DNA from: Anaerolineae bacterium
GTDB lineage: Bacteria > Chloroflexota > Anaerolineae > Anaerolineales > E44-bin32
DNA: 64,000 nt
Assembly (NCBI GenBank): GCA_030605795.1
Contig: JAUWHR010000010.1
Span: 818-64,817 of the forward strand
Direction of reading: 5' to 3'
Of this stretch, positions 1-64,000 are shown in pieces (positions within the stretch are counted from its first letter, which is position 1; each line of letters starts with the position of its first letter). Under the pieces are notes generated by a model. It saw only the letters and a program-made list of their open reading frames with translations. It did no database searches and was not told the DNA's origin. A program made the translations under genes and the position numbers.

Positions 1-88
1 CACTGTATCAAGCAGCCCGAACTAATCAGGTAGTTCAATTGGATTGAGCCTGCTTACGCAGATATCTATTGTGGAAATTTATATCTGT

Positions 89-209
89 GACTCCACCGAA
101 AAAAGGTCAACCGCGAGAAGGGAACCGGTATAAGTGGGGGTGCGGGCGCAGCCCGCCCCCCCCCATATACCCCACCCCGCTACTCGAGGGTAGTTTTTTC
201 AGTGCACTC
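89..209 (-). repeat. Family-C hairpin element (MITE-like, 121 nt), copy C1, inverted orientation
   Basis: Termini gactccaccgaaaaaagg ... tttttcagtgcactc with a central GC-rich hairpin (gggggtgcgggc / gcccgcccccc). Same architecture as 4551-4671, 20839-20959 and 22996-23117. Flanked by the short direct repeat atctgt / atctgg. Confidence 0.8.
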
Positions 210-288
210 ATCTGGATATATTGACTTTGCTCCCCTACCGAGCGCAAGCAATGTCGACTCTTCGAGCACTTCAGAAATAAGTAATCCA

Positions 289-1683
289 CTAACCCGCTTT
301 CTGTACCACGCTGCTCAACTCCAGCTCTTTGACTAGCGGTCGGCTGCGCATCCAGAGCCAGGCGCTCTGCGCCACTCCTCCAACACTGAATGCAAGCCAA
401 CCCACGAACAGCCCAGTCGTCTGGCCCCATAAGACGCCAGCTATCATAATGACACCGGTCATAAGGAGAGAAATCGCAACCGCTTCGGTGATTCCTCGTG
501 TGCGCCGCGAGTGGACAATTACCCCTTGAAACCAGCTCTGCAGGACACTCAACCCAGGCAATGGGAGCGCGAACCACAACGCATCTCTCGCTAACTGAGC
601 CAGCGGCGGGGCAAGCGCTGATACTTGCCCAAACCAGAAAGTCGAGAGCGTCGTCCCAGCGATGAGAATTATCAGCAAGGTCGTACCACCAACCATCCAC
701 GCTGCATAGCGCCGCAAAGAGCGGGTCGTGCCTGGTTCATCCAACAACGTCACTACGACCTCGTTGTAGGCCACACCCATACTGCGGAGCATGAAGATCA
801 TTCCAGAGACCACCGGCCATACCGCCAACGATTCCAGCGCCTTCGGCATTCGGCTCAGAGCTGCGCTGCCCAATGGTTGCGCCAACATGGTTAGTAGTGA
901 CGTCATCGCCAGCGGGATGTAGAAATTCAGGAAGGAATGCAGCGTGAGTGGGTCTTTTACCTGTGGCGCGATCCTGAGTTGGTCACGCAGCACGGGACGG
1001 ATCCGCCACCCAGCGTAGGCTGCCTCACATACCACACCCAAGGCGACAGCGGATCCGGCCACCACGATACCAGAGACGGTCCCTAGAAGGAGACCGATCC
1101 CTAGAACCACCCCATCTACGCTGAGCCGGATGACTGTTCCAATACTAACTGCTTCTGAATGACTGAAGCGTATTAAAGCCCCTTGGTTAAAACGACGATA
1201 CGCAATGGCCCAGGTCCAAGGTATTATCAGGCGTATACCTAGCCGAGCTGGCTCTACAATCTCGTCTGGTGCTCCGATGAGATCCACCACTACCAAATCA
1301 TAAAGCGGGGTGAAGGCGACAAGGACATGAATCGCGGTCAGTGCTGCCCCGGCGCTCATCATAAAGCGGCGCAGCTTGTGGTATGAGTCCAAATCTCTGC
1401 TCAGCGCCGTCGACGCCGCTAGCAGCATAATGATTGGCGCCTCAATGAGCAGCGCCAGCGGGAACACAACACCACCCCAGGCGGCGAGGTTGATCCTCGG
1501 ATCCGGCAAGCGCGCGACAACTGCGCTTAGCATGGGGATTTCGACCGCCATAAGAAGCCAACTGGCAGCAAGTGGCCACCAGGTCCGGAATATTCGTCGC
1601 ATGGGCATCGGGATTTTTTGCACAGTGCGACACCCAGGCATCTCTATCATATAGACCAGCACATTCGAAACATACAATTCCAT
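289..1683 (-). CDS. Polytopic membrane transporter, MOP/MATE-superfamily-like (possible glycan-lipid flippase)
   Basis: 464-aa ORF that is hydrophobic throughout, with about 12 or more predicted helices. Its ATG lies 4 nt after the stop of the upstream TPR gene, in an LCP-TPR-transporter operon. The family call rests on general resemblance only. Confidence 0.55.
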   Translation of the reverse strand: MELYVSNVLVYMIEMPGCRTVQKIPMPMRRIFRTWWPLAASWLLMAVEIPMLSAVVARLPDPRINLAAWGGVVFPLALLIEAPIIMLLAASTALSRDLDSYHKLRRFMMSAGAALTAIHVLVAFTPLYDLVVVDLIGAPDEIVEPARLGIRLIIPWTWAIAYRRFNQGALIRFSHSEAVSIGTVIRLSVDGVVLGIGLLLGTVSGIVVAGSAVALGVVCEAAYAGWRIRPVLRDQLRIAPQVKDPLTLHSFLNFYIPLAMTSLLTMLAQPLGSAALSRMPKALESLAVWPVVSGMIFMLRSMGVAYNEVVVTLLDEPGTTRSLRRYAAWMVGGTTLLIILIAGTTLSTFWFGQVSALAPPLAQLARDALWFALPLPGLSVLQSWFQGVIVHSRRTRGITEAVAISLLMTGVIMIAGVLWGQTTGLFVGWLAFSVGGVAQSAWLWMRSRPLVKELELSSVVQKAG

Positions 1684-1686
1684 CCT

Positions 1687-2943
1687 CTAAGACGTTGATG
1701 TAGGAGAGGGTGTTGCAGTTGGGGTGACCGTTGCGGTTGGTGTAGCTGTGGGGGTCATCGTCGCAGACGAGGTCGCGGTGGGAGTTGCCGTTTCTGTAGG
1801 GGTTCCATCGGTGGTCGCCGAGGCCGTGGCTGACATACTCGGTGAGGGGGTAAAGGTTGAACTTGAGGTTGATGTGACGGTGAGCGTACCCTCAGGCGTG
1901 CTTGTACCAGGGGTCATGGTAGATGTCGGGGTTGGTGTCGGCGCCGTCGCCGTCATGCAGATGATCGCCACTTCAGTTGCCGTTGGAGCAAGAATATTAT
2001 CATTCAAATGGGTGAAGAACTGCTCGTAATTATAAGTTGCCAGGCAGTATTGCTCTTCGTCCAGCAATTCATTGCCAAACTCGCGCGCCGCCCGGGCGTA
2101 TTTTGAACATGCACCCCAGATATTCGCCTTGCAGATTTGGCCCAAATATTCCGACGCCAAGCGCCAATCAAGACCATAATAACTATTGGCGAAAATGAAG
2201 AACTCCGCCGAACGCCGCCAACTAAGCGCCTGAGCATCCAGAGAGCCAAAGCGTTCTGCCAAGCTGAGGTCATATATCCCCTCTTCCAGCCGGCCCTGGA
2301 ACAATTTGTCCATCCCCCTGTTTCGCAACCCATAGCGCATAATTTGGTTGACCTCAGCCAGCCGAAAGTTTGGATCTTCTCCACGTAGGAGGATCAGGAT
2401 ATCCAGCGCTGTACTCCAATCCCCTCGGTCGAAAGCCGCTTTGGCGCTCTGGAACATACCCTCAAATGATCCCAAATCTGGCGTTTCAGTTGGAGTTGGT
2501 GAGGCGATAGGGCTCGCCGTGGGCGTTGGCTGGTTAAGCGCTTCTAAAGCCCGGCCGAGAAGTTCAGCCGCGCCCGGATAATTGGGGGCAAGGCTGAGGA
2601 CATATTCAAAACGATGTCTGGCGAGCTCAAAACGGCCCGCGAGCAAATCCTCCACCCCAAGGTCAAACTGCTCTTGACTAGCCTTTGCCACCATCTGGAT
2701 CTGTTTCGCTTGGCGCTTATCCAACCCGACGATGTAACCGCTGGCTGCTGCCCCGCCCCAGACCAAGATCACAAATACCGGAACCGCAATCAACCATATC
2801 CACGTAGTTTTGGGCTTTCCGGTCACATTGACAACCTGCATAGGTTGGGTGTCATCGGCTGAAAGCGAACCTTGCCTTGCAGGTGTCAATTTGGTCGCAT
2901 CGGATTCTGTCGGGCTATGCATATCCAAACTCCACATCGCCAA
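1687..2943 (-). CDS. Membrane-anchored TPR-like protein with Thr/Pro-rich C-terminal tail
   Basis: 418-aa ORF with one N-proximal TM helix (WIWLIAVPVFVILVWGGAAASGYIV) and TPR-like helical repeats. The last ~90 aa are almost pure T/P/S/A. The start is ambiguous: TTG at 2943, ATG at 2937 or ATG at 2922. Confidence 0.6.
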   Translation of the reverse strand: MAMWSLDMHSPTESDATKLTPARQGSLSADDTQPMQVVNVTGKPKTTWIWLIAVPVFVILVWGGAAASGYIVGLDKRQAKQIQMVAKASQEQFDLGVEDLLAGRFELARHRFEYVLSLAPNYPGAAELLGRALEALNQPTPTASPIASPTPTETPDLGSFEGMFQSAKAAFDRGDWSTALDILILLRGEDPNFRLAEVNQIMRYGLRNRGMDKLFQGRLEEGIYDLSLAERFGSLDAQALSWRRSAEFFIFANSYYGLDWRLASEYLGQICKANIWGACSKYARAAREFGNELLDEEQYCLATYNYEQFFTHLNDNILAPTATEVAIICMTATAPTPTPTSTMTPGTSTPEGTLTVTSTSSSTFTPSPSMSATASATTDGTPTETATPTATSSATMTPTATPTATVTPTATPSPTSTS

Positions 2944-4059
2944 TCATGGCGATGCTCCATCTGACAGAGAAGATGAGGCCGAAGGGCCGAAGGCGCTGGT
3001 TTCGGTGAAAATCAGGTCTCGAAGCCGGCGAATTTGGTCCGGCACTGGACGAAGCACCTTGGCGCCATCCGGCCGGGTGTTGAAACCAATCATGTTGGGG
3101 GGGGCAATAACCCCCTTCCGAATATTTTCACCTGGCACCTTCACCGCCAACAATGCAAGAGAGATCATCTGTTCCAAAGATAAGTTGGTTCTCACCCCTG
3201 ATGACAATTCCTGGTAGAGAGCCGGCGCCCTAGAGATGAGTATGGGGAGCATGTCAAGGCTGGCAACGCGTTCCAAAACTGCTAATAACACTTGCTGCTG
3301 CCGGTCTGCGCGTCCGAAGTCGTCACCGGCGCCTTTCCGCACGCGCGCATAAGCCAGCGTGTCAGGACCGTCCAGGTGATGAAGCCCAGGTTCAAGCCAA
3401 CGTTGATGCCCGCCGATCGCTGAGATCACGATCCGCTGTTTGACCTCCACATCGACACCGCCGAGTTCGTCAATCATCCGTTCAAAGGTTTGGAAATCTA
3501 TCACCGCGAAGTACTGGATCGGCACACCAAGCAGACCCTCCACCGTCTTGATTGCCAGATCAGGGCCCCCACCAGGTAGTCGGTAAGCCTCCCCAAACAT
3601 ATAGGCAGTGTTGATGCGATTGAAATTGAATCCCGGTATCTCGACCCACAGGTCACGTGGAATGGAAATCATCCCTGCCTGCATCGTTATTGGGTCAATA
3701 GTCACGAGCATCATGCTGTCGCTTCGCGGTGCACCCGCGCCTGCTTCCCAGTCTCGATAGTCAATCCCCAGGACCAGAAGAGTCACCCTAGCCTTCCCAT
3801 CCCAGGGCTGCGGCAATTCTAGAAGTTGCACCATGGTTGGGGTCGTACCGGGTAGTGGGGTGGTGGAGAGCCCCTGATCGACGACCTGGAAAGGATTCAG
3901 CCCGACACCGGTGTAGCCAACGGTGAAATCTTGCACTAGCTGGAAGATCACAATCCCTACTAGAAGAGTGCTCAAGCCGAAAGCCAGCGCCAAGGCGCGC
4001 AAGACCCAGGTGTAGCAAGAGATATTACCTAAACGCCTCTTATCTAGAGTTGATCGCAT
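2944..4059 (-). CDS. LytR-CpsA-Psr (LCP) family cell-wall glycopolymer ligase
   Basis: N-terminal TM anchor followed by LLVLGIDYR...RSDSMMLVTIDP...ISIPRDLWVEIPG, which is typical of the LCP domain. ATG at 4057-4059. Confidence 0.85.
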   Translation of the reverse strand: MRSTLDKRRLGNISCYTWVLRALALAFGLSTLLVGIVIFQLVQDFTVGYTGVGLNPFQVVDQGLSTTPLPGTTPTMVQLLELPQPWDGKARVTLLVLGIDYRDWEAGAGAPRSDSMMLVTIDPITMQAGMISIPRDLWVEIPGFNFNRINTAYMFGEAYRLPGGGPDLAIKTVEGLLGVPIQYFAVIDFQTFERMIDELGGVDVEVKQRIVISAIGGHQRWLEPGLHHLDGPDTLAYARVRKGAGDDFGRADRQQQVLLAVLERVASLDMLPILISRAPALYQELSSGVRTNLSLEQMISLALLAVKVPGENIRKGVIAPPNMIGFNTRPDGAKVLRPVPDQIRRLRDLIFTETSAFGPSASSSLSDGASP

Positions 4060-4093
4060 ATTGGTGAACCCATTGTAATATGCACTATTTTAC

Positions 4094-4280
4094 GTAACTA
4101 CTCAGGCATCGTCTGGAAATAGGCAGTTCTACTCACGAAACGGCTTTTTGATGTCATTGCGAGCCCTTCGATACCTCAGGGCCTTCGGCTCCGCGAAACA
4201 ATCTCCTGCCTTCAACATGTAAGCAACGGTGGAGATTGCTTCGTCACTTCGTTCCTCGCAATGACAGACTGAGTAGTTAC
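4094..4280 (+). mobile_element. MITE family B (187 bp), copy B1
   Basis: 12-nt terminal inverted repeats gtaactactcag / ctgagtagttac. Perfect 8-bp target-site duplication TATTTTAC (4086-4093 and 4281-4288). Near-identical copy at 39800-39986. Contains an inner gtcattgcgag ... ctcgcaatgac palindrome. Confidence 0.9.
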
Positions 4281-4550
4281 TATTTTACTCAATATTTACC
4301 CACATGTCGGGGTTGCCATCCGGTGATGCCAAGAAAACATCTATTCATGATCATTAATAGCCACCATCCTAGTCAATTTCTTTAAACACAACAAATTCAT
4401 ACGCCATGGTACCAGCACACCAACATAGTCAACTACCTACAAATACTATGATAAGGGATATACCTCCGCTCCAACAATACAACATCGAAAGGTTCACTTA
4501 GTACAGGATCGCTATCCCTACTATGACTATCGTTTGGCAGTAAGTTTAAT

Positions 4551-4671
4551 GAGTGCACTGAAAAAATTACCCTCGAGGAGTGGAAAGGGCTATATGTGGG
4601 GGTGCGGGCCGCGCCCGCACCCCCACATATACCTATCCTCTTCTCTCGGTTGACCTTTTTTCATTGGAGTC
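4551..4671 (+). repeat. Family-C hairpin element (121 nt), copy C2
   Basis: gagtgcactgaaaaaa ... tatatgtgggggtgcgggc-cgc-gcccgcacccccacatata ... ccttttttcattggagtc. Flanking direct repeat (g/c)tttaat. Confidence 0.85.
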
Positions 4672-4771
4672 TTTAATAAGCAATGGAGTGTTCGAGCCGG
4701 TTATCACCAGGAGAGCACCGAAAGAAAATGCACTCCCTCCGTGCTCCCCGTGGTTTTCACAACTGAGATTC

Positions 4772-6415
4772 CTATGACAAAACTGGCCCCGCCTCAACCA
4801 CTTCTGGTGGGCAGTCCGAGGCAAACTTTTTAAAGTTATCAATAAAACGCGCCGCTAATTGTCGATACTTGCTCATGTATTTCTCACGACTGGGCCAGGA
4901 GGATAATGGATCAAGCATTTCAGAAGGTACACCCTCACATGACAGCGGGATTTCAAATCCGAAGATTGGGTCGGTGGTGAACTCTTTTCCTAATAACGAC
5001 CCAGTCAAAGCGGCGTTAAGTATGGTGCGGGTATAGCCTATGCTAATCCGCTTACCCACGCCGTAAGGTCCCCCTACCCAACCGGTGTTCAACAGCCAGC
5101 AATTCACCCCATAGCGTTCAATCTTACGCCTGAGTAAATCAGCGTAATGAGACGGATAGTGCACCATGAATGGCGCGCCAAAGCAGGTGCTGAAGGTGAT
5201 TTCTGGTTCCTCCCCCAACCCCACCTCGGTACCGCCCACCTTGGCGGTGTATCCAGAGATAAATTGGTAGAGCGCTTGGTTCGGCGTGAGACGAGCGATG
5301 GGGGGCAATACGCCGGAAGCATCGCATGTGAGGAAGATGATGTTCTTCGGATGCCCGGCCATCTTTTCCTGAACCGCGTTTTCAATGTAATCCAAAGGAT
5401 AGGAGGCACGCGTATTCTTTGTTATCTCATCGTCATCCAAATCGATCAGGCGGGTAACCGGGTCGTAGATCACGTTTTCGAGAACGGTCCCAAAGCGTTG
5501 TGTGCAGGCATATATCTGCGGCTCGGCCGAGGGGGATAACTTGATGACCTTGGCATAGCACCCACCCTCAAAGTTGAAAATGCCCCGATCGCTCCAACCA
5601 TGCTCATCGTCCCCAATCAGCTTGCGTTTAGGATCAGCGGAGAGAGTGGTCTTGCCCGTCCCAGACAGACCGAAGAAGAGGGCAACATCTCCCTCATTCC
5701 CTACGTTTGCAGAACAGTGCATGGGCATGACGCCCTCCAACGGCATCAGGAAGTTCATTACGGTGAAAATCGACTTCTTAATTTCGCCGCCATAGGCCGA
5801 GACGCCGATGATGCACAGCTTCTGCTCGAAATTGATCGTGATGAACGTGTCAGTTCGTGTCCCGTCGATCGGCTGGAAGGCCTTAAAAGAAGGCACGCAG
5901 AGAACGGTGAATTGCGGCACATGTTGACGATACTCCTCCGTGCTTTTCGGTAGCAGGAACATATTGCGGGATAACAAGCTGTGCCAGGCATACTCGGTGA
6001 TGACCCTCACCGGCATGCGAAATTCCGGATCCGCACCAACATAGCAATCCTGCACAAACAGATCCCGTCCCTGGACAAAACCCTGCAGGCGGCTATATAG
6101 TTCGTCGAACTTCTCTGAAGCATAGGGACGATTGTACTCCCCCCACCAGATGTGGTTCTCAGTTGTCGCCTCGCGGACAATGAATTTATCATTCGGCGCT
6201 CGAGCAGTATGCTTACCAGAGGTGACGACTACTGGACCAAGGTGGGTGATTTTGCCTTCCCCGCGGAAGGTGATTTCCTCATACAGAGCCTCGGTCGGAA
6301 GGTTCCAATAAACGATATTTAAATTGGTCAGACCGTGGTTCTCCAGACCATAGTCACTCCTCAAGGCATTCGCTTCCGATTGGGCGGGGGTCTTGATGTT
6401 TAATAGGTTGTTCAT
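4772..6415 (-). CDS. pckA: Phosphoenolpyruvate carboxykinase (ATP)
   Basis: Collinear with ATP-dependent PEPCK. Kinase-1a loop FFGLSGTGKTTLS plus GDDEHGW and NTGWVGG motifs. The track ORF starts at TTG 6421; I prefer ATG 6415 (MNNLLN...). Confidence 0.95.
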   Translation of the reverse strand: MNNLLNIKTPAQSEANALRSDYGLENHGLTNLNIVYWNLPTEALYEEITFRGEGKITHLGPVVVTSGKHTARAPNDKFIVREATTENHIWWGEYNRPYASEKFDELYSRLQGFVQGRDLFVQDCYVGADPEFRMPVRVITEYAWHSLLSRNMFLLPKSTEEYRQHVPQFTVLCVPSFKAFQPIDGTRTDTFITINFEQKLCIIGVSAYGGEIKKSIFTVMNFLMPLEGVMPMHCSANVGNEGDVALFFGLSGTGKTTLSADPKRKLIGDDEHGWSDRGIFNFEGGCYAKVIKLSPSAEPQIYACTQRFGTVLENVIYDPVTRLIDLDDDEITKNTRASYPLDYIENAVQEKMAGHPKNIIFLTCDASGVLPPIARLTPNQALYQFISGYTAKVGGTEVGLGEEPEITFSTCFGAPFMVHYPSHYADLLRRKIERYGVNCWLLNTGWVGGPYGVGKRISIGYTRTILNAALTGSLLGKEFTTDPIFGFEIPLSCEGVPSEMLDPLSSWPSREKYMSKYRQLAARFIDNFKKFASDCPPEVVEAGPVLS

Positions 6416-6417
6416 AA

Positions 6418-7629
6418 TCAATCCCTTAATATCTTCCGGTCGCCAATATATATTTCGTTAGGCGACCCAGGATCCAAAGCCCATTTTATGCGTTCGATCC
6501 CCTTAGTGATGTCATTCACCGACCCCGCATAGCTCAACCTCAGGTGACCTTCCATCCCAAAGGCGACTCCGGGAACGGTAACCACCAAAGCCTTTTCCAA
6601 TAAGAACCTAGATAATTCGATCGAGTCATTGCTGTAAGCACGGAAGTCTGGCAGACAGTAAAAAGTACCAGACGGTCTAGTTACTCGTATGCCGTTGAAG
6701 GCGATTAACTCCTGCATCATCACATCGCGATTATTTTGCATCGTCAATCTCAGGTTCTCAATCACGCTCTGCACACCGGTCAGCGCACCCTCAGCTGCTG
6801 CCTGGGAGATCACCGAGGCGTTGGAGGTGGTTTGTGATTGGATATTTGTCATCACCTCCACTAGCTTCCTGGGTGCGACAGCCCATCCGATTCGAAATCC
6901 TGTCATCCCATAGACCTTGGAGACGCCATTAACCACAATTAATTTGCTATTCTCGAGGTCTTTGTCAGTGTACTTGTAGGCAATAGGGGCACGTTGGCCG
7001 TCAAAAACCAACGTATGGTAGATGTCATCCAGGATCAGGTAGATACCCTTCCGCTCACAGAACTCAACAATCTCAGCGATAAACTCCTCCGAATAGATGA
7101 CCCCCGAGGGATTGTTTGGGCTATTGACAATGATCGCTTTGGTGTAGGAGGTAACCACCCGCTCGATATCTTCTAATCTTGGGTGGAAGGTGCCATCCTC
7201 AGGCGTAACGATAACTGGTATGCCGTAGACCATCTTGACCATCTCTGGGTAACTGACCCAATATGGCGCCAGGAGGATGACCTCATCCTGCGGGTTGACA
7301 GTCGTAAAAAGCGCGTTGTAGATGCATTGCTTGGCGCCGGTTGAGATAATGATGTTCTCCGGCGCTACGAGCCTGTCGTAATGCTCTTCCACGAAGTGGA
7401 CGATCGCTTTCTTCAGCGACGGTAAACCATCAGTTGGAGTGTACTTCACATCGCCAGTATGCAACTTCGCCGCCGAACCCAGGATAGCCGCGATAGGAGC
7501 ACGATTCTTGGGCTCACCAATGCCAAGGTGTATAACAGGCTCACCCTTTTGGCGCAGGATTCTGGCTTCTTCGTTGAGCCTCAGGGTCGGCGACTCTTTG
7601 ATCTCCCTCGCTAGTTGACTCACGCTCAT
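6418..7629 (-). CDS. Class I/II pyridoxal-phosphate aminotransferase (aspartate aminotransferase-like)
   Basis: 403 aa. Carries SPNNPSG, the PLP-lysine context NGVSKVYGMTGFRIGW, and a C-terminal RLSYA motif. Its stop overlaps the pckA start region. Confidence 0.9.
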   Translation of the reverse strand: MSVSQLAREIKESPTLRLNEEARILRQKGEPVIHLGIGEPKNRAPIAAILGSAAKLHTGDVKYTPTDGLPSLKKAIVHFVEEHYDRLVAPENIIISTGAKQCIYNALFTTVNPQDEVILLAPYWVSYPEMVKMVYGIPVIVTPEDGTFHPRLEDIERVVTSYTKAIIVNSPNNPSGVIYSEEFIAEIVEFCERKGIYLILDDIYHTLVFDGQRAPIAYKYTDKDLENSKLIVVNGVSKVYGMTGFRIGWAVAPRKLVEVMTNIQSQTTSNASVISQAAAEGALTGVQSVIENLRLTMQNNRDVMMQELIAFNGIRVTRPSGTFYCLPDFRAYSNDSIELSRFLLEKALVVTVPGVAFGMEGHLRLSYAGSVNDITKGIERIKWALDPGSPNEIYIGDRKILRD

Positions 7630-7809
7630 TTGTAGAACTCCCTCAACCCTTCTGACACTTTACAATTCCATATAGCCTACCTCTTTAGGGTCACCTTGGG
7701 TTGACATAGAATTATTATAATGATTTGTTGGCCAATCTAACAGAGATGATTTTCACATCTTTAACATGGGGGATATCGTTAGCTAGGCCGATCTTCGTTC
7801 CAATTACCT

Positions 7810-9390
7810 TTAAACCTTCTTCTTACCATATCCTCCACCACCGGGTGTAAAGATGCTGATTACATCACCTGCTTGGATCTCAAGGGTGACCTTACCCGGC
7901 AACGTTCGTTCAATGCCCTTTCTGATCACCGCGTTGCTACCGCACTGTCCAGGATTTCCTCCCGCCAGTCCATATGGGCGAAAACGGCGTCGGTCAGAGA
8001 GTATGGTTACCTGCGCTTCGGTCAGCAACTTAATCTGTCGACAAATACCGTTGCCTCCATTGAAACAACCCTCCCCACCAGAACCCCGACGAATCTCATA
8101 GCGCTGCACACGAAAGGGGTAAGTATACTCAAGCGCTTCGATTGGCGTATTCATCGTATTAGTCATATGAGAGTGGATTGCATCAGCTCCATCCGCTCCA
8201 GGGCATGCGCCCATTCCTCCGCCTATCGTCTCATAATAAGCGTAGGATCGTTTACGCTCCGGATCCCACCCTCCGATCGTCAGATTGTTCATCGTTCCTT
8301 GACTTGCCGCTGGTACCTGATCGGGACATGCTTGAGCGAGAGCTCCCAACAGCACATCCACGATGCGTTGGGAAGTCTCCACGTTGCCCCCTGCGACTGC
8401 AGCCGGCGGTCGAGCGTTGACCAAGGTTCCCTCAGGAGCGACTATCTCAATCGGCACCAGGCAACCAGCGTTAGAGGGAACATCTAGTCCAATTAATGTC
8501 CGAAATACATATTGCGTGGCGGAGAGAGTTATGGCGTAAACAGCATTAATACAGCCCTTACGCTGGGGAGAGGTGCCCGAGAAATCGACAATGGCCTCGT
8601 CTCCCTGGATCGTGATGGCTACCGCGATGTCAGCTGGTTCTGGACTCAATCCGTCGTCGTCCATGCGGTCAATGAATCGATACGTGCCGTTGGGAAGGTC
8701 ACCAATCAGACGACGAGTCATACGCTCAGCATACTCAAGCAGCCCACTTATGTATTTTTCTACTTCCTGGCGACCATAGCGATTCACGAGCTCCCCCATC
8801 CGCTCAACCCCCTTATTGTTAGCAGCTATCTGCGCCCGCAGATCTCCCGCCCTCTCTTCCGGCGTACGCACGTTGGCAAGCAACAGGTCCATAACCCCTT
8901 GGTTAACCACCCCACCCTGAACCATCTTGAGCGGTGGGATGATGATACCCTCCTGATAAAGTTCGTTGGAGAGGGGCATAGAGCCGGGTGTCATACCTCC
9001 GACATCCGAGTGATGAGCGCGGTTTGCTGCAAAGCCAAATAGTTCCTGCACCCCGCCCTCGCCAATGAAAATCGGGCTTATCAAAGTGATATCAGGAAGG
9101 TGCGTACCCCCATGATATGGATCATTCAGGATGACAACATCTCCTGGCGAAAAGTCATATGCGCGGATACCTTCCTTGACCGACAACGGCATAGAGCCCA
9201 GGTGGACTGGGATATGAGCAGCCTGAGCGAACATTCGTCCCTCGATGTCAAACAGGGCGCAAGAGTAATCACGCCGCTCTTTAATGTTGGGTGAGTATCC
9301 GGTACGGCGCAACACCATGCCCATCTCCTCGGCAACGGAGGAGAATAGATGTTTGAAGACTTCGAGACGAACTGGGTCGAATGTGGTCAT
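7810..9390 (-). CDS. Hydantoinase B / 5-oxoprolinase family, B subunit
   Basis: 526 aa, N-terminus DPVRLEVFKHLF..AEEMG, full-length resemblance to HyuB/OplaH B-type proteins. Paired with an A-type gene upstream. Confidence 0.9.
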   Translation of the reverse strand: MTTFDPVRLEVFKHLFSSVAEEMGMVLRRTGYSPNIKERRDYSCALFDIEGRMFAQAAHIPVHLGSMPLSVKEGIRAYDFSPGDVVILNDPYHGGTHLPDITLISPIFIGEGGVQELFGFAANRAHHSDVGGMTPGSMPLSNELYQEGIIIPPLKMVQGGVVNQGVMDLLLANVRTPEERAGDLRAQIAANNKGVERMGELVNRYGRQEVEKYISGLLEYAERMTRRLIGDLPNGTYRFIDRMDDDGLSPEPADIAVAITIQGDEAIVDFSGTSPQRKGCINAVYAITLSATQYVFRTLIGLDVPSNAGCLVPIEIVAPEGTLVNARPPAAVAGGNVETSQRIVDVLLGALAQACPDQVPAASQGTMNNLTIGGWDPERKRSYAYYETIGGGMGACPGADGADAIHSHMTNTMNTPIEALEYTYPFRVQRYEIRRGSGGEGCFNGGNGICRQIKLLTEAQVTILSDRRRFRPYGLAGGNPGQCGSNAVIRKGIERTLPGKVTLEIQAGDVISIFTPGGGGYGKKKV

Positions 9391-9457
9391 CTTGCGTGTT
9401 CCTCATTAAGACATACGAAGGACAGAGAAAACCAACGTGATGCGTGAAGCGTGATAA

Positions 9458-10006
9458 CTACATATCTGGAGAACGTACATATTGCAGCAGTTCCTCCAAC
9501 TCATTTGGACTAATATACCTTTGTGCTTCAAGATCGAATGAATTTCGCTTGTATTTAGCAACATACTCACCGAGGCTACGCTCACGCTGCTGAGGTACCA
9601 TAGTTAATAACCAGCGGATAATCTGTGTTAATAGACAAAGGCGATGTGCGACGACCTCCTCTCCTAACACATGACGACTTTTATAATACCAATCACGGCT
9701 CTCACGAGCTGACCCCAGCGTGTATTCATAGAAAAGTGCCCTTCCCTTACCCATACCACGAGAATAGCCTTCAGCAATAGTCGCACTGATAGATCCCAGA
9801 GCTCGGTATAGTTGATCAGTTAAACCATGTATCCTATTATCCTGCATCATTTTTGTAATATCGTACCAACCCAGTTCTGTAACAAACAACGCCAAACGGT
9901 AGTCTTCAACCTTCCACAAAGAATCACCAGTTATCACCTCAGGAACAGTCTTCACCCATTCCTCATAATTCCCTTCACCCCTCCCTTCATGCCTCACTCT
10001 CCACAT
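9458..10006 (-). CDS. Four-helix-bundle protein (23S rRNA intervening-sequence protein / Avd-like family)
   Basis: Core motif LYRALGSISATIAEGYSRG....ALFYEYTLGSARESRDWY matches the family signature (RA..SI..NIAEG ... GS..E). The start is uncertain: ATG 10006 overlaps the hyuA end by 20 nt, and GTG 9955 has GAGGA upstream. The sequence is visibly more AT-rich than the flanking hyu genes. Confidence 0.75.
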   Translation of the reverse strand: MWRVRHEGRGEGNYEEWVKTVPEVITGDSLWKVEDYRLALFVTELGWYDITKMMQDNRIHGLTDQLYRALGSISATIAEGYSRGMGKGRALFYEYTLGSARESRDWYYKSRHVLGEEVVAHRLCLLTQIIRWLLTMVPQQRERSLGEYVAKYKRNSFDLEAQRYISPNELEELLQYVRSPDM

Positions 10007-11990
10007 CAACAACCAAGTTAAAATACTCATCAACATTGGCCCGACTCCCCTCAGGCAGGTAGACCGTCGTGTCCTTGTAGACGATCATTGCTGGACCAGC
10101 GAGGGCCTGGCCTGGTTGAAGGTATTCACCCTTGTAAAAGGGTTCATGGGCGAATCCTCCATCACCTTGCACAAAAGCACGACGACCGATGAAGGCTTGG
10201 GACGGATCCTCTGCTCCCAACGGAGAGCGTGGGAGAGCCGGTCGCAAGACACCTCCGACAGCACGGAGCCTGATATTAACGATCTCTACTGGCGACCCAG
10301 GCGCGCTGTGCCCATATGTCCGCTGATGCAGAGTGTGGAAAACGTGTACAAAATCTGGTGTTAGTGGCAAAGTGAGCTCATACCCCTGACCCACATAGCG
10401 CATGTCGAGTTCTCGATGCAGTGTGATTCGATCCACAGATACACCCTCTCGCTGTACATCCCGGTAACCTCGATCTGCTAGTGGATCGAGCAGCTGTTCT
10501 AACTGTTCGAACGGTGTATCCCCTGGCATCATCACTGTTTGAACGTAATCCTTAATCACGTCAGCGGTTAGCATTCCAAAGGCCGACAGAGTCGATGCGC
10601 ATGGTGGAATCAGCACATTCGGCATCCCCAAGGCTCGGGCAAGGTCAACTGCATGCAACCCACCCGCGCCACCGAAAGAGACAAGTGTGAAATCCCATGG
10701 ATCATGACCTCGCTCCACGGAGATCACTCGCAACGCGCGTTCCATATGCGCATTAACGATCTGGATCACACCCAATGCAGCGGTTTGAGCCCCAGTCAGG
10801 TCCGACCGAGGTGTCAAACCCGCATTTCGAGCCAACGACTCCAGTGTTTCCTCAGCGGCTTGAATGTCAAGCGCCATTCGACCACCGAGAAAGTAGTCAG
10901 GCGCAAGACGACCAAGAAGCAGATTGGCATCGGTCACTGTGGGCTCCATACCGCCTCTACCGTAGCAGGCAGGTCCAGGATCAGCGCCAGCGCTCCGAGG
11001 TCCGACGCGCAACCCACCACCGGCGTCGACATAGGCGATGGAGCCACCTCCAGAACCAATTGTGTGAATATCGATCACCGGGACGCGAATTGGTAAGCCA
11101 TCGATCTCTGCCTCGTTCGTGACCCGGATCGCTCCGTCGCAAAGGGAGACATCGGTCGAGGTGCCTCCCATATCGAAACTGATTATCTGTTCGAAGCCAG
11201 CTGCCTGCGCAACGTGAAATGCACCCACGACACCTCCAGCAGGTCCCGATAATATGGACCTCACCGCACCTGCCCGGGCTTCAGCGGCGCGAATACTCCC
11301 CCCATTGGATTGCATGATATGAAAGTCAGCGACCTTCAATCCTTCTTCGAGTTGTCGTAAATAGCGATCAACTATAGGCGATACATAGGCGTTGATGACG
11401 GTTGTGCTGGTTCGCTCGTATTCCCGGAACTCAGGTAGTACTTCACATGAGGGCGAGACGGTGAAGCCGGCCTGGCGCAAAGCCCGGGTAATAATCTGTT
11501 CATGATCAGGATGCATGAATGAGAACAACAAGCATACTGCAATAGACTCGACATCCATAATCCGCAGCTTGTCGATCAATATGGATATCTCATCTTTATT
11601 TAATGGCGTAAGTACTCGACCACGGTGATCGACGCGCTCTGTTATCTCCAGACGCCCTTCATCCGGCACCAATGGCTGAGGTCGGGTATTACAGAAATCA
11701 TACAAGTCACGGCGGACCTGTCTACCGATAGCGAGCACATCCCGAAAACCACGGGTAGAAATGAGTGCGGTGCGTGCACCTTTCCTCTCCAGGATCGCGT
11801 TAGTGGCTACTGTTGAACCGTGGACAATATATGGTTGAGTCGCTGGATGCATCCTCTCCATCTCAGTGAGCAAAGCATGAGCGGGATCTTGGGGTGTCGA
11901 TAGGAATTTATCAGTTTTAAATATGCCTGACTGCTCATCGAATGTCACAAAATCAGTAAAAGTGCCGCCAATATCGATGCCTATGCGCAT
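9987..11990 (-). CDS. Hydantoinase A / 5-oxoprolinase family, A subunit
   Basis: 667 aa. Starts MRIGIDIGGTFTDFV (ASKHA-fold ATPase start typical of HyuA) and carries SFDMGGTSTDV. Confidence 0.9.
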   Translation of the reverse strand: MRIGIDIGGTFTDFVTFDEQSGIFKTDKFLSTPQDPAHALLTEMERMHPATQPYIVHGSTVATNAILERKGARTALISTRGFRDVLAIGRQVRRDLYDFCNTRPQPLVPDEGRLEITERVDHRGRVLTPLNKDEISILIDKLRIMDVESIAVCLLFSFMHPDHEQIITRALRQAGFTVSPSCEVLPEFREYERTSTTVINAYVSPIVDRYLRQLEEGLKVADFHIMQSNGGSIRAAEARAGAVRSILSGPAGGVVGAFHVAQAAGFEQIISFDMGGTSTDVSLCDGAIRVTNEAEIDGLPIRVPVIDIHTIGSGGGSIAYVDAGGGLRVGPRSAGADPGPACYGRGGMEPTVTDANLLLGRLAPDYFLGGRMALDIQAAEETLESLARNAGLTPRSDLTGAQTAALGVIQIVNAHMERALRVISVERGHDPWDFTLVSFGGAGGLHAVDLARALGMPNVLIPPCASTLSAFGMLTADVIKDYVQTVMMPGDTPFEQLEQLLDPLADRGYRDVQREGVSVDRITLHRELDMRYVGQGYELTLPLTPDFVHVFHTLHQRTYGHSAPGSPVEIVNIRLRAVGGVLRPALPRSPLGAEDPSQAFIGRRAFVQGDGGFAHEPFYKGEYLQPGQALAGPAMIVYKDTTVYLPEGSRANVDEYFNLVVDVESEA

Positions 11991-12237
11991 TGTTCTTCCT
12001 CAAGACAGTAATTCCTGCTGATTCGGTTAACGAATTCGCGCTCCTACCACCCATATATAGGATCACAGCTCAGGTCTTCTCAGATCTGCTTTCAATCACC
12101 AAACTCTGATGGTCCGGCAGTTCATGACATCATACACCACATATGCCGCACTCAAAAATGTCCTTGCACTCTGTACTTCATTGCGCAGATAGTAAACATG
12201 ACTAAAATATCCTTACGCTTGAATATGGGATCGCTCT

Positions 12238-13260
12238 ATGTGGAAATGCCCTCATTGCGACAAGGAGATTCAGGAAGAAGCGATCTTCTGTCGCCACTGC
12301 CGACGTGATGTCGAACCACCACTTTGGCTGGCGGACATGCAGAGATGTCCTTTCTGCGCTGAGTGGATCGAGGTCGAAACCAATATCTGCCAGTTTTGTG
12401 ATAAGAACCTATCGGTCAAACCAACATCCAAGATCCCCCCTTTCATACAAGAACCATCGCCCGACTTTGTTTCCGACCTACGCGACCAGGTCTTGATGCC
12501 TGATACTCCACCAGTGAAACCGCCACCCAAACCCCGACGCTCACCTCCAAGACCTTCCCCGGATATTCTAGAGGAAACCGTTCCGTTTCCAGCGGGTATG
12601 TCACCAACAGACGATGGGGGAACATCCCTACGCAGGAATCTCCTGGATGAGCCGCAAATATTCAGGGGCTTGGGAGGTATCAGCACCAGCCAGATCGATA
12701 CCGAAAAGGATGGAAAAGGTTTGCTGAACGTGTTGCCTTCCCTAATACGACGGACGCTCCCCGTTATTCTCGGAGGAGCCGTCGTCGTCGCAATCGTCGC
12801 TCTGGTAATGGGACCTGGTAAAGATTTCATAAACCAAATGCTCACCTCAGCCCCTACCAACACACCTCAACCCCTACCCTCTCCCACTACATCCGTTGCG
12901 CTTACCGTCACTCCTCGAGCCGAGGTCACCGATACCCCCCACATCGTCGCAGCACCTACAGCAACTCCATCCTGCGTTCTCTGGGACCAGGTCAGCTTGG
13001 AAGACGCCGACACTGTCATTTGCGTCTATGGTGAAGTCAAACGATGGTACTCCGATGCTGGTATCGATTTTATCGCCCTGTTTAGTGAAGAGAAGGGGAC
13101 CTTTATTTTCGTTGACCACACGAGATCTTACCCTGAGGTGAAACCGGGAACCTGCATCATAGCTGAGGGATACATCGAAGTAATGGGGGGCGTGCGACCT
13201 TTTATTGACCTTGCCGGTACTTTAGAGTTCTGCTCAGAAGACATAGAGGTTACCCCATAA
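12238..13260 (+). CDS. Double zinc-ribbon membrane protein with Pro-rich linker
   Basis: Two CxxC...CxxC ribbons (CPHCDKE..CRHCRRD; CPFCAEW..CQFCDK), a PPVKPPPKPRRSPPRP linker, one TM helix (VILGGAVVVAIVALVM) and an extracytoplasmic C-terminal domain. Confidence 0.6.
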   Translation: MWKCPHCDKEIQEEAIFCRHCRRDVEPPLWLADMQRCPFCAEWIEVETNICQFCDKNLSVKPTSKIPPFIQEPSPDFVSDLRDQVLMPDTPPVKPPPKPRRSPPRPSPDILEETVPFPAGMSPTDDGGTSLRRNLLDEPQIFRGLGGISTSQIDTEKDGKGLLNVLPSLIRRTLPVILGGAVVVAIVALVMGPGKDFINQMLTSAPTNTPQPLPSPTTSVALTVTPRAEVTDTPHIVAAPTATPSCVLWDQVSLEDADTVICVYGEVKRWYSDAGIDFIALFSEEKGTFIFVDHTRSYPEVKPGTCIIAEGYIEVMGGVRPFIDLAGTLEFCSEDIEVTP

Positions 13261-13276
13261 CGGAGATCCTTCCCAC

Positions 13277-13501
13277 TTAGCTTTCCTTATCCTCTTCTGA
13301 CCAACCTTCGAGAAACTCTCTAAATACTTCAAGCCGACCTTCTAACTCCTCATCCTCGATAGGTTCTTCCAGCATGGGTGGAGTGCTCCGTACTTGGCCC
13401 TCCCATCTTTGACGCATGAATTCAGTGAATTTATCCAACCCACTGGATAACTTAAGTATCAGGAACACAACCGCTAGGAGAAATGCCACGTATGGCAACA
13501 T
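13277..13501 (-). CDS. Small membrane protein (hypothetical)
   Basis: 74-aa ORF with an N-terminal TM helix followed by an acidic tail. No family recognised. Confidence 0.4.
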   Translation of the reverse strand: MLPYVAFLLAVVFLILKLSSGLDKFTEFMRQRWEGQVRSTPPMLEEPIEDEELEGRLEVFREFLEGWSEEDKES

Positions 13502-13540
13502 TTAAGACCTCCACCCAATTAAAGTTCCAGTTATAAATAT

Positions 13541-13599
13541 TACTCCACTGAAAAAAGGTCAACCGCGAGAAGAGGAGAGGTAGTTTTTTCAGTGCGCTT
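13541..13599 (-). repeat. Family-C element, short variant lacking the GC hairpin core (copy C3)
   Basis: tactccactgaaaaaaggtcaaccgcgagaag-aggagag-gtagttttttcagtgcgct. Both family-C termini are retained and the ~60-nt central hairpin is absent. Flanked by the direct repeat (t)aaatat on both sides. Confidence 0.75.
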
Positions 13600-13783
13600 A
13601 AATATCAACTAGCACCTCCACTCACCCATCCTATTATATATCGCACATAATAACACCAAAGATTACAACGATTGCAACGGTTGATCTTCAATCATTATTT
13701 CTCCTAACTTCACATTGGATGGACGATAGACTGTAAGTATCACCAGATGACAGCTCCAATTCACTGGCATTATCCACTTACTA

Positions 13784-15049
13784 CTAAGCTAACTTTTTCC
13801 CTTGCAAACTTGAATAGAGGTCGAGTATCTGTTCGACGATCTCACTCCAAGCATAAGCTTTCGCATACTTGGCTGCCTGATTCCCCAGCTTCGCCCTTAG
13901 GACGTCATCCTGGATGATAACCCGGAGCCGTTCAGCCAACGCTTTTGGATCAGCTGTCGGTACGTGAAAACCTGTCTCACCGTCTCGAACCAGAAACGCT
14001 AAACCTCCCGTCTCTGAAGCTACGACGGGAGTTCCACAGGCCATCGCCTCCAGAGCTACCAAACCGAAGGATTCATAATGGGAGGGCACAACGACCACCT
14101 CAGCCGCGGAGTAGTAATACTGGAGTGTGTCTTGATCTCGTTTGCCAAGGAAGGTGATCAGATCCAAGATTCCAAGTGACTTACGTAGCGATTGTAAACG
14201 CTCCATCTCGGCGGTCATCTGTTCCTGGCTAACTTGAGGATCCCCACCTATTATGGCCAGACAGAAGGGATGCTCATCCAATACTCCCTCTCCATGCAGG
14301 ATTCCGACCGCCTCAATCAATGTATCGACGCCTTTCAATGGCTCGATGCGGCCGACAAAGAGCAGCATTCGGTCATGACAAGGCACGCCAATAAATTCTT
14401 TCGCCTCGTCCTTCAGAATCGGATAAAAGTGACTTGTGTCTACACCGGGCGGGACGACTACCACACGGCTGATGTCTTCCCGGTACAACCATTGTATCTG
14501 TGCCACCTCCGCTGGTGTAGCAGCTACTACTCGATCTGCCTCCCGCAACAGACGGCCTTCCGTTTCCAAACGCAGGCTTGAAGATTCCTCCTCTTTGCTG
14601 CGCGCCACCCGGTTCTTCATCACCGCCAATGTGTGGAACATCTGTATCAGTGGGATATTCCAGGCTTGTCGTAAAGCCAAACCAACCAGACCCGAAAGCC
14701 AGTAATGGCTGTGGATTAGATCGTATTCAAATCCTTTCGTCTCGGCGAAATTCAGAACCCCTTCGGTAAAGATATCGATATACTCAGCCAGGTGGGGTTT
14801 GCTCATTGGGGTTTCCGGTCCAGCCGGGACGTGTACAACTCGGTTTCCATAACCCAGGTTGTGAACTACACGAGGTACATGCTCGTCCTGTGATCGGGTA
14901 AAGACATCCACGCCCACGCCACGTCGACCGAGTTCACGGGTCAAATCGCGCACATAAACATTCATCCCCCCGGTGTCCTTACCCCCTAAGGTTGCCAAAG
15001 GGCACGTATGGTAGGAGAGCATCGCGATTCGCATGATTGTATTATCCAT
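13784..15049 (-). CDS. GT4-family glycosyltransferase (MshA-like N-terminus)
   Basis: MRIAMLSYHTCPLATLGGKDTGGMNVYVRDL resembles the MshA-type start. C-terminal E-x7-E region ESFGLVALEAMACGTPVVASETGG. Confidence 0.85.
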   Translation of the reverse strand: MDNTIMRIAMLSYHTCPLATLGGKDTGGMNVYVRDLTRELGRRGVGVDVFTRSQDEHVPRVVHNLGYGNRVVHVPAGPETPMSKPHLAEYIDIFTEGVLNFAETKGFEYDLIHSHYWLSGLVGLALRQAWNIPLIQMFHTLAVMKNRVARSKEEESSSLRLETEGRLLREADRVVAATPAEVAQIQWLYREDISRVVVVPPGVDTSHFYPILKDEAKEFIGVPCHDRMLLFVGRIEPLKGVDTLIEAVGILHGEGVLDEHPFCLAIIGGDPQVSQEQMTAEMERLQSLRKSLGILDLITFLGKRDQDTLQYYYSAAEVVVVPSHYESFGLVALEAMACGTPVVASETGGLAFLVRDGETGFHVPTADPKALAERLRVIIQDDVLRAKLGNQAAKYAKAYAWSEIVEQILDLYSSLQGKKLA

Positions 15050-15102
15050 CAGCCCCTTCTTCTTGCCAAGGATTCTAACCGGCTGGTATAATCCCTTGCG
15101 AT

Positions 15103-15175
15103 GCCAGCGTAGCTCAGTCGGCAGAGCAATCGCTTCGTAAGCGATGGGTCGGGGGTTCGAGTCCCCCCGCTGGCT
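15103..15175 (+). tRNA. tRNA-Thr (anticodon CGU)
   Basis: Hand-folded cloverleaf. Acceptor GCCAGCG/CGCTGGC, D arm GCTC-AGTCGGC-AGAGC, anticodon stem ATCGC/GCGAT with loop TTCGTAA, T arm GGGGG-TTCGAGT-CCCCC. No encoded CCA. Confidence 0.9.
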
Positions 15176-15231
15176 TGGAGCGCTCCGATATGGGCGCTTT
15201 TCCTTTCATCCTGAGTGGGTATAATGAAAGT

Positions 15232-15864
15232 ATGGTCAAGCGCCTTTCACCGATTGTGATCGGCATCGCCGGGGGCACCGGCTCTGGCAAGACAACCGTT
15301 GCCAACGTGATCCTTGATCGGGTCGGTGCAGACAAGATCGCCTTCCTGGCTCACGATGCCTACTACAAAGACCTCGATCATCTACCACGCGCCCAACGTG
15401 ATATGATCAATTTCGACCACCCCGATTCTCTCGAAACAACGCTTTTTGTTGAGCACATCAAGAAGCTTAACCAATGGCAAACGGTGGAAGTTCCGATTTA
15501 CGACTTCACCACACACGCCCGCACAGAACATACAACGCGTGTTGAACCTCGGCCAGTGATTCTGGTAGAGGGTATTCTGATCTTCGCCGAGCCCGCGCTA
15601 CGTAAGCTGTTCGATGTCAAGATATTTGTCGACACGCCAGCCGACATCCGATTCATCCGCCGCCTGCAGCGCGACATTGACGAGCGAAGTCGCACGGTCG
15701 AATCGGTAATCGTACAGTATCAAACCACCGTACGCCCGATGCATCTGGAGTTCGTTGAACCTTCTAAGCGTTATGCGGATGTAATCATACCCGAAGGTGG
15801 GTTCAACACTGTAGCGATGGACATGGTCGTGGCTCGCACGGAAGAATTACTGGCCCAGCGCTAG
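15232..15864 (+). CDS. udk: Uridine kinase
   Basis: P-loop VIGIAGGTGSGKTT, then FDHPDS and RRLQRDI motifs. ATG 15232 is preferred because the track ORF start (15175) would overlap the tRNA. Confidence 0.9.
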   Translation: MVKRLSPIVIGIAGGTGSGKTTVANVILDRVGADKIAFLAHDAYYKDLDHLPRAQRDMINFDHPDSLETTLFVEHIKKLNQWQTVEVPIYDFTTHARTEHTTRVEPRPVILVEGILIFAEPALRKLFDVKIFVDTPADIRFIRRLQRDIDERSRTVESVIVQYQTTVRPMHLEFVEPSKRYADVIIPEGGFNTVAMDMVVARTEELLAQR

Positions 15865-15902
15865 AGCTATGACCTCCCGCTATCAACCTATAAGGAGAAA
15901 CC

Positions 15903-16415
15903 ATGCCTGCCAAGCAATATCCATCATCGCCACCGATGGTGATTGACCAGACAAAAAGTTACACAGCAACCATTAAAACAGATCTTGGTGATATCTCAAT
16001 TGATCTGCATGCAGATAAAGCGCCTCGGACGGTGAACAATTTCGTCTTCCTGGCGAAGGATGGTTTCTACAACGGTTTAATTTTCCATCGGGTGATGGCC
16101 GACTTCATGGTTCAGGGCGGCGACCCCACCGGCACCGGTCGCGGTGGCCCAGGTTATCAATTCGACGACGAATTTCACCCCCATCTTCGCCATGACGGAC
16201 CAGGCGTGCTCTCGATGGCCAATGCAGGCCCAAACACAAATGGCTCCCAATTCTTCATCACCCACGTTGCCACACCTTGGTTGGATGATCGCCATTCAGT
16301 GTTCGGAAAGGTCGTAGATGGGATTGACGTTTTATTGTCTATCCCCCCACGCGATCCTAACGACCCACATCCACCGGCTATAGCGATCCAGGCAGTCGAG
16401 ATCACCGAGACATGA
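15903..16415 (+). CDS. Peptidyl-prolyl cis-trans isomerase, cyclophilin type
   Basis: [25 protein letters not shown] ... [17 protein letters not shown], the canonical cyclophilin signature. Confidence 0.92.
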
Positions 16416-16984
16416 GCGATCGACCCTGGCTATCCGGTTGGCGATTGACCCTGACCCGGGTCTTTTCGTTAGTAGCGGTCATCGCCATTACGATCTATAT
16501 CTTCTCGATCCGCGATCAAGCCGAAAAGCTTGCCGGATATGGATATCCAGGGATTTTTCTCCTATCCATTTTGGCCAACGCGACATTGATCCTGCCAGTT
16601 CCCGGCGTTGCGCTAACCTTCACTCTGGGAGCAGTATTCCACCCATTCTGGGTAGCATTAGCTGCCGGCACTGGCGCTGCTCTGGGTGAGTTGACCGGAT
16701 ACTTGGCAGGTTTCAGCGGTCGAGGAGTTATTGAAAGCAACCCAACCTATAAACGAATCAAGGATTGGACCGCCCATCATGGTGGATGGGCAATCCTGAT
16801 CCTGGCTTTCATACCCAATCCCCTCTTTGATCTGGGGGGTGCTGCGGCAGGAGCTTTGGGTATGCCGGTTCAGGTCTTCCTATTTTGGGCTTGGATTGGC
16901 AAGATATTAAAGATGCTCCTCTTCGCCTACGCCGGCGCGGCTTCCGTCGACTGGTTGTTCAATTTGATGGGCGGCGCACCATAA
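16412..16984 (+). CDS. DedA/VTT (SNARE-associated Golgi protein) family membrane protein
   Basis: 190 aa with 4-5 TM helices. ATGA overlap with the cyclophilin stop. LILPVPG and G.L.GYL.G features resemble the DedA/TVP38 family. Confidence 0.7.
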
Positions 16985-17064
16985 CAGCCTTCAGAATTCC
17001 AACCCCTTTTCTCCCCTTCGGCCTTTTTTCAGTGCAGTCAATCTTGGAATTCATAGGTCAGCAA

Positions 17065-18174
17065 CTATAGTTTGTAGACCTCTCGGCGCAGTGTCACCCG
17101 CTCAAGTGCATCTGAAACAACCTCAACCCCCAAACCAGCGCCGGTCGGCACATCGATCGTGCTGTCGGCGTTAAGTGTGAAACGCGGTTCGGCGATATCC
17201 TCAGCGTAATATCGATCCGATGCCGAGATGTCCCCGGGTAAAGTAAATCCAGGGAGAGACGCCAATGCCAGGTTCGCAGCTCGGCCAATCCCGGTTTCAA
17301 GCATGCCTCCACACCAGACCGGAACGCCGGCCTTATAGCACAGGTCGTGTACCGCCAACCCCTCCAACAACCCGCCCACCCTACCTGACTTGATATTGAC
17401 TACCCGGCAGGCGTCAATCTCCAAAGCCTGGCGGGCGTGACGGGCTGAGATAATGCTCTCATCGAGACATATCGGCGTCTGTAGATGCGCCTGAAGTTGG
17501 CTATGGTCGATGAGATCATCCTCCGCTAGTGGTTGTTCGATAAGCAGAAGCTGTTGATCGTCCAACGATTTGAATACCGCAACATCTTCCAATGTGTAGG
17601 CGGAATTCGCATCTACTTGGAGGGGCAGATCGGGGAAAGATTTTCTCACCGCTTCAACCTCGACCACGTCCCGCCCTGGTTTGATCTTTATCTTAACCCG
17701 CCGGTAACCCGCTTCGATATATTGGCTGACAACGTCAACTAAAACATCAGGATCCTGCTGGATGCCAATCGATACACCAACCGGCACCCGTTCAACCACT
17801 CCACCTAAAATTGCGGCTAGGGACTTTCCTTGAACCTTCGCCAGGAGATCCCACAACGCCATTTCGAGGCCAGCCCGGGCCAGGTTGTGCCCCTTATAAG
17901 CTCCTAGGCGACAGCGGTAATCTTCAATCTCTTCGACCTGACGCCCAAGAACCGCCGGAATAAAAAATTCGGACAATACATGCCACGCCGTCTCGGTTGT
18001 TTCGTAGCTATAACCCGGTGTGCTCCCCGCGGCGCACTCCCCCCAGCCTGTCATCCCCTCACTATCTACTCTGAGGATAAGGCAATCCCGATCAAGCTCC
18101 ACACCGAAGGAGGTCTCAAATGGCGCACATAGCCTCATCCGTACATGCCGTAGTTCAATAACTTCAATCTTCAT
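17065..18174 (-). CDS. Enolase-superfamily enzyme, o-succinylbenzoate synthase / N-acylamino-acid racemase subgroup
   Basis: MKIEVIELRHVRMRLCAPFETSFG start. KIKIKPG, QVDANSAY, LIEQPL and CLDES metal/catalytic motifs are characteristic of MenC/NAAAR. ATG 18174 preferred. Confidence 0.85.
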   Translation of the reverse strand: MKIEVIELRHVRMRLCAPFETSFGVELDRDCLILRVDSEGMTGWGECAAGSTPGYSYETTETAWHVLSEFFIPAVLGRQVEEIEDYRCRLGAYKGHNLARAGLEMALWDLLAKVQGKSLAAILGGVVERVPVGVSIGIQQDPDVLVDVVSQYIEAGYRRVKIKIKPGRDVVEVEAVRKSFPDLPLQVDANSAYTLEDVAVFKSLDDQQLLLIEQPLAEDDLIDHSQLQAHLQTPICLDESIISARHARQALEIDACRVVNIKSGRVGGLLEGLAVHDLCYKAGVPVWCGGMLETGIGRAANLALASLPGFTLPGDISASDRYYAEDIAEPRFTLNADSTIDVPTGAGLGVEVVSDALERVTLRREVYKL

Positions 18175-19057
18175 GCCTAGCCAATGTCCTTTCACCATGA
18201 GCAAGTACATAATACGAGCGCGGGAGTTGCTCGTCCCTGCTGTAAACGAAGTCGGTCACCACGTATCCTGCAGCAAATGCCCCCTCAAATACCTCGCGGG
18301 TGTGCAATCGCCAGGTTTGCGCCAACCCAATGTCCATCTTCTTTATAAGTTGATAATCTGCCGGGGTTTCAACCAACGCCAGATTTCCTTCTGGTGCAAT
18401 CCATCTCTCGACGGGGCGAAGCAGATCTTTATCGCCAAACATTGCCGGATTCAACACCTGAGTGCCGGCGTCGAGATAATTAGTTAGATCGAGCGGACGA
18501 CGTATTCCCTCCAGACGCGAGACCACCCTGGTCGAGGTCACCCACCAATCTACCTGGAAGCGGTCGGATGGCAGATCAACATTTAGGTCGTCTCCCATCG
18601 AACCGTAGGCATCACGAATGTAATCAGAACAAACCGCCCCAAGTCGACGGATGTTGAGGTGAGCATTCAGGCATAAGAGAGGATCATACGTCCAGGTGAT
18701 TAAGCTGATTCCTTGTTGCATTACAGCCGATCGCTGAGCCAGCTTGAGACGATACTCCAAGCCTTGATTGTGATACATTGGTTGGATACCCATCTGGTGA
18801 GAGCAATGTTTTAGGCCCACCATCGCCACTTGATCCATGCCGCCTGTATCTGTCCCTAGGAAACCCAGCATAAAACCGACGACCTTCTCCCCTTCTAGGG
18901 CTCCAATGACAGCACCACCATTGGAGGCGATCGCCATGAGTAGATGGGTTGGGATAATATTGATCATGCTGCTCGGCCAGATCAATCGTTGCAGCTCCTC
19001 AACCTGCTTCATCTCCCCGCTTGTATGGAGAGGACGTATCATGATTTCATCATCCAT
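18164..19057 (-). CDS. GNAT-like acyltransferase (uncharacterised subgroup) coupled to the racemase gene
   Basis: 297 aa. Its stop overlaps the racemase start by 11 nt. The N-terminal half has a GNAT-like pattern (VIGALEGEKVVGFMLGF...). The call is tentative. Confidence 0.5.
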   Translation of the reverse strand: MDDEIMIRPLHTSGEMKQVEELQRLIWPSSMINIIPTHLLMAIASNGGAVIGALEGEKVVGFMLGFLGTDTGGMDQVAMVGLKHCSHQMGIQPMYHNQGLEYRLKLAQRSAVMQQGISLITWTYDPLLCLNAHLNIRRLGAVCSDYIRDAYGSMGDDLNVDLPSDRFQVDWWVTSTRVVSRLEGIRRPLDLTNYLDAGTQVLNPAMFGDKDLLRPVERWIAPEGNLALVETPADYQLIKKMDIGLAQTWRLHTREVFEGAFAAGYVVTDFVYSRDEQLPRSYYVLAHGERTLARHED

Positions 19058-19060
19058 CGA

Positions 19061-20005
19061 CTAACCTCTCCGCCTAGTCAAGAACTGGCGGGCAAGCAAT
19101 TCCCAACCCCAATTCCGCTCTTGAAGATAGCTTAGATTCCCTTCCATCCGAGATGGCTGTAAGCCGAAAACGCGGGGCAAGGTGTTCAAATCCGTCGTCC
19201 GGCTGACGGCCAAATAATCCAGCCACAGCGTTGTGACCGGAGGTTGAGGCATGAGGCGCTCTAGCAACCAGGCGCCCGCTTTTAGATAAGGCGGTCGGGT
19301 GGGCAGTAGGATCCTTGGACTGCTCGCTGCCCGCATGATCATGTGTAAGATCTGTAACAATGAAAGGAACTCAGGGCCTCCAATCTCTATGGTCTGCCCA
19401 ATCGTCGAAGGTTCATCCAACGCCCAGGTGATACATGTTGCCAAATCCTCGACCCATAAAGGTTGAAAGAGGGTTGAGCCATCACCGGGGATTGGGAAGA
19501 TGAGGGGCGCTACTGCTAGCATTATCGCCAATGATGTTGTGAAGCTGTCCAATCGACCGAAAATAACCGTTGTTCTTATAATCGTGAAAGGCACACCGCT
19601 CACCCGCAGATGTTCTTCCGCCATCGCCCTGGCTCGCATAGCGGGGTATGCAGAAGATCGGTCAGCTCCTAGGTGACTGAGGTAGATTATGCGTTGCACA
19701 CCTGCATCTGCTACGGCTTCGGCAATCGTATGGGTTCCGGCTACATCCGATGCAAGCCTACTCTCTGCACCCCATTGGCCTTCAGCGCCGGCCAGATGGA
19801 TCACTGTCTTCACTCCGACCAATGAAGCCCGAATACTACGCCGGTCTGAAAGTGCAGCAAGGGTCACATCGACCGCCACACCACGCGGCAAATCCGGCGA
19901 GCTTCGAGATGGACCTAGCAACGTGCGAACTGGATATCCGAATTCAGCCAATTTTCGCAGTACAGATCGCCCTATAAAACCTGTACCGCCAGTTAACAGA
20001 ATCAT
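19061..20005 (-). CDS. NAD(P)-binding SDR / NmrA-like epimerase-dehydratase family protein
   Basis: MILLTGGTGFIGRSVLRKL Rossmann start, 314 aa. Confidence 0.8.
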   Translation of the reverse strand: MILLTGGTGFIGRSVLRKLAEFGYPVRTLLGPSRSSPDLPRGVAVDVTLAALSDRRSIRASLVGVKTVIHLAGAEGQWGAESRLASDVAGTHTIAEAVADAGVQRIIYLSHLGADRSSAYPAMRARAMAEEHLRVSGVPFTIIRTTVIFGRLDSFTTSLAIMLAVAPLIFPIPGDGSTLFQPLWVEDLATCITWALDEPSTIGQTIEIGGPEFLSLLQILHMIMRAASSPRILLPTRPPYLKAGAWLLERLMPQPPVTTLWLDYLAVSRTTDLNTLPRVFGLQPSRMEGNLSYLQERNWGWELLARQFLTRRRG

Positions 20006-20241
20006 AATTACTGGTCACATTCATAAGATAACTATTCTGCAGTCCAGCCGTTCAAAGCTGCGGTAATGAGCCCGCGAAATGCCCTGTTCAAAGATCAGGT
20101 AGTTACGATTGTAGCATAGCTAACTTCGTTGACTAGATGCATACGAGGAGATGGGCAACCCTTAAACAATGATAGGGGCGATTCACACCTTATCGCGCCG
20201 ACCGGTGAGACGCCCCTACTTATCGGTTAGTGGCAACCCAT

Positions 20242-20616
20242 TCAGCTTTCGATGCCCTCCTCAGCAGTGTTTAGCATGGTGTCCACCATCTCCCGAAGGT
20301 ATACTTCGGGCACAGCCCCCACCTGCCGATGGAGGACTTTTCCACTGCGAATAAAGAGGATCGTGGGAATTCCCTGAACTTCATATTCGGTCGCCCACTT
20401 TGAATACTCATCGGTATTAACTCTGGTGACAAGCAATTTTCCCGCATATTCGGCGGCAAATTTATCAAGAATAGGCTCTACCATCTTACACGGTCCACAC
20501 CACGGCGCCCAGAAGTCAACCAAGACAGGTACTTTCGACTTCAGCACGACTTTTTCAAAAGCATCATCGGTTACATGAATCGGTTCATTAATCATATCCA
20601 TCTCCAGGGTTTCCAT
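20242..20616 (-). CDS. trxA: Thioredoxin
   Basis: VLVDFWAPWCGPCKM active site, typical length. The start could be one of several N-terminal Met codons. Confidence 0.92.
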   Translation of the reverse strand: METLEMDMINEPIHVTDDAFEKVVLKSKVPVLVDFWAPWCGPCKMVEPILDKFAAEYAGKLLVTRVNTDEYSKWATEYEVQGIPTILFIRSGKVLHRQVGAVPEVYLREMVDTMLNTAEEGIES

Positions 20617-20838
20617 GCACGAGCCAAATCATACCATGGGTAATCGAACTTGAGTAGAAATTGTCTCATGTTTATCTAGGCAAATATCCATCAGCACTTA
20701 TAATCATATTCGACCAATTGCACTTCCTTAGTTCAGCGTCAAGACCAAGAACCATCCCCTATCGGGTCGCATTATAAAATCCTATCCGCGGTCTCCAGAT
20801 ATCGCCTTCTCTATAGCGAGTGATATAATGCATTCTAA

Positions 20839-20959
20839 GAGTGCACTAAAAAAACTATCCTCGAGGAGTGGAGAGGGGTATATATGGGGGTGCGGGCTGC
20901 GCCCGCTCCCCCATATATACTGGTCATCTTATCGCGGTTGACCTTTTTTCAGTGGAGTC
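20839..20959 (+). repeat. Family-C hairpin element (121 nt), copy C4
   Basis: gagtgcactaaaaaaa ... tatatgggggtgcgggctgcgcccgctcccccatata ... ccttttttcagtggagtc. Flanks cattctaa / cattccaa. Confidence 0.85.
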
Positions 20960-20993
20960 ATTCCAAATATATTACTGCTTTTAGAGATTCTCA

Positions 20994-21455
20994 GTGGCTA
21001 CAACGAACTGTCCAAATTGCTCAACACCTGATCTTGAAGTGACAAACGGCGGCACGATTGACTGTCCGAATTGTGGCATAATTCAAGTCGGCGAACCTAA
21101 AGTATGCCCGGCATGTAGTCATGAGAACATTTACAACACTGAGATTTGTGTTGTTTGTGGGGAACCCCTCACGATCGTGAGCCAAATAATAGTCATGCAT
21201 AGTGGCAGTAGACAGCCGTTTAGGCTTAAACAAGTTCGTTCTCAAGCCTCTGCGCTTAAGGAACGCGAGGAGTTTGCCTCGCAACATCGCATGAAGACCT
21301 TACAGGAGATTGATCGGCGTCGCGAACAGAATCTCGCCGAGGCTCAAGAAGCTCAAAAAGCGCACCAACGACGTGTCTCCACCATTATGCTCGTCATCGC
21401 AGGTTTGTTCATCATTTCCATCGCTCTTTTCGTAGCCATATTCCTACTTCGCTGA
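20994..21455 (+). CDS. Zinc-ribbon protein with C-terminal TM anchor (hypothetical)
   Basis: GTG start. CPNCS..CPNCG and CPACS..CVVCG ribbons, a charged coiled segment, and a C-terminal TM helix IMLVIAGLFIISIALFVAIFLL. Confidence 0.55.
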   Translation: MATTNCPNCSTPDLEVTNGGTIDCPNCGIIQVGEPKVCPACSHENIYNTEICVVCGEPLTIVSQIIVMHSGSRQPFRLKQVRSQASALKEREEFASQHRMKTLQEIDRRREQNLAEAQEAQKAHQRRVSTIMLVIAGLFIISIALFVAIFLLR

Positions 21456-21458
21456 TAG

Positions 21459-22226
21459 ATGGTCACTGAGCAGCACTACACCATTCAATTACCTGTATAC
21501 GAAGGACCCCTCGATTTATTATTGGAGTTAATCGAACAAGCCGAACTCGACATCACCAAGGTTGCATTGGCGCAGGTCACAGATCAATATCTCGCTTACC
21601 TACAAAGGGTTTCGGAACACAAACTTGAAGATCTAATTTCCTTTCTGTTGATGGCTGCACGCCTGTTGCAGATCAAATCCGAGGCTCTTTTACCCCGGCC
21701 AACAGAGCTCGAACCCGGTGAGGAAGATCCAGGCGATGCTCTGGCCCGAAAACTGGTCGCTTACAAGAGATATAAACAACTCTCTATACACCTTGCGGAC
21801 CGATCGCAAGCAGGCCTCAAAACCTACCTCCGTCTTGCTGCCTCTCCAGCTCCCGAGTCTATGCTTGATCTAGCCGACGTGGATCTGGAGGATCTAAAGC
21901 GTGCGTTTATGGACGCGCTCGCGGCCGCACCCACTGGTCCTGCTCTAAGCAAGGTTGTCATCGCCGATGGCATCCGTATCCGTGACCGAATCCAGATCAT
22001 CATCACCGCACTTCGCAAGGTCGGCCGGACTACCTTCCAGAAGCTTTTTAAAAACGCCAAGTCGAAATTAGAGATTGTCATCTCTTTCTTAGCTCTCCTA
22101 GAATTAATCAAGCAGCGTCAAGTAACGGTGCAGCAAGACACCTTATTCGGCGAGATTGAACTCTCCTTAGGGGATTCCTGGCAGGGAGATCAAGACATGG
22201 ATTTCGAATTGGAATTTGAGGAATAA
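21459..22226 (+). CDS. scpA: Segregation and condensation protein A
   Basis: LPVYEGPLDLLLELIEQAELDITKVALAQVTDQYL is the canonical ScpA N-terminus. 255 aa. Confidence 0.88.
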   Translation: MVTEQHYTIQLPVYEGPLDLLLELIEQAELDITKVALAQVTDQYLAYLQRVSEHKLEDLISFLLMAARLLQIKSEALLPRPTELEPGEEDPGDALARKLVAYKRYKQLSIHLADRSQAGLKTYLRLAASPAPESMLDLADVDLEDLKRAFMDALAAAPTGPALSKVVIADGIRIRDRIQIIITALRKVGRTTFQKLFKNAKSKLEIVISFLALLELIKQRQVTVQQDTLFGEIELSLGDSWQGDQDMDFELEFEE

Positions 22227-22594
22227 ACTGCGCTTAATGTCAATGCCACCGCTGCCCCAAAACCGTCAATGACGACATCTATCAAGCTCGAAGTTCTGTC
22301 CTCGACAAAGGACTGATGGAATTCGTCACTGAGGGCAAATAGGATCGCCATAAGAAAGGCCAGCACCCATTGGTAACCCACCGATAAACGCCGTGGAAGT
22401 GCATAATAATAGGCTAACCCAAGCAACCCGAAGCCCAAGGCATGCCCACCTTTTTTGATATACAAATCCCAAGCACCGAAATATGGCAGACGGCTTCCTG
22501 GCAATGATGATATAAAGAAAATAATCACCATAAGGAGAAATGCCGGTACCCATCGTAATGAAGGCGGAACTAATGATGAGGACATAGAAGCCAT
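22190..22594 (-). CDS. VanZ-like family membrane protein
   Basis: 134 aa, 4 TM helices, with the SDEFHQSFV..R motif typical of VanZ-like proteins. Convergent with scpA and overlaps it by 37 nt. Confidence 0.65.
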   Translation of the reverse strand: MASMSSSLVPPSLRWVPAFLLMVIIFFISSLPGSRLPYFGAWDLYIKKGGHALGFGLLGLAYYYALPRRLSVGYQWVLAFLMAILFALSDEFHQSFVEDRTSSLIDVVIDGFGAAVALTLSAVYSSNSNSKSMS

Positions 22595-22717
22595 TCTACC
22601 ACTACATCATCCACCTTGAAGATATAAGGGGAACACGAAGGTATTAATTCAGCTGCTTATTCGATGAAAAGTTTGGTTGAAACTAGTGGTCAATCACGAT
22701 GGTTTTGATGGAATGAT

Positions 22718-22772
22718 GTCATTCTGAGGAGCCCTTCAATAAACTCAGGACAGGCTCCGTCGAAGGGATGAC
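22718..22772. repeat. Short palindromic repeat (family E)
   Basis: gtcattctgaggagcccttcaataaactcaggacaggctccgtcgaagggatgac. The 19-mer gacaggctccgtcgaaggg recurs at 38608-38626. A related gagcccttc...ctcagg module sits inside MITE family B. Confidence 0.7.
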
Positions 22773-22995
22773 AACTTATCACATCCACCATGACTTAGCA
22801 CTAGTTTGGAAATAGAAATCAAGGCGCCAGACAATCGCGCCAACATAGAACTTGACTTGACGCTGAATAGTCCAGACAGAGAATAGTAGACGGGTTCGCT
22901 ATGGACAGGGTTTGGTATTATCATACAAAATCAAGCCACCGAGAAAGTGCAGCATTAGCTGTCTCATGAACATCCAGGTTGCCTTTTTCGAAGAT

Positions 22996-23117
22996 GAGTG
23001 CACTGAAAAAAACTACCCTCGAGGAGTGGGAAGGGGTATATGTGGGGGTGCGGGCTGCTCCCGCACCCCCACATATACCGGTCCTCTTCTTACGGTTGGC
23101 CTTTTTTCAGTGGAGCC
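22996..23117 (+). repeat. Family-C hairpin element (122 nt), copy C5
   Basis: Perfect 20-bp central stem ggtatatgtgggggtgcggg / cccgcacccccacatatacc. Termini gagtgcactgaaaaaa / ccttttttcagtggagcc. Ends 29 nt upstream of the DUF211 gene start. Confidence 0.85.
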
Positions 23118-23146
23118 AAAGATGATATAAGGAGCGAGAGAGAACA

Positions 23147-23434
23147 ATGGGAAAGATGCGCAGGTTAGTATTAGATACTTTAAAACCCCACGAGCCGAGC
23201 ATAATCGAGTTGGCGGATCAGCTTAGCGAGCTAAGCGGTATTACCGCGGTCAACATCAGTATTTACGAGATGGATCGCAAGGTGGAGAACGCCAAGATCA
23301 CCATCGAAGGGGAAGACATCTCCTACTCCGTTGTGGAGGAGATCATCAACGAGATGGGTGGGGCAATTCACTCCATCGACGAGGTTGTAGCCGGTAAGGA
23401 AATCATTGACGATGCCGCCACTTTGCAGGACTGA
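23147..23434 (+). CDS. DUF211-family small protein
   Basis: 95 aa. RRLVLDTLKPHEPSIIELADQLSEL.G...VNISIYEMD matches my recollection of DUF211, which is typically archaeal and paired with a VIT-like gene. Confidence 0.7.
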   Translation: MGKMRRLVLDTLKPHEPSIIELADQLSELSGITAVNISIYEMDRKVENAKITIEGEDISYSVVEEIINEMGGAIHSIDEVVAGKEIIDDAATLQD

Positions 23435-23465
23435 CTGGGTCGCGTAGTTTGAGAGGTTTGACAAA

Positions 23466-24056
23466 ATGAATCTGCTTCGAAGTATGGTGCAACGTATTTT
23501 GGAATACGACAGCTTAGCCAACATCGGCGAGATTGCGCGCCGCTACTTTGCAATGAACGCCTTTGATGGAGTGCTGACCATCATCGGAGTATTGATGGGG
23601 AACCTGACCGCCGGAGTGGACAATCCCAAAATCGTGGTGAGCACTGGTCTGGCCACGAGCGTCGCCATGGGCGTTTCTGGGTTGTGGGGAGCCTATCTAA
23701 CTGAAACAGCAGAACGAAAGCGGGGGTTGGTTGAGTTGAGCAGCCAGACCCTGACTGATCTCAATGATACCCGCATCGGGCGGGCTTCGCGGGTAGCGGC
23801 AGTGGTCGTGGCGTTAGTTGACGGCCTCTCCCCCTTTTTGGCGGCAATGCTTGTGCTCACCCCTTTCTTCGCGTTCGGGATCTTCCCTTCCATCACCTGG
23901 GTCTACTATACCTCCCTGGGAATGGCGTTGTTGACATTATTTGCTCTGGGCCTCTTCCTGGGGCATATCTCCCACGAGAATCTGATCCTGTATGGGGCTA
24001 AAACTATCATTGCTGGTGTGGTTTCTATCATAATCAGTCTCCTGCTAGGCGAGTAG
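23466..24056 (+). CDS. VIT1/CCC1-like (TIGR00267-type) membrane protein
   Basis: 196 aa. RYFAMNAFDGVLTIIGVLMG start and 4-5 TM helices. Sits directly downstream of the DUF211 gene, as in archaeal pairs. Confidence 0.65.
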   Translation: MNLLRSMVQRILEYDSLANIGEIARRYFAMNAFDGVLTIIGVLMGNLTAGVDNPKIVVSTGLATSVAMGVSGLWGAYLTETAERKRGLVELSSQTLTDLNDTRIGRASRVAAVVVALVDGLSPFLAAMLVLTPFFAFGIFPSITWVYYTSLGMALLTLFALGLFLGHISHENLILYGAKTIIAGVVSIIISLLLGE

Positions 24057-24081
24057 GCATACAAAAAACCAGGCGAACGAA

Positions 24082-25473
24082 TTGAAAACGGTGGATGCAG
24101 TTCTAATTGGGGCTGGACAGCGTGGCGCGAATGACTATGCACCTTTCGCCCTCCGCTATCCTGACCAACTGCGTTTCGTGGCCGTGGCCGAACCATTAGC
24201 CGAACGTCGGGCTCGATTCGCCCTCCAGCACCAAATACCGCTTGATAACCAATTTGAGAACTGGGAAACTTTGCTCGCTAATCCTCAAATGGCGCGGGCA
24301 GCCTTAATTTGCACCCAGGACCAAATGCATGTTGGACCGGCACTAGCTGCACTGCGAGCAGGGTACGACGTATTATTGGAAAAGCCTATCGCGACAACCC
24401 GAGAAGGATGCCGTCAGATCGTATCAACCGCGGTTGGATTGAACCGGCAGTTGTACGTGTGCCATGTGTTGCGTTACACACGCCACTTCCAGACCATGCG
24501 TCAGATTCTTCAATCGGGTGTTCTTGGCCAAATTATCAACCTGGATCATCGGGAAAACGTTTCGTGGTGGCATATGTCACATAGCTTCGTGCGCGGCTCA
24601 TGGGCAAATCGCGATGAGAGCAGCCCTATGATTTTAGCTAAGTGCTGTCACGACTTTGATATTCTCATGTGGATATTGGGGCGCAAGTGTGAACGTTTGA
24701 GTAGCGTTGGCAAGTTAGTGCACTTCCGCCCTGAAAACGCACCCGCCGACGCTCCCGAACGATGCCTCGACGACTGTCCCGCCAGTGAAACTTGTCCCTT
24801 TTACGCCCCCTTCATATATGTAGATTTGCTCCCACTTTGGCGTAATGTAGCTGAAACTTCCACCGGCTTGATCCGCCTTGCAATACAAGCACAGCTCCGT
24901 GCGCCCGGGCTGGTTAAGGCCTTAAGTGCCGTAGCCCCGATCATGCGTCAGGTTAGTGATTATCGCGGCTGGCCACGATCTGTCGTGACCCTGGACCCGA
25001 TACCGGAATCAGTGCTTGAGGCGCTGAAAACGGGACCTTATGGACGTTGTGTCTATCACTGCGGCAATGACGTGGTCGATCACCAGGTCGTGTTGATGCA
25101 GTTTGAAGGTGATATTTCGGTCACACTTACCATGCATGGGCATTCCCATATCGAAGGACGGAGCACCCGCATCGAAGGGTCGCACGGCCAATTACAGGCT
25201 TTCTTCGGACTGGGGGGATCGTGGATTGAAGTCAGTGAACATCGCAGTGGCCGATCCACTCGCCATGACACTACTTCAGAGATTGGCGCAGCGCATGGAG
25301 GCGGTGACGAGGGGTTGATAGCAGCCTTCGTCCGCAATATTCAAGAAGGGAGAACCCAGCAGGCTTTGGAGCTCGCCCAACAAGCCCTGGAAAGCCATTT
25401 ATTAGCGTTTGCAGCTGAGGATGCTCGATTAGGGGGACAGGTAGTTTCAACAAATAAGCTTGATCACAATTAA
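24082..25473 (+). CDS. Gfo/Idh/MocA-family oxidoreductase
   Basis: TTG start. AVLIGAGQRGAN Rossmann start, EKP motif (LLEKPIA), 463 aa with a long C-terminal domain. Confidence 0.8.
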   Translation: MKTVDAVLIGAGQRGANDYAPFALRYPDQLRFVAVAEPLAERRARFALQHQIPLDNQFENWETLLANPQMARAALICTQDQMHVGPALAALRAGYDVLLEKPIATTREGCRQIVSTAVGLNRQLYVCHVLRYTRHFQTMRQILQSGVLGQIINLDHRENVSWWHMSHSFVRGSWANRDESSPMILAKCCHDFDILMWILGRKCERLSSVGKLVHFRPENAPADAPERCLDDCPASETCPFYAPFIYVDLLPLWRNVAETSTGLIRLAIQAQLRAPGLVKALSAVAPIMRQVSDYRGWPRSVVTLDPIPESVLEALKTGPYGRCVYHCGNDVVDHQVVLMQFEGDISVTLTMHGHSHIEGRSTRIEGSHGQLQAFFGLGGSWIEVSEHRSGRSTRHDTTSEIGAAHGGGDEGLIAAFVRNIQEGRTQQALELAQQALESHLLAFAAEDARLGGQVVSTNKLDHN

Positions 25474-25510
25474 CACCATTGAACACGAGAAGTCCACAAG
25501 GAAAGGGAAA

Positions 25511-28000
25511 ATGAATCATCCGCCGGTCCTCATCCCTGATGCAGCTTGGCAACGCCGATTTGATCAACAGTTGGAAAAACAAGTTCGACCCAGCAATCCA
25601 TTAACATTACGCAGATTGGTCGAAATGCTACCTCTGATCTTACGACTACGGTCCCAGCTGAAACGCGACCGGGTCGCAGGCCGCGAGCCGATATTTAATC
25701 CCTTCACCTCACATCGCCCGGGTCCTCATATGGGCGTTCCATTAGGAGGCATAGGCTGCGGCAGCATAACCCGCGGCTGGCGCGGTGAGTTCAGACGCTG
25801 GCAACTCCGCCCAGGCATCTACCATTACAATCCCGTGTTCGCAGATCAATTTTCTGTCTATGCACAATTTCAGGGAGAACAACCGCATGTCCAGACGCTT
25901 TTTCCAGGCCATCCAGGAAACAAAAACTTGAGCAACTGGCGCTGGGACCTGAACCCCGATTGTGCAACTTATTATGGATTGTTCCCCCGAGCATGGACAG
26001 TTTATGAGCGGCCACTACCAGATATACGTTTAACATGCCGGCAGCTCTCTCCAGTAATCCCCCACAATTACCGCGAGAGCTCCTACCCAGTAGGAGTTTT
26101 TGTATGGACGATTGAAAACCTCGCCCCGAAGCAAGCAACGATCAGTCTGATGCTGACTTTCCAAAATGGTATTGGATCCCCCAATGACATGGCGGGAGGG
26201 CATTTCAACCAACCATTCCAAACCACCGCGGTTGCCGACAACGGTATGAAGCGAGAAGTAGTTGGGGTTGCGCTCCATCACACTCACCGCCAAACAAAAA
26301 TCCTCGAGGATAACCAGTCGTCAACTGCCCGAGAAGTCTTCGAAGACCCACTTACTTTTGCAATCGCGGCTGAAGCGCAGCCCGAAGTGCAAGTGAGCTA
26401 TCGCACTTGCTTCCTCACGACAGGCGACGGCGCGGAGGTGTGGGCTGACTTTGCACAGGACGGTAAGCTGGAGAACCTCAATGAAGCGAGATTTTCAACC
26501 GAAGGTGAGGCAATTGGCGCGGCTTTGGCTCTTACGGTGGAACTTCCGCCTGGAGGCTCGCGTGAGGTAGCCTTTTCTTTGGCGTGGGATATGCCGTTGG
26601 TCCGATCTGGCCTGGGGACGAAATACTATCGCCGATATACCAAGTTTTACGGTCAAGATGGGGAGGCAGCGCCGGCCATTGCCCGTGATGCGCTGATCAA
26701 TTACCCATCCTGGGAAACCGAGATCGAGTCTTGGCAAAAACCGATTCTCGACGATCCTGAATTGCCAACATGGTACAAGACAGCGCTCTTTAATGAACTC
26801 TATTACATCGTTGATGGCGGAACGCTTTGGGCCTATCGAGCAGACGGAGAAGATTTATGGCGAGATGACATCGGACGCTTCGCCTATCTTGAGGGCCAGG
26901 AATATCGCATGTACAACACATACGACGTACATTTTTATGCTTCATTTGCGTTGAACATGCTGTGGCCGAGACTTGAACTCAGCCTCCAACGTGACATCGC
27001 GCAGTGCGTAAGGACAGACTATCCTGAACAACATCGTTTGATTAGCACAGGTAAATTTAGTCCACGCAAGAAGCGTAGCATCGTGCCGCATGATATCGGC
27101 GCTCCGGGTGAAGATCCGTGGATAAAAGTAAACGCCTATAACTTACATGACTCAAGTCGCTGGAAGGATCTTAACCCTAAGTTCGTTTTGCAGATCTACC
27201 GCGATTATATTGCTACTGGCGATAAGTACTTCGTCGCTGACGTATGGGATGCGGTCCACGAAGCCATTGAGCATGTAAGGCAGTTTGATAAGGATGACGA
27301 TGGTCTGATTGAAAACGAGGGGATCCCCGACCAGACTTACGATGTATGGTCGGTAACCGGTGCTAGTGCTTATACTGGCGGGCTTTGGCTGGCCTGTCTT
27401 AGCGCGGCTGCAGAAATGGCTGAACTGTTGGGCGAGGACGAGCAGGCCAAAATTTACCGTGAGATCTATTCAAGAGGAACGGTTGCATACGAAGAGACCC
27501 TTTGGAATGGCCGGTACTACAACTACGATAGTAGTGATAGCAGCTATTTCAACAGCATCATGGCCGATCAACTCGCTGGACAGTGGTACGCACGAGCCTG
27601 CGAACTGCCCTCCATCGTCCAACCGGATCGTGCTCGCAGCGCGCTAGCAACTATATTCAAGTTCAACGTGAGCCGATTTCAAAATGGGGAGATGGGAGCG
27701 GTTAATGGTATGTTGCCAGACGGACGGGTTGATAGAACCAGCATTCAATCCCAGGAAGTTTGGACAGGAACGACCTATGCCGTCGCGGCTGCGATGCTTC
27801 AGGAGGGATTGAAAGAGGAAGCATTTGCAACCGCGAAGGGTGTATACGAGATGACCTATCATAAATTGGGTTATTGGTTTCAGACACCTGAAGCGTGGGA
27901 CGAGGATGGGAATTACCGTTCCCTGGCTTACATGCGTCCGCTAGCAATCTGGGCAATACAATGGGCTTGGGAGCGACTTAAGTCGAAAACAAGTTCCTGA
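25511..28000 (+). CDS. GH116-family beta-glucosidase (GBA2 / non-lysosomal glucosylceramidase type)
   Basis: GVPLGGIGCGSITRGWRGEFRRWQL N-domain signature. C-terminal (alpha/alpha)6 DUF608-type region (YNTYDVHFYASFAL, GIPDQTYDVW). ATG 25511 preferred over the track start. Confidence 0.88.
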   Translation: MNHPPVLIPDAAWQRRFDQQLEKQVRPSNPLTLRRLVEMLPLILRLRSQLKRDRVAGREPIFNPFTSHRPGPHMGVPLGGIGCGSITRGWRGEFRRWQLRPGIYHYNPVFADQFSVYAQFQGEQPHVQTLFPGHPGNKNLSNWRWDLNPDCATYYGLFPRAWTVYERPLPDIRLTCRQLSPVIPHNYRESSYPVGVFVWTIENLAPKQATISLMLTFQNGIGSPNDMAGGHFNQPFQTTAVADNGMKREVVGVALHHTHRQTKILEDNQSSTAREVFEDPLTFAIAAEAQPEVQVSYRTCFLTTGDGAEVWADFAQDGKLENLNEARFSTEGEAIGAALALTVELPPGGSREVAFSLAWDMPLVRSGLGTKYYRRYTKFYGQDGEAAPAIARDALINYPSWETEIESWQKPILDDPELPTWYKTALFNELYYIVDGGTLWAYRADGEDLWRDDIGRFAYLEGQEYRMYNTYDVHFYASFALNMLWPRLELSLQRDIAQCVRTDYPEQHRLISTGKFSPRKKRSIVPHDIGAPGEDPWIKVNAYNLHDSSRWKDLNPKFVLQIYRDYIATGDKYFVADVWDAVHEAIEHVRQFDKDDDGLIENEGIPDQTYDVWSVTGASAYTGGLWLACLSAAAEMAELLGEDEQAKIYREIYSRGTVAYEETLWNGRYYNYDSSDSSYFNSIMADQLAGQWYARACELPSIVQPDRARSALATIFKFNVSRFQNGEMGAVNGMLPDGRVDRTSIQSQEVWTGTTYAVAAAMLQEGLKEEAFATAKGVYEMTYHKLGYWFQTPEAWDEDGNYRSLAYMRPLAIWAIQWAWERLKSKTSS

Positions 28001-28039
28001 TCGTATTACAGCGATGAATATAGATTAAGGTGATCAAGA

Positions 28040-28567
28040 ATGACAAAATTTTCAACGGGGTACATTCATGTTTACACCGGAGATGGCAAGGGGAAAACCT
28101 GTGCCGCTCTGGGCTTGGCGTTACGGGCTTCAGGTCACGGCATGCAAACTTATATTGGTCAATTCATGAAAGGCACGCATTACGGGGAACTAGAGGCGCT
28201 GAAAGGAAATCCGTATATCACGATTGAGCAATATGGGGGTGAACGCTGTATTCGCAAGGAAGAGGTTACCCGTGAGCATATAGACCAAGCTCTCGCTGGC
28301 CTGGAGCGTGCCCGGGAGGAAATGCTCTCAGGTCGCTACGACATTGTGGTATTGGATGAAGTCAATGTGGCAATTTGGTTCGGTCTGCTGACGGTGGAGG
28401 AAGTGCTTGAATTTCTCGAACAGCGACCGGTTAATGTTGAGTTGATCCTCACCGGGCGTCGTGCCCCAGTGGAGCTTATCGTCCGAGCCGATTTGGTGAC
28501 CGAGATGATAGAGGTGAAGCACTATTACCAACAGGGTTTATCCGCTCGAAATGGGATTGAACGGTAA
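28040..28567 (+). CDS. cobO: Cob(I)yrinic acid a,c-diamide adenosyltransferase (CobO/BtuR type)
   Basis: [25 protein letters not shown]-loop, VLDE motif, 175 aa. Confidence 0.9.
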
Positions 28568-28569
28568 GC

Positions 28570-28844
28570 AATATCCCTGAGGAAATTTCAGTGTCGGTGT
28601 CGATTTATGCAGCTACCGGTAACCGGCGCAAAGCTTTCCTCTGGTCGTTTCTGTCAGGTGTAGCAGAGCCAATCGAAGGTTGTTGCCATTTCTCAACCAA
28701 ACAGTGCTGGGCTATATGCTTGCAGCAGTAGCGGGGATTATGGTTTTTTTCCTTGACGAACTCATTCCAGTGGCTCGTTCATTGAGCGAGGAGCATCTTT
28801 CCATCGTGGGAATGGTCGTTATGGCCCTCAGCTTGGTGACTTAG
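28570..28844 (+). pseudogene. zupT: Relic of a ZIP-family zinc transporter (zupT 3' end, frameshifted)
   Basis: Frame 1 reads [35 protein letters not shown]. After a frameshift near 28678 it reads [54 protein letters not shown]. Both pieces are collinear with the C-terminal third of ZupT (HNIPEG...YAATGS...ISGLAE...AGIMV..S.DEL.P.A). The N-terminal two thirds are absent. Confidence 0.7.
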
Positions 28845-29000
28845 TATCTCCGATCCACGAATACATCATGCCGAACACACCCTGTAGCCGTAGGCTTTAG
28901 CTTGCAGCTACAATGTTGATTTGCTAATAGACCACAACCTACTGACGACTTGCCCCAACCAAATAAGTGGGTTAAGTTATAAGGCGCAAAAGGTGGACCA

Positions 29001-29219
29001 ATGGAATCTAAATCTCCATTCCTGCTGCTCGTAATTTGGAGCCTGTTCGGCGCTGTGTCCATCTTCCTAGCCAGGCTTGCAGCAAAGAAAGCTTCACCGC
29101 GAGATCCTGGTAAAAACAACGGATATAGAAACGTACTCTTGTCCGGTGTGAATTTGTTAGTGGTCGTAGCCATTATCCTTTGGGTCATTCTCATCATCAT
29201 TTTTATTATCCTGAACTAA
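29001..29219 (+). CDS. Small two-TM membrane protein (hypothetical)
   Basis: 72-aa ORF with two strongly hydrophobic helices. No family recognised; may not be expressed. Confidence 0.35.
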   Translation: MESKSPFLLLVIWSLFGAVSIFLARLAAKKASPRDPGKNNGYRNVLLSGVNLLVVVAIILWVILIIIFIILN

Positions 29220-29340
29220 ACGAGCAATCTTAAACTGTGATACTTGATGGGCAGTGGGGTTGCCATCAACCTTGGAACAAGTCCTCCACTTGCATCGTCT
29301 CTTGGATGGAGATTCGTAATACATAATTGGAGAGTTACAG

Positions 29341-29760
29341 ATGTACCCAAAGAGAAGTAGATTTACCAAAGTCAAAAATTCTATTGTGGTTATGCTGCTC
29401 ATGGCCATCATAGCCGCTGGCTGCGGACCTACAGGCGAGATCAGGCTCGACATGGCGGACAATGGTCGTCAGATTGAGGCCGAGGTAGGCCAGATCCTAG
29501 CCATCTCACTCGAGTCTAATCCGACAACAGGCTTCGGGTGGGAATTAGTCGAAATTGAAGATCCTATCCTGCAATTGATGGGAGAAGCGGAGTTCCAACC
29601 TTCTGAGTCAAAGGAGATTGTTGGCGCCGGAGGCACGGAAACCTTCCGTATTGAGGTAGTGAACACAGGTCAAACGACATTAACCTTAGTCTACCGTCGT
29701 TCCTGGGAAGAGGGAGTCGAACCCCTCGAGACTTTTCGCATTAACGTAATAGTTCACTGA
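29341..29760 (+). CDS. Chagasin-family (I42) cysteine-peptidase inhibitor, lipoprotein
   Basis: Lipobox MLLMAIIAAGC. NPTTGFGWEL motif plus GAGGTETF and the RRSWE region match the three chagasin/ICP loops. Confidence 0.8.
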   Translation: MYPKRSRFTKVKNSIVVMLLMAIIAAGCGPTGEIRLDMADNGRQIEAEVGQILAISLESNPTTGFGWELVEIEDPILQLMGEAEFQPSESKEIVGAGGTETFRIEVVNTGQTTLTLVYRRSWEEGVEPLETFRINVIVH

Positions 29761-29881
29761 TTGATGATTAAATAAAGAACCTTACTCAGCATACATAACA
29801 TACTCCATCCACAACCAGCGAAGTTGGCTTTCAATTAGACACTCCTCCCATTGACGGTGAATGGATTTGTTTGTATAATAC

Positions 29882-29899
29882 ATACCGACCGGTCGGTAT
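29882..29899. promoter_or_regulatory. Perfect 18-bp palindrome, candidate TetR operator
   Basis: ataccgaccggtcggtat is its own reverse complement. It lies 18 nt upstream of the TetR ATG (29917). Confidence 0.5.
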
Positions 29900-29916
29900 T
29901 ATCCTTCGAGGTCACA

Positions 29917-30516
29917 ATGAGTAAACAACAGCAACGATCAAAAGAGACCCGTACCCGCTTACTCAATGCTGCTGAGAAGTGTTTCGCCCAGGATGGATAC
30001 GACGCTGCTGGGGTGGCCAAGATCTGCCAATATGCCGGTGTGAGCAAGGGAGCCTTCTACCACCATTTCTCTAGTAAGCAAACGATCTTCATGGCACTAT
30101 TCAATCAATGGCTCGAAGGGTTGGACTTACAACTGACCAAACTCCGTGATGACATGGTGGACATACCGGATGGTCTCATTTCGATGGCCGCAGTCGTCCA
30201 AGATGTCATCCGAACAGCGGAGAATCAGCTTCCAATCTACCTTGAGTTCTTGAACCGAGCCACTCGCGATCCGAACATCTTACAGGCAATAACCGAGCCC
30301 TTCCACCGCTACCACGCTTTCTTCGCTGAAATGATCGAGGCGGGTATCTCCCGAGGCACGCTGCGACAGATTGATCCTGCGGTTGCGGCGAGGATGATTA
30401 TCTCGATGGGGGTTGGGCTGCTGATCCAAGGATTACTCGATCCTGCGGGTACTAATTGGGAATGGGCGACAGAGGAAAGTATAAAAATCATCCTTGGAGG
30501 TATGGTGAAGAGGTGA
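29917..30516 (+). CDS. TetR/AcrR-family transcriptional regulator
   Basis: RTRLLNAAEKCFAQDGYDAAGVAKICQYAGVSKGAFYHHFSSKQ helix-turn-helix signature. ATG 29917 preferred. Confidence 0.88.
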   Translation: MSKQQQRSKETRTRLLNAAEKCFAQDGYDAAGVAKICQYAGVSKGAFYHHFSSKQTIFMALFNQWLEGLDLQLTKLRDDMVDIPDGLISMAAVVQDVIRTAENQLPIYLEFLNRATRDPNILQAITEPFHRYHAFFAEMIEAGISRGTLRQIDPAVAARMIISMGVGLLIQGLLDPAGTNWEWATEESIKIILGGMVKR

Positions 30517-30520
30517 GAAT

Positions 30521-31489
30521 ATGAAAGTATTACTGACCGGCGCGTTGGGGAATATCGGATCCAGCACGCTGGAAGAACTCCTCTCGCGAGGTCATCAGGT
30601 AACCTGTTTTGATATCAAAACGAAGAAGAATGTAAGAACCTCCCAAAGGTTTAAAGGGGCAGCAGAGTTCGTTTGGGGGGATTTGCGTTGCGAGAGGGAT
30701 ATCGCCACCGCGGTGTATCACCAGGAGGTCGTTGTCCACCTGGCATTCGTCATCCCCAAGTTGTCGGCCACTGGGGTCAGCAGCGAGGATAATCCGGAAT
30801 GGGCCAGGTCTATCAATGTCGACGGCACTCGCAATCTACTGGATGTGATGAAGGACCAGTCTCGACCCCCGAAGATCCTGTTCACGTCATCTTTGCATGT
30901 CTATGGAAAAACGCAAGATCAGCCGCCGCCTCGCACGGTGGATGACATCCTTAATCCGGTTGAGCACTATGCCAAGCACAAAATTGAGTGTGAGCAGATG
31001 ATCAAAGGATCCGGTTTGGAGTGGGCTATTTTCCGATTGGGCGCTTCACTTCCGGTGCGCCTGGTGCTCGATCCTGGAATGTTTGATGTCCCTTTGGACA
31101 ACCGCATTGAGTTCATTCACCGGAAGGACGTAGGGCTGGCCATCGTCAATGCCCTGGAGTGTGACCAGGTGTGGGGTAAGACCTGGTTAATCGGTGGTGG
31201 CCCACGCTGTCAGCTCTACCAACGCGATCTCGTCACCAGGGTTCTGGAAGCGATTGGAGTTGGAATGCTGCCGAAAGACGCCTTTACCAAGGAACCCTAC
31301 CCTACCGATTGGTTGGATACCACCGAAAGCCAAAGGGTCCTGAAATTCCAGCGACGGACGCTGCAAGACTATATCCAGAATGTGACTGCGTTATTAGGCT
31401 TCCGACGCCATCTGATCAGGCTCTTTCGGCCGATCATTCGCGCGTGGTTATTGAGTAAATCCACTGCTTGGGGGATCAGGTCAAAGTAA
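30521..31489 (+). CDS. NAD-dependent epimerase/dehydratase (extended SDR)
   Basis: MKVLLTGALGNIGSS Rossmann start and YAKHK catalytic YxxxK. Starts 4 nt after the TetR stop. Confidence 0.85.
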   Translation: MKVLLTGALGNIGSSTLEELLSRGHQVTCFDIKTKKNVRTSQRFKGAAEFVWGDLRCERDIATAVYHQEVVVHLAFVIPKLSATGVSSEDNPEWARSINVDGTRNLLDVMKDQSRPPKILFTSSLHVYGKTQDQPPPRTVDDILNPVEHYAKHKIECEQMIKGSGLEWAIFRLGASLPVRLVLDPGMFDVPLDNRIEFIHRKDVGLAIVNALECDQVWGKTWLIGGGPRCQLYQRDLVTRVLEAIGVGMLPKDAFTKEPYPTDWLDTTESQRVLKFQRRTLQDYIQNVTALLGFRRHLIRLFRPIIRAWLLSKSTAWGIRSK

Positions 31490-31575
31490 GAACAGGCTCC
31501 CATGCCAGATCTAGCGGAGACATGGGAGTCGCATCTGCAGTGATATTTCGTTAGGTCGAGTACTTCAACAATTTT

Positions 31576-31697
31576 GTAACTACTCACCCTCCCGCAGGTT
31601 TAGATGTTGTTTTGACATAGAATCGCGTCTCGACCGGATATTCAAACCCAGAAATGCTCTCTGTCATAACCTGCGGGAGGGTAGGCTGAGTAGTCAC
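31576..31697 (+). mobile_element. MITE family A (122 bp), copy A1
   Basis: gtaactactcaccctcccgcaggtt ... aacctgcgggagggtaggctgagtagtcac. Flanked by CAATTTT on both sides. Confidence 0.9.
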
Positions 31698-31774
31698 CAA
31701 TTTTTTATGATATGGATGACAGGAATTTTTATTTCAACCATTTTTGATTTCTGCGGGAGATCCCGTTTATATTT

Positions 31775-32659
31775 TCACGAAGTGATATCCTGACGCTGAA
31801 AGATGATGATCGCAAGGCCCACTAATCCGATCACCCACATTATCAGGATTGCAAAAGAATCCCCCATGCCGAGTACGGCAGTGAAGCCTGGAACGACAAT
31901 AGTGTTAGCACTGCCGTGGATGAACCAATGACGAAGGTTATCCATATTGTAGGTTGGTGTGTATTGGTAGAGGTTGGTTAGCGCAGGGACCTGCAATAGG
32001 TTGCGTAAGAATAGTAATGCGCCGAGCGACATCGCGTCAATCACTGAGAAGAAAAAACCAAGCAACAATCCGCCCAAGATTGAACGGGTCACCATGGCCG
32101 ACAAAGCCGCAAAGCCTCCTAAAATCATGAGTGAGAAAAGACCGATTAGCATCGTCTGCGCATAGAGCTTTAGGAATTCAACCAAGACCTCCCCACTCCA
32201 CTCCGGTCCATATGGCAGATCATGAATGTGATGAGATACACTCCACCCCACACCGACGATCAACGAGGTGAGGACCAGGGAGAGCATGACAATCGTGATC
32301 AGGACCACCAGCTTGCTGGCGATCAGCAACGGTCGTCGGTTGCGGGGGAGGATGTTCTTCCAGGTACCCCATTGATACTCGCCAGCGAAGCCAACCGCCA
32401 TGAAAGCCAATGGCATCATCCGTCCAAAGAGATTCCCTGGGAACGAAATCACAACTGCCCAGATACCTAGCATATCCGATGTCCACAGTCCCGTGCTAAA
32501 CGCAGAAGGAATCTGCCTCATGGTTTCAGAGACATAGCCCATTATTGTAAAAATGATAATTAGCGACGCAAATCCGACAGGTAAAATCCATATTAAGAAG
32601 CTGGTAAGCAGATGATTCTTAGCTGTTTTAATCCACTCAGCACGCAAGAGGCTAAACAT
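31775..32659 (-). CDS. ABC-2-type transporter permease
   Basis: About 6 TM helices. 8-nt overlap (ATGTTTAG) with the upstream ATPase gene when started at ATG 32659. Confidence 0.75.
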   Translation of the reverse strand: MFSLLRAEWIKTAKNHLLTSFLIWILPVGFASLIIIFTIMGYVSETMRQIPSAFSTGLWTSDMLGIWAVVISFPGNLFGRMMPLAFMAVGFAGEYQWGTWKNILPRNRRPLLIASKLVVLITIVMLSLVLTSLIVGVGWSVSHHIHDLPYGPEWSGEVLVEFLKLYAQTMLIGLFSLMILGGFAALSAMVTRSILGGLLLGFFFSVIDAMSLGALLFLRNLLQVPALTNLYQYTPTYNMDNLRHWFIHGSANTIVVPGFTAVLGMGDSFAILIMWVIGLVGLAIIIFQRQDITS

Positions 32660-33611
32660 GGGTGTCCTCCTTGTTCCCTCCAATACTTTTGGTGATTACA
32701 CCCTCCTGCGTAGCGTCTATGAAGTACTCTTCCAGAGTACGTTTACGTACGATCACCTGATGCACATGAATATCATTGGTTACCAGGCGTGCCACTACGA
32801 GGTGGCCCTCTTCGGGTGGCGCTGAAACGATTAACCACTCACCATCGATAGGCACTTCCCAGGTTTCCTGCAACACTTGTAACGCTGATTCTTGAGGGGA
32901 AGCTTGCACGCGTAATTGAGCCTGTCCTTCCGCCAACAGGTCAGATACTACGCCCTCACGCACAATCTTTCCATGGTTGATGATCGCCACCCGATCGCAA
33001 ACTTGCTCCACTTCATGCAGTAAATGGCTTGACAGGAAAACGGTTACCCCTGCTTGCTTGGCCAGTCCGCGGATGAAGGCCCGCATCTCCTGTCGTCCCC
33101 CGGGATCAAGACCGTTAGTTGGTTCGTCGAGTATCATCAGTTCGGGATCACCCAATAACGCTCCCGCTATGCCCAGTCGCTGTTTCATTCCGGTTGAGTA
33201 GCTACTAACCCGTCGGTTGGCCTCGCCAGCTAAACCAACCTGCTCAAGCAGTGCTTCGATACGCTTAGGACGGTAGTTACCCGCTGTACGCGCCAGCACC
33301 TCCAAGTTATCTCGCCCGTTCAAATAACCGTAGAACGTGGCATCCTCGACCAGGGCACCCACCCGTCGCAACACCCCTGGATTACGACGAACATCCTGAC
33401 CATAAATAAAAGCCGCGCCTTTAGTTGGTCGGATTAAATCCACCAATAAGCGAATCGTAGTGGTCTTTCCGGCACCGTTCGGTCCCAGAAAGCCGAAAAT
33501 CTGGCCTGTTTGGATCTCCAGGTTCAAGTTCACCACAGCCTGAACTGCCTTTTCTCCTCGTCCAAACGTTTTGCTGAGATTTTCAAGACGGATCGCGGTC
33601 TTCTCACTCAT
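32652..33611 (-). CDS. ABC transporter ATP-binding protein
   Basis: Walker A GPNGAGKTT, signature YSTGMKQRL, Walker B LMILDEPTNGLD. Has a C-terminal extension typical of ABC-2 exporters. Confidence 0.92.
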   Translation of the reverse strand: MSEKTAIRLENLSKTFGRGEKAVQAVVNLNLEIQTGQIFGFLGPNGAGKTTTIRLLVDLIRPTKGAAFIYGQDVRRNPGVLRRVGALVEDATFYGYLNGRDNLEVLARTAGNYRPKRIEALLEQVGLAGEANRRVSSYSTGMKQRLGIAGALLGDPELMILDEPTNGLDPGGRQEMRAFIRGLAKQAGVTVFLSSHLLHEVEQVCDRVAIINHGKIVREGVVSDLLAEGQAQLRVQASPQESALQVLQETWEVPIDGEWLIVSAPPEEGHLVVARLVTNDIHVHQVIVRKRTLEEYFIDATQEGVITKSIGGNKEDTHV

Positions 33612-33781
33612 ATAATCAACCCTTATCCTGCATCACAGATCATGAATTCGTTAACTTAATTGTGAAAACAACAATATCAATACACCCAGCGATTTATTAC
33701 TATATACGAAATTTTACCCACCCACAGCCATGACCAAGGTACGCACAAACAGCGCGTCGGTGCGCATGCTGGGAGAAAATT

Positions 33782-33898
33782 TCATCTGCAGGCGATCACG
33801 AAACCACCACAATCAATACATGCCTCGGTCACAACCAGTATTGTCTCGTCCAGGGTTATCGCCTCGACCGGACAGATGCTGACAGACTGACAAGGTAA
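33782..33898 (-). pseudogene. Possible relic of a 2x[4Fe-4S] ferredoxin
   Basis: A 39-codon stop-to-stop frame reads LPCQSVSICPVEAITLDETILVVTEACIDCGGFVIACR*. It resembles C..C..C...CP...AI...C..CG.C...CP with the cysteine pattern broken and no start codon. Confidence 0.3.
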
Positions 33899-34018
33899 TT
33901 ACACCGACGATGGTAGTCCAGCTAAAATCATAGTCTGTTTTCAAGACTGGTCAATCTGCCCTCCAGTTAGGCACCTTGGCTGGTCGCTGTCCAAGCTAAG
34001 TGTTTACCCGAAAAACAC

Positions 34019-34049
34019 TTGACTCTGCCCCATGGGTAGGGCGCATAAT
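34019..34049 (+). promoter_or_regulatory. MerR-type promoter (19-bp spacer) of the MerR/GyrI gene
   Basis: TTGACT (34019-34024), a 19-nt spacer ctgccccatgggtagggcg containing the cccatggg palindrome, then CATAAT (34044-34049). The ATG lies 7 nt after the -10, so the mRNA is probably leaderless. Confidence 0.5.
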
Positions 34050-34056
34050 AAAGCAC

Positions 34057-34884
34057 ATGGGGAACATTACACACGACCTGATGCCAATCGGCCGATTTGC
34101 AGAAGCCTCACGCCTATCGATCAAAGCATTACGTTTATACGATAAGGTTGGCTTACTGCCGCCGATATATGTTGATCACGACTCAGGCTATCGTTTTTAT
34201 AGCCAGGATCAGCTGGCGAGAGCCAAGCTTATCCTCCTGTTGCGTCGTATTGAAATGCCGCTAGCGATGATCTCCCAAGTCCTTGAAACGGAAGAGGAGG
34301 AGGCCATCGCCTTGCTTAAGACATACTGGCAGGGAGTTGAGGACAAGGTCGCCAAAGGCCGTAAGGTAGTGTCGTATCTCTACAAGTTATTGCAGGGTGA
34401 GGAGGAACGAATGACATACGATGTCCATACCAAACAAGTGCCCAAGATGAAGGTTGTAAGCATCTGTCGTGAGGTCTCGATCGATGAGCTCATTAATTAT
34501 TTACAAAACTCAATACAAACCCTAACTGAATCTACTACCGCTCAAGGTGGCGAGGTGATGGGTCCCCCAATGGGGATATATCATGGCGAAGTAAACGAGG
34601 ACAGCGACGGTCCGGTCGAGGTCTGCTTACCTGTGAAGGGCGACATCGAACCTAGCGGAGAAATCGTAACCAGAGAATTAGCAACGAGCCAAGTGGCGTA
34701 TACCAACGTGACTTTCGATCAGGCGGAGTTCCCCCAGATCCTGCAAGCTTACGATGCGGTTTATAAATGGATACAGAGGAACGGGCATGAAATAACAGGT
34801 TCACCGCGCGAGATTTACCTACATAGCTCCAAGGTCATCGACCCAGACGAGTATTTCATCGAGATCACCTGGCCCTACGATTGA
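34057..34884 (+). CDS. MerR-family regulator with GyrI-like effector-binding domain
   Basis: MPIGRFAEASRLSIKALRLYDKVGLL.P..VD..SGYRFY is the MerR HTH. The C-terminal ~150 aa are GyrI/BmrR-like. Confidence 0.88.
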   Translation: MGNITHDLMPIGRFAEASRLSIKALRLYDKVGLLPPIYVDHDSGYRFYSQDQLARAKLILLLRRIEMPLAMISQVLETEEEEAIALLKTYWQGVEDKVAKGRKVVSYLYKLLQGEEERMTYDVHTKQVPKMKVVSICREVSIDELINYLQNSIQTLTESTTAQGGEVMGPPMGIYHGEVNEDSDGPVEVCLPVKGDIEPSGEIVTRELATSQVAYTNVTFDQAEFPQILQAYDAVYKWIQRNGHEITGSPREIYLHSSKVIDPDEYFIEITWPYD

Positions 34885-35190
34885 CCGGCTCTTACGGTTC
34901 CCGAATACCTGCCATCAACCGTTTGATCAATATACCGCACATTCTCTGAGTCAAGACGCTAACAGGGCATCACAGGCGTCAAACCTCACCTGGGTATATT
35001 CCACAGTAAGGAAGTAGTAAATCGACGTTCTGGGGCGCTCTCAGACTGCCTGGAACGGAGTGGTGGGTGCTTCCTCAAAGATTCATAGCTGAAAATCGCT
35101 TATTTTGCCTCCACAACCGCCTTTTCACCTTTATCGCCCCCTTAAACCATCAAACCGACCGGATGAAAAAACATCCATCATTGCTGGTTT

Positions 35191-35312
35191 GTGACTACTC
35201 AGCCTACCCTCCCGCAGGTTATGACTGAGAGCATTTATTGGTTTGAATATCCGGTCGAGACGCGATTCTATGTCAAACCAATATCTAAACCTGCGGGAGG
35301 GTGAGTAGTTAC
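35191..35312 (-). mobile_element. MITE family A, copy A2 (inverted)
   Basis: gtgactactcagcctaccctcccgcaggtt ... aacctgcgggagggtgagtagttac. 8-bp flanks GCTGGTTT / GCTGGTTC. Confidence 0.9.
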
Positions 35313-35376
35313 GCTGGTTCTAAGGCACAAAACCGTTTAAATCTCTATTTCTAGAATCGACCAATAAATCACGAAT

Positions 35377-35760
35377 TCATTCCGCTTGTATTCGCTCGTC
35401 TCTCAATTTCTTAAAAGCTTGGAGTGCTTCCGCCATGTCAGATTGTAAGGTTTGAAGAGTCATCAGATCTAGTGTTTTATCCAGCTTATGAGCCACTTCA
35501 ACAATACTATTAGCTGCTTTTTCTAACTCCTTCAAGTCCTGCAGTTCTTTTTCGATTTCCTGCAATCTAATTTCAAGTTCTTGTTTTACCGACTCCTCCC
35601 TGACAAGCTTTTCTTGTTCAAGCCTATACTTTTCATACTCTCTATCGATGGCTAGGGCTATGATGTTGGCTTTTGTATCTCCTCTGACCTCAGCAAGCTC
35701 GGTAATTTGTTCATCTGTTATCTTGCTGACCCGGGAGGAGATTAGCTTCTTAGCTGCCAT
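35377..35760 (-). CDS. Ribbon-helix-helix-like N-terminus plus long coiled coil (hypothetical)
   Basis: 127 aa. SSRVSKITDEQITELAEVRGDTKANIIALAIDREY resembles a CopG/RHH fold, followed by heptad-rich EKLVREESVKQELEIRLQEIEKELQDLKELEK. Good SD (GGAGGGTG). Lies in an AT-rich islet. Confidence 0.55.
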   Translation of the reverse strand: MAAKKLISSRVSKITDEQITELAEVRGDTKANIIALAIDREYEKYRLEQEKLVREESVKQELEIRLQEIEKELQDLKELEKAANSIVEVAHKLDKTLDLMTLQTLQSDMAEALQAFKKLRDERIQAE

Positions 35761-35784
35761 TTATCACCCTCCATAATGAAATCG

Positions 35785-35833
35785 TATATCATATTGACAT
35801 ACACATTATATATCATTTTGATATACACATCAA
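35785..35833 (-). promoter_or_regulatory. Sigma-70-type promoter overlapped by two 21-bp direct repeats (candidate operator)
   Basis: On the minus strand: TTGATG (35833-35828), 17 nt, TATAAT (35810-35805). Direct repeats tatatcatattgacatacaca (35785-35805) and tatatcattttgatatacaca (35809-35829) are 19/21 identical with a 24-bp period. Confidence 0.5.
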
Positions 35834-36214
35834 AGGAGGTATACCAATTCGAAAAACGAGATCCTTCGCTTCGCTCAGGATGACATTATAAAGCTCAGCT
35901 ATTCTCCAAGATATTTGAAGAAATGAGAATTTCACTTTGACATCTACCATTCCAAAACGAGCTCCCATACCCGTTCTAGCTGGGTCGTGAGAGCTTCCTG
36001 CGCAGTGATTTTCCGTTAGGATGAGTGCCTAAATATTATATGAATGTTACGGATAATGAATATCTTATCTCTGCTTTACAGACTTTCTAGAGGAGATCGA
36101 ATTTTTATAAAGAGTACTTCCCGACCATTTAGGGGAGTCCTTTGAGTGTTGTTACGTGAGGATGTAACTATTTTTTCAATATATGCTGCTATACCTTGCC
36201 GCCCTTGTTACCCA

Positions 36215-38053
36215 CTACTCCACCGTAACACTCTTCGCTAGGTTGCGCGGTTGGTCGACGTCGGCGCCGCGCAGTACGGCGATGTGGTAGGCTAGCAGCT
36301 GCAGCGGGATGGTGGTCGTGACCGGGCTTAACAGCCACGGCGTCTCGGGGACCCACAAAATGTGATCGGCGATCGGCGGCAGTAGTTCATCACCGTCAGT
36401 TGCCACTGCTATCACCACCCCACCTCGCGCCTTGGTCTGCTCGATCTGGCTCAGCATCTTCTCATACCAAGGGTCATGCGTGCAAATGGCGACTACAGGC
36501 ATCTCCTCGTCGATCAACGCGATCGGGCCGTGTTTCATCTCCCCCGCTGGATAGGCTTCGGCGTGGATGTAGGAGATCTCCTTTAGCTTCAACGCGCCCT
36601 CGTAGGCGATAGGCATGTTGATCCCCCGCCCAAGGTAGAGGCAGTGGTAAACGTCCTTCAGCGCCCAGGCAACTTGTTTGGCTTGATCCGCTCGGTCGAG
36701 ACACTGCCCTACTAGATCTGGAATCAATCGCAAGTCGGCTACCAACTGTCGCCTGCGATCCGCATCTAGCGCACCTCGCAAGTCACCGAGAAGGATCGCT
36801 AACATGTAAAGATCTACTAATGGTGCGGTGAAAGCCTTGCTCGAGGCGACCGCAATCTCCGGGCCAACTTGCATACTGATGTGGCCATCGGCTATGCGCA
36901 TTGCTTGCGAGCCGATCGCATTCACGATGCTCCAGAGCGTCGCCCCGCAGCGGCGCGCTTCATTCATCGCCGCCAACGTGTCGGCCGTCTCACCCGATTG
37001 ACTGATAGCTAACACAACCGTACGCTCATCCACCAGCGGATCCCGGTAGCGAAACTCGGAAGCGATATCCACCTCCACCGGGAGGCGGGCAATACGCTCG
37101 ATGAGGATCTTGCCCACCATAGCGGCGTGCGCTGCCGTCCCACAAGCGATGATTACCATCCTCTGGATTCGACTAGCTAATTCTGGTGTAAGGTTGAGCC
37201 CCGGTAGGATAATCCGACCAGCTTCGAAATCCACTCGTCCGCCAATCGTATCAGTGATAGAGCGGACCTGCTCGTAGATCTCCTTCAGCATAAAGTGCTT
37301 ATATTCACCCTTTTCGGCTGAAACCGGATCCCAAGCGACGGACTGGATCTCAGGCTCGATCGGTTCACCCTGCAATGTGATCACTTCAAAGCCATCCCTA
37401 GTCACGATCGCCATTTGGCTTGATTCGAGGAAAGCCATCCGCCGGGTGTGCTCTAGGATAGCCGGGATGTCGGAGGCGACATACATCTCCCCCTCCCCAA
37501 CGCCGATCACCACTCCGCCGGCGTTTCCCACCCGAGCGGCGACGATCTTATCAGGTTCACGAACCGACATCAACACAATCCCATGTGCGCCTTCAAGGTG
37601 AGTGATCGATCTACGGGCAGCCTCCGCCAGATTATGCCCCATCGCCATGTAGCGTTCTACCAAGTGAACGATAATTTCCGTATCGGTGTCGGAATTAAAT
37701 GTCACCCCCTCAGCGACCATTTCCTCCCGCAAGGTGAGGAAATTCTCGACGATTCCGTTGTGGACAACTACCACCTCCCCGGAAGCGCCAACGTGAGGAT
37801 GCGCGTTGCGAGCGCTGGGCGCGCCGTGAGTCGCCCAGCGGGTGTGGCCGATACCAATCTGACCATGGACCGGCTCCCGGTCCAAGAGTTCTCCAAGTCG
37901 ATCTAATTTCCCCTCATCTCGGCGGACGACAATCACCCCCTGCTCGATCACCGCCAAACCGGCCGAGTCGTAACCTCGGTATTCCAGGCGTTTAAGGCCT
38001 TCAAAGATAATCGGTGTCGCGTCGCGTTCACCGACGTAACCGACAATACCGCA
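36215..38053 (-). CDS. glmS: Glutamine--fructose-6-phosphate aminotransferase
   Basis: MCGIVGYVG Ntn-Cys start (ATG 38053), two SIS domains, C-terminal AKSVTVE. The track ORF extends upstream into the ribozyme. Confidence 0.95.
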   Translation of the reverse strand, partial: CGIVGYVGERDATPIIFEGLKRLEYRGYDSAGLAVIEQGVIVVRRDEGKLDRLGELLDREPVHGQIGIGHTRWATHGAPSARNAHPHVGASGEVVVVHNGIVENFLTLREEMVAEGVTFNSDTDTEIIVHLVERYMAMGHNLAEAARRSITHLEGAHGIVLMSVREPDKIVAARVGNAGGVVIGVGEGEMYVASDIPAILEHTRRMAFLESSQMAIVTRDGFEVITLQGEPIEPEIQSVAWDPVSAEKGEYKHFMLKEIYEQVRSITDTIGGRVDFEAGRIILPGLNLTPELASRIQRMVIIACGTAAHAAMVGKILIERIARLPVEVDIASEFRYRDPLVDERTVVLAISQSGETADTLAAMNEARRCGATLWSIVNAIGSQAMRIADGHISMQVGPEIAVASSKAFTAPLVDLYMLAILLGDLRGALDADRRRQLVADLRLIPDLVGQCLDRADQAKQVAWALKDVYHCLYLGRGINMPIAYEGALKLKEISYIHAEAYPAGEMKHGPIALIDEEMPVVAICTHDPWYEKMLSQIEQTKARGGVVIAVATDGDELLPPIADHILWVPETPWLLSPVTTTIPLQLLAYHIAVLRGADVDQPRNLAKSVTVE

Positions 38054-38107
38054 CATGGATATCCTCCATGAATAATTTGAATTTGGGTTTATTGCCACTC
38101 CTCATGG

Positions 38108-38313
38108 CTTTGTCCGCATCGTTGCCGACGCGGCGTTTACCACAAGGTTCCTGTAAGGGGAAGGAACTGGCGGTGGCACACCTGGAGGGCATCCGCTGAT
38201 CTTTCGATATTCCCGGTCCAGCGGTTGGGAGCCGCCGGCTTAGTCCGGTTAACCCTGCCTTGCGGTAGGGAACCCTCGTCCTCGTCACCCCGAGACCCTC
38301 GGGGTCATGCGCT
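38108..38313 (-). ncRNA. glmS ribozyme (GlcN6P-dependent self-cleaving leader)
   Basis: The minus strand reads A|GCGC-aug-ACCCCGAGGGUCUCGGGGU-GACGAGGA...AUCGAAAGAUCAGCGGAUGCCCUCCAGGUGUGCCA...GUAAACGCCGCGUCGGCAACGAUGCGGACAAAG, directly 5' of glmS. The conserved blocks AGCGC, GACGAGG, AUCGAA..GCGGAUGCC..C and GUGUGC match the glmS ribozyme core as I recall it. Confidence 0.8.
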
Positions 38314-38565
38314 AATCCTTCCTTGAGCTGTCGGTTATCGTCCCAGTCACCTCCATTACTTCTCCAGAACGGTCATTATATCCCAATTTCCATACTTAGC
38401 TTAATTTGTACTCCTCCATATTATATGGGTAATTGCATTTTCTCTACATTGACCTCAATCACCGCGGAGCAGGATACAATACCCACATTTCTTACCCAAT
38501 TCTCCAGCAGGTCAGGCTCCCACGCCTGACCATCGGCGGCATGCCCACTCCGCTTCGCCGAAGGT

Positions 38566-38636
38566 CCTGAGCCCTTCATCAAGCTCAGGCTTCGTCCTGA
38601 GCGTAGTCGAAGGGACAGGCTCCGTCGAAGGGCTAC
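38566..38636. repeat. Short repeat family E, second locus
   Basis: cctgagcccttcatcaagctcagg...gggacaggctccgtcgaagggctac shares a 19-mer with 22718-22772. Confidence 0.65.
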
Positions 38637-38637
38637 G

Positions 38638-38704
38638 GGATCCAATCAAGTCCAGTCAAGTCCAGTCAAGCTGGACGAGCGGCTGGATGGACGATTGGAC
38701 GAAC
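38638..38704 (+). repeat. Short repeat family D, copy D1
   Basis: ggatccaatcaagtccagtcaagtccagtcaagctggacgagcggctggatggacgattggacgaac. Inverted relatives at 59314-59389 and 56049-56080. The 21-mer ccagtcaagctggacgagcgg is identical to 56049-56069 in reverse complement. Confidence 0.7.
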
Positions 38705-38887
38705 ACCGGTAAGACCATCCGGTGCGAACGGCGGTCTTCGACGGACCGGGGATGCTGCGCGAGGAGCCGCCTCTACAGGAATAAGTAGATAGGATGAATT
38801 TGCTTTGGAGTAACTAACATACATAACAATAAAATTGGGTCAATACTCGATAGTTATTGTAGGAGACCCTCGTAATTTTGGTAAAAA

Positions 38888-39009
38888 GTAACTACTCACC
38901 CTCCCGCAGGTTTGGATGTTGTTTTGACATAGAATCGCGTCTCGACCGGATAATCAAACTAATAAATGCTCTCAGTTATAACCTGCGGGAGGGTAGGCTG
39001 AGTAGTAAC
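38888..39009 (+). mobile_element. MITE family A, copy A3
   Basis: Same termini as A1. Perfect 8-bp target-site duplication GGTAAAAA (38880-38887 and 39010-39017). Confidence 0.92.
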
Positions 39010-39028
39010 GGTAAAAAATAAATAATAG

Positions 39029-39790
39029 CTATACGAACTCAATCGTATCTGTGGTCGCCTGGCTTAGGTCCGCATACACGCCGCGTCGTTCCTCCGGCAA
39101 CATCGCCGCCAGCACGTACATCGCTTCATCCGTCATCCGACGTAACTCATCGCGCCCTGGACGTTTGGAATACGATCTGAATCTGAACGGCCTGCTCAGT
39201 CGAGCTACAGCCCCAGGCTGGCGCCAACGGCGTGGGCTTATACTTGGAAACCCTACAGTACCCCAAATAGCTACCGGTATAATCGGCGCTCCGCTGCGAG
39301 TGCCCAGATAGGCCACTCCCTCCTTGCCCCGCTGCAAACATGTTCCCCGTGTTCCCTCTGGAGCTACCAGGATCACCTCTCCAGATGAGAGTATCTCTAG
39401 CGCCATGCGAAGCGCCCGGCGATCGACCTCACCACGATGCACCGGGATCGCCTGCCATATCCTGGGGAAAATCCCGACGATGGGGTAGGAGTATGCTTCC
39501 ACCTTTGCCATTGGAACGATGTTGCGCGGAAGACAGCCAAGTATCACAATTGGGTCAATGAACGCAATGTGATTAATCATTAGAATCGCTGGTCCACTCT
39601 CTGGAAAGTTGTCCAACCCCTCGACTCGATCCACTTTTGCCAATACCCGGAAACCGATATGTTTTAACAGCCAACGCAGGATCCAACGACGGCGCTCCAA
39701 TCGAGCGTGATCATATGGCTTTCGACTTTCCCTCCGACTTATCCTTTCAGTGAGCACCTTATCCTCCTGTCGGATACTGCCGGTATACAC
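39029..39790 (-). CDS. 1-acyl-sn-glycerol-3-phosphate acyltransferase family (PlsC-like)
   Basis: HX4D box INHIAFIDP and VAPEGTRG motif. GTG start at 39790. Confidence 0.85.
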   Translation of the reverse strand: MYTGSIRQEDKVLTERISRRESRKPYDHARLERRRWILRWLLKHIGFRVLAKVDRVEGLDNFPESGPAILMINHIAFIDPIVILGCLPRNIVPMAKVEAYSYPIVGIFPRIWQAIPVHRGEVDRRALRMALEILSSGEVILVAPEGTRGTCLQRGKEGVAYLGTRSGAPIIPVAIWGTVGFPSISPRRWRQPGAVARLSRPFRFRSYSKRPGRDELRRMTDEAMYVLAAMLPEERRGVYADLSQATTDTIEFV

Positions 39791-39799
39791 TGTAAAATG

Positions 39800-39986
39800 G
39801 TAACTACTCAGGCATCGTCTGGAAATAGGCAGTTCTACTCACGAAACGGCTTTTTGATGTCATTGCGAGCCTTTCGATACCTCAGGACCTTCGGCTCCGC
39901 CAAGCAATCTCCTGCCTTCAACATGTAAGCAACGGTGGAGATTGCTTCGTCACTTCGTTCCTCGCAATTACAGACTGAGTAGTTAC
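39800..39986 (+). mobile_element. MITE family B, copy B2
   Basis: Near-identical to 4094-4280 with the same 12-nt TIRs. The flanks gtaaaatg / ggagaatg are a decayed duplication (6/8). Confidence 0.88.
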
Positions 39987-40024
39987 GGAGAATGTAAATT
40001 TGATCTTCCGCCCAATTCCACCGA

Positions 40025-40699
40025 TTACGAAGGATTTCCATATACACCGCGATAAGCCCCCGGCATCAAGGCTGCGATGGCGTGCATGATAATATCTGTG
40101 TTAAATTTTAATTCCCGTCTACGAGTCGGCGCACGGGTGTCCACCGGTGGTAGGTTTAACGGCCGCCCAACCACCATGCGCAGCCGCGATCGCACACCAC
40201 GCTTCAAAGTCTTAAAGATCCCTTCCGTTCCCGTCATTCCCACCGGGACCACCGGGACTTGCGCTTTGGCCGCCACATACGCTGCGCCGTGATGGGCTTG
40301 CTGCATGCCCGGGACATGTGAACGGGTGCCCTCGGGAGCAATATAGACGGGCAAGCCTGCCTGTAAGCGCTCGATCATTCCCATGAGCAGAGTTCGATCT
40401 ACCTCTCCGCGGTGGACTGGCATTGCGCCGTAGTAACGCATCAGAAGATTCTGACCAGGGCGATCGAGGATGTCGATAGCTCCGACAGCTTCCAGATCCG
40501 CCGGCCAAAAGGCGAGCACGAAAGCCGGGTCATAGAGGGACACGTGATTGCCGGCTACCAGATAGCCACCCTCCGAGGGCACATGCTCAAATCCTTCTAG
40601 CTCAAACCGGCTTAATAAACGAAATAACATCCGGAAGGTAGGTTTCGCCACTCGTCGGAATAGCTTTATTCGGAGAGGAATTTCGATTTCAGATGTCAT
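40025..40699 (-). CDS. PlsC-like lysophospholipid acyltransferase (paralog)
   Basis: HX4D box GNHVSLYDP and IAPEGTRS motif. 224 aa. Confidence 0.85.
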   Translation of the reverse strand: MTSEIEIPLRIKLFRRVAKPTFRMLFRLLSRFELEGFEHVPSEGGYLVAGNHVSLYDPAFVLAFWPADLEAVGAIDILDRPGQNLLMRYYGAMPVHRGEVDRTLLMGMIERLQAGLPVYIAPEGTRSHVPGMQQAHHGAAYVAAKAQVPVVPVGMTGTEGIFKTLKRGVRSRLRMVVGRPLNLPPVDTRAPTRRRELKFNTDIIMHAIAALMPGAYRGVYGNPS

Positions 40700-40768
40700 A
40701 TTCTCCTCCTCTCAATACCCCATGACCAGGCATCTCATCAGCAGAAGGTAATTAATTTCAGAGGCCCT

Positions 40769-41446
40769 TCAGTTTTGAGCCATCTTCAGGACACGTCTAA
40801 ATACTTGGTCTGCGTCAAGCTCAGTTGTATTAAGGACTATCGCGTCCGCCGCCGCCCGAAGCGGCGCCAAGTCGCGAGTTGAATCGAGCCGATCCCTATC
40901 TCGCATCGAGCGCAATATCTCCTGGTAAGGCTCACCCTCTCCTCGTTCCTGGCATTCCAGATATCGTCGATAAGCTCGTGCTTCATCCGAAGCGTCGAGG
41001 TAGACCTTCAGATCAGCTTCCGGCAGAACAACTGTACCGATATCTCTACCGACCATCACTACCTCACCCCTCAGGCCGATCTCACGTTGGAGCTGGGTCA
41101 TAGCCTGGCGAACGCCTGGATACATCGACACTTGTGATACGTTGGCATCGACCTCAGATGAGCGGATATCCCAGGTAATATCCTCTCCACCCAGAAGGAC
41201 ATCGTATTTCCGGCCATCTCTAATGGAAGGAGGTCGGACGTCAATCGGAAGGCATTTAGCGATCTCGGTCACTATCGCTTCATCTTCGATCGATACTTCT
41301 CGCCGCAAGGCAGCTAATGTTACCGCGCGGTACATCACTCCGGTGTCAAAGTATAAGTAACCAAGCTTGGAAGCTAAACGCTGAGCTAGAGTAGATTTTC
41401 CAGAAGCGGCCGGGCCATCGATGGCAATCATACTCGCTGGAGACAT
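40769..41446 (-). CDS. cmk: Cytidylate kinase
   Basis: MIAIDGPAASGKSTLAQRLA P-loop, FDTGVMYRA and GRDIGTVV motifs. ATG 41446 preferred over the track start. Confidence 0.9.
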   Translation of the reverse strand: MSPASMIAIDGPAASGKSTLAQRLASKLGYLYFDTGVMYRAVTLAALRREVSIEDEAIVTEIAKCLPIDVRPPSIRDGRKYDVLLGGEDITWDIRSSEVDANVSQVSMYPGVRQAMTQLQREIGLRGEVVMVGRDIGTVVLPEADLKVYLDASDEARAYRRYLECQERGEGEPYQEILRSMRDRDRLDSTRDLAPLRAAADAIVLNTTELDADQVFRRVLKMAQN

Positions 41447-41462
41447 TCGTACTCCCCGATTC

Positions 41463-43241
41463 TCATGGTCTAGCCTCGATATCAGACCACTCCATCTCAC
41501 CCAAACTAGCGATGTCTAACCTAATATATAGGATCCAGTGTTCAGGTCGTGTGGAAGCTTGACGTAGGACCCACCACGCGAGAGGGTCTAATGGCAAAGC
41601 TCCATCCCATCCCCAGCGTTCGCCAAGTTTTAACCCTTGACCAGTGTATTCGGCACTCAAAGCCGGTACCACCTCTCCATCTCGAGCCACAAAGGCTGGT
41701 GCGGGATCAACCGCCTGCTCTCCTGCCGATCCAGTAATGGGGAAGCTTCGCAAAGCCCAGGCTAATGAAGGCGTCGCATCTCCATATATTTTTACCCCTA
41801 ACGCATCCACGCGACCTGTGTGTGATTGTGAGATGGTCTCCAGGGTTTCAACCATTATTCGCATCCCCTGGGTACTGACTTGGGGTCGCCACAATTCCTG
41901 TGCGCTCGCTCCTAAAGAGGGGAAATTCAACCGCCAACAAGCGGCAACGTTTAACGCTAAAAGCGCCAAACAGACCACGAGCCCGGCGCTCTCCCCGGCA
42001 AGCGACCAACTCCATCCCAGGCCGAACAAAACTACAACCACACCTGCCAGAAAGAGAACCCCAAAGAACATCCACAAACGTAAGCCGCTATCTATCACAT
42101 CAAATGCCGGCCCGATGCCCGAGGCATAGGCTGCCAATTGCAGATAGGCGTATGCCATTAGAACTAAGAGTAAGCAGGTCAATCCGGTAAACTCCTGCCA
42201 AGTTCTCCTTCGAGCGATACGCTCGACCAGGCCGGCCAACGAACGCGCCGCCAGAGCTGCCAGAGGGATGATCACCCAGATTAAGTCGCTCCCCACGCGG
42301 GCGGGATAAGCTAACATCGCCAATACCCCTCCGCTCACCCAACTAACCGCTGCCAACCCAAGTGAGTCCCGATCGCGCAGGGCATTAAACGCGCCAACGA
42401 TGCCAAATACCAGCACCAGCGGTTCGTAGATCGGCGCCATCGCCAGTGAAGTTAAAGCTGGTATTTCACCCGAAGCCCCCCATCCGGTGATCCAATCCGC
42501 TAAGGATTCCGCCAATCCCGCTATGCCGCTTAGGGAAAACCCGAACCCCGCAGCAACCACCATCATCACCCCCATGGCGATCCACAGACCCTGTCGTATC
42601 TGATCGCCCTGGAGCCACCCTATGCGTTTCCCTCCCGATCTATAACGTCTCACAAACGGGTAGATCGCGCCTAAGCCAACAGCCAATAATCCTTGAAAAG
42701 CCGCGGCGCCAGACGCCAGTGACAGACCCAAGGCTGCCCCCGCCCATCCGATCCGCTTCCGGTTATCCTCCCCTGCTTCTACCCCCATCAATAGTGCGAT
42801 CGAGGTCACCAAACCCAGTGAGGCCAACGAAGCGCCGCCAGCTGTTCGTGACGTGGTCACGAGCACCGGTGAGATGGCGAGTAGAAACGATAAGATGACT
42901 GCGGTTGGACGACCCAGGCGGCGTCGTAAAAGAATTGGGGCTAACACCAGCGCTAGTCCGGCTAATGCTGGGATTAACCTGGCGCCAGCATCGGAAGCAT
43001 CTAACAAGTGAAAGAGAGAGGCAGTGAGCATATGGTAGGCCGGGCTCAGTGGAGTGACCTCATCACCATCCCAAAATGGTGATGCATATGGCGTCACACT
43101 TGCCGCGGTGAGTGCGTAGGCTGATTCCGAATTGGTAAGCGGCAGAAAACCAAGGTTGGCCAACCGTAGCCAGGCAGCCAGCGCGGTGATGACAATGTAT
43201 AGTACTGTTTCAACGCTTATGTATTTTTTACGACTATTCAT
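41463..43241 (-). CDS. Polytopic membrane protein, GT-C-like (possibly the TIGR03663-type partner of YYY proteins)
   Basis: 592 aa, about 12 or more TM helices followed by a ~130-aa soluble C-terminus. ATGA overlap with the upstream YYY gene. The family call is tentative. Confidence 0.6.
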   Translation of the reverse strand: MNSRKKYISVETVLYIVITALAAWLRLANLGFLPLTNSESAYALTAASVTPYASPFWDGDEVTPLSPAYHMLTASLFHLLDASDAGARLIPALAGLALVLAPILLRRRLGRPTAVILSFLLAISPVLVTTSRTAGGASLASLGLVTSIALLMGVEAGEDNRKRIGWAGAALGLSLASGAAAFQGLLAVGLGAIYPFVRRYRSGGKRIGWLQGDQIRQGLWIAMGVMMVVAAGFGFSLSGIAGLAESLADWITGWGASGEIPALTSLAMAPIYEPLVLVFGIVGAFNALRDRDSLGLAAVSWVSGGVLAMLAYPARVGSDLIWVIIPLAALAARSLAGLVERIARRRTWQEFTGLTCLLLVLMAYAYLQLAAYASGIGPAFDVIDSGLRLWMFFGVLFLAGVVVVLFGLGWSWSLAGESAGLVVCLALLALNVAACWRLNFPSLGASAQELWRPQVSTQGMRIMVETLETISQSHTGRVDALGVKIYGDATPSLAWALRSFPITGSAGEQAVDPAPAFVARDGEVVPALSAEYTGQGLKLGERWGWDGALPLDPLAWWVLRQASTRPEHWILYIRLDIASLGEMEWSDIEARP

Positions 43242-45898
43242 GGTCCCGCCTCACTACGCCTAGCGTAAATCCTGACTTCCTCATTTTGATAGATTACATC
43301 CATGAAAATCATAAACTTCTCTTCGTCCAACATACCCCTACTATCAGGATCATAGGTTGTTCGTTCCAATGGTCCAACATAGACATAGTCGATCTGGTAT
43401 TGATCAAGAATCAACTGCGCTTCCATCCAATCGCGGGTCTGGTACAGTCGTTGCACATCGCCGGCGCGCGAACCCATCTCACGGGCGCCGCCTCGCCATT
43501 GGCTTTCATGACCAGGCCAACCGAGTACTGTGTCCAAATATGTGTGGGTCGAGACACGAGCGAAGTAGGTATAACTTCCACCAATGGCCTCGGAGATCAC
43601 CCCTCCCTCCAGCCGGTCATTGATCCATTTGATAGCGGCATAGTCGGATGGATAGTATCTAGCCAGATACGTTGTCCCATCCAGTGTTCGTTCCTCTGGG
43701 GGGTTGAACCCGTTGGTCTTGGTCCATGTCGCCAGGACTGGGTAAAAGAGCCCAAGGATCAAGGGCAGAACAACGGTCATACGTAAAGCTCCACCCAGGG
43801 TTAATCGCCTAGGCCATAGCTCACTGGTTACGTAAGCCGCAGCAACACCCAATAGGATCCATGCGGTGAAGTAGAACTTGAAAATGGTGTTCATACGAGT
43901 GTTGAATTGATCTTTCAGATAAAGGAACTCAGGACCTAGTACGAGCAGCGACCCAACACCGATCAAAATTACCACAAAGGGCAAAACCGAATCGCCTTTC
44001 ATTTTCGATTGTTCAGGATGTCGAGCGCTACGACGCATAAGCAGACCGGCCATGCCGATGGTCGCCCCGAGCGCAAGCGCGGTCCAGGATTTTGTCAGGC
44101 GATTGAGGGATGCCACAATCACATCGCTGATGCTGGTTGCCCCCATCCCATTGAGTATCCCGTCAAGCACTATCGGATCCTGCCTTTGGAGGTAAATCGC
44201 CATCACCGCGCCCAAAGCCCAAGAGAGCAGCAACAAGATCAGTGGTAAACCCACGGCGATCATTGCTAACCATCGCCCCTCTGAAGCCTGCCAATCCTGT
44301 TGAACTTTCCAGATCAACCATACTATGATCGGGATAATAGCTGTGGCAAACATGACTAAAAAGTGTGGAAGCCGGGTCGGGAAAATTAAATTAGGCAAGA
44401 TCCCGCCCGCCTGCGAAGCGAAGCCGGGATACCAGGGCAGGAAGAATAACACTCCCATCACAGTGATGCCAATGGTCGTCCACACAGCGCGCTTGAGCGC
44501 CAACGAAATTGGGTCTGCTCGAGCCGCCCACAAGATAACCGCCAGGAGAATGCCGAAATACATGGGGAAGTCCCATGTATTCACGAAGAGCAAGCCACCA
44601 AACAACCAGGCGCCGAACCAGAATTCACTGCCGGACATCGCCGACGGCAAATATCCTAAAATCACTAAAATGAAAGCGGTCAGCAAGCCAAGTGCGACCA
44701 TTCCTATGACAGCAGTTTTCAAGATCGGCACGATCACCGCCATGAAGGTCATGCCCTCGGCTGCGGCAGATACCCCACGCATAGTCACCATGATGAGCAG
44801 AGCAAGCAGGGCGCTAATTACACCTACAGTGCGTACAGTCGGCGAGAGTTTCACCTGGTTCAATTGGAAACTGCCCCTCTTCCCGGCAAGATAAACATGC
44901 AAAGCGAAACCGAGGATCATCAATACGAAAGGTAGCGCTAGAAAATGGGGATGATTATCCGATAGTAGGAAGGAGAAGAAGGGGAACTCATCGATCACCT
45001 CGATTGAAATTCCCTTTAGGTTTATGTCATTAACCACCCTCGAAGCCCGCCACCACCACCAATTACGTGTGGGAATCCAGCCCTTCTCGGCTAGTGGCGG
45101 ATTGACCAGGTTCTTGAGATTAAGCCAACGCCAGAAACTGGAAGTCATTTCACCGCTGGCATCCTGGCGCCATAAGAATTGTCTGACGTGGAGAAACTCG
45201 AGGAACCCTTCAATGTTCCCGCTGATGAACACGAAGAGTGGTCCGAGTAACGGTGCGGCAAATCGCGTCCGTCTCCCTTGCCGGGCGAGAAGGTTGTATA
45301 GCAATGAGTATATTCCTAGGACGCTTAACCCGAACCACAAACTATTTATTAGGTTATAAGCCACCCCAGAGGAGACCGCTGTCAACCGAGTGAGCAAAGC
45401 CATTTGGACGTATCCAAAGTAGTAGTATGAAATGGCATACCCCGAAAGCCATGGATCACGTGGTGGGAAGGTCTCCGAACTCAGGATGGCGTTCAAAAAA
45501 GCCAAATCCATCCGTTGCTCAGTGTGGTCAATATTTGGATCGTTTGCCCGCACAAAAGCCCATAGGAAGAAGACTACTAAAAAGAGCAGCTCCATCAAAA
45601 GGATCGTGCGCCAATGCGATCGAAACCAGCGACGGATCTCCCGCCATCGCCCCGCGCCGGCCCACAGGCTGAGACCCGCAACAAGAACAACCGCTCCTAG
45701 CGCTCCACCCAGGCTGTTCCTCAACGCCCCGACCGTCGCGCCCAACCAAAGAATATAGCTCGCCAGTGCAATGCCAAGTACACGACTCAAGCCATACCCA
45801 CGGTCCGGCAACCGGCTGAACAAACGCCAAGCGATCGGCGCAGCAATCAATCCCAGCAAGCTGCTTACTGCCCACCAAATCAAGACCGAGCCGATCAT
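43238..45898 (-). CDS. Chlor_Arch_YYY / DUF2298 family integral membrane protein
   Basis: 886 aa. RMDLAFLNAILSSETFPPRDPWLSGYAISYYYFGYV contains the family-defining YYYxG motif (aa 158-162). Highly hydrophobic, with a soluble C-terminus. ATGA overlaps at both ends. Confidence 0.8.
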   Translation of the reverse strand: MIGSVLIWWAVSSLLGLIAAPIAWRLFSRLPDRGYGLSRVLGIALASYILWLGATVGALRNSLGGALGAVVLVAGLSLWAGAGRWREIRRWFRSHWRTILLMELLFLVVFFLWAFVRANDPNIDHTEQRMDLAFLNAILSSETFPPRDPWLSGYAISYYYFGYVQMALLTRLTAVSSGVAYNLINSLWFGLSVLGIYSLLYNLLARQGRRTRFAAPLLGPLFVFISGNIEGFLEFLHVRQFLWRQDASGEMTSSFWRWLNLKNLVNPPLAEKGWIPTRNWWWWRASRVVNDINLKGISIEVIDEFPFFSFLLSDNHPHFLALPFVLMILGFALHVYLAGKRGSFQLNQVKLSPTVRTVGVISALLALLIMVTMRGVSAAAEGMTFMAVIVPILKTAVIGMVALGLLTAFILVILGYLPSAMSGSEFWFGAWLFGGLLFVNTWDFPMYFGILLAVILWAARADPISLALKRAVWTTIGITVMGVLFFLPWYPGFASQAGGILPNLIFPTRLPHFLVMFATAIIPIIVWLIWKVQQDWQASEGRWLAMIAVGLPLILLLLSWALGAVMAIYLQRQDPIVLDGILNGMGATSISDVIVASLNRLTKSWTALALGATIGMAGLLMRRSARHPEQSKMKGDSVLPFVVILIGVGSLLVLGPEFLYLKDQFNTRMNTIFKFYFTAWILLGVAAAYVTSELWPRRLTLGGALRMTVVLPLILGLFYPVLATWTKTNGFNPPEERTLDGTTYLARYYPSDYAAIKWINDRLEGGVISEAIGGSYTYFARVSTHTYLDTVLGWPGHESQWRGGAREMGSRAGDVQRLYQTRDWMEAQLILDQYQIDYVYVGPLERTTYDPDSRGMLDEEKFMIFMDVIYQNEEVRIYARRSEAGP

Positions 45899-48800
45899 TG
45901 GACAACCTCGTAAATCACTGTCTCTCCATCCCGGTAGATTTCTCTCAGCAGACCTGTTTCAGCCATAGCGTCAAATTTCTCCAGTCCGTGAGTCGGGCAG
46001 ACCAGACTCCCCTCAGTGGAATCAGGATCGACCAGCTCACACTCCGCTGGAGACACGTCCGGGGTGGGCATCCCCCATGGCCACCCGCGTAAGTCACAGG
46101 TCACGCTCTGACCGTCGGCTGATGGTAAGCAAGGGTGGACTTGCTCATAGAAAATTCGCTCCAATCTACCAAGGATAACGTACTGTACCCCGTAACGATC
46201 CAGAATTTCAGACGCTTCCTCTACCGAGCGAGTGAGATAGAAATCCAGAATGTCGCGTGCTCGTTCCTCCACCATACCTGGCGGACCGGTGACCCGCTGC
46301 TGACGTTGATGGTTCAACCAGCCGATAACCCCGGGGAGCCCGGTGTAGATCGTGAAACGGTTCCCCCAACGGTATTCAGGGGTGTTGGCCTCGATGATCA
46401 CCGGTGATCCCTGGATGTTGTCCTGCATCCAGCGGATTGCACGATAATCCTCATCAAATTTGAGCTTTTGGCCAAGATCGTAGTAATTGTCCACGAAGGG
46501 CATGAACGCCATACCATCCAACGTACGCGGTGCCTCATTAGCCATGCGATCCCGAATTTTGGCCGGTGTGGCTGCTAATGGGTAGAGAGCAGCTGAGAAG
46601 ACCAGCAACCCGAGAGCCAATATCCAGCCTCGGCGCCATTCCAGGCGCCACGACGGCAGGTCGGCCACGATCCAGGCCAATGCGCCGCCAGCCGCCAGGC
46701 TGAACATATCCCACACTTGGAGATAGAACTTGAAGACCGTATTCATACGACTAATAGTTCCCTTGACCACTACCAGCTCGACCAGAAAAGTCAGGGCGAC
46801 CGCAATCCCGATCAATGTCAAGACCAACCGTTTCTCGACTGCCAAGCCTGGGCGTAGCAGCAGTACTCCAGCCCAAACCATCAGTGGGATGGCGACGATT
46901 GAGACTACAATTCCTTGCCCAGCCAAGACAGCTATAAGCGCCACAAAGCCCACCGCGCCGACGGCGATTGCTCCAAAAGCAGGTCGTAATCGTTGAAGAG
47001 CTGAAAGCGGGGTAACTGCCATCCACGTACGCGTCTCCCAAATCATCCAGGATACAGCCACGAAAAGAAATAACCCGTGTACAGTGAAATAGGCATCTAA
47101 CGGCGTACGAGAACCGTTCCAAATTTCTAATGCACCCCAACCCTGACCGTACCATCGATGGAACGGCTGGTAAAGGTACCGAGCCAAACCTATCAGGATC
47201 AACGCCATCAATCCTGCTTCAATCACCGTCCACGGGTCAATGCGCCGGTGTCTCAACCAAACCGCATAAATAACGGCTATTACCCCAATCACCCAATAAA
47301 CCGGATAATCGGCTATGTTCGTCGGTCCGATTGAGCCAAAGACGAGTCCACCGATGAATAAGCTCAATCCGAGATCGAACCAGCGCCATCGCCTCTTGCG
47401 CGCCGCCGCCAACAGCCAAGACAATCCCCAACCGATCGCCAGCACAGTCAGCGGTCTGCTGATCATGTGCGCGTGCAGATCGGCATACAGGAAAGTGAAG
47501 AAGGGGAACTCGGTGATTGGTCCCGCCTCACCCGGTCCGGGAGGGATCGCCCGGCTCGGGTTCCAGTACCATTGATCGAGCGGGTAGAGCATCTGCTGTT
47601 CAAGGGTCAGGTATCGACCCAAGCCACGCATAGCCTGGCCAATGCCAACCAACGCACTAGCTGGCTCTGTGCCCGATGGAGCACCAATCCGCTTCAGACC
47701 ATCGTAAAACATACGGGCGGTCCCCAGGTTGCCAAGGACAACCAGCGCCACCGCCGCGGCTGATCCGGCCAGGCGTGGATTAGGACGCCGCAAGCTACCC
47801 ATGCTCTTGCGAAACCAGGCCACCAGGTTATAACACACGCTATAGGCGACGAGAGCCAGCAGCGAGAACAAAGTCGGGATCACTAGATTGTAGGCAACAG
47901 TAGGGACAATACCCAATAGCTTGATCGGCATGCCAATAATAACGAAGCCGAAGTAGTAGTAGTTTATGTAGCCCCCGGCGAACCAAGGATCATAGGGCGG
48001 AAATGTCCTGCTCTTGATCACCGCGTTCAGATAGGAGAAGTCCATCGGCTTCTCTCCACCCTTCGCCGGGTGCCATAAATCAGGATTCCCGATCCGGATC
48101 AAAAGGTCGAACAGGAAGAAAGATAATGCCAATATCTCTGTCCACAGGATTTCCCGCCAGTGATCTTGTAAATAGGCAACAAGTTCTTCCCTGTCTCGCC
48201 AGGCGATGGTCAGGGAGAAGGCTGCCATCGCCAGAAGCACGATGAAAATTGTCATCGCCGTAACCGGGACGCCAATGCTGCCTAAGACCCAGCTCCCCCA
48301 AGCAACCAATAACAAACCAACCACGCGGGCGAGAGGGTAGCCGCCATCTACAAATCCAGGGAAGGCGACTCGGGTGATGGGGAAAGCCAACAATCCCACT
48401 AGGCCGATTACAATCCACCAAACCACCACCCCGACCACCGGAGATCGATTGATCAGGCTATTTCGGTTGAAGAGGTCAGACCAAGTTCCCGAAGTCTGCT
48501 GCGCCTCCCAGCGATCGGCTGGGAGCATGAGATCAGTTGGAATCTCCATAGAACCGACATCTCTGGGCAGCACATGGACCACGCGGCTGATGTCCACCTT
48601 TTCCAGGAGTTGGCTTACCCTTTGATCGGAGAAATCGTCGGATTTCTTGAACACTAAAACTTTCGGGTGGTCGTATACGGTGAACGTCTCTTCGGAACCT
48701 TGGTCGTTTATCTCGATTGGTCCCAACCTGGGGTTACTTTGGAAAATTTTTATTAGTTCGTATCCGAGATCGCCCTGGATTTCCCCTGGTTTGGCAACTG

Positions 48801-50865
48801 CCGCGCAGTGCTCGATGTCATGCGGTTCCGGACAACCAAACAATGCGCGATAGTAGGCGGCAGTCAAGGGATAACGTATCAGCACCCGGGGGATCGAGCC
48901 GTACTGACGGCTGGAGGAGATAATTAGATACTCTCCCTGGGTCAGGGTTTCGGCGATACGCTCCAGCTTGTCAGAGATCCCATTCTCTTCGTCGTCCTGG
49001 TCATCAGGCCAATAGAGCTCCTGATTGAGACCGATATAGCGACCATTCATACTGCGCCCATCAACGCTCCATGGCATGCCATCGTCCCAGGTCGTCTCGT
49101 GGATGATCGCCGACCCCCGCATAACTACCGGACCGCCCTTTATCAATTCCAGGCGTAGGTGCAAATTCTGATCAGGCTGAAGTTGCACGGGTTGGCTGAG
49201 CTCAAGTTCAAGCCGCTGCTCTTCGCCAGCAGAAAGGTGTCCATCAAATATCGCCGTAGCTAACACCGGTTCCGCATTGGGATCTTCGAGCAAGCTCAGG
49301 GTCAAAGTGATTTCCGCGCTCTCAGATTGAAGGCTTTGTGCATAGGGAATCAGGACTGCCTTCGCAACCCCATCCAGATAGATGCTAAAGGATGTTACAT
49401 ACGGAGTATCGCTGCTGAGCGAGAAATCCTGCGGCATGGGGATCGATTCGAGAAGCTCTTCACCGCTATCCGTTTCTACCACCAGATTGATCACGCCGGG
49501 GATATGGGAATAGATCCAGCGAGAGGCTGCTACCCGAGTGAAAGTTTCCCGGTAGATACTGGTAAAAGCCAGCGCCCAGAATGCTGTTCCCAGGATGGAA
49601 CCAACCCCGACAACTGCCACAGCTACTCGGGCTAACTTTCGCCACTTAACACGAACCAAACCGGCCCGCTCCCAGGCATGCCACAGCCCCCAGGCTGCCA
49701 TCAACGCCAGCGGGGGATATATCGGCATCTGGTAGCGCATGGCGGGGGTGAAACTGATCGACTGCCAGAGGAAATATGCTCCTATCCAAACCACCGGCAG
49801 TAGATGGCGAATCTTGACGCCCCGGATCAGTTCTAAAACCGCCCAAATCCAACCCGCCCAGGCGAGAACCCCGAGTGGTAATCCCATACCCCATAAGAGC
49901 ATATTTTGTAATGAATGGAGCACCGGCAGCCGGTTTGCCCATTGCAATACAAAGGGAGCGTCGGAATTACCCTGGTTCTGGTTAAGGATTTCCTCTAAGT
50001 TTGCCAGCCACTTCGGGTTAAACTTTATATCGAAGAACGAAGGACCAGAGAACGCATAAGGTTGCACGATCCTGAACATCAACAATGAAACAAGAGCTGC
50101 CGCGATGAGGTAAAGAGAAACCCGGTAGAGTTCGCGTTTCCTGGCCTCTGGCGTCGCCTGACAGATACGTGCCAGACCGGCCAGAGCGACCACGCCAGCT
50201 AAAGGAGCGGCGTTGATTTTAGAGGCCACCGACATACCTAACGCAAGTCCGAATAGCAAATAATCGTAGAATTCACCCTCGTCCAGTACCCGGATGGCAA
50301 AATAGAATCCAGCCAGGATGAAGGCGTTGGCTATGGAATCGACCACAAAAAAGTGCGCGTGCTGGATCAGCAACACCGAGAGGGCAACGAAGAATGACGC
50401 CAGTAACGCTACTCTTCGCCGATAGAGCCGGGTTCCTATGAGGTAGATGAGCAGGATTGAGATCAGGTCGAACGTGGTCGAGAGGGCGCGTCCCACGAGA
50501 TGAATCTCACCATACCCGGTCTTCCCCACCCACTCCCCCACATACCGTACGATAAAGATCGGCAACGTTCCATAGACGAAGAAACCATGCCCAACATTGT
50601 GAGGGTTGAACGGAGAGATGTCGGTGTTGAAATATTCTCCCAGCGAGGCGGGAATTTGAATGCTGGTCTCCACCATCGACAAGAAACGTTCATCCGGGTG
50701 CAGGTGGGTGCCTTCGTCCCAATTCAATCCCGTGAGCCGAAGGCTCGCCGCGATCACCAGCACAGCCAGTAGAAGGATCTGTGGTAGGCGATCGCGCAGG
50801 TCGGTGCCTATTCTTTGCAGTGATGAGGTTTGTTCTTGTGCGGGATGTTCGTCAGAGGTCTGCAT
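45895..50865 (-). CDS. 1656-aa fusion: GT39/PMT_2-like (TIGR03663-like) GT-C module + soluble linker + complete YYY/DUF2298 module
   Basis: N-terminus [15 protein letters not shown]...VGHGFFVYG has the first-loop DE motif of GT-C enzymes. Residues ~810-1656 align by eye with the whole 886-aa neighbour ([37 protein letters not shown], YYY at aa 969-971). Confidence 0.8.
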   Translation of the reverse strand: [1656 protein letters not shown]

Positions 50866-53084
50866 TACGTCTCCGGCTCAGGGGTGGGAATCTGATCCGT
50901 CCTGTTAGCTGGGGGCACGAAATAGATCATAAAATCCTTTCCCTCTATCTCAGAAGTCCGACGGGAGACTTCTCCGGTTGGAAAAAGTTTATTCAGGCTA
51001 TCAAGCGACTCGATATCGTCCGGATGCAGGATTAGCAACTGCGCCCTCTCCTCCGAAAGAAGGATCTTAAAATTATTCGGCCACAGGGCGTAATCCACCG
51101 TAGGTTTACCGGCGATCATCCCCACCAGCCGCGTGTCCATCCAATGAGGATAAGGAACAACATGAGCAGTCTCAAAGGATCCAATCGACTCAGCAAATGC
51201 CTGTATCACACCCCCAACTTCTGAAGTATTCCAAGCGCCGCGCCGGTACTGATCGGAGAAGTCATCGAATACCAGGCGGAAATTTATTTTTGCCGAGAGG
51301 AGGAACATCCCGGCGACAACCAACAGGCTTATTGTGTGAGCGCGAGGGTTCTTCCAATGAGCACGGACCCAAGCCGGAATGATGGCCAAGGGCAACGCGG
51401 CCAATGTGAATACCGGCACGATGGCACCCGCGGCTCTATTTGGAGCCGGATTTTCAGCTGGGAATGCAAGCGATAAAGTCGAAGGCAACATGAGCAAGGG
51501 TATGGAGATCAGGAGGAATAGGTCAAGCCAGTTCCGCCGCTTTAAATAGCGTACAGCCACAAAGACAGTTCCGAGGTGGAATAAGGCCCCCGTCACCCAA
51601 TCCAACGCAGGTCGGTGGGGGATAGAGATCACCCAGATCCCACCATTATCCCAACCGAACATCGTCAATCCCCGCCAAATGTTCGACAGCAGTATCTTTA
51701 ACGCCGGACCGGGGAGCGGCCTCTCGCTCGATCCCATCCGGGTCAGAGTCCGAAGCATGAAAAGATCAGGCATCTTTAATGCTACCCGAAATAACGGCAA
51801 GAATATTACCAATGAAATTAACCCTGCAGCCACCAACCAGCCGATGACTGCGCCTCGTTGGCCACGGGCAATGCGGTGAGCCAAATAGATTATTACTCCC
51901 ACAACAAGTGTAAAGGGAATAGCCCGAGCTGGAGAATAACCGTGTAAGGCTAATCCGGCGAAGAGACCAGCGAGGAGCATTTGATTGCGTTGTTTCAGGC
52001 GTAAACCTCGAGCCATGTGGTAGAAAACCGGAGCCGTGAAGAGAGGGTAAAGGGGAAAGCGAAGCCCCATACGGCTTATCGTATTCGGCCAATAAGCGAC
52101 ACCGGCCAATAACATAGCCGCCAATCCGACCTCGCGCCCGCCCACCTCACGGGCGAAAAAGTAAATATATGGGAGCGTGAGCAGCCCAAGTAACGCGGTG
52201 CCAAGTTTAAGAGTGATAAAGGAAACTCCGGTACCCAGAAGCTTATCGGTAGCCGCAGCAAGGTAGAACTGTATCGCCTCACGGCCTGTGTTACGCGGGA
52301 AGTAAATAGAATATTTTCCATTCAAGACATCGACGACATCCAACAGTTTTTCGGCCTGATCACTGGTCATCTCGTAAGGAACAGTCGGAAGTTGAGTAAA
52401 GCGGAAGTAGGTCACTAGAATAAATGAGACCAATACAAGCAGGCTCCAACCATCGATTTTCAACCTAATAGCCTTGAGGGGGAATCGAGCCCGAACTTTC
52501 TCCCAAACGAGGCGAGGCTGGAACTCGCCCTCCCACAAGGAGAGAATAGTGCAGATCAACGCCCCGCTCCAGATCACCAGCATCGAAAGCGAAAAACGGT
52601 TACCCCCTGAAACCAGGAAAGTGAACAGCGAAAGAAATGCGGCTGCTATGAGCCAAGGAAGCCTAACCCGAATAGGTTTTATTTTTCGTCTTGCGGTTGA
52701 AAGGCTAATTCTCGGTAAATCCCCCTCCCAAAACGACCACCCAATCAATGCCATCGCAAGCAAATAGGGAATCACCGACCATACAGTATCACCGGTACGC
52801 TGTTCCAATCTAAACTGCGCTACGAAAGCTAATATCAGGGCTGCTGGTAATCTTATATGAGCGGCTTTGAGACGGAATGCGGGTATTTCCTCAGCCAATG
52901 GTGGAGCAGGAACGACAGGCTCCGCAGGAAGTACTTCATCTAAGATTTCGAGCGCTTCGACAGGTATCGGCTCGGGTGCAGCTTCTTCCGGGAAAGGAAG
53001 AGGGCGTAACTTGAGCAACGAAATGAACCATTCGAGAACTGTGGGTTCATTCTGGTTCGTGCCCTCGTCATTTTTAGAATCCAT
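50865..53084 (-). CDS. GT-C glycosyltransferase, ArnT/PMT (GT39/GT83)-like
   Basis: About 100-aa cytoplasmic N-terminus, then about 12 or more TM helices with a first-loop acidic motif (EMTSDQAEK), then a soluble C-terminus. ATG 53084 with SD GGGAGAGG is preferred over GTG 53123. TAATG overlap with the next gene. Confidence 0.72.
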   Translation of the reverse strand: MDSKNDEGTNQNEPTVLEWFISLLKLRPLPFPEEAAPEPIPVEALEILDEVLPAEPVVPAPPLAEEIPAFRLKAAHIRLPAALILAFVAQFRLEQRTGDTVWSVIPYLLAMALIGWSFWEGDLPRISLSTARRKIKPIRVRLPWLIAAAFLSLFTFLVSGGNRFSLSMLVIWSGALICTILSLWEGEFQPRLVWEKVRARFPLKAIRLKIDGWSLLVLVSFILVTYFRFTQLPTVPYEMTSDQAEKLLDVVDVLNGKYSIYFPRNTGREAIQFYLAAATDKLLGTGVSFITLKLGTALLGLLTLPYIYFFAREVGGREVGLAAMLLAGVAYWPNTISRMGLRFPLYPLFTAPVFYHMARGLRLKQRNQMLLAGLFAGLALHGYSPARAIPFTLVVGVIIYLAHRIARGQRGAVIGWLVAAGLISLVIFLPLFRVALKMPDLFMLRTLTRMGSSERPLPGPALKILLSNIWRGLTMFGWDNGGIWVISIPHRPALDWVTGALFHLGTVFVAVRYLKRRNWLDLFLLISIPLLMLPSTLSLAFPAENPAPNRAAGAIVPVFTLAALPLAIIPAWVRAHWKNPRAHTISLLVVAGMFLLSAKINFRLVFDDFSDQYRRGAWNTSEVGGVIQAFAESIGSFETAHVVPYPHWMDTRLVGMIAGKPTVDYALWPNNFKILLSEERAQLLILHPDDIESLDSLNKLFPTGEVSRRTSEIEGKDFMIYFVPPANRTDQIPTPEPET

Positions 53085-53102
53085 AGTGCCTCTCCCTACA
53101 AT

Positions 53103-53293
53103 GGGGTTGTCCCAAAAGATCACTGGACAGACCCTCTTCTCGTTCCAGCAGGGTCTGTGACCCTGCTGATGTTCTTACTCATCGATAAGTATATTGGCCT
53201 ATGACGGGGGTCGCAGACCCGGGGGTCACAGACCCCCGTCGAGCATTTGAGATCTAGCTCCTCGTTCGGGACTGCTCTTTTGGGACAAACCCC
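53103..53293. repeat. Structured intergenic element: 16/17-nt terminal inverted repeats enclosing REP-like palindromes
   Basis: ggggttgtcccaaaag (53103-53118) versus cttttgggacaaacccc (53277-53293). Perfect 10-bp stem cagcagggtc-tgt-gaccctgctg (53148-53170). Three copies of GGGTC(A/G)CAGACCC in both orientations (53151-53163, 53207-53219, 53222-53234). catcgataag is repeated at 53180 and 53299. Confidence 0.6.
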
Positions 53294-53393
53294 TCATCCA
53301 TCGATAAGGCGTAGAGGTCCCCAAAACATCACCTTCCCATATTGTTATGGCTATTTATCTACCTTCGGACTATCAATTTGCCCGTGAGCCCAC

Positions 53394-54182
53394 TCATCGT
53401 TTGTGCGCCAGAAATAAGGTATATGTACCTTCAGCCGATGGCAGCTCGTCATAGTAGCGCCGCACCAGTTTATCTGTCAACCACAAGTTCCAGCGTTTAG
53501 GTGTTAGTATCCAACGACCGGTAACCCAGCGAGGTAACAGGCAGGGCGCACCGAAGTAATGACCCCATTCCAAACATCGCAGCGCGCTGGGTGAGAAGTA
53601 GCGCTGGGTCCGCTCAACCTCGAAGCCCGCACGTTCTAAAAGCGATGTCCATTCGATCTCGTCTAGCAAATTTTTTGTGCGTGAGATCCATATGAACCAG
53701 TCCTGGTAAGCATCTGCAAGTCTCTCCATCGCGAGTCGTCGCAGGTACCGCGGAACACTCAACTGGGTACGATATCTGGGATTCGGTACGGTGAATACAA
53801 AAGGCGCGTTGGGCTGGAGTACCCGCCCTATCTCAGATAACACTTCCTCCAAATGGTCAACATGTTCAAGCACCGAGTTGCTCACTGCACTGGCAAAGCT
53901 TTCAGCGGCACAAGGGAGCTGAGCGCCATTCGCCTGGACAAGAAGCCGGTAAGCTCCCCTGTTATTTGCCTCACGAAGGGAGTTCAACGCCGGATCGACA
54001 CCCACATCAAGTAACTGATCGAACGCCTTCGACGCAAAATGGCCATCCCCGCTTCCAACATCCAAAACTGGATCAGGTAAATCAACCTGTTGCAAGAGAC
54101 GTGCTTCAACCGCCCGTAACAACGCGCGGAAGTATGGCAGGTCTTGCAGTTGTGGCCAGAGGTAGTCGCGAGCCATAAGCAT
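53394..54182 (-). CDS. Class I SAM-dependent methyltransferase
   Basis: Motif I VLDVGSGDGHF, 262 aa. TGATG overlap with the upstream GT4 gene. Confidence 0.85.
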   Translation of the reverse strand: MLMARDYLWPQLQDLPYFRALLRAVEARLLQQVDLPDPVLDVGSGDGHFASKAFDQLLDVGVDPALNSLREANNRGAYRLLVQANGAQLPCAAESFASAVSNSVLEHVDHLEEVLSEIGRVLQPNAPFVFTVPNPRYRTQLSVPRYLRRLAMERLADAYQDWFIWISRTKNLLDEIEWTSLLERAGFEVERTQRYFSPSALRCLEWGHYFGAPCLLPRWVTGRWILTPKRWNLWLTDKLVRRYYDELPSAEGTYTLFLAHKR

Positions 54183-55342
54183 CAGGCGCGATTGCTTATA
54201 CCAAGCAATTCATTAAAGAGGCGCTCATAGCGCTCTGCAGCTGCGACAGGAGAAAATCGACGAGCGATAGCCTCGGTGTCACCCTGGAAGATCTGTGGTT
54301 GATCGATGACTTCGAGAATCGCCTTCGCGAGAGTGGGGGAATCGCCAATCGGTACAATTTTTCCCATACCAGTCGTTCGGACGGGCTGGCGTACACCGGG
54401 CAAGTCTGAAGCCACCACCGGTGTTCCGCAGATCATGGATTCAATCTGTACCAGTCCGAAGCTTTCAGTGCTGTTCACACTTGGAAGCACGGTCACATCG
54501 CATGCTTTATAGAAATTGGCCATCTGCTCCGGTTCTAAGACATCTAGAAATGTCCAATTGTTCTGAAAACGCTCAAACAATGGCGCTAATCGCTGAGCAT
54601 ACTCTTCTTCCCCGAGTACATTTTGGTACTGTCCAGCGAAGAGTACTTCAGCCTGTGGATGCTCGGCGAGGATAATATCCAGCGCGCCTAAAAGGTATTC
54701 AACCCCTTTCTCGGTTGCCAATCGGGCAGCCATGCCGATGGCCGGTCCCCGTGTCTTGCGTCGCTGCCGCACGAACTCAGCCACCGCTGTCTCTGCAGTG
54801 GACTCTACTTCAACCGGCGGGAAGATGACTCGGAGCTTATCGAGATATCGCGACAGGAAAGGAGAATGGGTGGCAAAATCCTCAGTATAAGCGACCACTT
54901 GATCAGCAAAGCCTGCTGCCAGACGGTTGGATACGGCGACAACCCAGTTGGCTATCAGATTGATCCCTCCCTTTGGCAGTTGCAGGTCGCAGTGGTAGGT
55001 AAGTACAACCGGACGACCCATCAGCCGACCACGCAGAGCGATCCCAGCTGCGTCGAGCTGTGGTAGATGGAGGCTGAGCACATCATGACTAAGCACCTGT
55101 CGCGTGGCTTCAAATCCGATTGTGGGCATCACCACGCCCTTGCTAACTCGGAAAGCGACAGGAACCCGAACCACTTGCACCCCACTCAGATTTTCAAGCC
55201 GTGGCAGGCGCCGCTCATATTGTGAAGTCAACACAGTAACCTGGTGACCTCGCTCCGCAAGGGCGACCGCCAACCTTTCTACATAAATCGTCAAACCAGA
55301 CACATGTGGTCGGTAATAAGTCAGTGCGAACATAATTTTCAT
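54182..55342 (-). CDS. GT4-family glycosyltransferase
   Basis: MKIMFALTYYRPHVSGLTIY start. E-x7-E region ESFGLVQIESMICGTPVVASDLPG. Confidence 0.88.
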   Translation of the reverse strand: MKIMFALTYYRPHVSGLTIYVERLAVALAERGHQVTVLTSQYERRLPRLENLSGVQVVRVPVAFRVSKGVVMPTIGFEATRQVLSHDVLSLHLPQLDAAGIALRGRLMGRPVVLTYHCDLQLPKGGINLIANWVVAVSNRLAAGFADQVVAYTEDFATHSPFLSRYLDKLRVIFPPVEVESTAETAVAEFVRQRRKTRGPAIGMAARLATEKGVEYLLGALDIILAEHPQAEVLFAGQYQNVLGEEEYAQRLAPLFERFQNNWTFLDVLEPEQMANFYKACDVTVLPSVNSTESFGLVQIESMICGTPVVASDLPGVRQPVRTTGMGKIVPIGDSPTLAKAILEVIDQPQIFQGDTEAIARRFSPVAAAERYERLFNELLGISNRA

Positions 55343-55344
55343 AG

Positions 55345-55555
55345 TTATTTATAAATTTGGCAGATTATAGCACCAGACTTTGTTGCCTCCAGCGCATTGA
55401 GTGTGCCTAATGCGTTGGTTTCAAAATCTGTGCGCGGGTTTTCTACTGATGTTGTCACTATTGTCCACTGCCACCACTTCATGTGCCTCTCGGAGCAGGC
55501 GATCTACTGCATTAGCGCCAATGAAACCTTCATCACCGGTAACCAGCGCTTTCAT
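55345..55555 (-). pseudogene. Relic of an NAD-dependent sugar epimerase/dehydratase (5' fragment with internal deletion and frameshift)
   Basis: MKALVTGDEGFIGANAVDRLLREAHEVVAVDNSDN...* is followed in another frame by ETNALGTLNALEATKSG. These correspond to the Rossmann start and the region around residue ~100 of extended SDRs. The remainder is missing and the relic abuts the GT4 start. Confidence 0.5.
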
Positions 55556-55566
55556 ATTGGTTTATC

Positions 55567-55688
55567 GCAACTACTCACCCTCCCGCAGGTTTAGATGTTA
55601 TTTTGACTTAGAACCGCGTCTCGACCGGATATTCAAACTAATAAATGCTCTCAGTCATAACCTGCGGGAGGGTAGGCTGAGTAGTCAC
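55567..55688 (+). mobile_element. MITE family A, copy A4
   Basis: Perfect 8-bp target-site duplication GGTTTATC (55559-55566 and 55689-55696). Inserted 3 nt upstream of the relic epimerase ATG. Confidence 0.92.
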
Positions 55689-56048
55689 GGTTTATCGATA
55701 TTAAATATCAGCCGGGTCTTAATAGCAGGTCTATGTGTCAAGGTTTTAATACACATGTCCCTAATCCTCATCTAGCCGTAACATGACCATGAAAGCGTCA
55801 TCAGGAATCTCCACGTTGTCAACCTGCGTTAAATGACGGGAGACCTCTCTCCCGCCGCCTGAAGTATACCCGAGTCAATTATCCGACGACAGTAATAACG
55901 TTGACCATCCACCGACTTCATGGGCTGTCCTAAAAGGGCTGCCGCGATCAACAAATTCGCCACGTAGGGGCCGACCAAAGTGTCGGCACAAATATGGTTC
56001 GCATTGGGCGACTAGTCGCAGATGCCGGCCGCTCGTCCAGCTTGACTG

Positions 56049-56080
56049 GACCGTTCGTCCCGGTGAATTTATCGGGGGTG
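56049..56080 (-). repeat. Short repeat family D, copy D3 (partial)
   Basis: ccgctcgtccagcttgactggaccgttcgtcc. The first 21 nt are the reverse complement of part of D1, and the last 11 nt are identical to 59311-59321. Confidence 0.6.
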
Positions 56081-56194
56081 TAGTTCCCGTCCTGGTCCGC
56101 CCCTACAATCTTTGCTCGATGGGCCTTTATAGACAGCCCCCTCCGCTCAGGATGCAAATACAAAGCGCTAGTTGAAGTCGGTAGATCTAGGGGA

Positions 56195-56968
56195 TCAGGG
56201 GAAGATACGCTCAAGAAGCGATTGTGTGTCTACTGCTGTCGCGCCTTCCCGGCACCACAGCAGAAACTCGAGATTGCCTTTCCGCCCTTGCAAAGGTGAC
56301 TGGATGAGACCTTGCGGGCCCAGTAAAAGTTTTGTGGCGCAGGAGATGACCTGCTCCAATACCCGACGGTGGACTTCAGGATCGCGGACAACACCCCCCT
56401 TCCCAACAGATTCCTTCCCAGCCTCGAATTGTGGTTTTACCAGAGCGATTACATCCCCTTCTTTCTCCAGCCAGCCGGTAATAGTCGGTAGTATAAGATG
56501 AAGGGAGATGAAGGAAACATCTATTGTCACCAACCCAACCGTTTCTGCCAGGGTCTTAAGTGTGCGTGCGTTGGTGCGCTCCATGACGACCACCCGCGGG
56601 TGGTTGCGCAATCGCCAGTGCAGGATGCCGTATCCAACGTCGATGGCATAGACCCGCGCCGCATCACATTGCAATAAGCAGTCGGTAAATCCTCCGGTGG
56701 AGGCGCCTACATCAGCGCAGACGCGCCCTTCAACATTGACCGGGAAAGCCTCCAGTGCAGCCGCCAGTTTTTCCCCTCCCCGAGAAACGAAGCGAGGGCC
56801 TGTTTCCACGTTGATCTGAGCGTTGGCCAACACCCGACGAGATGACTTGTGCACCATCTGGCCATCGACACGGACCTGGCCGGCCATGATCAACCGTTGC
56901 GCTTGCGAACGACTCTCCACTAGGCCCCGGTTCACTAAAAGAAGATCAATTCTCACCTTAAGCGCCAT
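56195..56968 (-). CDS. tlyA: TlyA-family rRNA (cytidine-2'-O)-methyltransferase
   Basis: S4-like start RIDLLLVNRGLVESRSQAQRLIMAGQVRVDG and FtsJ-type motif DVGASTGGFTDCLLQ. Confidence 0.9.
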   Translation of the reverse strand: MALKVRIDLLLVNRGLVESRSQAQRLIMAGQVRVDGQMVHKSSRRVLANAQINVETGPRFVSRGGEKLAAALEAFPVNVEGRVCADVGASTGGFTDCLLQCDAARVYAIDVGYGILHWRLRNHPRVVVMERTNARTLKTLAETVGLVTIDVSFISLHLILPTITGWLEKEGDVIALVKPQFEAGKESVGKGGVVRDPEVHRRVLEQVISCATKLLLGPQGLIQSPLQGRKGNLEFLLWCREGATAVDTQSLLERIFP

Positions 56969-57030
56969 AATGAGATTCTACATCGAATTTCAGCCAGCGC
57001 CTTACCCTACACACCACTCTTCTTCCAGTC

Positions 57031-57152
57031 GCTACTACTCAGCCTACCCTCCCGCAGGTTATGATTGGTAGCATTTATCGGTTTGAATATCCGGTCGAGA
57101 CGCGATTCTATGTCAAAACAACATCCAAACCTGCGGGAGGGTGAGTAGTTAC
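57031..57152 (-). mobile_element. MITE family A, copy A5 (inverted)
   Basis: gctactactcagcctaccctcccgcaggtt ... gggagggtgagtagttac. 8-bp flanks TTCCAGTC / TTCCAATC (7/8). Confidence 0.9.
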
Positions 57153-57246
57153 TTCCAATCTTACAAAACAGGCATGATTGGGCTGAAAACAAGAGCCATC
57201 AATCGTCCTCTTGCCCCAGTATCTCGTTCCTGCTATCATCCCGATC

Positions 57247-58119
57247 ATGATTAAAGCACTGATTAAAACCATGCGACCTCGGCAGTGGATCAAAAATGTG
57301 TTCATCTTCGCTGCGCTTGTATTTGATGAACAGCTGCTCAGCCTTGGTCCCTTGCTGAACACGATATTCGGGTTCATCTTGCTATGTCTTGGGTCCAGCA
57401 CGGTCTATTTGATCAACGACCTGGCCGACCTGGAACAAGATCGGCTGCATCCAGTTAAACGGCTCCGCCCGCTGGCAGCCGGAGCTCTATCGGTTCGAGC
57501 GGCTCAGATCGCAGCTGTCTCGTTGTTTATCATCTCGATCGCGGCTGGTTTTGCGCTCAACACAACTTTCGGAGCGATATTACTGACTTATTTGATTCTC
57601 AACCTTTTCTATTCCTTCTGGCTGAAACACATACCGATCATCGATGTGCTCGTTCTCGCTTCAGGATTCGTCCTGCGGGTTGCAGCTGGGGTGGCGTTGA
57701 TCACCGTCCAGCGCTTCTCACCCTGGTTATATATGTGCACCACTTTGCTGGCGCTATTCATCGGTTTTGGCAAGCGCCGCGCCGAGATGGTGCTCCTGGC
57801 TGACGGCGCCGACTCCCACCGCCGGGTGCTCGACGGCTACACCATTCCCTTTCTCGACCAATTGATCGTCATCGTTTCCGGCACAGCTATCATAGCTTAC
57901 TCGCTCTATACCTTCTCAGCCCAGAATCTCCCTGAAAATAATCTGATGATGTTGACCATTCCCTTTGTTGTTTATGGCATCTTCCGTTATCTACTCTTAG
58001 TCAACGTTCAAAACGCCGGCGGAGCTCCTGAGGAGCTTGTGCTGACCGATTGGCCTCTACTGGTTACAGTTTTACTTTGGGGAGCCACGGCCGTAATTAT
58101 CCTCTACTTGGGCACTTGA
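57247..58119 (+). CDS. UbiA-superfamily prenyltransferase, decaprenyl-phosphate phosphoribosyltransferase (DPPR synthase)-like
   Basis: RPRQWIKNVFIFAALVF ... VYLINDLADLEQDRLHPVKRLRPLAAG ... GKRRAE is collinear with mycobacterial Rv3806c (RPRQWVKNVLV...YLVNDVRDVEADR.HPTKRFRPIAAG...GKRYAE) as I recall it. ATG 57247 preferred. Confidence 0.82.
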   Translation: MIKALIKTMRPRQWIKNVFIFAALVFDEQLLSLGPLLNTIFGFILLCLGSSTVYLINDLADLEQDRLHPVKRLRPLAAGALSVRAAQIAAVSLFIISIAAGFALNTTFGAILLTYLILNLFYSFWLKHIPIIDVLVLASGFVLRVAAGVALITVQRFSPWLYMCTTLLALFIGFGKRRAEMVLLADGADSHRRVLDGYTIPFLDQLIVIVSGTAIIAYSLYTFSAQNLPENNLMMLTIPFVVYGIFRYLLLVNVQNAGGAPEELVLTDWPLLVTVLLWGATAVIILYLGT

Positions 58120-58412
58120 CCAAGATAAGCATCCCTTCAATAAAAAAAAAGCGTTTCGGCGTAGAGACCGGGAGCGGAAGCTGTCGTTTATGGCTACTTT
58201 TCTAGGATGCTGCCCGGGGGGGTCATGAGGGTATTAGACGGAGTTCTGTGATAGAGGTAGGATACCACGCCGCCCGCAAGAAGGGTTAGCGCCCCACTTG
58301 TCATGCCATTTGGGCTGATAATACGGGAATTTACCCCCTTTTTCAATCACTTTTCAGAGTTTTCCTATCACTGACAATATTTCTGCTGACTTTTTACACA
58401 GCCTGGCGAGAC

Positions 58413-58419
58413 GTTAGGC
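58413..58419 (-). other. Orphan attC-like inverse core (GCCTAAC) at the distal end of the cassette array
   Basis: The minus strand reads gcgatGCCTAACgtctcgccaggctg, 48 nt after the stop of the last cassette ORF. There is no GTT (no AAC on the plus strand) anywhere between 58120 and 58412, so no matching core site exists. Confidence 0.45.
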
Positions 58420-58467
58420 ATCGCACTCTACAACATGGAACCATAACCAATGCTAAAGGAAAACCCA

Positions 58468-59160
58468 CTATGCTGAAGCTGGCGCTCTTTCGATTTCAAT
58501 TTCTTTAATTCGATCGTATAACAACTCGAGAATAGAACTTTCAATCGAGACTAATACCCTTGTTTCGTCTCCGACATCGTTGCTTGAGTAGTCAAACAGG
58601 ATACCATCGAAAGATTGTATTATCCCGGCGGTGTACCCTGTAACGAGTGTCTTATTATGCTTCTTTCCAATGTCCCAACGCCTTTGTGAAAAGATGCTTA
58701 GTATGTCCTCCTCAGACATTTCTTTATTCGCGATCTCAACAAGAATTTTCGTTATAGTTGGATCAATTCTGGAGATAACTTCAGTGATTTCATGAGACTT
58801 TGGAAGATCTTCTACACTATGTTGTTCTTGATCAGCTTCAACTTGAGAGAATAGCCTAGATGAATCCATCTTTCCCTTCAAAGAAAATGGGCCTATGGAC
58901 GCTGTTAACTCATCCACGAGTGAAAGAAATCCAGAACTTGATGGAAGAATCTTTCGGATAAATAGGAGTACAACAATCGCTCCAGCGATTATCGGCTGCG
59001 ATATTAATTCCCAGAGTGAAGCTATACCAGAGAAGATAATCTCATCTAATGCAACAATATAAGGCGTATTTGTTGCTATGGAGTGAAGCAGGGCGAGTAA
59101 TGCAAGGATACCTATGCCAAATATCAGGAAGACAATTGTCACTTTTCTCATCCGCTCCAT
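58468..59160 (-). CDS. Cassette ORF 5: two-TM membrane-anchored protein (hypothetical)
   Basis: Started at ATG 59160 (MERMRKVTIV...). The longer track ORF would run through the attC-like site. Two N-terminal TM helices, then a ~150-aa soluble domain. No family recognised. Confidence 0.6.
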   Translation of the reverse strand: MERMRKVTIVFLIFGIGILALLALLHSIATNTPYIVALDEIIFSGIASLWELISQPIIAGAIVVLLFIRKILPSSSGFLSLVDELTASIGPFSLKGKMDSSRLFSQVEADQEQHSVEDLPKSHEITEVISRIDPTITKILVEIANKEMSEEDILSIFSQRRWDIGKKHNKTLVTGYTAGIIQSFDGILFDYSSNDVGDETRVLVSIESSILELLYDRIKEIEIERAPASA

Positions 59161-59217
59161 CCACCCTTTCTTAATCAAGACAGAACAATGATAATGAGGC
59201 GTGCGATACAATGCGAT

Positions 59218-59416
59218 GCCTAAAGATTTCGAGCTGAGGCGCCGGGGCACAGTCCATCACCGGCAATCCCAGCATCCCCATCATACAACTTAGTTTGCAA
59301 ATCACGCCGCACCGTTCGTCCAATCGTCCATCCAGCCGTTCGTCCCGCGAGCAGAGCGAGACGGGGCTTGACTGGGCTTGACTGGATCCCCGGTCGCCTC
59401 CAACGAGTGGTTATGC
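59218..59416 (-). other. attC-like site 4 (199 nt)
   Basis: Minus strand: GCATAAC-cactcgttggaggcgaccgggga ... ggcgcctcagctcgaaatc-TTTAGGC. Its 5' arm is near-identical to attC-like site 2. Its centre carries repeat D2 (59314-59389). Confidence 0.6.
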
Positions 59417-59431
59417 GCCCGAAAAAGTCGA

Positions 59432-60211
59432 CTAAGCAGGGCGGGTTCCACCTGCGATGATCTCATCAATTACTTTAGGTTTCCAAACGATTCCTAGCTG
59501 AGCCTCAATCTCGTCTTCTGCTAGGATTCGACCAGAATAAACTCCAAGGAAAACCCTATCACTTCCAAACCAATCTTCGGGGGACATTTTTCCTGGATCA
59601 TTCTGATAGTAACCAGTATATTGAGCGATCACCGGAGAACCAGACATTCCCTCTCGAGTTGCACTGTCAATTAACAACTTCGGAGCACCATCGATATCAA
59701 TATCTGGTTCGGAAGCAATGCTTCCTCTTTTCCAGATTGGAAAGCGACCGGAGCCAGTTATGCCCTTTGGAAAGCCTATTATGAATACGTCTTGAGATAT
59801 TTTTACTCGGAAAGAGCCAAAATCAACTTCGTTGAGTGGAAAAAATCTGTGATCACTTCCTATAGTCATAGGAAGAGCAGCAACATCTACTTGTGGCCCA
59901 AGGGTCGGATGTTGTAACCATCTCGGCCTTCCCTGATCGTCATACAAGGGAACTTCAATAGAAGACCAAGACGATAATCCGGAAGAATCCAGCATCCACA
60001 CCAAGAGCCTATCGGGCACACTCCCATTCTCATCAATTGGTTGCTTAGTTAAGGGATTAAGGCCAGAAACAACATGATTGTTGGTAATAAGGAAATTGTT
60101 ATCGCCAGACCGCCAAGGAAAACCCGTGGCAATCGCAAAAACACTTTGCCCAAAATATGCCTCTAAGTAAATGGATGTAAGTGAAAGACGATCAGGTGTA
60201 ATTCTTTTCAT
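59432..60211 (-). CDS. Cassette ORF 4: trypsin-fold (S1/Trypsin_2-like) serine protease without signal peptide
   Basis: Catalytic triad contexts FLITNNHVVSG (His), VDVAALPM (Asp) and REGMSGSPVIAQ (Ser). No N-terminal hydrophobic segment. ATG 60211 preferred over TTG 60217. Confidence 0.8.
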   Translation of the reverse strand: MKRITPDRLSLTSIYLEAYFGQSVFAIATGFPWRSGDNNFLITNNHVVSGLNPLTKQPIDENGSVPDRLLVWMLDSSGLSSWSSIEVPLYDDQGRPRWLQHPTLGPQVDVAALPMTIGSDHRFFPLNEVDFGSFRVKISQDVFIIGFPKGITGSGRFPIWKRGSIASEPDIDIDGAPKLLIDSATREGMSGSPVIAQYTGYYQNDPGKMSPEDWFGSDRVFLGVYSGRILAEDEIEAQLGIVWKPKVIDEIIAGGTRPA

Positions 60212-60233
60212 TCTCAATTATTGTCAGTAGGGC

Positions 60234-60355
60234 GCATAACATCTTGAGTTCAGCCGCCCCACTCAATACTCTACTTGCTTCTCAAGATTCCCATTCCGGG
60301 TTCTTCATTTGCAAATCGCCCAGCCTGCGGGGTCGGCTGCGGAGAATTGTTAGGC
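60234..60355 (-). other. attC-like site 3 (122 nt)
   Basis: Minus strand: GCCTAAC-aattctccgcagccgacccc ... ggggcggctgaactcaagat-GTTATGC. The inner stem gcagccgacccc / ggggcggctg has a one-sided unpaired base. Confidence 0.65.
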
Positions 60356-60364
60356 GGAGCGTTC

Positions 60365-61138
60365 CTATTCTTCATTATTTTCTTGGGTGAATAGGGAATA
60401 TAGTCTTTCTAAATCTTGGTCACTTAGAGACCCGAATTTTGCAAATTGACGTATGTTATCCGGATCAAAAATATATCTATCTCTTGTATTCAACTCATCA
60501 ACTACATTTAAGTCTCGTATAAAGACTGCTCTGAAAATCAAATAGTGCGATAGAAGAGAAGTCATAATTCCATAAGCAGCGTCTTCAATTCTCTCTAGAT
60601 CTGACATGACGAGCTTTACAATCATTCTATTGGCGTATGTCTTCAATGGTAGGACTATCAAGTCAGGGGATGCATGAGAATAACGACTCATTAGTCCCCA
60701 GAAGCGTCCGAAAAAATCTTCACCCGATTCCTCTCTTTCATTCTTAGCCAATTTAAGGACTCGATCAAGCTTGACATCACCTTTTACAAATGCATCGATT
60801 AATCCAGTATGTCTAACCAAGTATTGGGTACATTGAGCAAGCTCAGCTAGAATGCGAGTAAGTGCAAAACCCTCGAGGGGGTAACCTCGGATCGTTTTAT
60901 CCATTGCGACCTTTGATATTGAAAAGGCACGTGCAGTTGAAATAAAGGCAAATAACTGAGGATTGTTTGGAACATTCTTGACAGGGACGGATTCACCGGA
61001 ATTATGAAATGCTATAAGCAATGTTTCCTGTATAAATCGAAAATAACCAAGAAGTCCGGAAAGCCTTTCTCTCACAAGTTTTTCTACACTATCTTCAAGG
61101 TCATCAATGTTTGAAATTGATACTAAATCATCATTCAT
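60365..61138 (-). CDS. Cassette ORF 3: hypothetical soluble protein (257 aa)
   Basis: Clean ATG-to-stop ORF with no TM segments and predicted helical character. I do not recognise a family with confidence. Confidence 0.65.
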   Translation of the reverse strand: MNDDLVSISNIDDLEDSVEKLVRERLSGLLGYFRFIQETLLIAFHNSGESVPVKNVPNNPQLFAFISTARAFSISKVAMDKTIRGYPLEGFALTRILAELAQCTQYLVRHTGLIDAFVKGDVKLDRVLKLAKNEREESGEDFFGRFWGLMSRYSHASPDLIVLPLKTYANRMIVKLVMSDLERIEDAAYGIMTSLLSHYLIFRAVFIRDLNVVDELNTRDRYIFDPDNIRQFAKFGSLSDQDLERLYSLFTQENNEE

Positions 61139-61169
61139 ATCAACTTATCTACTAGATATTTGGAGCTCC

Positions 61170-61293
61170 GCCTAACGGTCGTGAGCTGAGCGGCCGTGGT
61201 TCAAACCATATATTGCTCGCCGAGCGTCCCTATCATATAACCTGGCTTAGATTTCACCCAGCATCCCCGGTCGCCTCCTACGAGAGGCTAGGC
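61170..61293 (-). other. attC-like site 2 (124 nt)
   Basis: Minus strand: GCCTAGC-ctctcgtaggaggcgaccgggga ... ggccgctcagctcacgacc-GTTAGGC. Starts 10 nt after the ORF stop and ends 31 nt before the next ATG. Confidence 0.65.
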
Positions 61294-61303
61294 AGCCAAT
61301 TAA

Positions 61304-61831
61304 TTATGGAGCACGCTCTGAGCTCTGCACGTCATTAACGGATCTGGACATCTCGGTTACCACCACCCGAAAGGCCTCTTCCTGACTTCGAATTTGCAGA
61401 TCATTTATTGTGCCCGAGGTCTTGTTTGGTATCTCTGTGACAGGATAGCAAGTTCCAAGACCACTCGCTTGTATGTGATTCCAGAACTCAGGCGGTGGGC
61501 TGACTGACCTACCTGGCCAATCTCCATGCTGGACGAAGCAACCACTGGGGAGAGGCTCATCGCCGATAAATGCGAGACCAAGTGGATGTTGGTCAATCTC
61601 GCGTTTCTTGTCATCAACACGATTTATATTGGCCATATAGTAGGCCACTCCGCCAGGCCCGCCCGACGCGAGTATCAAGACACTGTCCGACTTGTCCAGC
61701 AAGACCAAGGGGAACGTGGGCATAAGTTCTCCCAATTGGCTCGGTTCAATAACAGTGAAGTTACCTTGCTGGCAGGTTTCATTCCACTTCTCTCTGTCAA
61801 TTTGCGATGTATCGAACCAGTTGAATTTCAT
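61304..61831 (-). CDS. Cassette ORF 2: hypothetical protein (175 aa)
   Basis: ATG-to-stop ORF, soluble. No family recognised. Confidence 0.6.
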   Translation of the reverse strand: MKFNWFDTSQIDREKWNETCQQGNFTVIEPSQLGELMPTFPLVLLDKSDSVLILASGGPGGVAYYMANINRVDDKKREIDQHPLGLAFIGDEPLPSGCFVQHGDWPGRSVSPPPEFWNHIQASGLGTCYPVTEIPNKTSGTINDLQIRSQEEAFRVVVTEMSRSVNDVQSSERAP

Positions 61832-61891
61832 TTATATATCCCTAGTCTGAACACCGAAAAGTTTCCGGAACGCGTCTCGATCAAGTGGCTG

Positions 61892-61950
61892 ACCTAACGG
61901 ATGAGCTCAGCGGCGCGTACCCCAGCGTCCGCTCCAGCGAAATGCTAGCG
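61892..61950 (-). other. attC-like site 1 (59 nt)
   Basis: Minus strand: cGCTAGC-atttc-GCTGGAGCGGACGC-tggggtac-GCGCCGCTGAGC-tcatcc-GTTAGGT. Imperfect stem with extra bases on the 5' arm only. Classic ~60-nt size. Confidence 0.65.
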
Positions 61951-62019
61951 AGCAAACATTACATAATTTAAATCTCAATCCATAGGCTTTGGGTTCTCGA
62001 GTTGATACATCTTTCGAAT

Positions 62020-64000
62020 TTAGCTGATCCTGTGCTTCTCATAATCTGTTGCAAGGAAGGACATGACCTGCCTGATTATGACTTCGAAATGGCGTTTTGC
62101 ATCGGTCAAATCTTGGGAATCACAGCCAGGTTTGGGCTTCCTAGAAGTCTCATCAACCACGTGAGGAAGATCAGACTGCTTCCTTAATTCATGAAGAGCA
62201 CTTGCCGCCGCTTTCAATTCTGGGCTTACTCGTCCCATAAAATCAATTTGGGATGTGTGTCCCCTATGGCCAGATTCTAATTTTGATTCTGGGAATTCGC
62301 GGACAAGAGCAAGATCAATCTCATCGGCAAGGATATCGGAAATACCATCAAGCCGGGTAATGAAGGCATCTGGATTATCTTTATCCTTCTGGATTTTCAC
62401 TAGTTGGACACGGATTAGCGCTAAGGTGTTAGGAATATCAAAAAGATCATCGAACGTGTGATCACCAAGTAAATCAGCACGGATGATGTTGGCTTGGAGG
62501 GCCTCATTTAATAATTTGAGGAGTGTAATATCGGGGGAGCCCCTGAGCTGATCTGATGCAACCTCAAGTGCACTTCTAACCTGTGGATTCCGTTCAACAG
62601 GCTCATCGTTTAGCCTCTTTTCGATCAATGAAAGTCCATCCGCTGGCATGGCACATTTGCCTATGGTGGATGCAACGTTAGCGCGAAGTTCCGCATCATC
62701 ACCAAGAGAATAAAGAAGTGATTCCAGTTTCTCACAACAGTCACTCCGACCAAATGCCTCCAGTGTTTGTAGCCATGTTGGGATGTGAGAGCGTGGATCT
62801 GCTTCAAGATGCCTGGAAAGAAGGGTCGACAGGGCTTCTTTAGCTAGTATTCTTGTTTCGTCACTAGGGTCACCAGACTCGCGTTCCTGCAAACGGTGCA
62901 CGGTTTCAACTGTAGGGGTTGCGCTTCTAGATAATGCCTGTATCGCAGATTGGACGACGGCATTTCGATCATCCTCAAGAATTGACCACAGTCGTTCTTC
63001 AACAGTCGGTGTCCCGATTGCCCCGAGAGCCTCAGCAGCTGCTACCCGGATATCAGGAGATGTGGATGTCAATTCTCTAGCAATTGTCTCTTCATCATCC
63101 TCACTTCCATGATTGCCCAAATGAACAATTAACCGGGCTCGATCCTTAGTTGTGAGTGAATACTCGCTGTTAGCCAAAATAGAGCGACTCACCTCGGAGG
63201 CTTTCTGCAAATCTTCAGCAGACAGAAATGACCAGACATGCGAATTCCATTCTGAAATAAGGTAAGAGCTAGCAGCAGCAACGGCAGAATCTGTTGTGCT
63301 TTCCTCTAGGATCGACCGAGATGTTTTCCATTTCCCTTTGGCAGTTCCGGCTCGAATGAGATGTGCATATAGAGCTTGTTGATTTCCAGAAAAATTAGCA
63401 ATCGCTGCCAACATAGATTTGGCAGAGGAATCCTTGCTGTCGATGAATACCCGAATAATCTTAGTCTTTCTCTCTCCGGGAGCATTGTCTATCGTGCGAG
63501 CGAGAAATCGCGCTAGCTCTTCTGCAGATGCAGGAAATGATTTGTTGTTGCCTATTAGCAATTGAATCCAGGTGCTTAGGCTCTGATCATCATCCAAAAG
63601 GCTTTCACAAGTTTGTAGGTAGCGAAAGGCTTTTGCTCTAATTGCATCATTATCCGAGCCTAGTAATGGAAGCAACTCAATCGTGAGACTATCGACAATC
63701 TGTTTGCCAACGAAGCTTATTAAGGAGTGGATGCGCTCGGAATTGTGGTGGGATGATTCTGGATTCTCAATAATGGAACGTGCGACAGATTTAGAGAGAA
63801 CAATTTCTTGGCCCCCAATTACTTCTTTTAATGCTTCTAGTGCACGTGACCAAACAGCTTCTTTGGGTAGTCCAATAATTTTGAACCAGGCATCCGCCGA
63901 TAGTTCTAGCGGGATGTGTGAAAGAATTGTCTCGGTATGTTCACAGATACTTTCAAGTTGATCTGGTTGCTCGCGATTTGATTGATCAACTACACGCTCT
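62020..64000 (-). CDS. Cassette ORF 1: HEAT/ARM-repeat protein, 5'-partial (runs off the window)
   Basis: Repeated ~30-aa helical units such as DIRVAAAEALGAIGTPTVEERLWSILEDDRNAVVQSAIQALSRSATP. I checked codon by codon that the minus-strand frame stays open from the track's TTG start (63675) to position 63999 with no stop, so the protein is at least 660 aa and its real start lies beyond 64000. Confidence 0.75.
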   Translation of the reverse strand, partial: ERVVDQSNREQPDQLESICEHTETILSHIPLELSADAWFKIIGLPKEAVWSRALEALKEVIGGQEIVLSKSVARSIIENPESSHHNSERIHSLISFVGKQIVDSLTIELLPLLGSDNDAIRAKAFRYLQTCESLLDDDQSLSTWIQLLIGNNKSFPASAEELARFLARTIDNAPGERKTKIIRVFIDSKDSSAKSMLAAIANFSGNQQALYAHLIRAGTAKGKWKTSRSILEESTTDSAVAAASSYLISEWNSHVWSFLSAEDLQKASEVSRSILANSEYSLTTKDRARLIVHLGNHGSEDDEETIARELTSTSPDIRVAAAEALGAIGTPTVEERLWSILEDDRNAVVQSAIQALSRSATPTVETVHRLQERESGDPSDETRILAKEALSTLLSRHLEADPRSHIPTWLQTLEAFGRSDCCEKLESLLYSLGDDAELRANVASTIGKCAMPADGLSLIEKRLNDEPVERNPQVRSALEVASDQLRGSPDITLLKLLNEALQANIIRADLLGDHTFDDLFDIPNTLALIRVQLVKIQKDKDNPDAFITRLDGISDILADEIDLALVREFPESKLESGHRGHTSQIDFMGRVSPELKAAASALHELRKQSDLPHVVDETSRKPKPGCDSQDLTDAKRHFEVIIRQVMSFLATDYEKHRIS

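Follow-up and report, generated by a model that had tools for sequence, protein, structure and literature searches.

Evidence for an integron gene-cassette array on the chromosome of an uncultured Anaerolineae bacterium

The closest described systems are the sedentary chromosomal integrons, such as the Vibrio cholerae superintegron, with VCR attC sites of ~120 nt, and the integron of Aliivibrio fischeri. These are long arrays in one orientation, composed mostly of orphan, promoterless single-gene cassettes, each with a lineage-specific attC of ~120-124 nt bounded by the cores RYYYAAC...GTTRRRY. According to established integron biology, the tyrosine recombinase IntI would bind two attC hairpins, each formed by folding of the bottom strand, and cut at G|TT, upon which the cassette would leave as a circle; this circle would re-enter at attI, beside intI, where the Pc promoter would express the cassette. 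Sedentary integron arrays have been reported to store defence systems (bioRxiv 10.1101/2024.07.02.601686).

Within the window (the whole stretch of 64,000 nt of DNA analysed here), the minus strand at 58386-64000 and beyond very probably represents a gene-cassette array of this sort, carried on its chromosome by an uncultured member of the Anaerolineae (Chloroflexota); such an array is a well-known kind of element. Five cassettes with one ORF each are visible. As in Vibrio and Aliivibrio, each unit is a single promoterless ORF with a lineage-specific attC behind it, and distal cassettes, those of the window included, would mostly form a silent stock. Further likenesses are the large size that arrays can reach (~45 sites in 39 kb in one Anaerolineales MAG), an IntI divergent from the array (seen in the related locus L269), a 42% identity between the A. 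fischeri IntI and that of the Anaerolineales lineage, and the presence of defence-like cassettes (PADLOC PDC-S45, SIR2_2, HEPN_AbiU2 and HigB-like). On the other hand, the hosts of the described systems are Gammaproteobacteria, the attC family of the window is unrelated to theirs in sequence, and the window shows only five cassettes, no intI and a truncated last site.

Sites were scored with R1, a covariance model built from 103 homologous sites, none of them from the window, and specific to this family, unlike the generic attC model of IntegronFinder. The features are as follows, in the order of the array:

62020 to 64000 and past the window edge, minus strand: ORF of cassette 1, HEAT-repeat protein (Pfam HEAT_2, 1.7e-14)
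61950 to 61892, minus strand: attC site 1 of the HEAT cassette, 59 nt, CGCTAGC...GTTAGGT (R1 16.9 bits, E 0.0013)
61176 to 61897, minus strand: cassette 2, from the TT of site 1 R' to the G of site 2 R'; ORF 61304-61831, 175 aa
61293 to 61170, minus strand: attC site 2, 124 nt, GCCTAGC...GTTAGGC (R1 70.8 bits, E 9e-24, full length)
60240 to 61175, minus strand: cassette 3; ORF 60365-61138, 257 aa
60355 to 60234, minus strand: attC site 3, 122 nt, GCCTAAC...GTTATGC (R1 58.1 bits, E 5e-19)
59224 to 60239, minus strand: cassette 4; ORF 59432-60211, 259 aa, trypsin-like serine protease (Pfam Trypsin_2, 6.6e-10)
59416 to 59218, minus strand: attC site 4, 199 nt, GCATAAC...TTTAGGC (R1 59218-59337, 46.7 bits, and 59340-59416, 11.9 bits)
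~58386 to 59223, minus strand: cassette 5; ORF 58468-59160, 230 aa, hydrophobic N-terminus
58419 to 58386, minus strand: truncated terminal site of ~34 nt, GCCTAAC GTC TCGCCAGGCTGTGTAAAAAGTCAG, 5' arm only, without 3' arm and without R'

All five ORFs and their sites had been named in a preliminary description of this DNA and are present at the coordinates given there. The gaps between stop codon and site (69, 10, 9, 15 and 48 nt) and between site and next ATG (60, 31, 22 and 57 nt) agree with the ranges it proposed, 9-69 and 22-60 nt respectively, and the AT-richness that it noted corresponds to a G+C of 0.45 at 58386-64000 vs 0.519 in the remaining window. Two sites had to be redrawn. The supposedly orphan GCCTAAC does lie at 58419 to 58413, but rather than an isolated heptamer it is the start of the truncated terminal site, which gave no R1 match but agrees with the "type-2" sites of locus L115 in their 5' part at 95.8% identity over 24 nt; the array of L105 likewise closes with a site consisting of a 5' arm only. 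Site 4 has the length of 199 nt first claimed for it, but the model splits what is a single site with an insertion of ~75 nt, carrying internal duplications, in its central part. Its arms are intact (GAGGCG-A-CCGGGG / CCCCGG-CGCCTC), and shorter forms of the insertion occur in L145, L179 and L150.

The cassette ORFs are orphans or defence-like. Those of cassettes 2, 3 and 5 match no known family, while the protease of cassette 4 resembles a candidate phage-defence protein (PADLOC PDC-S45, 7.6e-21). Promoter-like sites are not in excess between 57.9 and 64 kb. The distal end of the array lies 267 nt from a conserved ubiA-like gene, in whose neighbourhood no such array was found among the relatives compared.

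A search of all 64 kb of the window on both strands, with filters off, returned the four complete sites as the top R1 matches (70.8, 58.1, 46.7 and 16.9 bits; E 9e-24, 5e-19, 1e-14 and 1e-3) and no further match with E < 0.1. These matches go far beyond chance. With this family-specific model, the covariance-model check proposed in the preliminary description recovered these sites and nothing else, and the dispersed arm sequences that would have spoken against an array were absent from the other 58 kb, with a single marginal match in the 1.145 Mb of sequence taken from 80 relatives. Rfam scans gave no attC-type match. The family, of ~124 nt, is large and occurs in Anaerolineales MAGs and sediment metagenomes, its host range being almost entirely Anaerolineales MAGs. 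Sites of 91-152 nt in relatives and of 59, 124, 122 and 199 nt in the window are in line with the variable centres described at first.

Among relatives, the same site family is physically linked to an integron integrase. The integron of L269 is complete: besides intI it has an attI junction and, on the strand opposite intI, 12 or more attC sites of the window's family. Its intI (10001-10984, 327 aa) is full length, scores 461.6 bits against TIGR02249 (cutoff 265) and carries the ALERKYP insert, and its attI junction at ~9800, acatG|TTAGCT, matches the R'' of the first cassette, AGCTAAC. In L204 an incomplete IntI, which passes the cutoff with 281.5 bits, and in L163 a partial IntI comprising the N-terminus, are divergent from cassettes with window-family attC sites. 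An IntI 87% identical to that of L204 is present in the Anaerolineales MAGs bin40 and N6_298, relatives of the window's organism. In the 64-kb window itself, no IntI-like ORF was found by tblastn or phmmer, nor were attI and Pc.

The window could thus hold either a CALIN or the distal portion of an integron that is complete. The CALIN class, defined with IntegronFinder (Cury et al. 2016, PMC4889954), comprises groups of two or more attC sites that share a strand, are spaced at under 4 kb and have no intI in reach. In the window, four attC sites share a strand, and intI is absent downstream and from the readable upstream flank; the definition, however, spans 4 kb without intI, whereas here the contig ends within 2.5 kb of the first attC, reaching at most 1.5 kb past the window and leaving a readable flank of ~2.5 kb. 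Read as a CALIN, the cassettes would be an inactive remnant, once integron-borne, now cut off from or deprived of their integrase, decaying and not mobilised any more. Such a remnant falls under the cassette-array reading as a sub-case, not as a separate kind of element, and we regard it as a serious though less probable possibility. CALINs are common (PMC4889954), the window is without intI, and the array abuts a housekeeping gene, a place at which the relatives compared show no array. Moreover, the truncated terminal site, the TTTAGGC of site 4 (R', with T where G is expected), the TAGC in R'' of sites 1 and 2, and the 5' truncation of the HEAT gene point to a stretch that is distal and partly decayed. 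This truncation lies at approximately window-equivalent position 64432; the HEAT protein of this genome (P0001) has 801 aa compared to 943 and 941 aa in relatives (P0002 and P0003), and in L114 there is an in-frame stop, with homology to L115 and L116 starting at L114 nt 29. Truncation of the terminal site leaves cassette 5 immovable, and the lost crossover G of site 4, judging from its core, probably traps cassettes 4 and 5.

Several observations weigh against a mere remnant. Sites 2 and 3 retain their full length and pair well, and IntI is encoded in related MAGs. At least one further R'-like core lies upstream of the truncated HEAT gene in L114, from which it follows that the array continues past the contig. 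In addition, a CALIN can still be served by an integrase encoded at another locus of its genome (PMC4889954). We infer that this genome may still encode an IntI and that the window's own cassettes may still be mobile.

The anatomy of the sites is that of attC. The family consensus GCCTAAC...GTTAGGC fits RYYYAAC and GTTRRRY at 7/7 positions, and the window sites at 5-7/7, the deviations being the TAGC and TTT motifs mentioned above. From the outside inwards, a family site starts with an R box, in which R'' GCCTAAC pairs with R' GTTAGGC. An unpaired central spacer (3 and 4 nt) separates this from an L box of 3 bp (TCG/CGA), after which come a small asymmetric loop, a stem of 6+6 bp with one bulged base, and a variable central part. 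The R box, spacer, L box and bulged base on the bottom-strand '' arm are shared with attCaadA7 of mobile integrons (Nivina et al. 2016, PMC5027507), as is the variable terminal structure, of very different lengths (59-199 nt in the window). The extrahelical bases of attCaadA7 are G16 and T23 (PMC5027507); the window family has unpaired positions 14-16 and 23 from the R'' outer end, although the numbering origins may differ. It departs from attCaadA7 around position 16, where the base belongs to a 3/4-nt internal loop instead of being a one-sided bulged G, and in its long central part, whose sequence is itself kept across the family. Of the one-sided unpaired stem bases initially proposed, one clean case is seen, the A bulged at top-strand position 23 (a bottom-strand T), which the consensus has in common with all four window sites; the other unpaired feature is the internal loop.

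Support for the hairpin comes from covariation, not from energy. Among 50 diverse sites, 87.2% of cells were paired vs 74.6% after shuffling, compensatory changes were present in 16 of the 22 pairs, and helix 3 was 93% paired with 11 of its 12 pairs covarying, all of these counts being biased towards the model structure, to which the alignment used (A2) was fitted. None of 500 shuffles came up to the values observed, and slid controls reached at most 46%. Two window sites illustrate this: site 3 has a stem sequence unlike the family consensus, yet with full compensation (CAGCCG-A-CCCCGC / GTGGGG-CGGCTG, helix 3 pairing 12/12), and site 1, whose central part is short, shows a compensatory stem change relative to its homologue, the HEAT-cassette attC of L116 and L115. 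When sites were folded singly, minimum free energies were no better than those of shuffles (z -1.4 to +0.8), and the long central parts dominate these folds; the folding check suggested at the outset gave no energetic signal, the conserved bulge and the compensatory changes being seen in the aligned sites.

Further evidence lies in the cores. The preliminary description had argued that the TTRRRY hexamer co-varies with the inverse core of the next site, a pattern that a simple dispersed repeat would not give. Across 45 independent pairs of adjacent sites, the outer triplet of R' was fully complementary to the R'' of the following site in 31 and to that of its own site in 10; permutations averaged 6.9 (sd 2.3), with 0/10,000 reaching 31. 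In the window, the reverse complement of R' fits the next R'' at 25/28 positions and its own R'' at 21/28, and in L269 the chain from each R' to the next R'' holds in 10/10 cases, the attI junction included. The argument is thus upheld, and this pattern supports a putative crossover at G|TT, by which TTRRRY would be part of the downstream cassette.

The HEAT cassette shows such a boundary when loci are compared. At 86-95% identity it is flanked by different neighbours in the window, L115 and L116, contrary to the conserved gene order that would have argued against cassettes. Homology between L115 and L116 begins exactly at the G of GTTAGCG and stops 2-3 nt before R', and the cassette's own R'', CGCTAAC, is a 7/7 complement of GTTAGCG. 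These loci show one cassette shuffled among contexts, with its left boundary exactly at G|TT.

These results also bear on the reading of the sites as ordinary intergenic palindromes, either REP/BIME elements or transcription terminators, whose attC likeness would be accidental and which would undergo no site-specific recombination. The sites are indeed imperfect palindromes just 3' of stop codons, with unremarkable single-site fold energies, but terminator-like sites are not in excess near them and a run of T is absent. The sites are also missing from the other 58 kb of the window and, but for one marginal match, from 1.1 Mb of relatives' DNA. This reading is contradicted by outer core bases that follow the neighbouring site and not their own partner arm, by cassette homology that breaks at G|TT, and by the linkage of the family to IntI, and we consider it highly improbable.

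Equally hard to credit is a reading in which some other mobile element (MITEs, IS200/IS605-type hairpins, IS110/IS1111 or IS91) has its ends or targets in the repeats and moves the genes between them by its transposase: IS110-family and IS91-family transposases do occur inside some related arrays, IS91 together with a short tyrosine recombinase, but such genes are present in few of ~180 loci, where they behave as passengers or insertions, the recombinase of L197 scores 217.7, under the IntI cutoff of 265, and is without the IntI insert, the window has none of these genes, and the unit structure, the RYYYAAC/GTTRRRY cores and the linkage to IntI and attI are exactly those of integrons. Finally, for the cassette array itself, cassette 3 was found identical and in unchanged context on a 1056-bp Logan contig from SRR14876844.

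Integron gene cassettes form an array at 58386-64000 (minus strand), as supported by its anatomy, the covariation of its sites, homology boundaries at G|TT, one shuffled cassette, and the linkage of its attC family to IntI and attI in relatives. The five ORFs and associated sites outlined in the preliminary description were all found at their minus-strand positions, with the first ORF running off the window edge; the sites follow the stop codons at 9-69 nt and each lies between an RYYYAAC-like (R'') and a GTTRRRY-like (R') heptamer. The distances of 22-60 nt from core to next ATG were likewise confirmed, and the AT-richness noted for the region corresponds to a G+C content of 0.45 in 58386-64000, compared to 0.519 in the remaining window.

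Sites of the array, with the outer heptamers read on the minus strand
61950 to 61892, minus strand: site 1, 59 nt, CGCTAGC...GTTAGGT
61293 to 61170, minus strand: site 2, 124 nt, GCCTAGC...GTTAGGC
60355 to 60234, minus strand: site 3, 122 nt, GCCTAAC...GTTATGC
59416 to 59218, minus strand: site 4, 199 nt, GCATAAC...TTTAGGC
58419 to 58413, minus strand: lone GCCTAAC, start of the truncated last site (first ~34 nt)

Among the cassette ORFs, Pfam matches were obtained for the edge ORF (HEAT repeats) and ORF 4 (trypsin-like domain), while the other three are orphans belonging to no Pfam family; homologues of cassettes 2-5 were absent from the ~295 fetched loci. The cassette 4 protein is similar to PDC-S45, a candidate defence protein in PADLOC, and related arrays of the same attC family carry SIR2-like, HEPN_AbiU2 and HigB-like cassettes. 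Judging from these resemblances, such cassettes look like candidate anti-phage genes, which would fit the view of chromosomal integrons as defence-system stores. Since the last site retains only its 5' ~34 nt, cassette 5 is not excisable. In site 4 the crossover G is gone, and sites 1 and 2 have TAGC in their R'' boxes; with these losses, the truncated last site and a cut HEAT gene, the visible part of the array looks like a distal stretch in partial decay.

A covariance model was based on an alignment (A1) of 103 non-redundant sites from which those of the window were excluded. Its structure was set by hand and comprises an R box of 7 bp, a spacer of 3 + 4 nt, an L box of 3 bp, an internal loop of 3 + 4 nt, and a stem of 6 bp, a bulged A and 6 bp, followed by the central part. 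Both strands of the whole window were searched with filters off.

Matches of the covariance model in the window
61170-61293, minus strand: site 2, 70.8 bits, E 9e-24
60234-60355, minus strand: site 3, 58.1 bits, E 5e-19
59218-59337, minus strand: 3' part of site 4, 46.7 bits, E 1e-14
61892-61950, minus strand: site 1, 16.9 bits, E 1e-3
59340-59416, minus strand: 5' arm of site 4, 11.9 bits, E 0.1

No other match at E < 0.1 was present in the 64-kb window. Site 4 is a single site. Between its arms, GAGGCG-A-CCGGGG / CCCCGG-CGCCTC, the central part is enlarged by a ~75-nt insertion that contains internal duplications and has shorter forms in three related contigs (L145, L179, L150). No attC-type match, and nothing else relevant, came from Rfam when the window and related loci were scanned at gathering and E-value thresholds. 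As to whether the arms are scattered outside cassettes, a question raised in the preliminary description, the model gave one marginal match in 1.145 Mb of relatives' ubiA neighbourhoods, so this is not a family of dispersed repeats.

IntI would act on attC hairpins folded from the bottom strand, recombination between two attC sites would excise a cassette as a circle, and the circular cassette could then be re-inserted at attI. With a crossover at G|TT, the bases past the G would belong to the downstream cassette and complement its own R''. The co-variation of cores across cassettes, the central claim of the preliminary description, holds on a larger set: in relatives, the outer R' triplet of a site is fully complementary to the R'' of the next site in 31 of 45 adjacent pairs, as against 10/45 for the R'' of the same site and 8/45 in the reverse control. 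In 10,000 permutations the count was 6.9 ± 2.3 and never reached 31. In the window, 25/28 positions match across cassettes vs 21/28 within sites.

Cassette 1, the HEAT cassette, has relatives with 93% and 86% protein identity on contigs L116 and L115. All three copies are followed by the same attC type and each by a different next cassette, so the gene order, whose fixity the earlier description had proposed to examine, is not conserved among the window, L115 and L116. Upstream, L115 and L116 are wholly different, and their homology extends from the exact G of GTTAGCG to 2-3 nt before R'; the first bases of the cassette are TTAGCG, and it carries CGCTAAC as its own R''. The 5' arm differs by a G-to-T change between the window and L116, and a C-to-A change in the 3' arm restores the pairing. 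In the window's genome the HEAT gene is 5'-truncated, and it has an in-frame stop in L114, the Logan contig of this genome. Positions 1-28 of L114 (window-equivalent ~64433-64460) hold unrelated sequence before the HEAT gene, ending in GGTTATAAC. By sequence resemblance, this upstream end (CAACTTTCGGTTATAAC) has the appearance of a degenerate 3' arm of an attC with an R' core, which suggests a deletion or a secondary-site event at the 5' cut of the gene.

Minimum-free-energy DNA folds of single sites, on both strands, were not better than those of shuffles and mostly missed the arm-to-arm hairpin; they are uninformative because the long central parts dominate. RNAalifold on A1 returned structure fragments only, with no covariation, the arms being invariant through the search pattern. 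A second alignment (A2) of 50 diverse sites was fitted to the model, so its pair counts are biased; with this bias, 87.2% of cells are paired under the specified structure vs 74.6% in shuffles, both-side changes occur in 16 of 22 pairs, and in the 12-bp stem pairing reaches 93% and 11 of the 12 pairs covary. None of 500 shuffles reached any observed measure, and sliding the partners by 1-3 columns lowered pairing to 25-46%. Given the size of this effect and cases such as site 3 of the window, where all 12 pairs of the stem CAGCCG-A-CCCCGC / GTGGGG-CGGCTG are formed, the predicted stem is convincing despite the alignment bias. A bulged A in the '' arm (bottom-strand T) is found in every window site and matches the type of extrahelical base by which integron integrases choose the strand (PMC5027507). 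Within sites, pairing is poorest at the two outermost R-box pairs (19-23 of 49 unpaired), as predicted for a hybrid R'.

These observations exclude a reading of the sites as terminators or REP-like palindromes, since their outer cores covary across cassettes, homology breaks exactly at G|TT, the sites are confined to arrays, and neither T-runs nor a terminator excess is seen.

In other genomes, a first scan of genome contigs with the arm common to sites 2 and 4 (pattern TCGTWGG...) gave 31 chance matches in high-GC genes and one true relative, a Dehalococcoidia MAG (L105) with three one-gene units and homologous sites. The last site of this array, at ~3395-3430 (minus strand), consists of a 5' arm only, GGCTAAC GTC TGGCAGGAGGCGACCGGTG, followed by a type I restriction-modification system, and the truncation is of the same kind as in the window. 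The dominant variant of the family, TCGCWGG, was picked up by later scans. At least 120 metagenome contigs carry the family, many of them with 2-5 sites, and the contig accessions among the matches listed come mostly from a few JGI series (e.g. Ga0114922, Ga03074xx, Ga03155xx). When genome contigs were scanned again with the dominant variant, 31 tiles matched; nearly all belonged to Anaerolineales MAGs, and several of the latter also hold the closest ubiA genes. The family consensus is 124 nt long: GCCTAAC GTC TCGCWGGAGGCGACCGGGG ...(about 72 nt)... CCCCGGCGCCTCAGCTCGAGGCT GTTAGGC. The first 39.4 kb of the long-read contig CAVPZJ010000006.1 (L262) carry ~45 sites on one strand; at the distal end of this array (32-40 kb), internal attC fragments without R boxes (model positions 17-106) are repeated, and three of them score identically, suggesting duplicated decayed units. 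On three different contigs (L146, L181, L193), a ~27-nt hairpin insertion, CCCCACATAGAACGTGGGGCTTCGC, lies within the attC 3' arm between GGCGCCTC and AGCTCGAGG.

The family is linked to integron integrases in relatives. On contig L204, a partial ORF of 221 aa matches TIGR02249 ('integron integrase') with 281.5 bits (cutoff 265), has the ALERKYP motif of the IntI-specific insert and is divergent from a cassette ending in a family attC; L163 shows the same layout with an IntI N-terminus. With the L204 protein as query, IntI proteins 87% identical to it were found in bin40 and N6_298, two Anaerolineales MAGs that are relatives of the window's organism by ubiA; bin40 has the attC family too. The same query led to a complete integron on a 302-kb contig (L269), with a full-length intI of 327 aa at 10001-10984 (TIGR02249, 461.6 bits), whose opposite strand carries at least 12 attC sites between positions 8375 and 282. 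Its R'/R'' chain is unbroken (10/10), and the attI junction acatG|TTAGCT fits the R'' of the first cassette, AGCTAAC.

No IntI-like ORF is present in the 64-kb window, the whole contig being 65,512 bp, and L114 extends the sequence only to about 64460 (window-equivalent). Screening the first 80 metagenome loci for integrase motifs gave no match, and ORF clustering no recurrent integrase. The stretch could belong to a complete integron, as its tail, or represent a CALIN, a cluster of attC sites without integrase (PMC4889954).

Two other recombinases were rejected as IntI. That of L260 is Xer-like. On L197 (6100-7835, minus strand), a short tyrosine recombinase followed by an IS91-family transposase (Y2_Tnp + Zn_Tnp_IS91) sits directly past an attC, in cassette orientation; the recombinase reaches 217.7 bits with TIGR02249 (cutoff 265), lacks the IntI insert and is paired with the transposase. 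This pair is a passenger element, not an integron integrase. IS110-family transposase genes (PF02371) lie inside family arrays on L133 (220-1443), L152 (4632-5855) and L162 (1287-2423), reminiscent of the IS1111-attC group, which targets attC sites. Although such genes might point to a transposon-related origin of the repeats, this is excluded: the IS110 and IS91 genes are sporadic passengers found in some arrays, and the L197 recombinase is not an IntI.

Integrons in Chloroflexi have already been reported (PMC4889954), and published attC models cover 11 taxa, Chloroflexi not among them (PMC8352920). An Anaerolineales-specific attC family was not described in the searched literature on integrons and gene cassettes in Anaerolineae, and represents a modest addition to the known lineage-specific families. 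The array confirms the known picture of integron biology rather than altering it; it is a sequence-only demonstration of an integron cassette stock in an uncultured Chloroflexota genome, and a family-specific model can tie orphan cassettes of sediment metagenomes to their host lineage.

A second type of site ('type 2') flanks cassettes on L115, at ~1400-1470, 2738-2866, 3640-3960 and 5770-5897. Its 5' part is CTAAAC ATT CGCCAGGCTGTGTGAAAAGTC, and its 3' part a ~60-nt conserved stretch ending in CATAG GTTAGNN; R''/R'-like cores are present, folds are weak (z from -1.1 to +0.7), and two copies share an extra ~270-nt segment. Among the ~295 loci, type-2 sites occur only in L115 and at the truncated end of the window array (58386-58419, minus strand). 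It seems rather improbable that, jointly, anoxic-sediment Anaerolineales possess sedentary chromosomal integrons of very large size, in which a single, highly homogeneous ~124-nt attC family resembling the Vibrio cholerae repeat ('VCR-like') recurs, and that the type-2 variant is recombined without a canonical stem.

Next to the array, at 56.2-58.1 kb, lie ubiA-like and tlyA-like genes, for which the best relatives (78-80% amino-acid identity) come from Anaerolineaceae/Anaerolineales MAGs. In the closest relatives, synteny is limited to tlyA-ubiA and the region downstream of ubiA is an unrelated plus-strand operon; none of 80 relatives has attC-family sites within 10 kb of ubiA. This absence and the limited synteny mark the 5.6-kb stretch as an accessory low-G+C region. 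On contigs labelled 'Methanosarcinales archaeon' (L010) and 'Klebsiella sp.' (L052), the ubiA genes are of Chloroflexota type, with 68% and 47% identity to that of the window, and stand among Anaerolineae and Roseiflexaceae matches; both contigs are probably mis-binned MAG contigs. Elsewhere in the window, and unrelated to the array, a glmS ribozyme was found at 38091-38324 (minus strand; 42.3 bits against a gathering score of 37) and a tRNA gene at 15103-15175 (plus strand).
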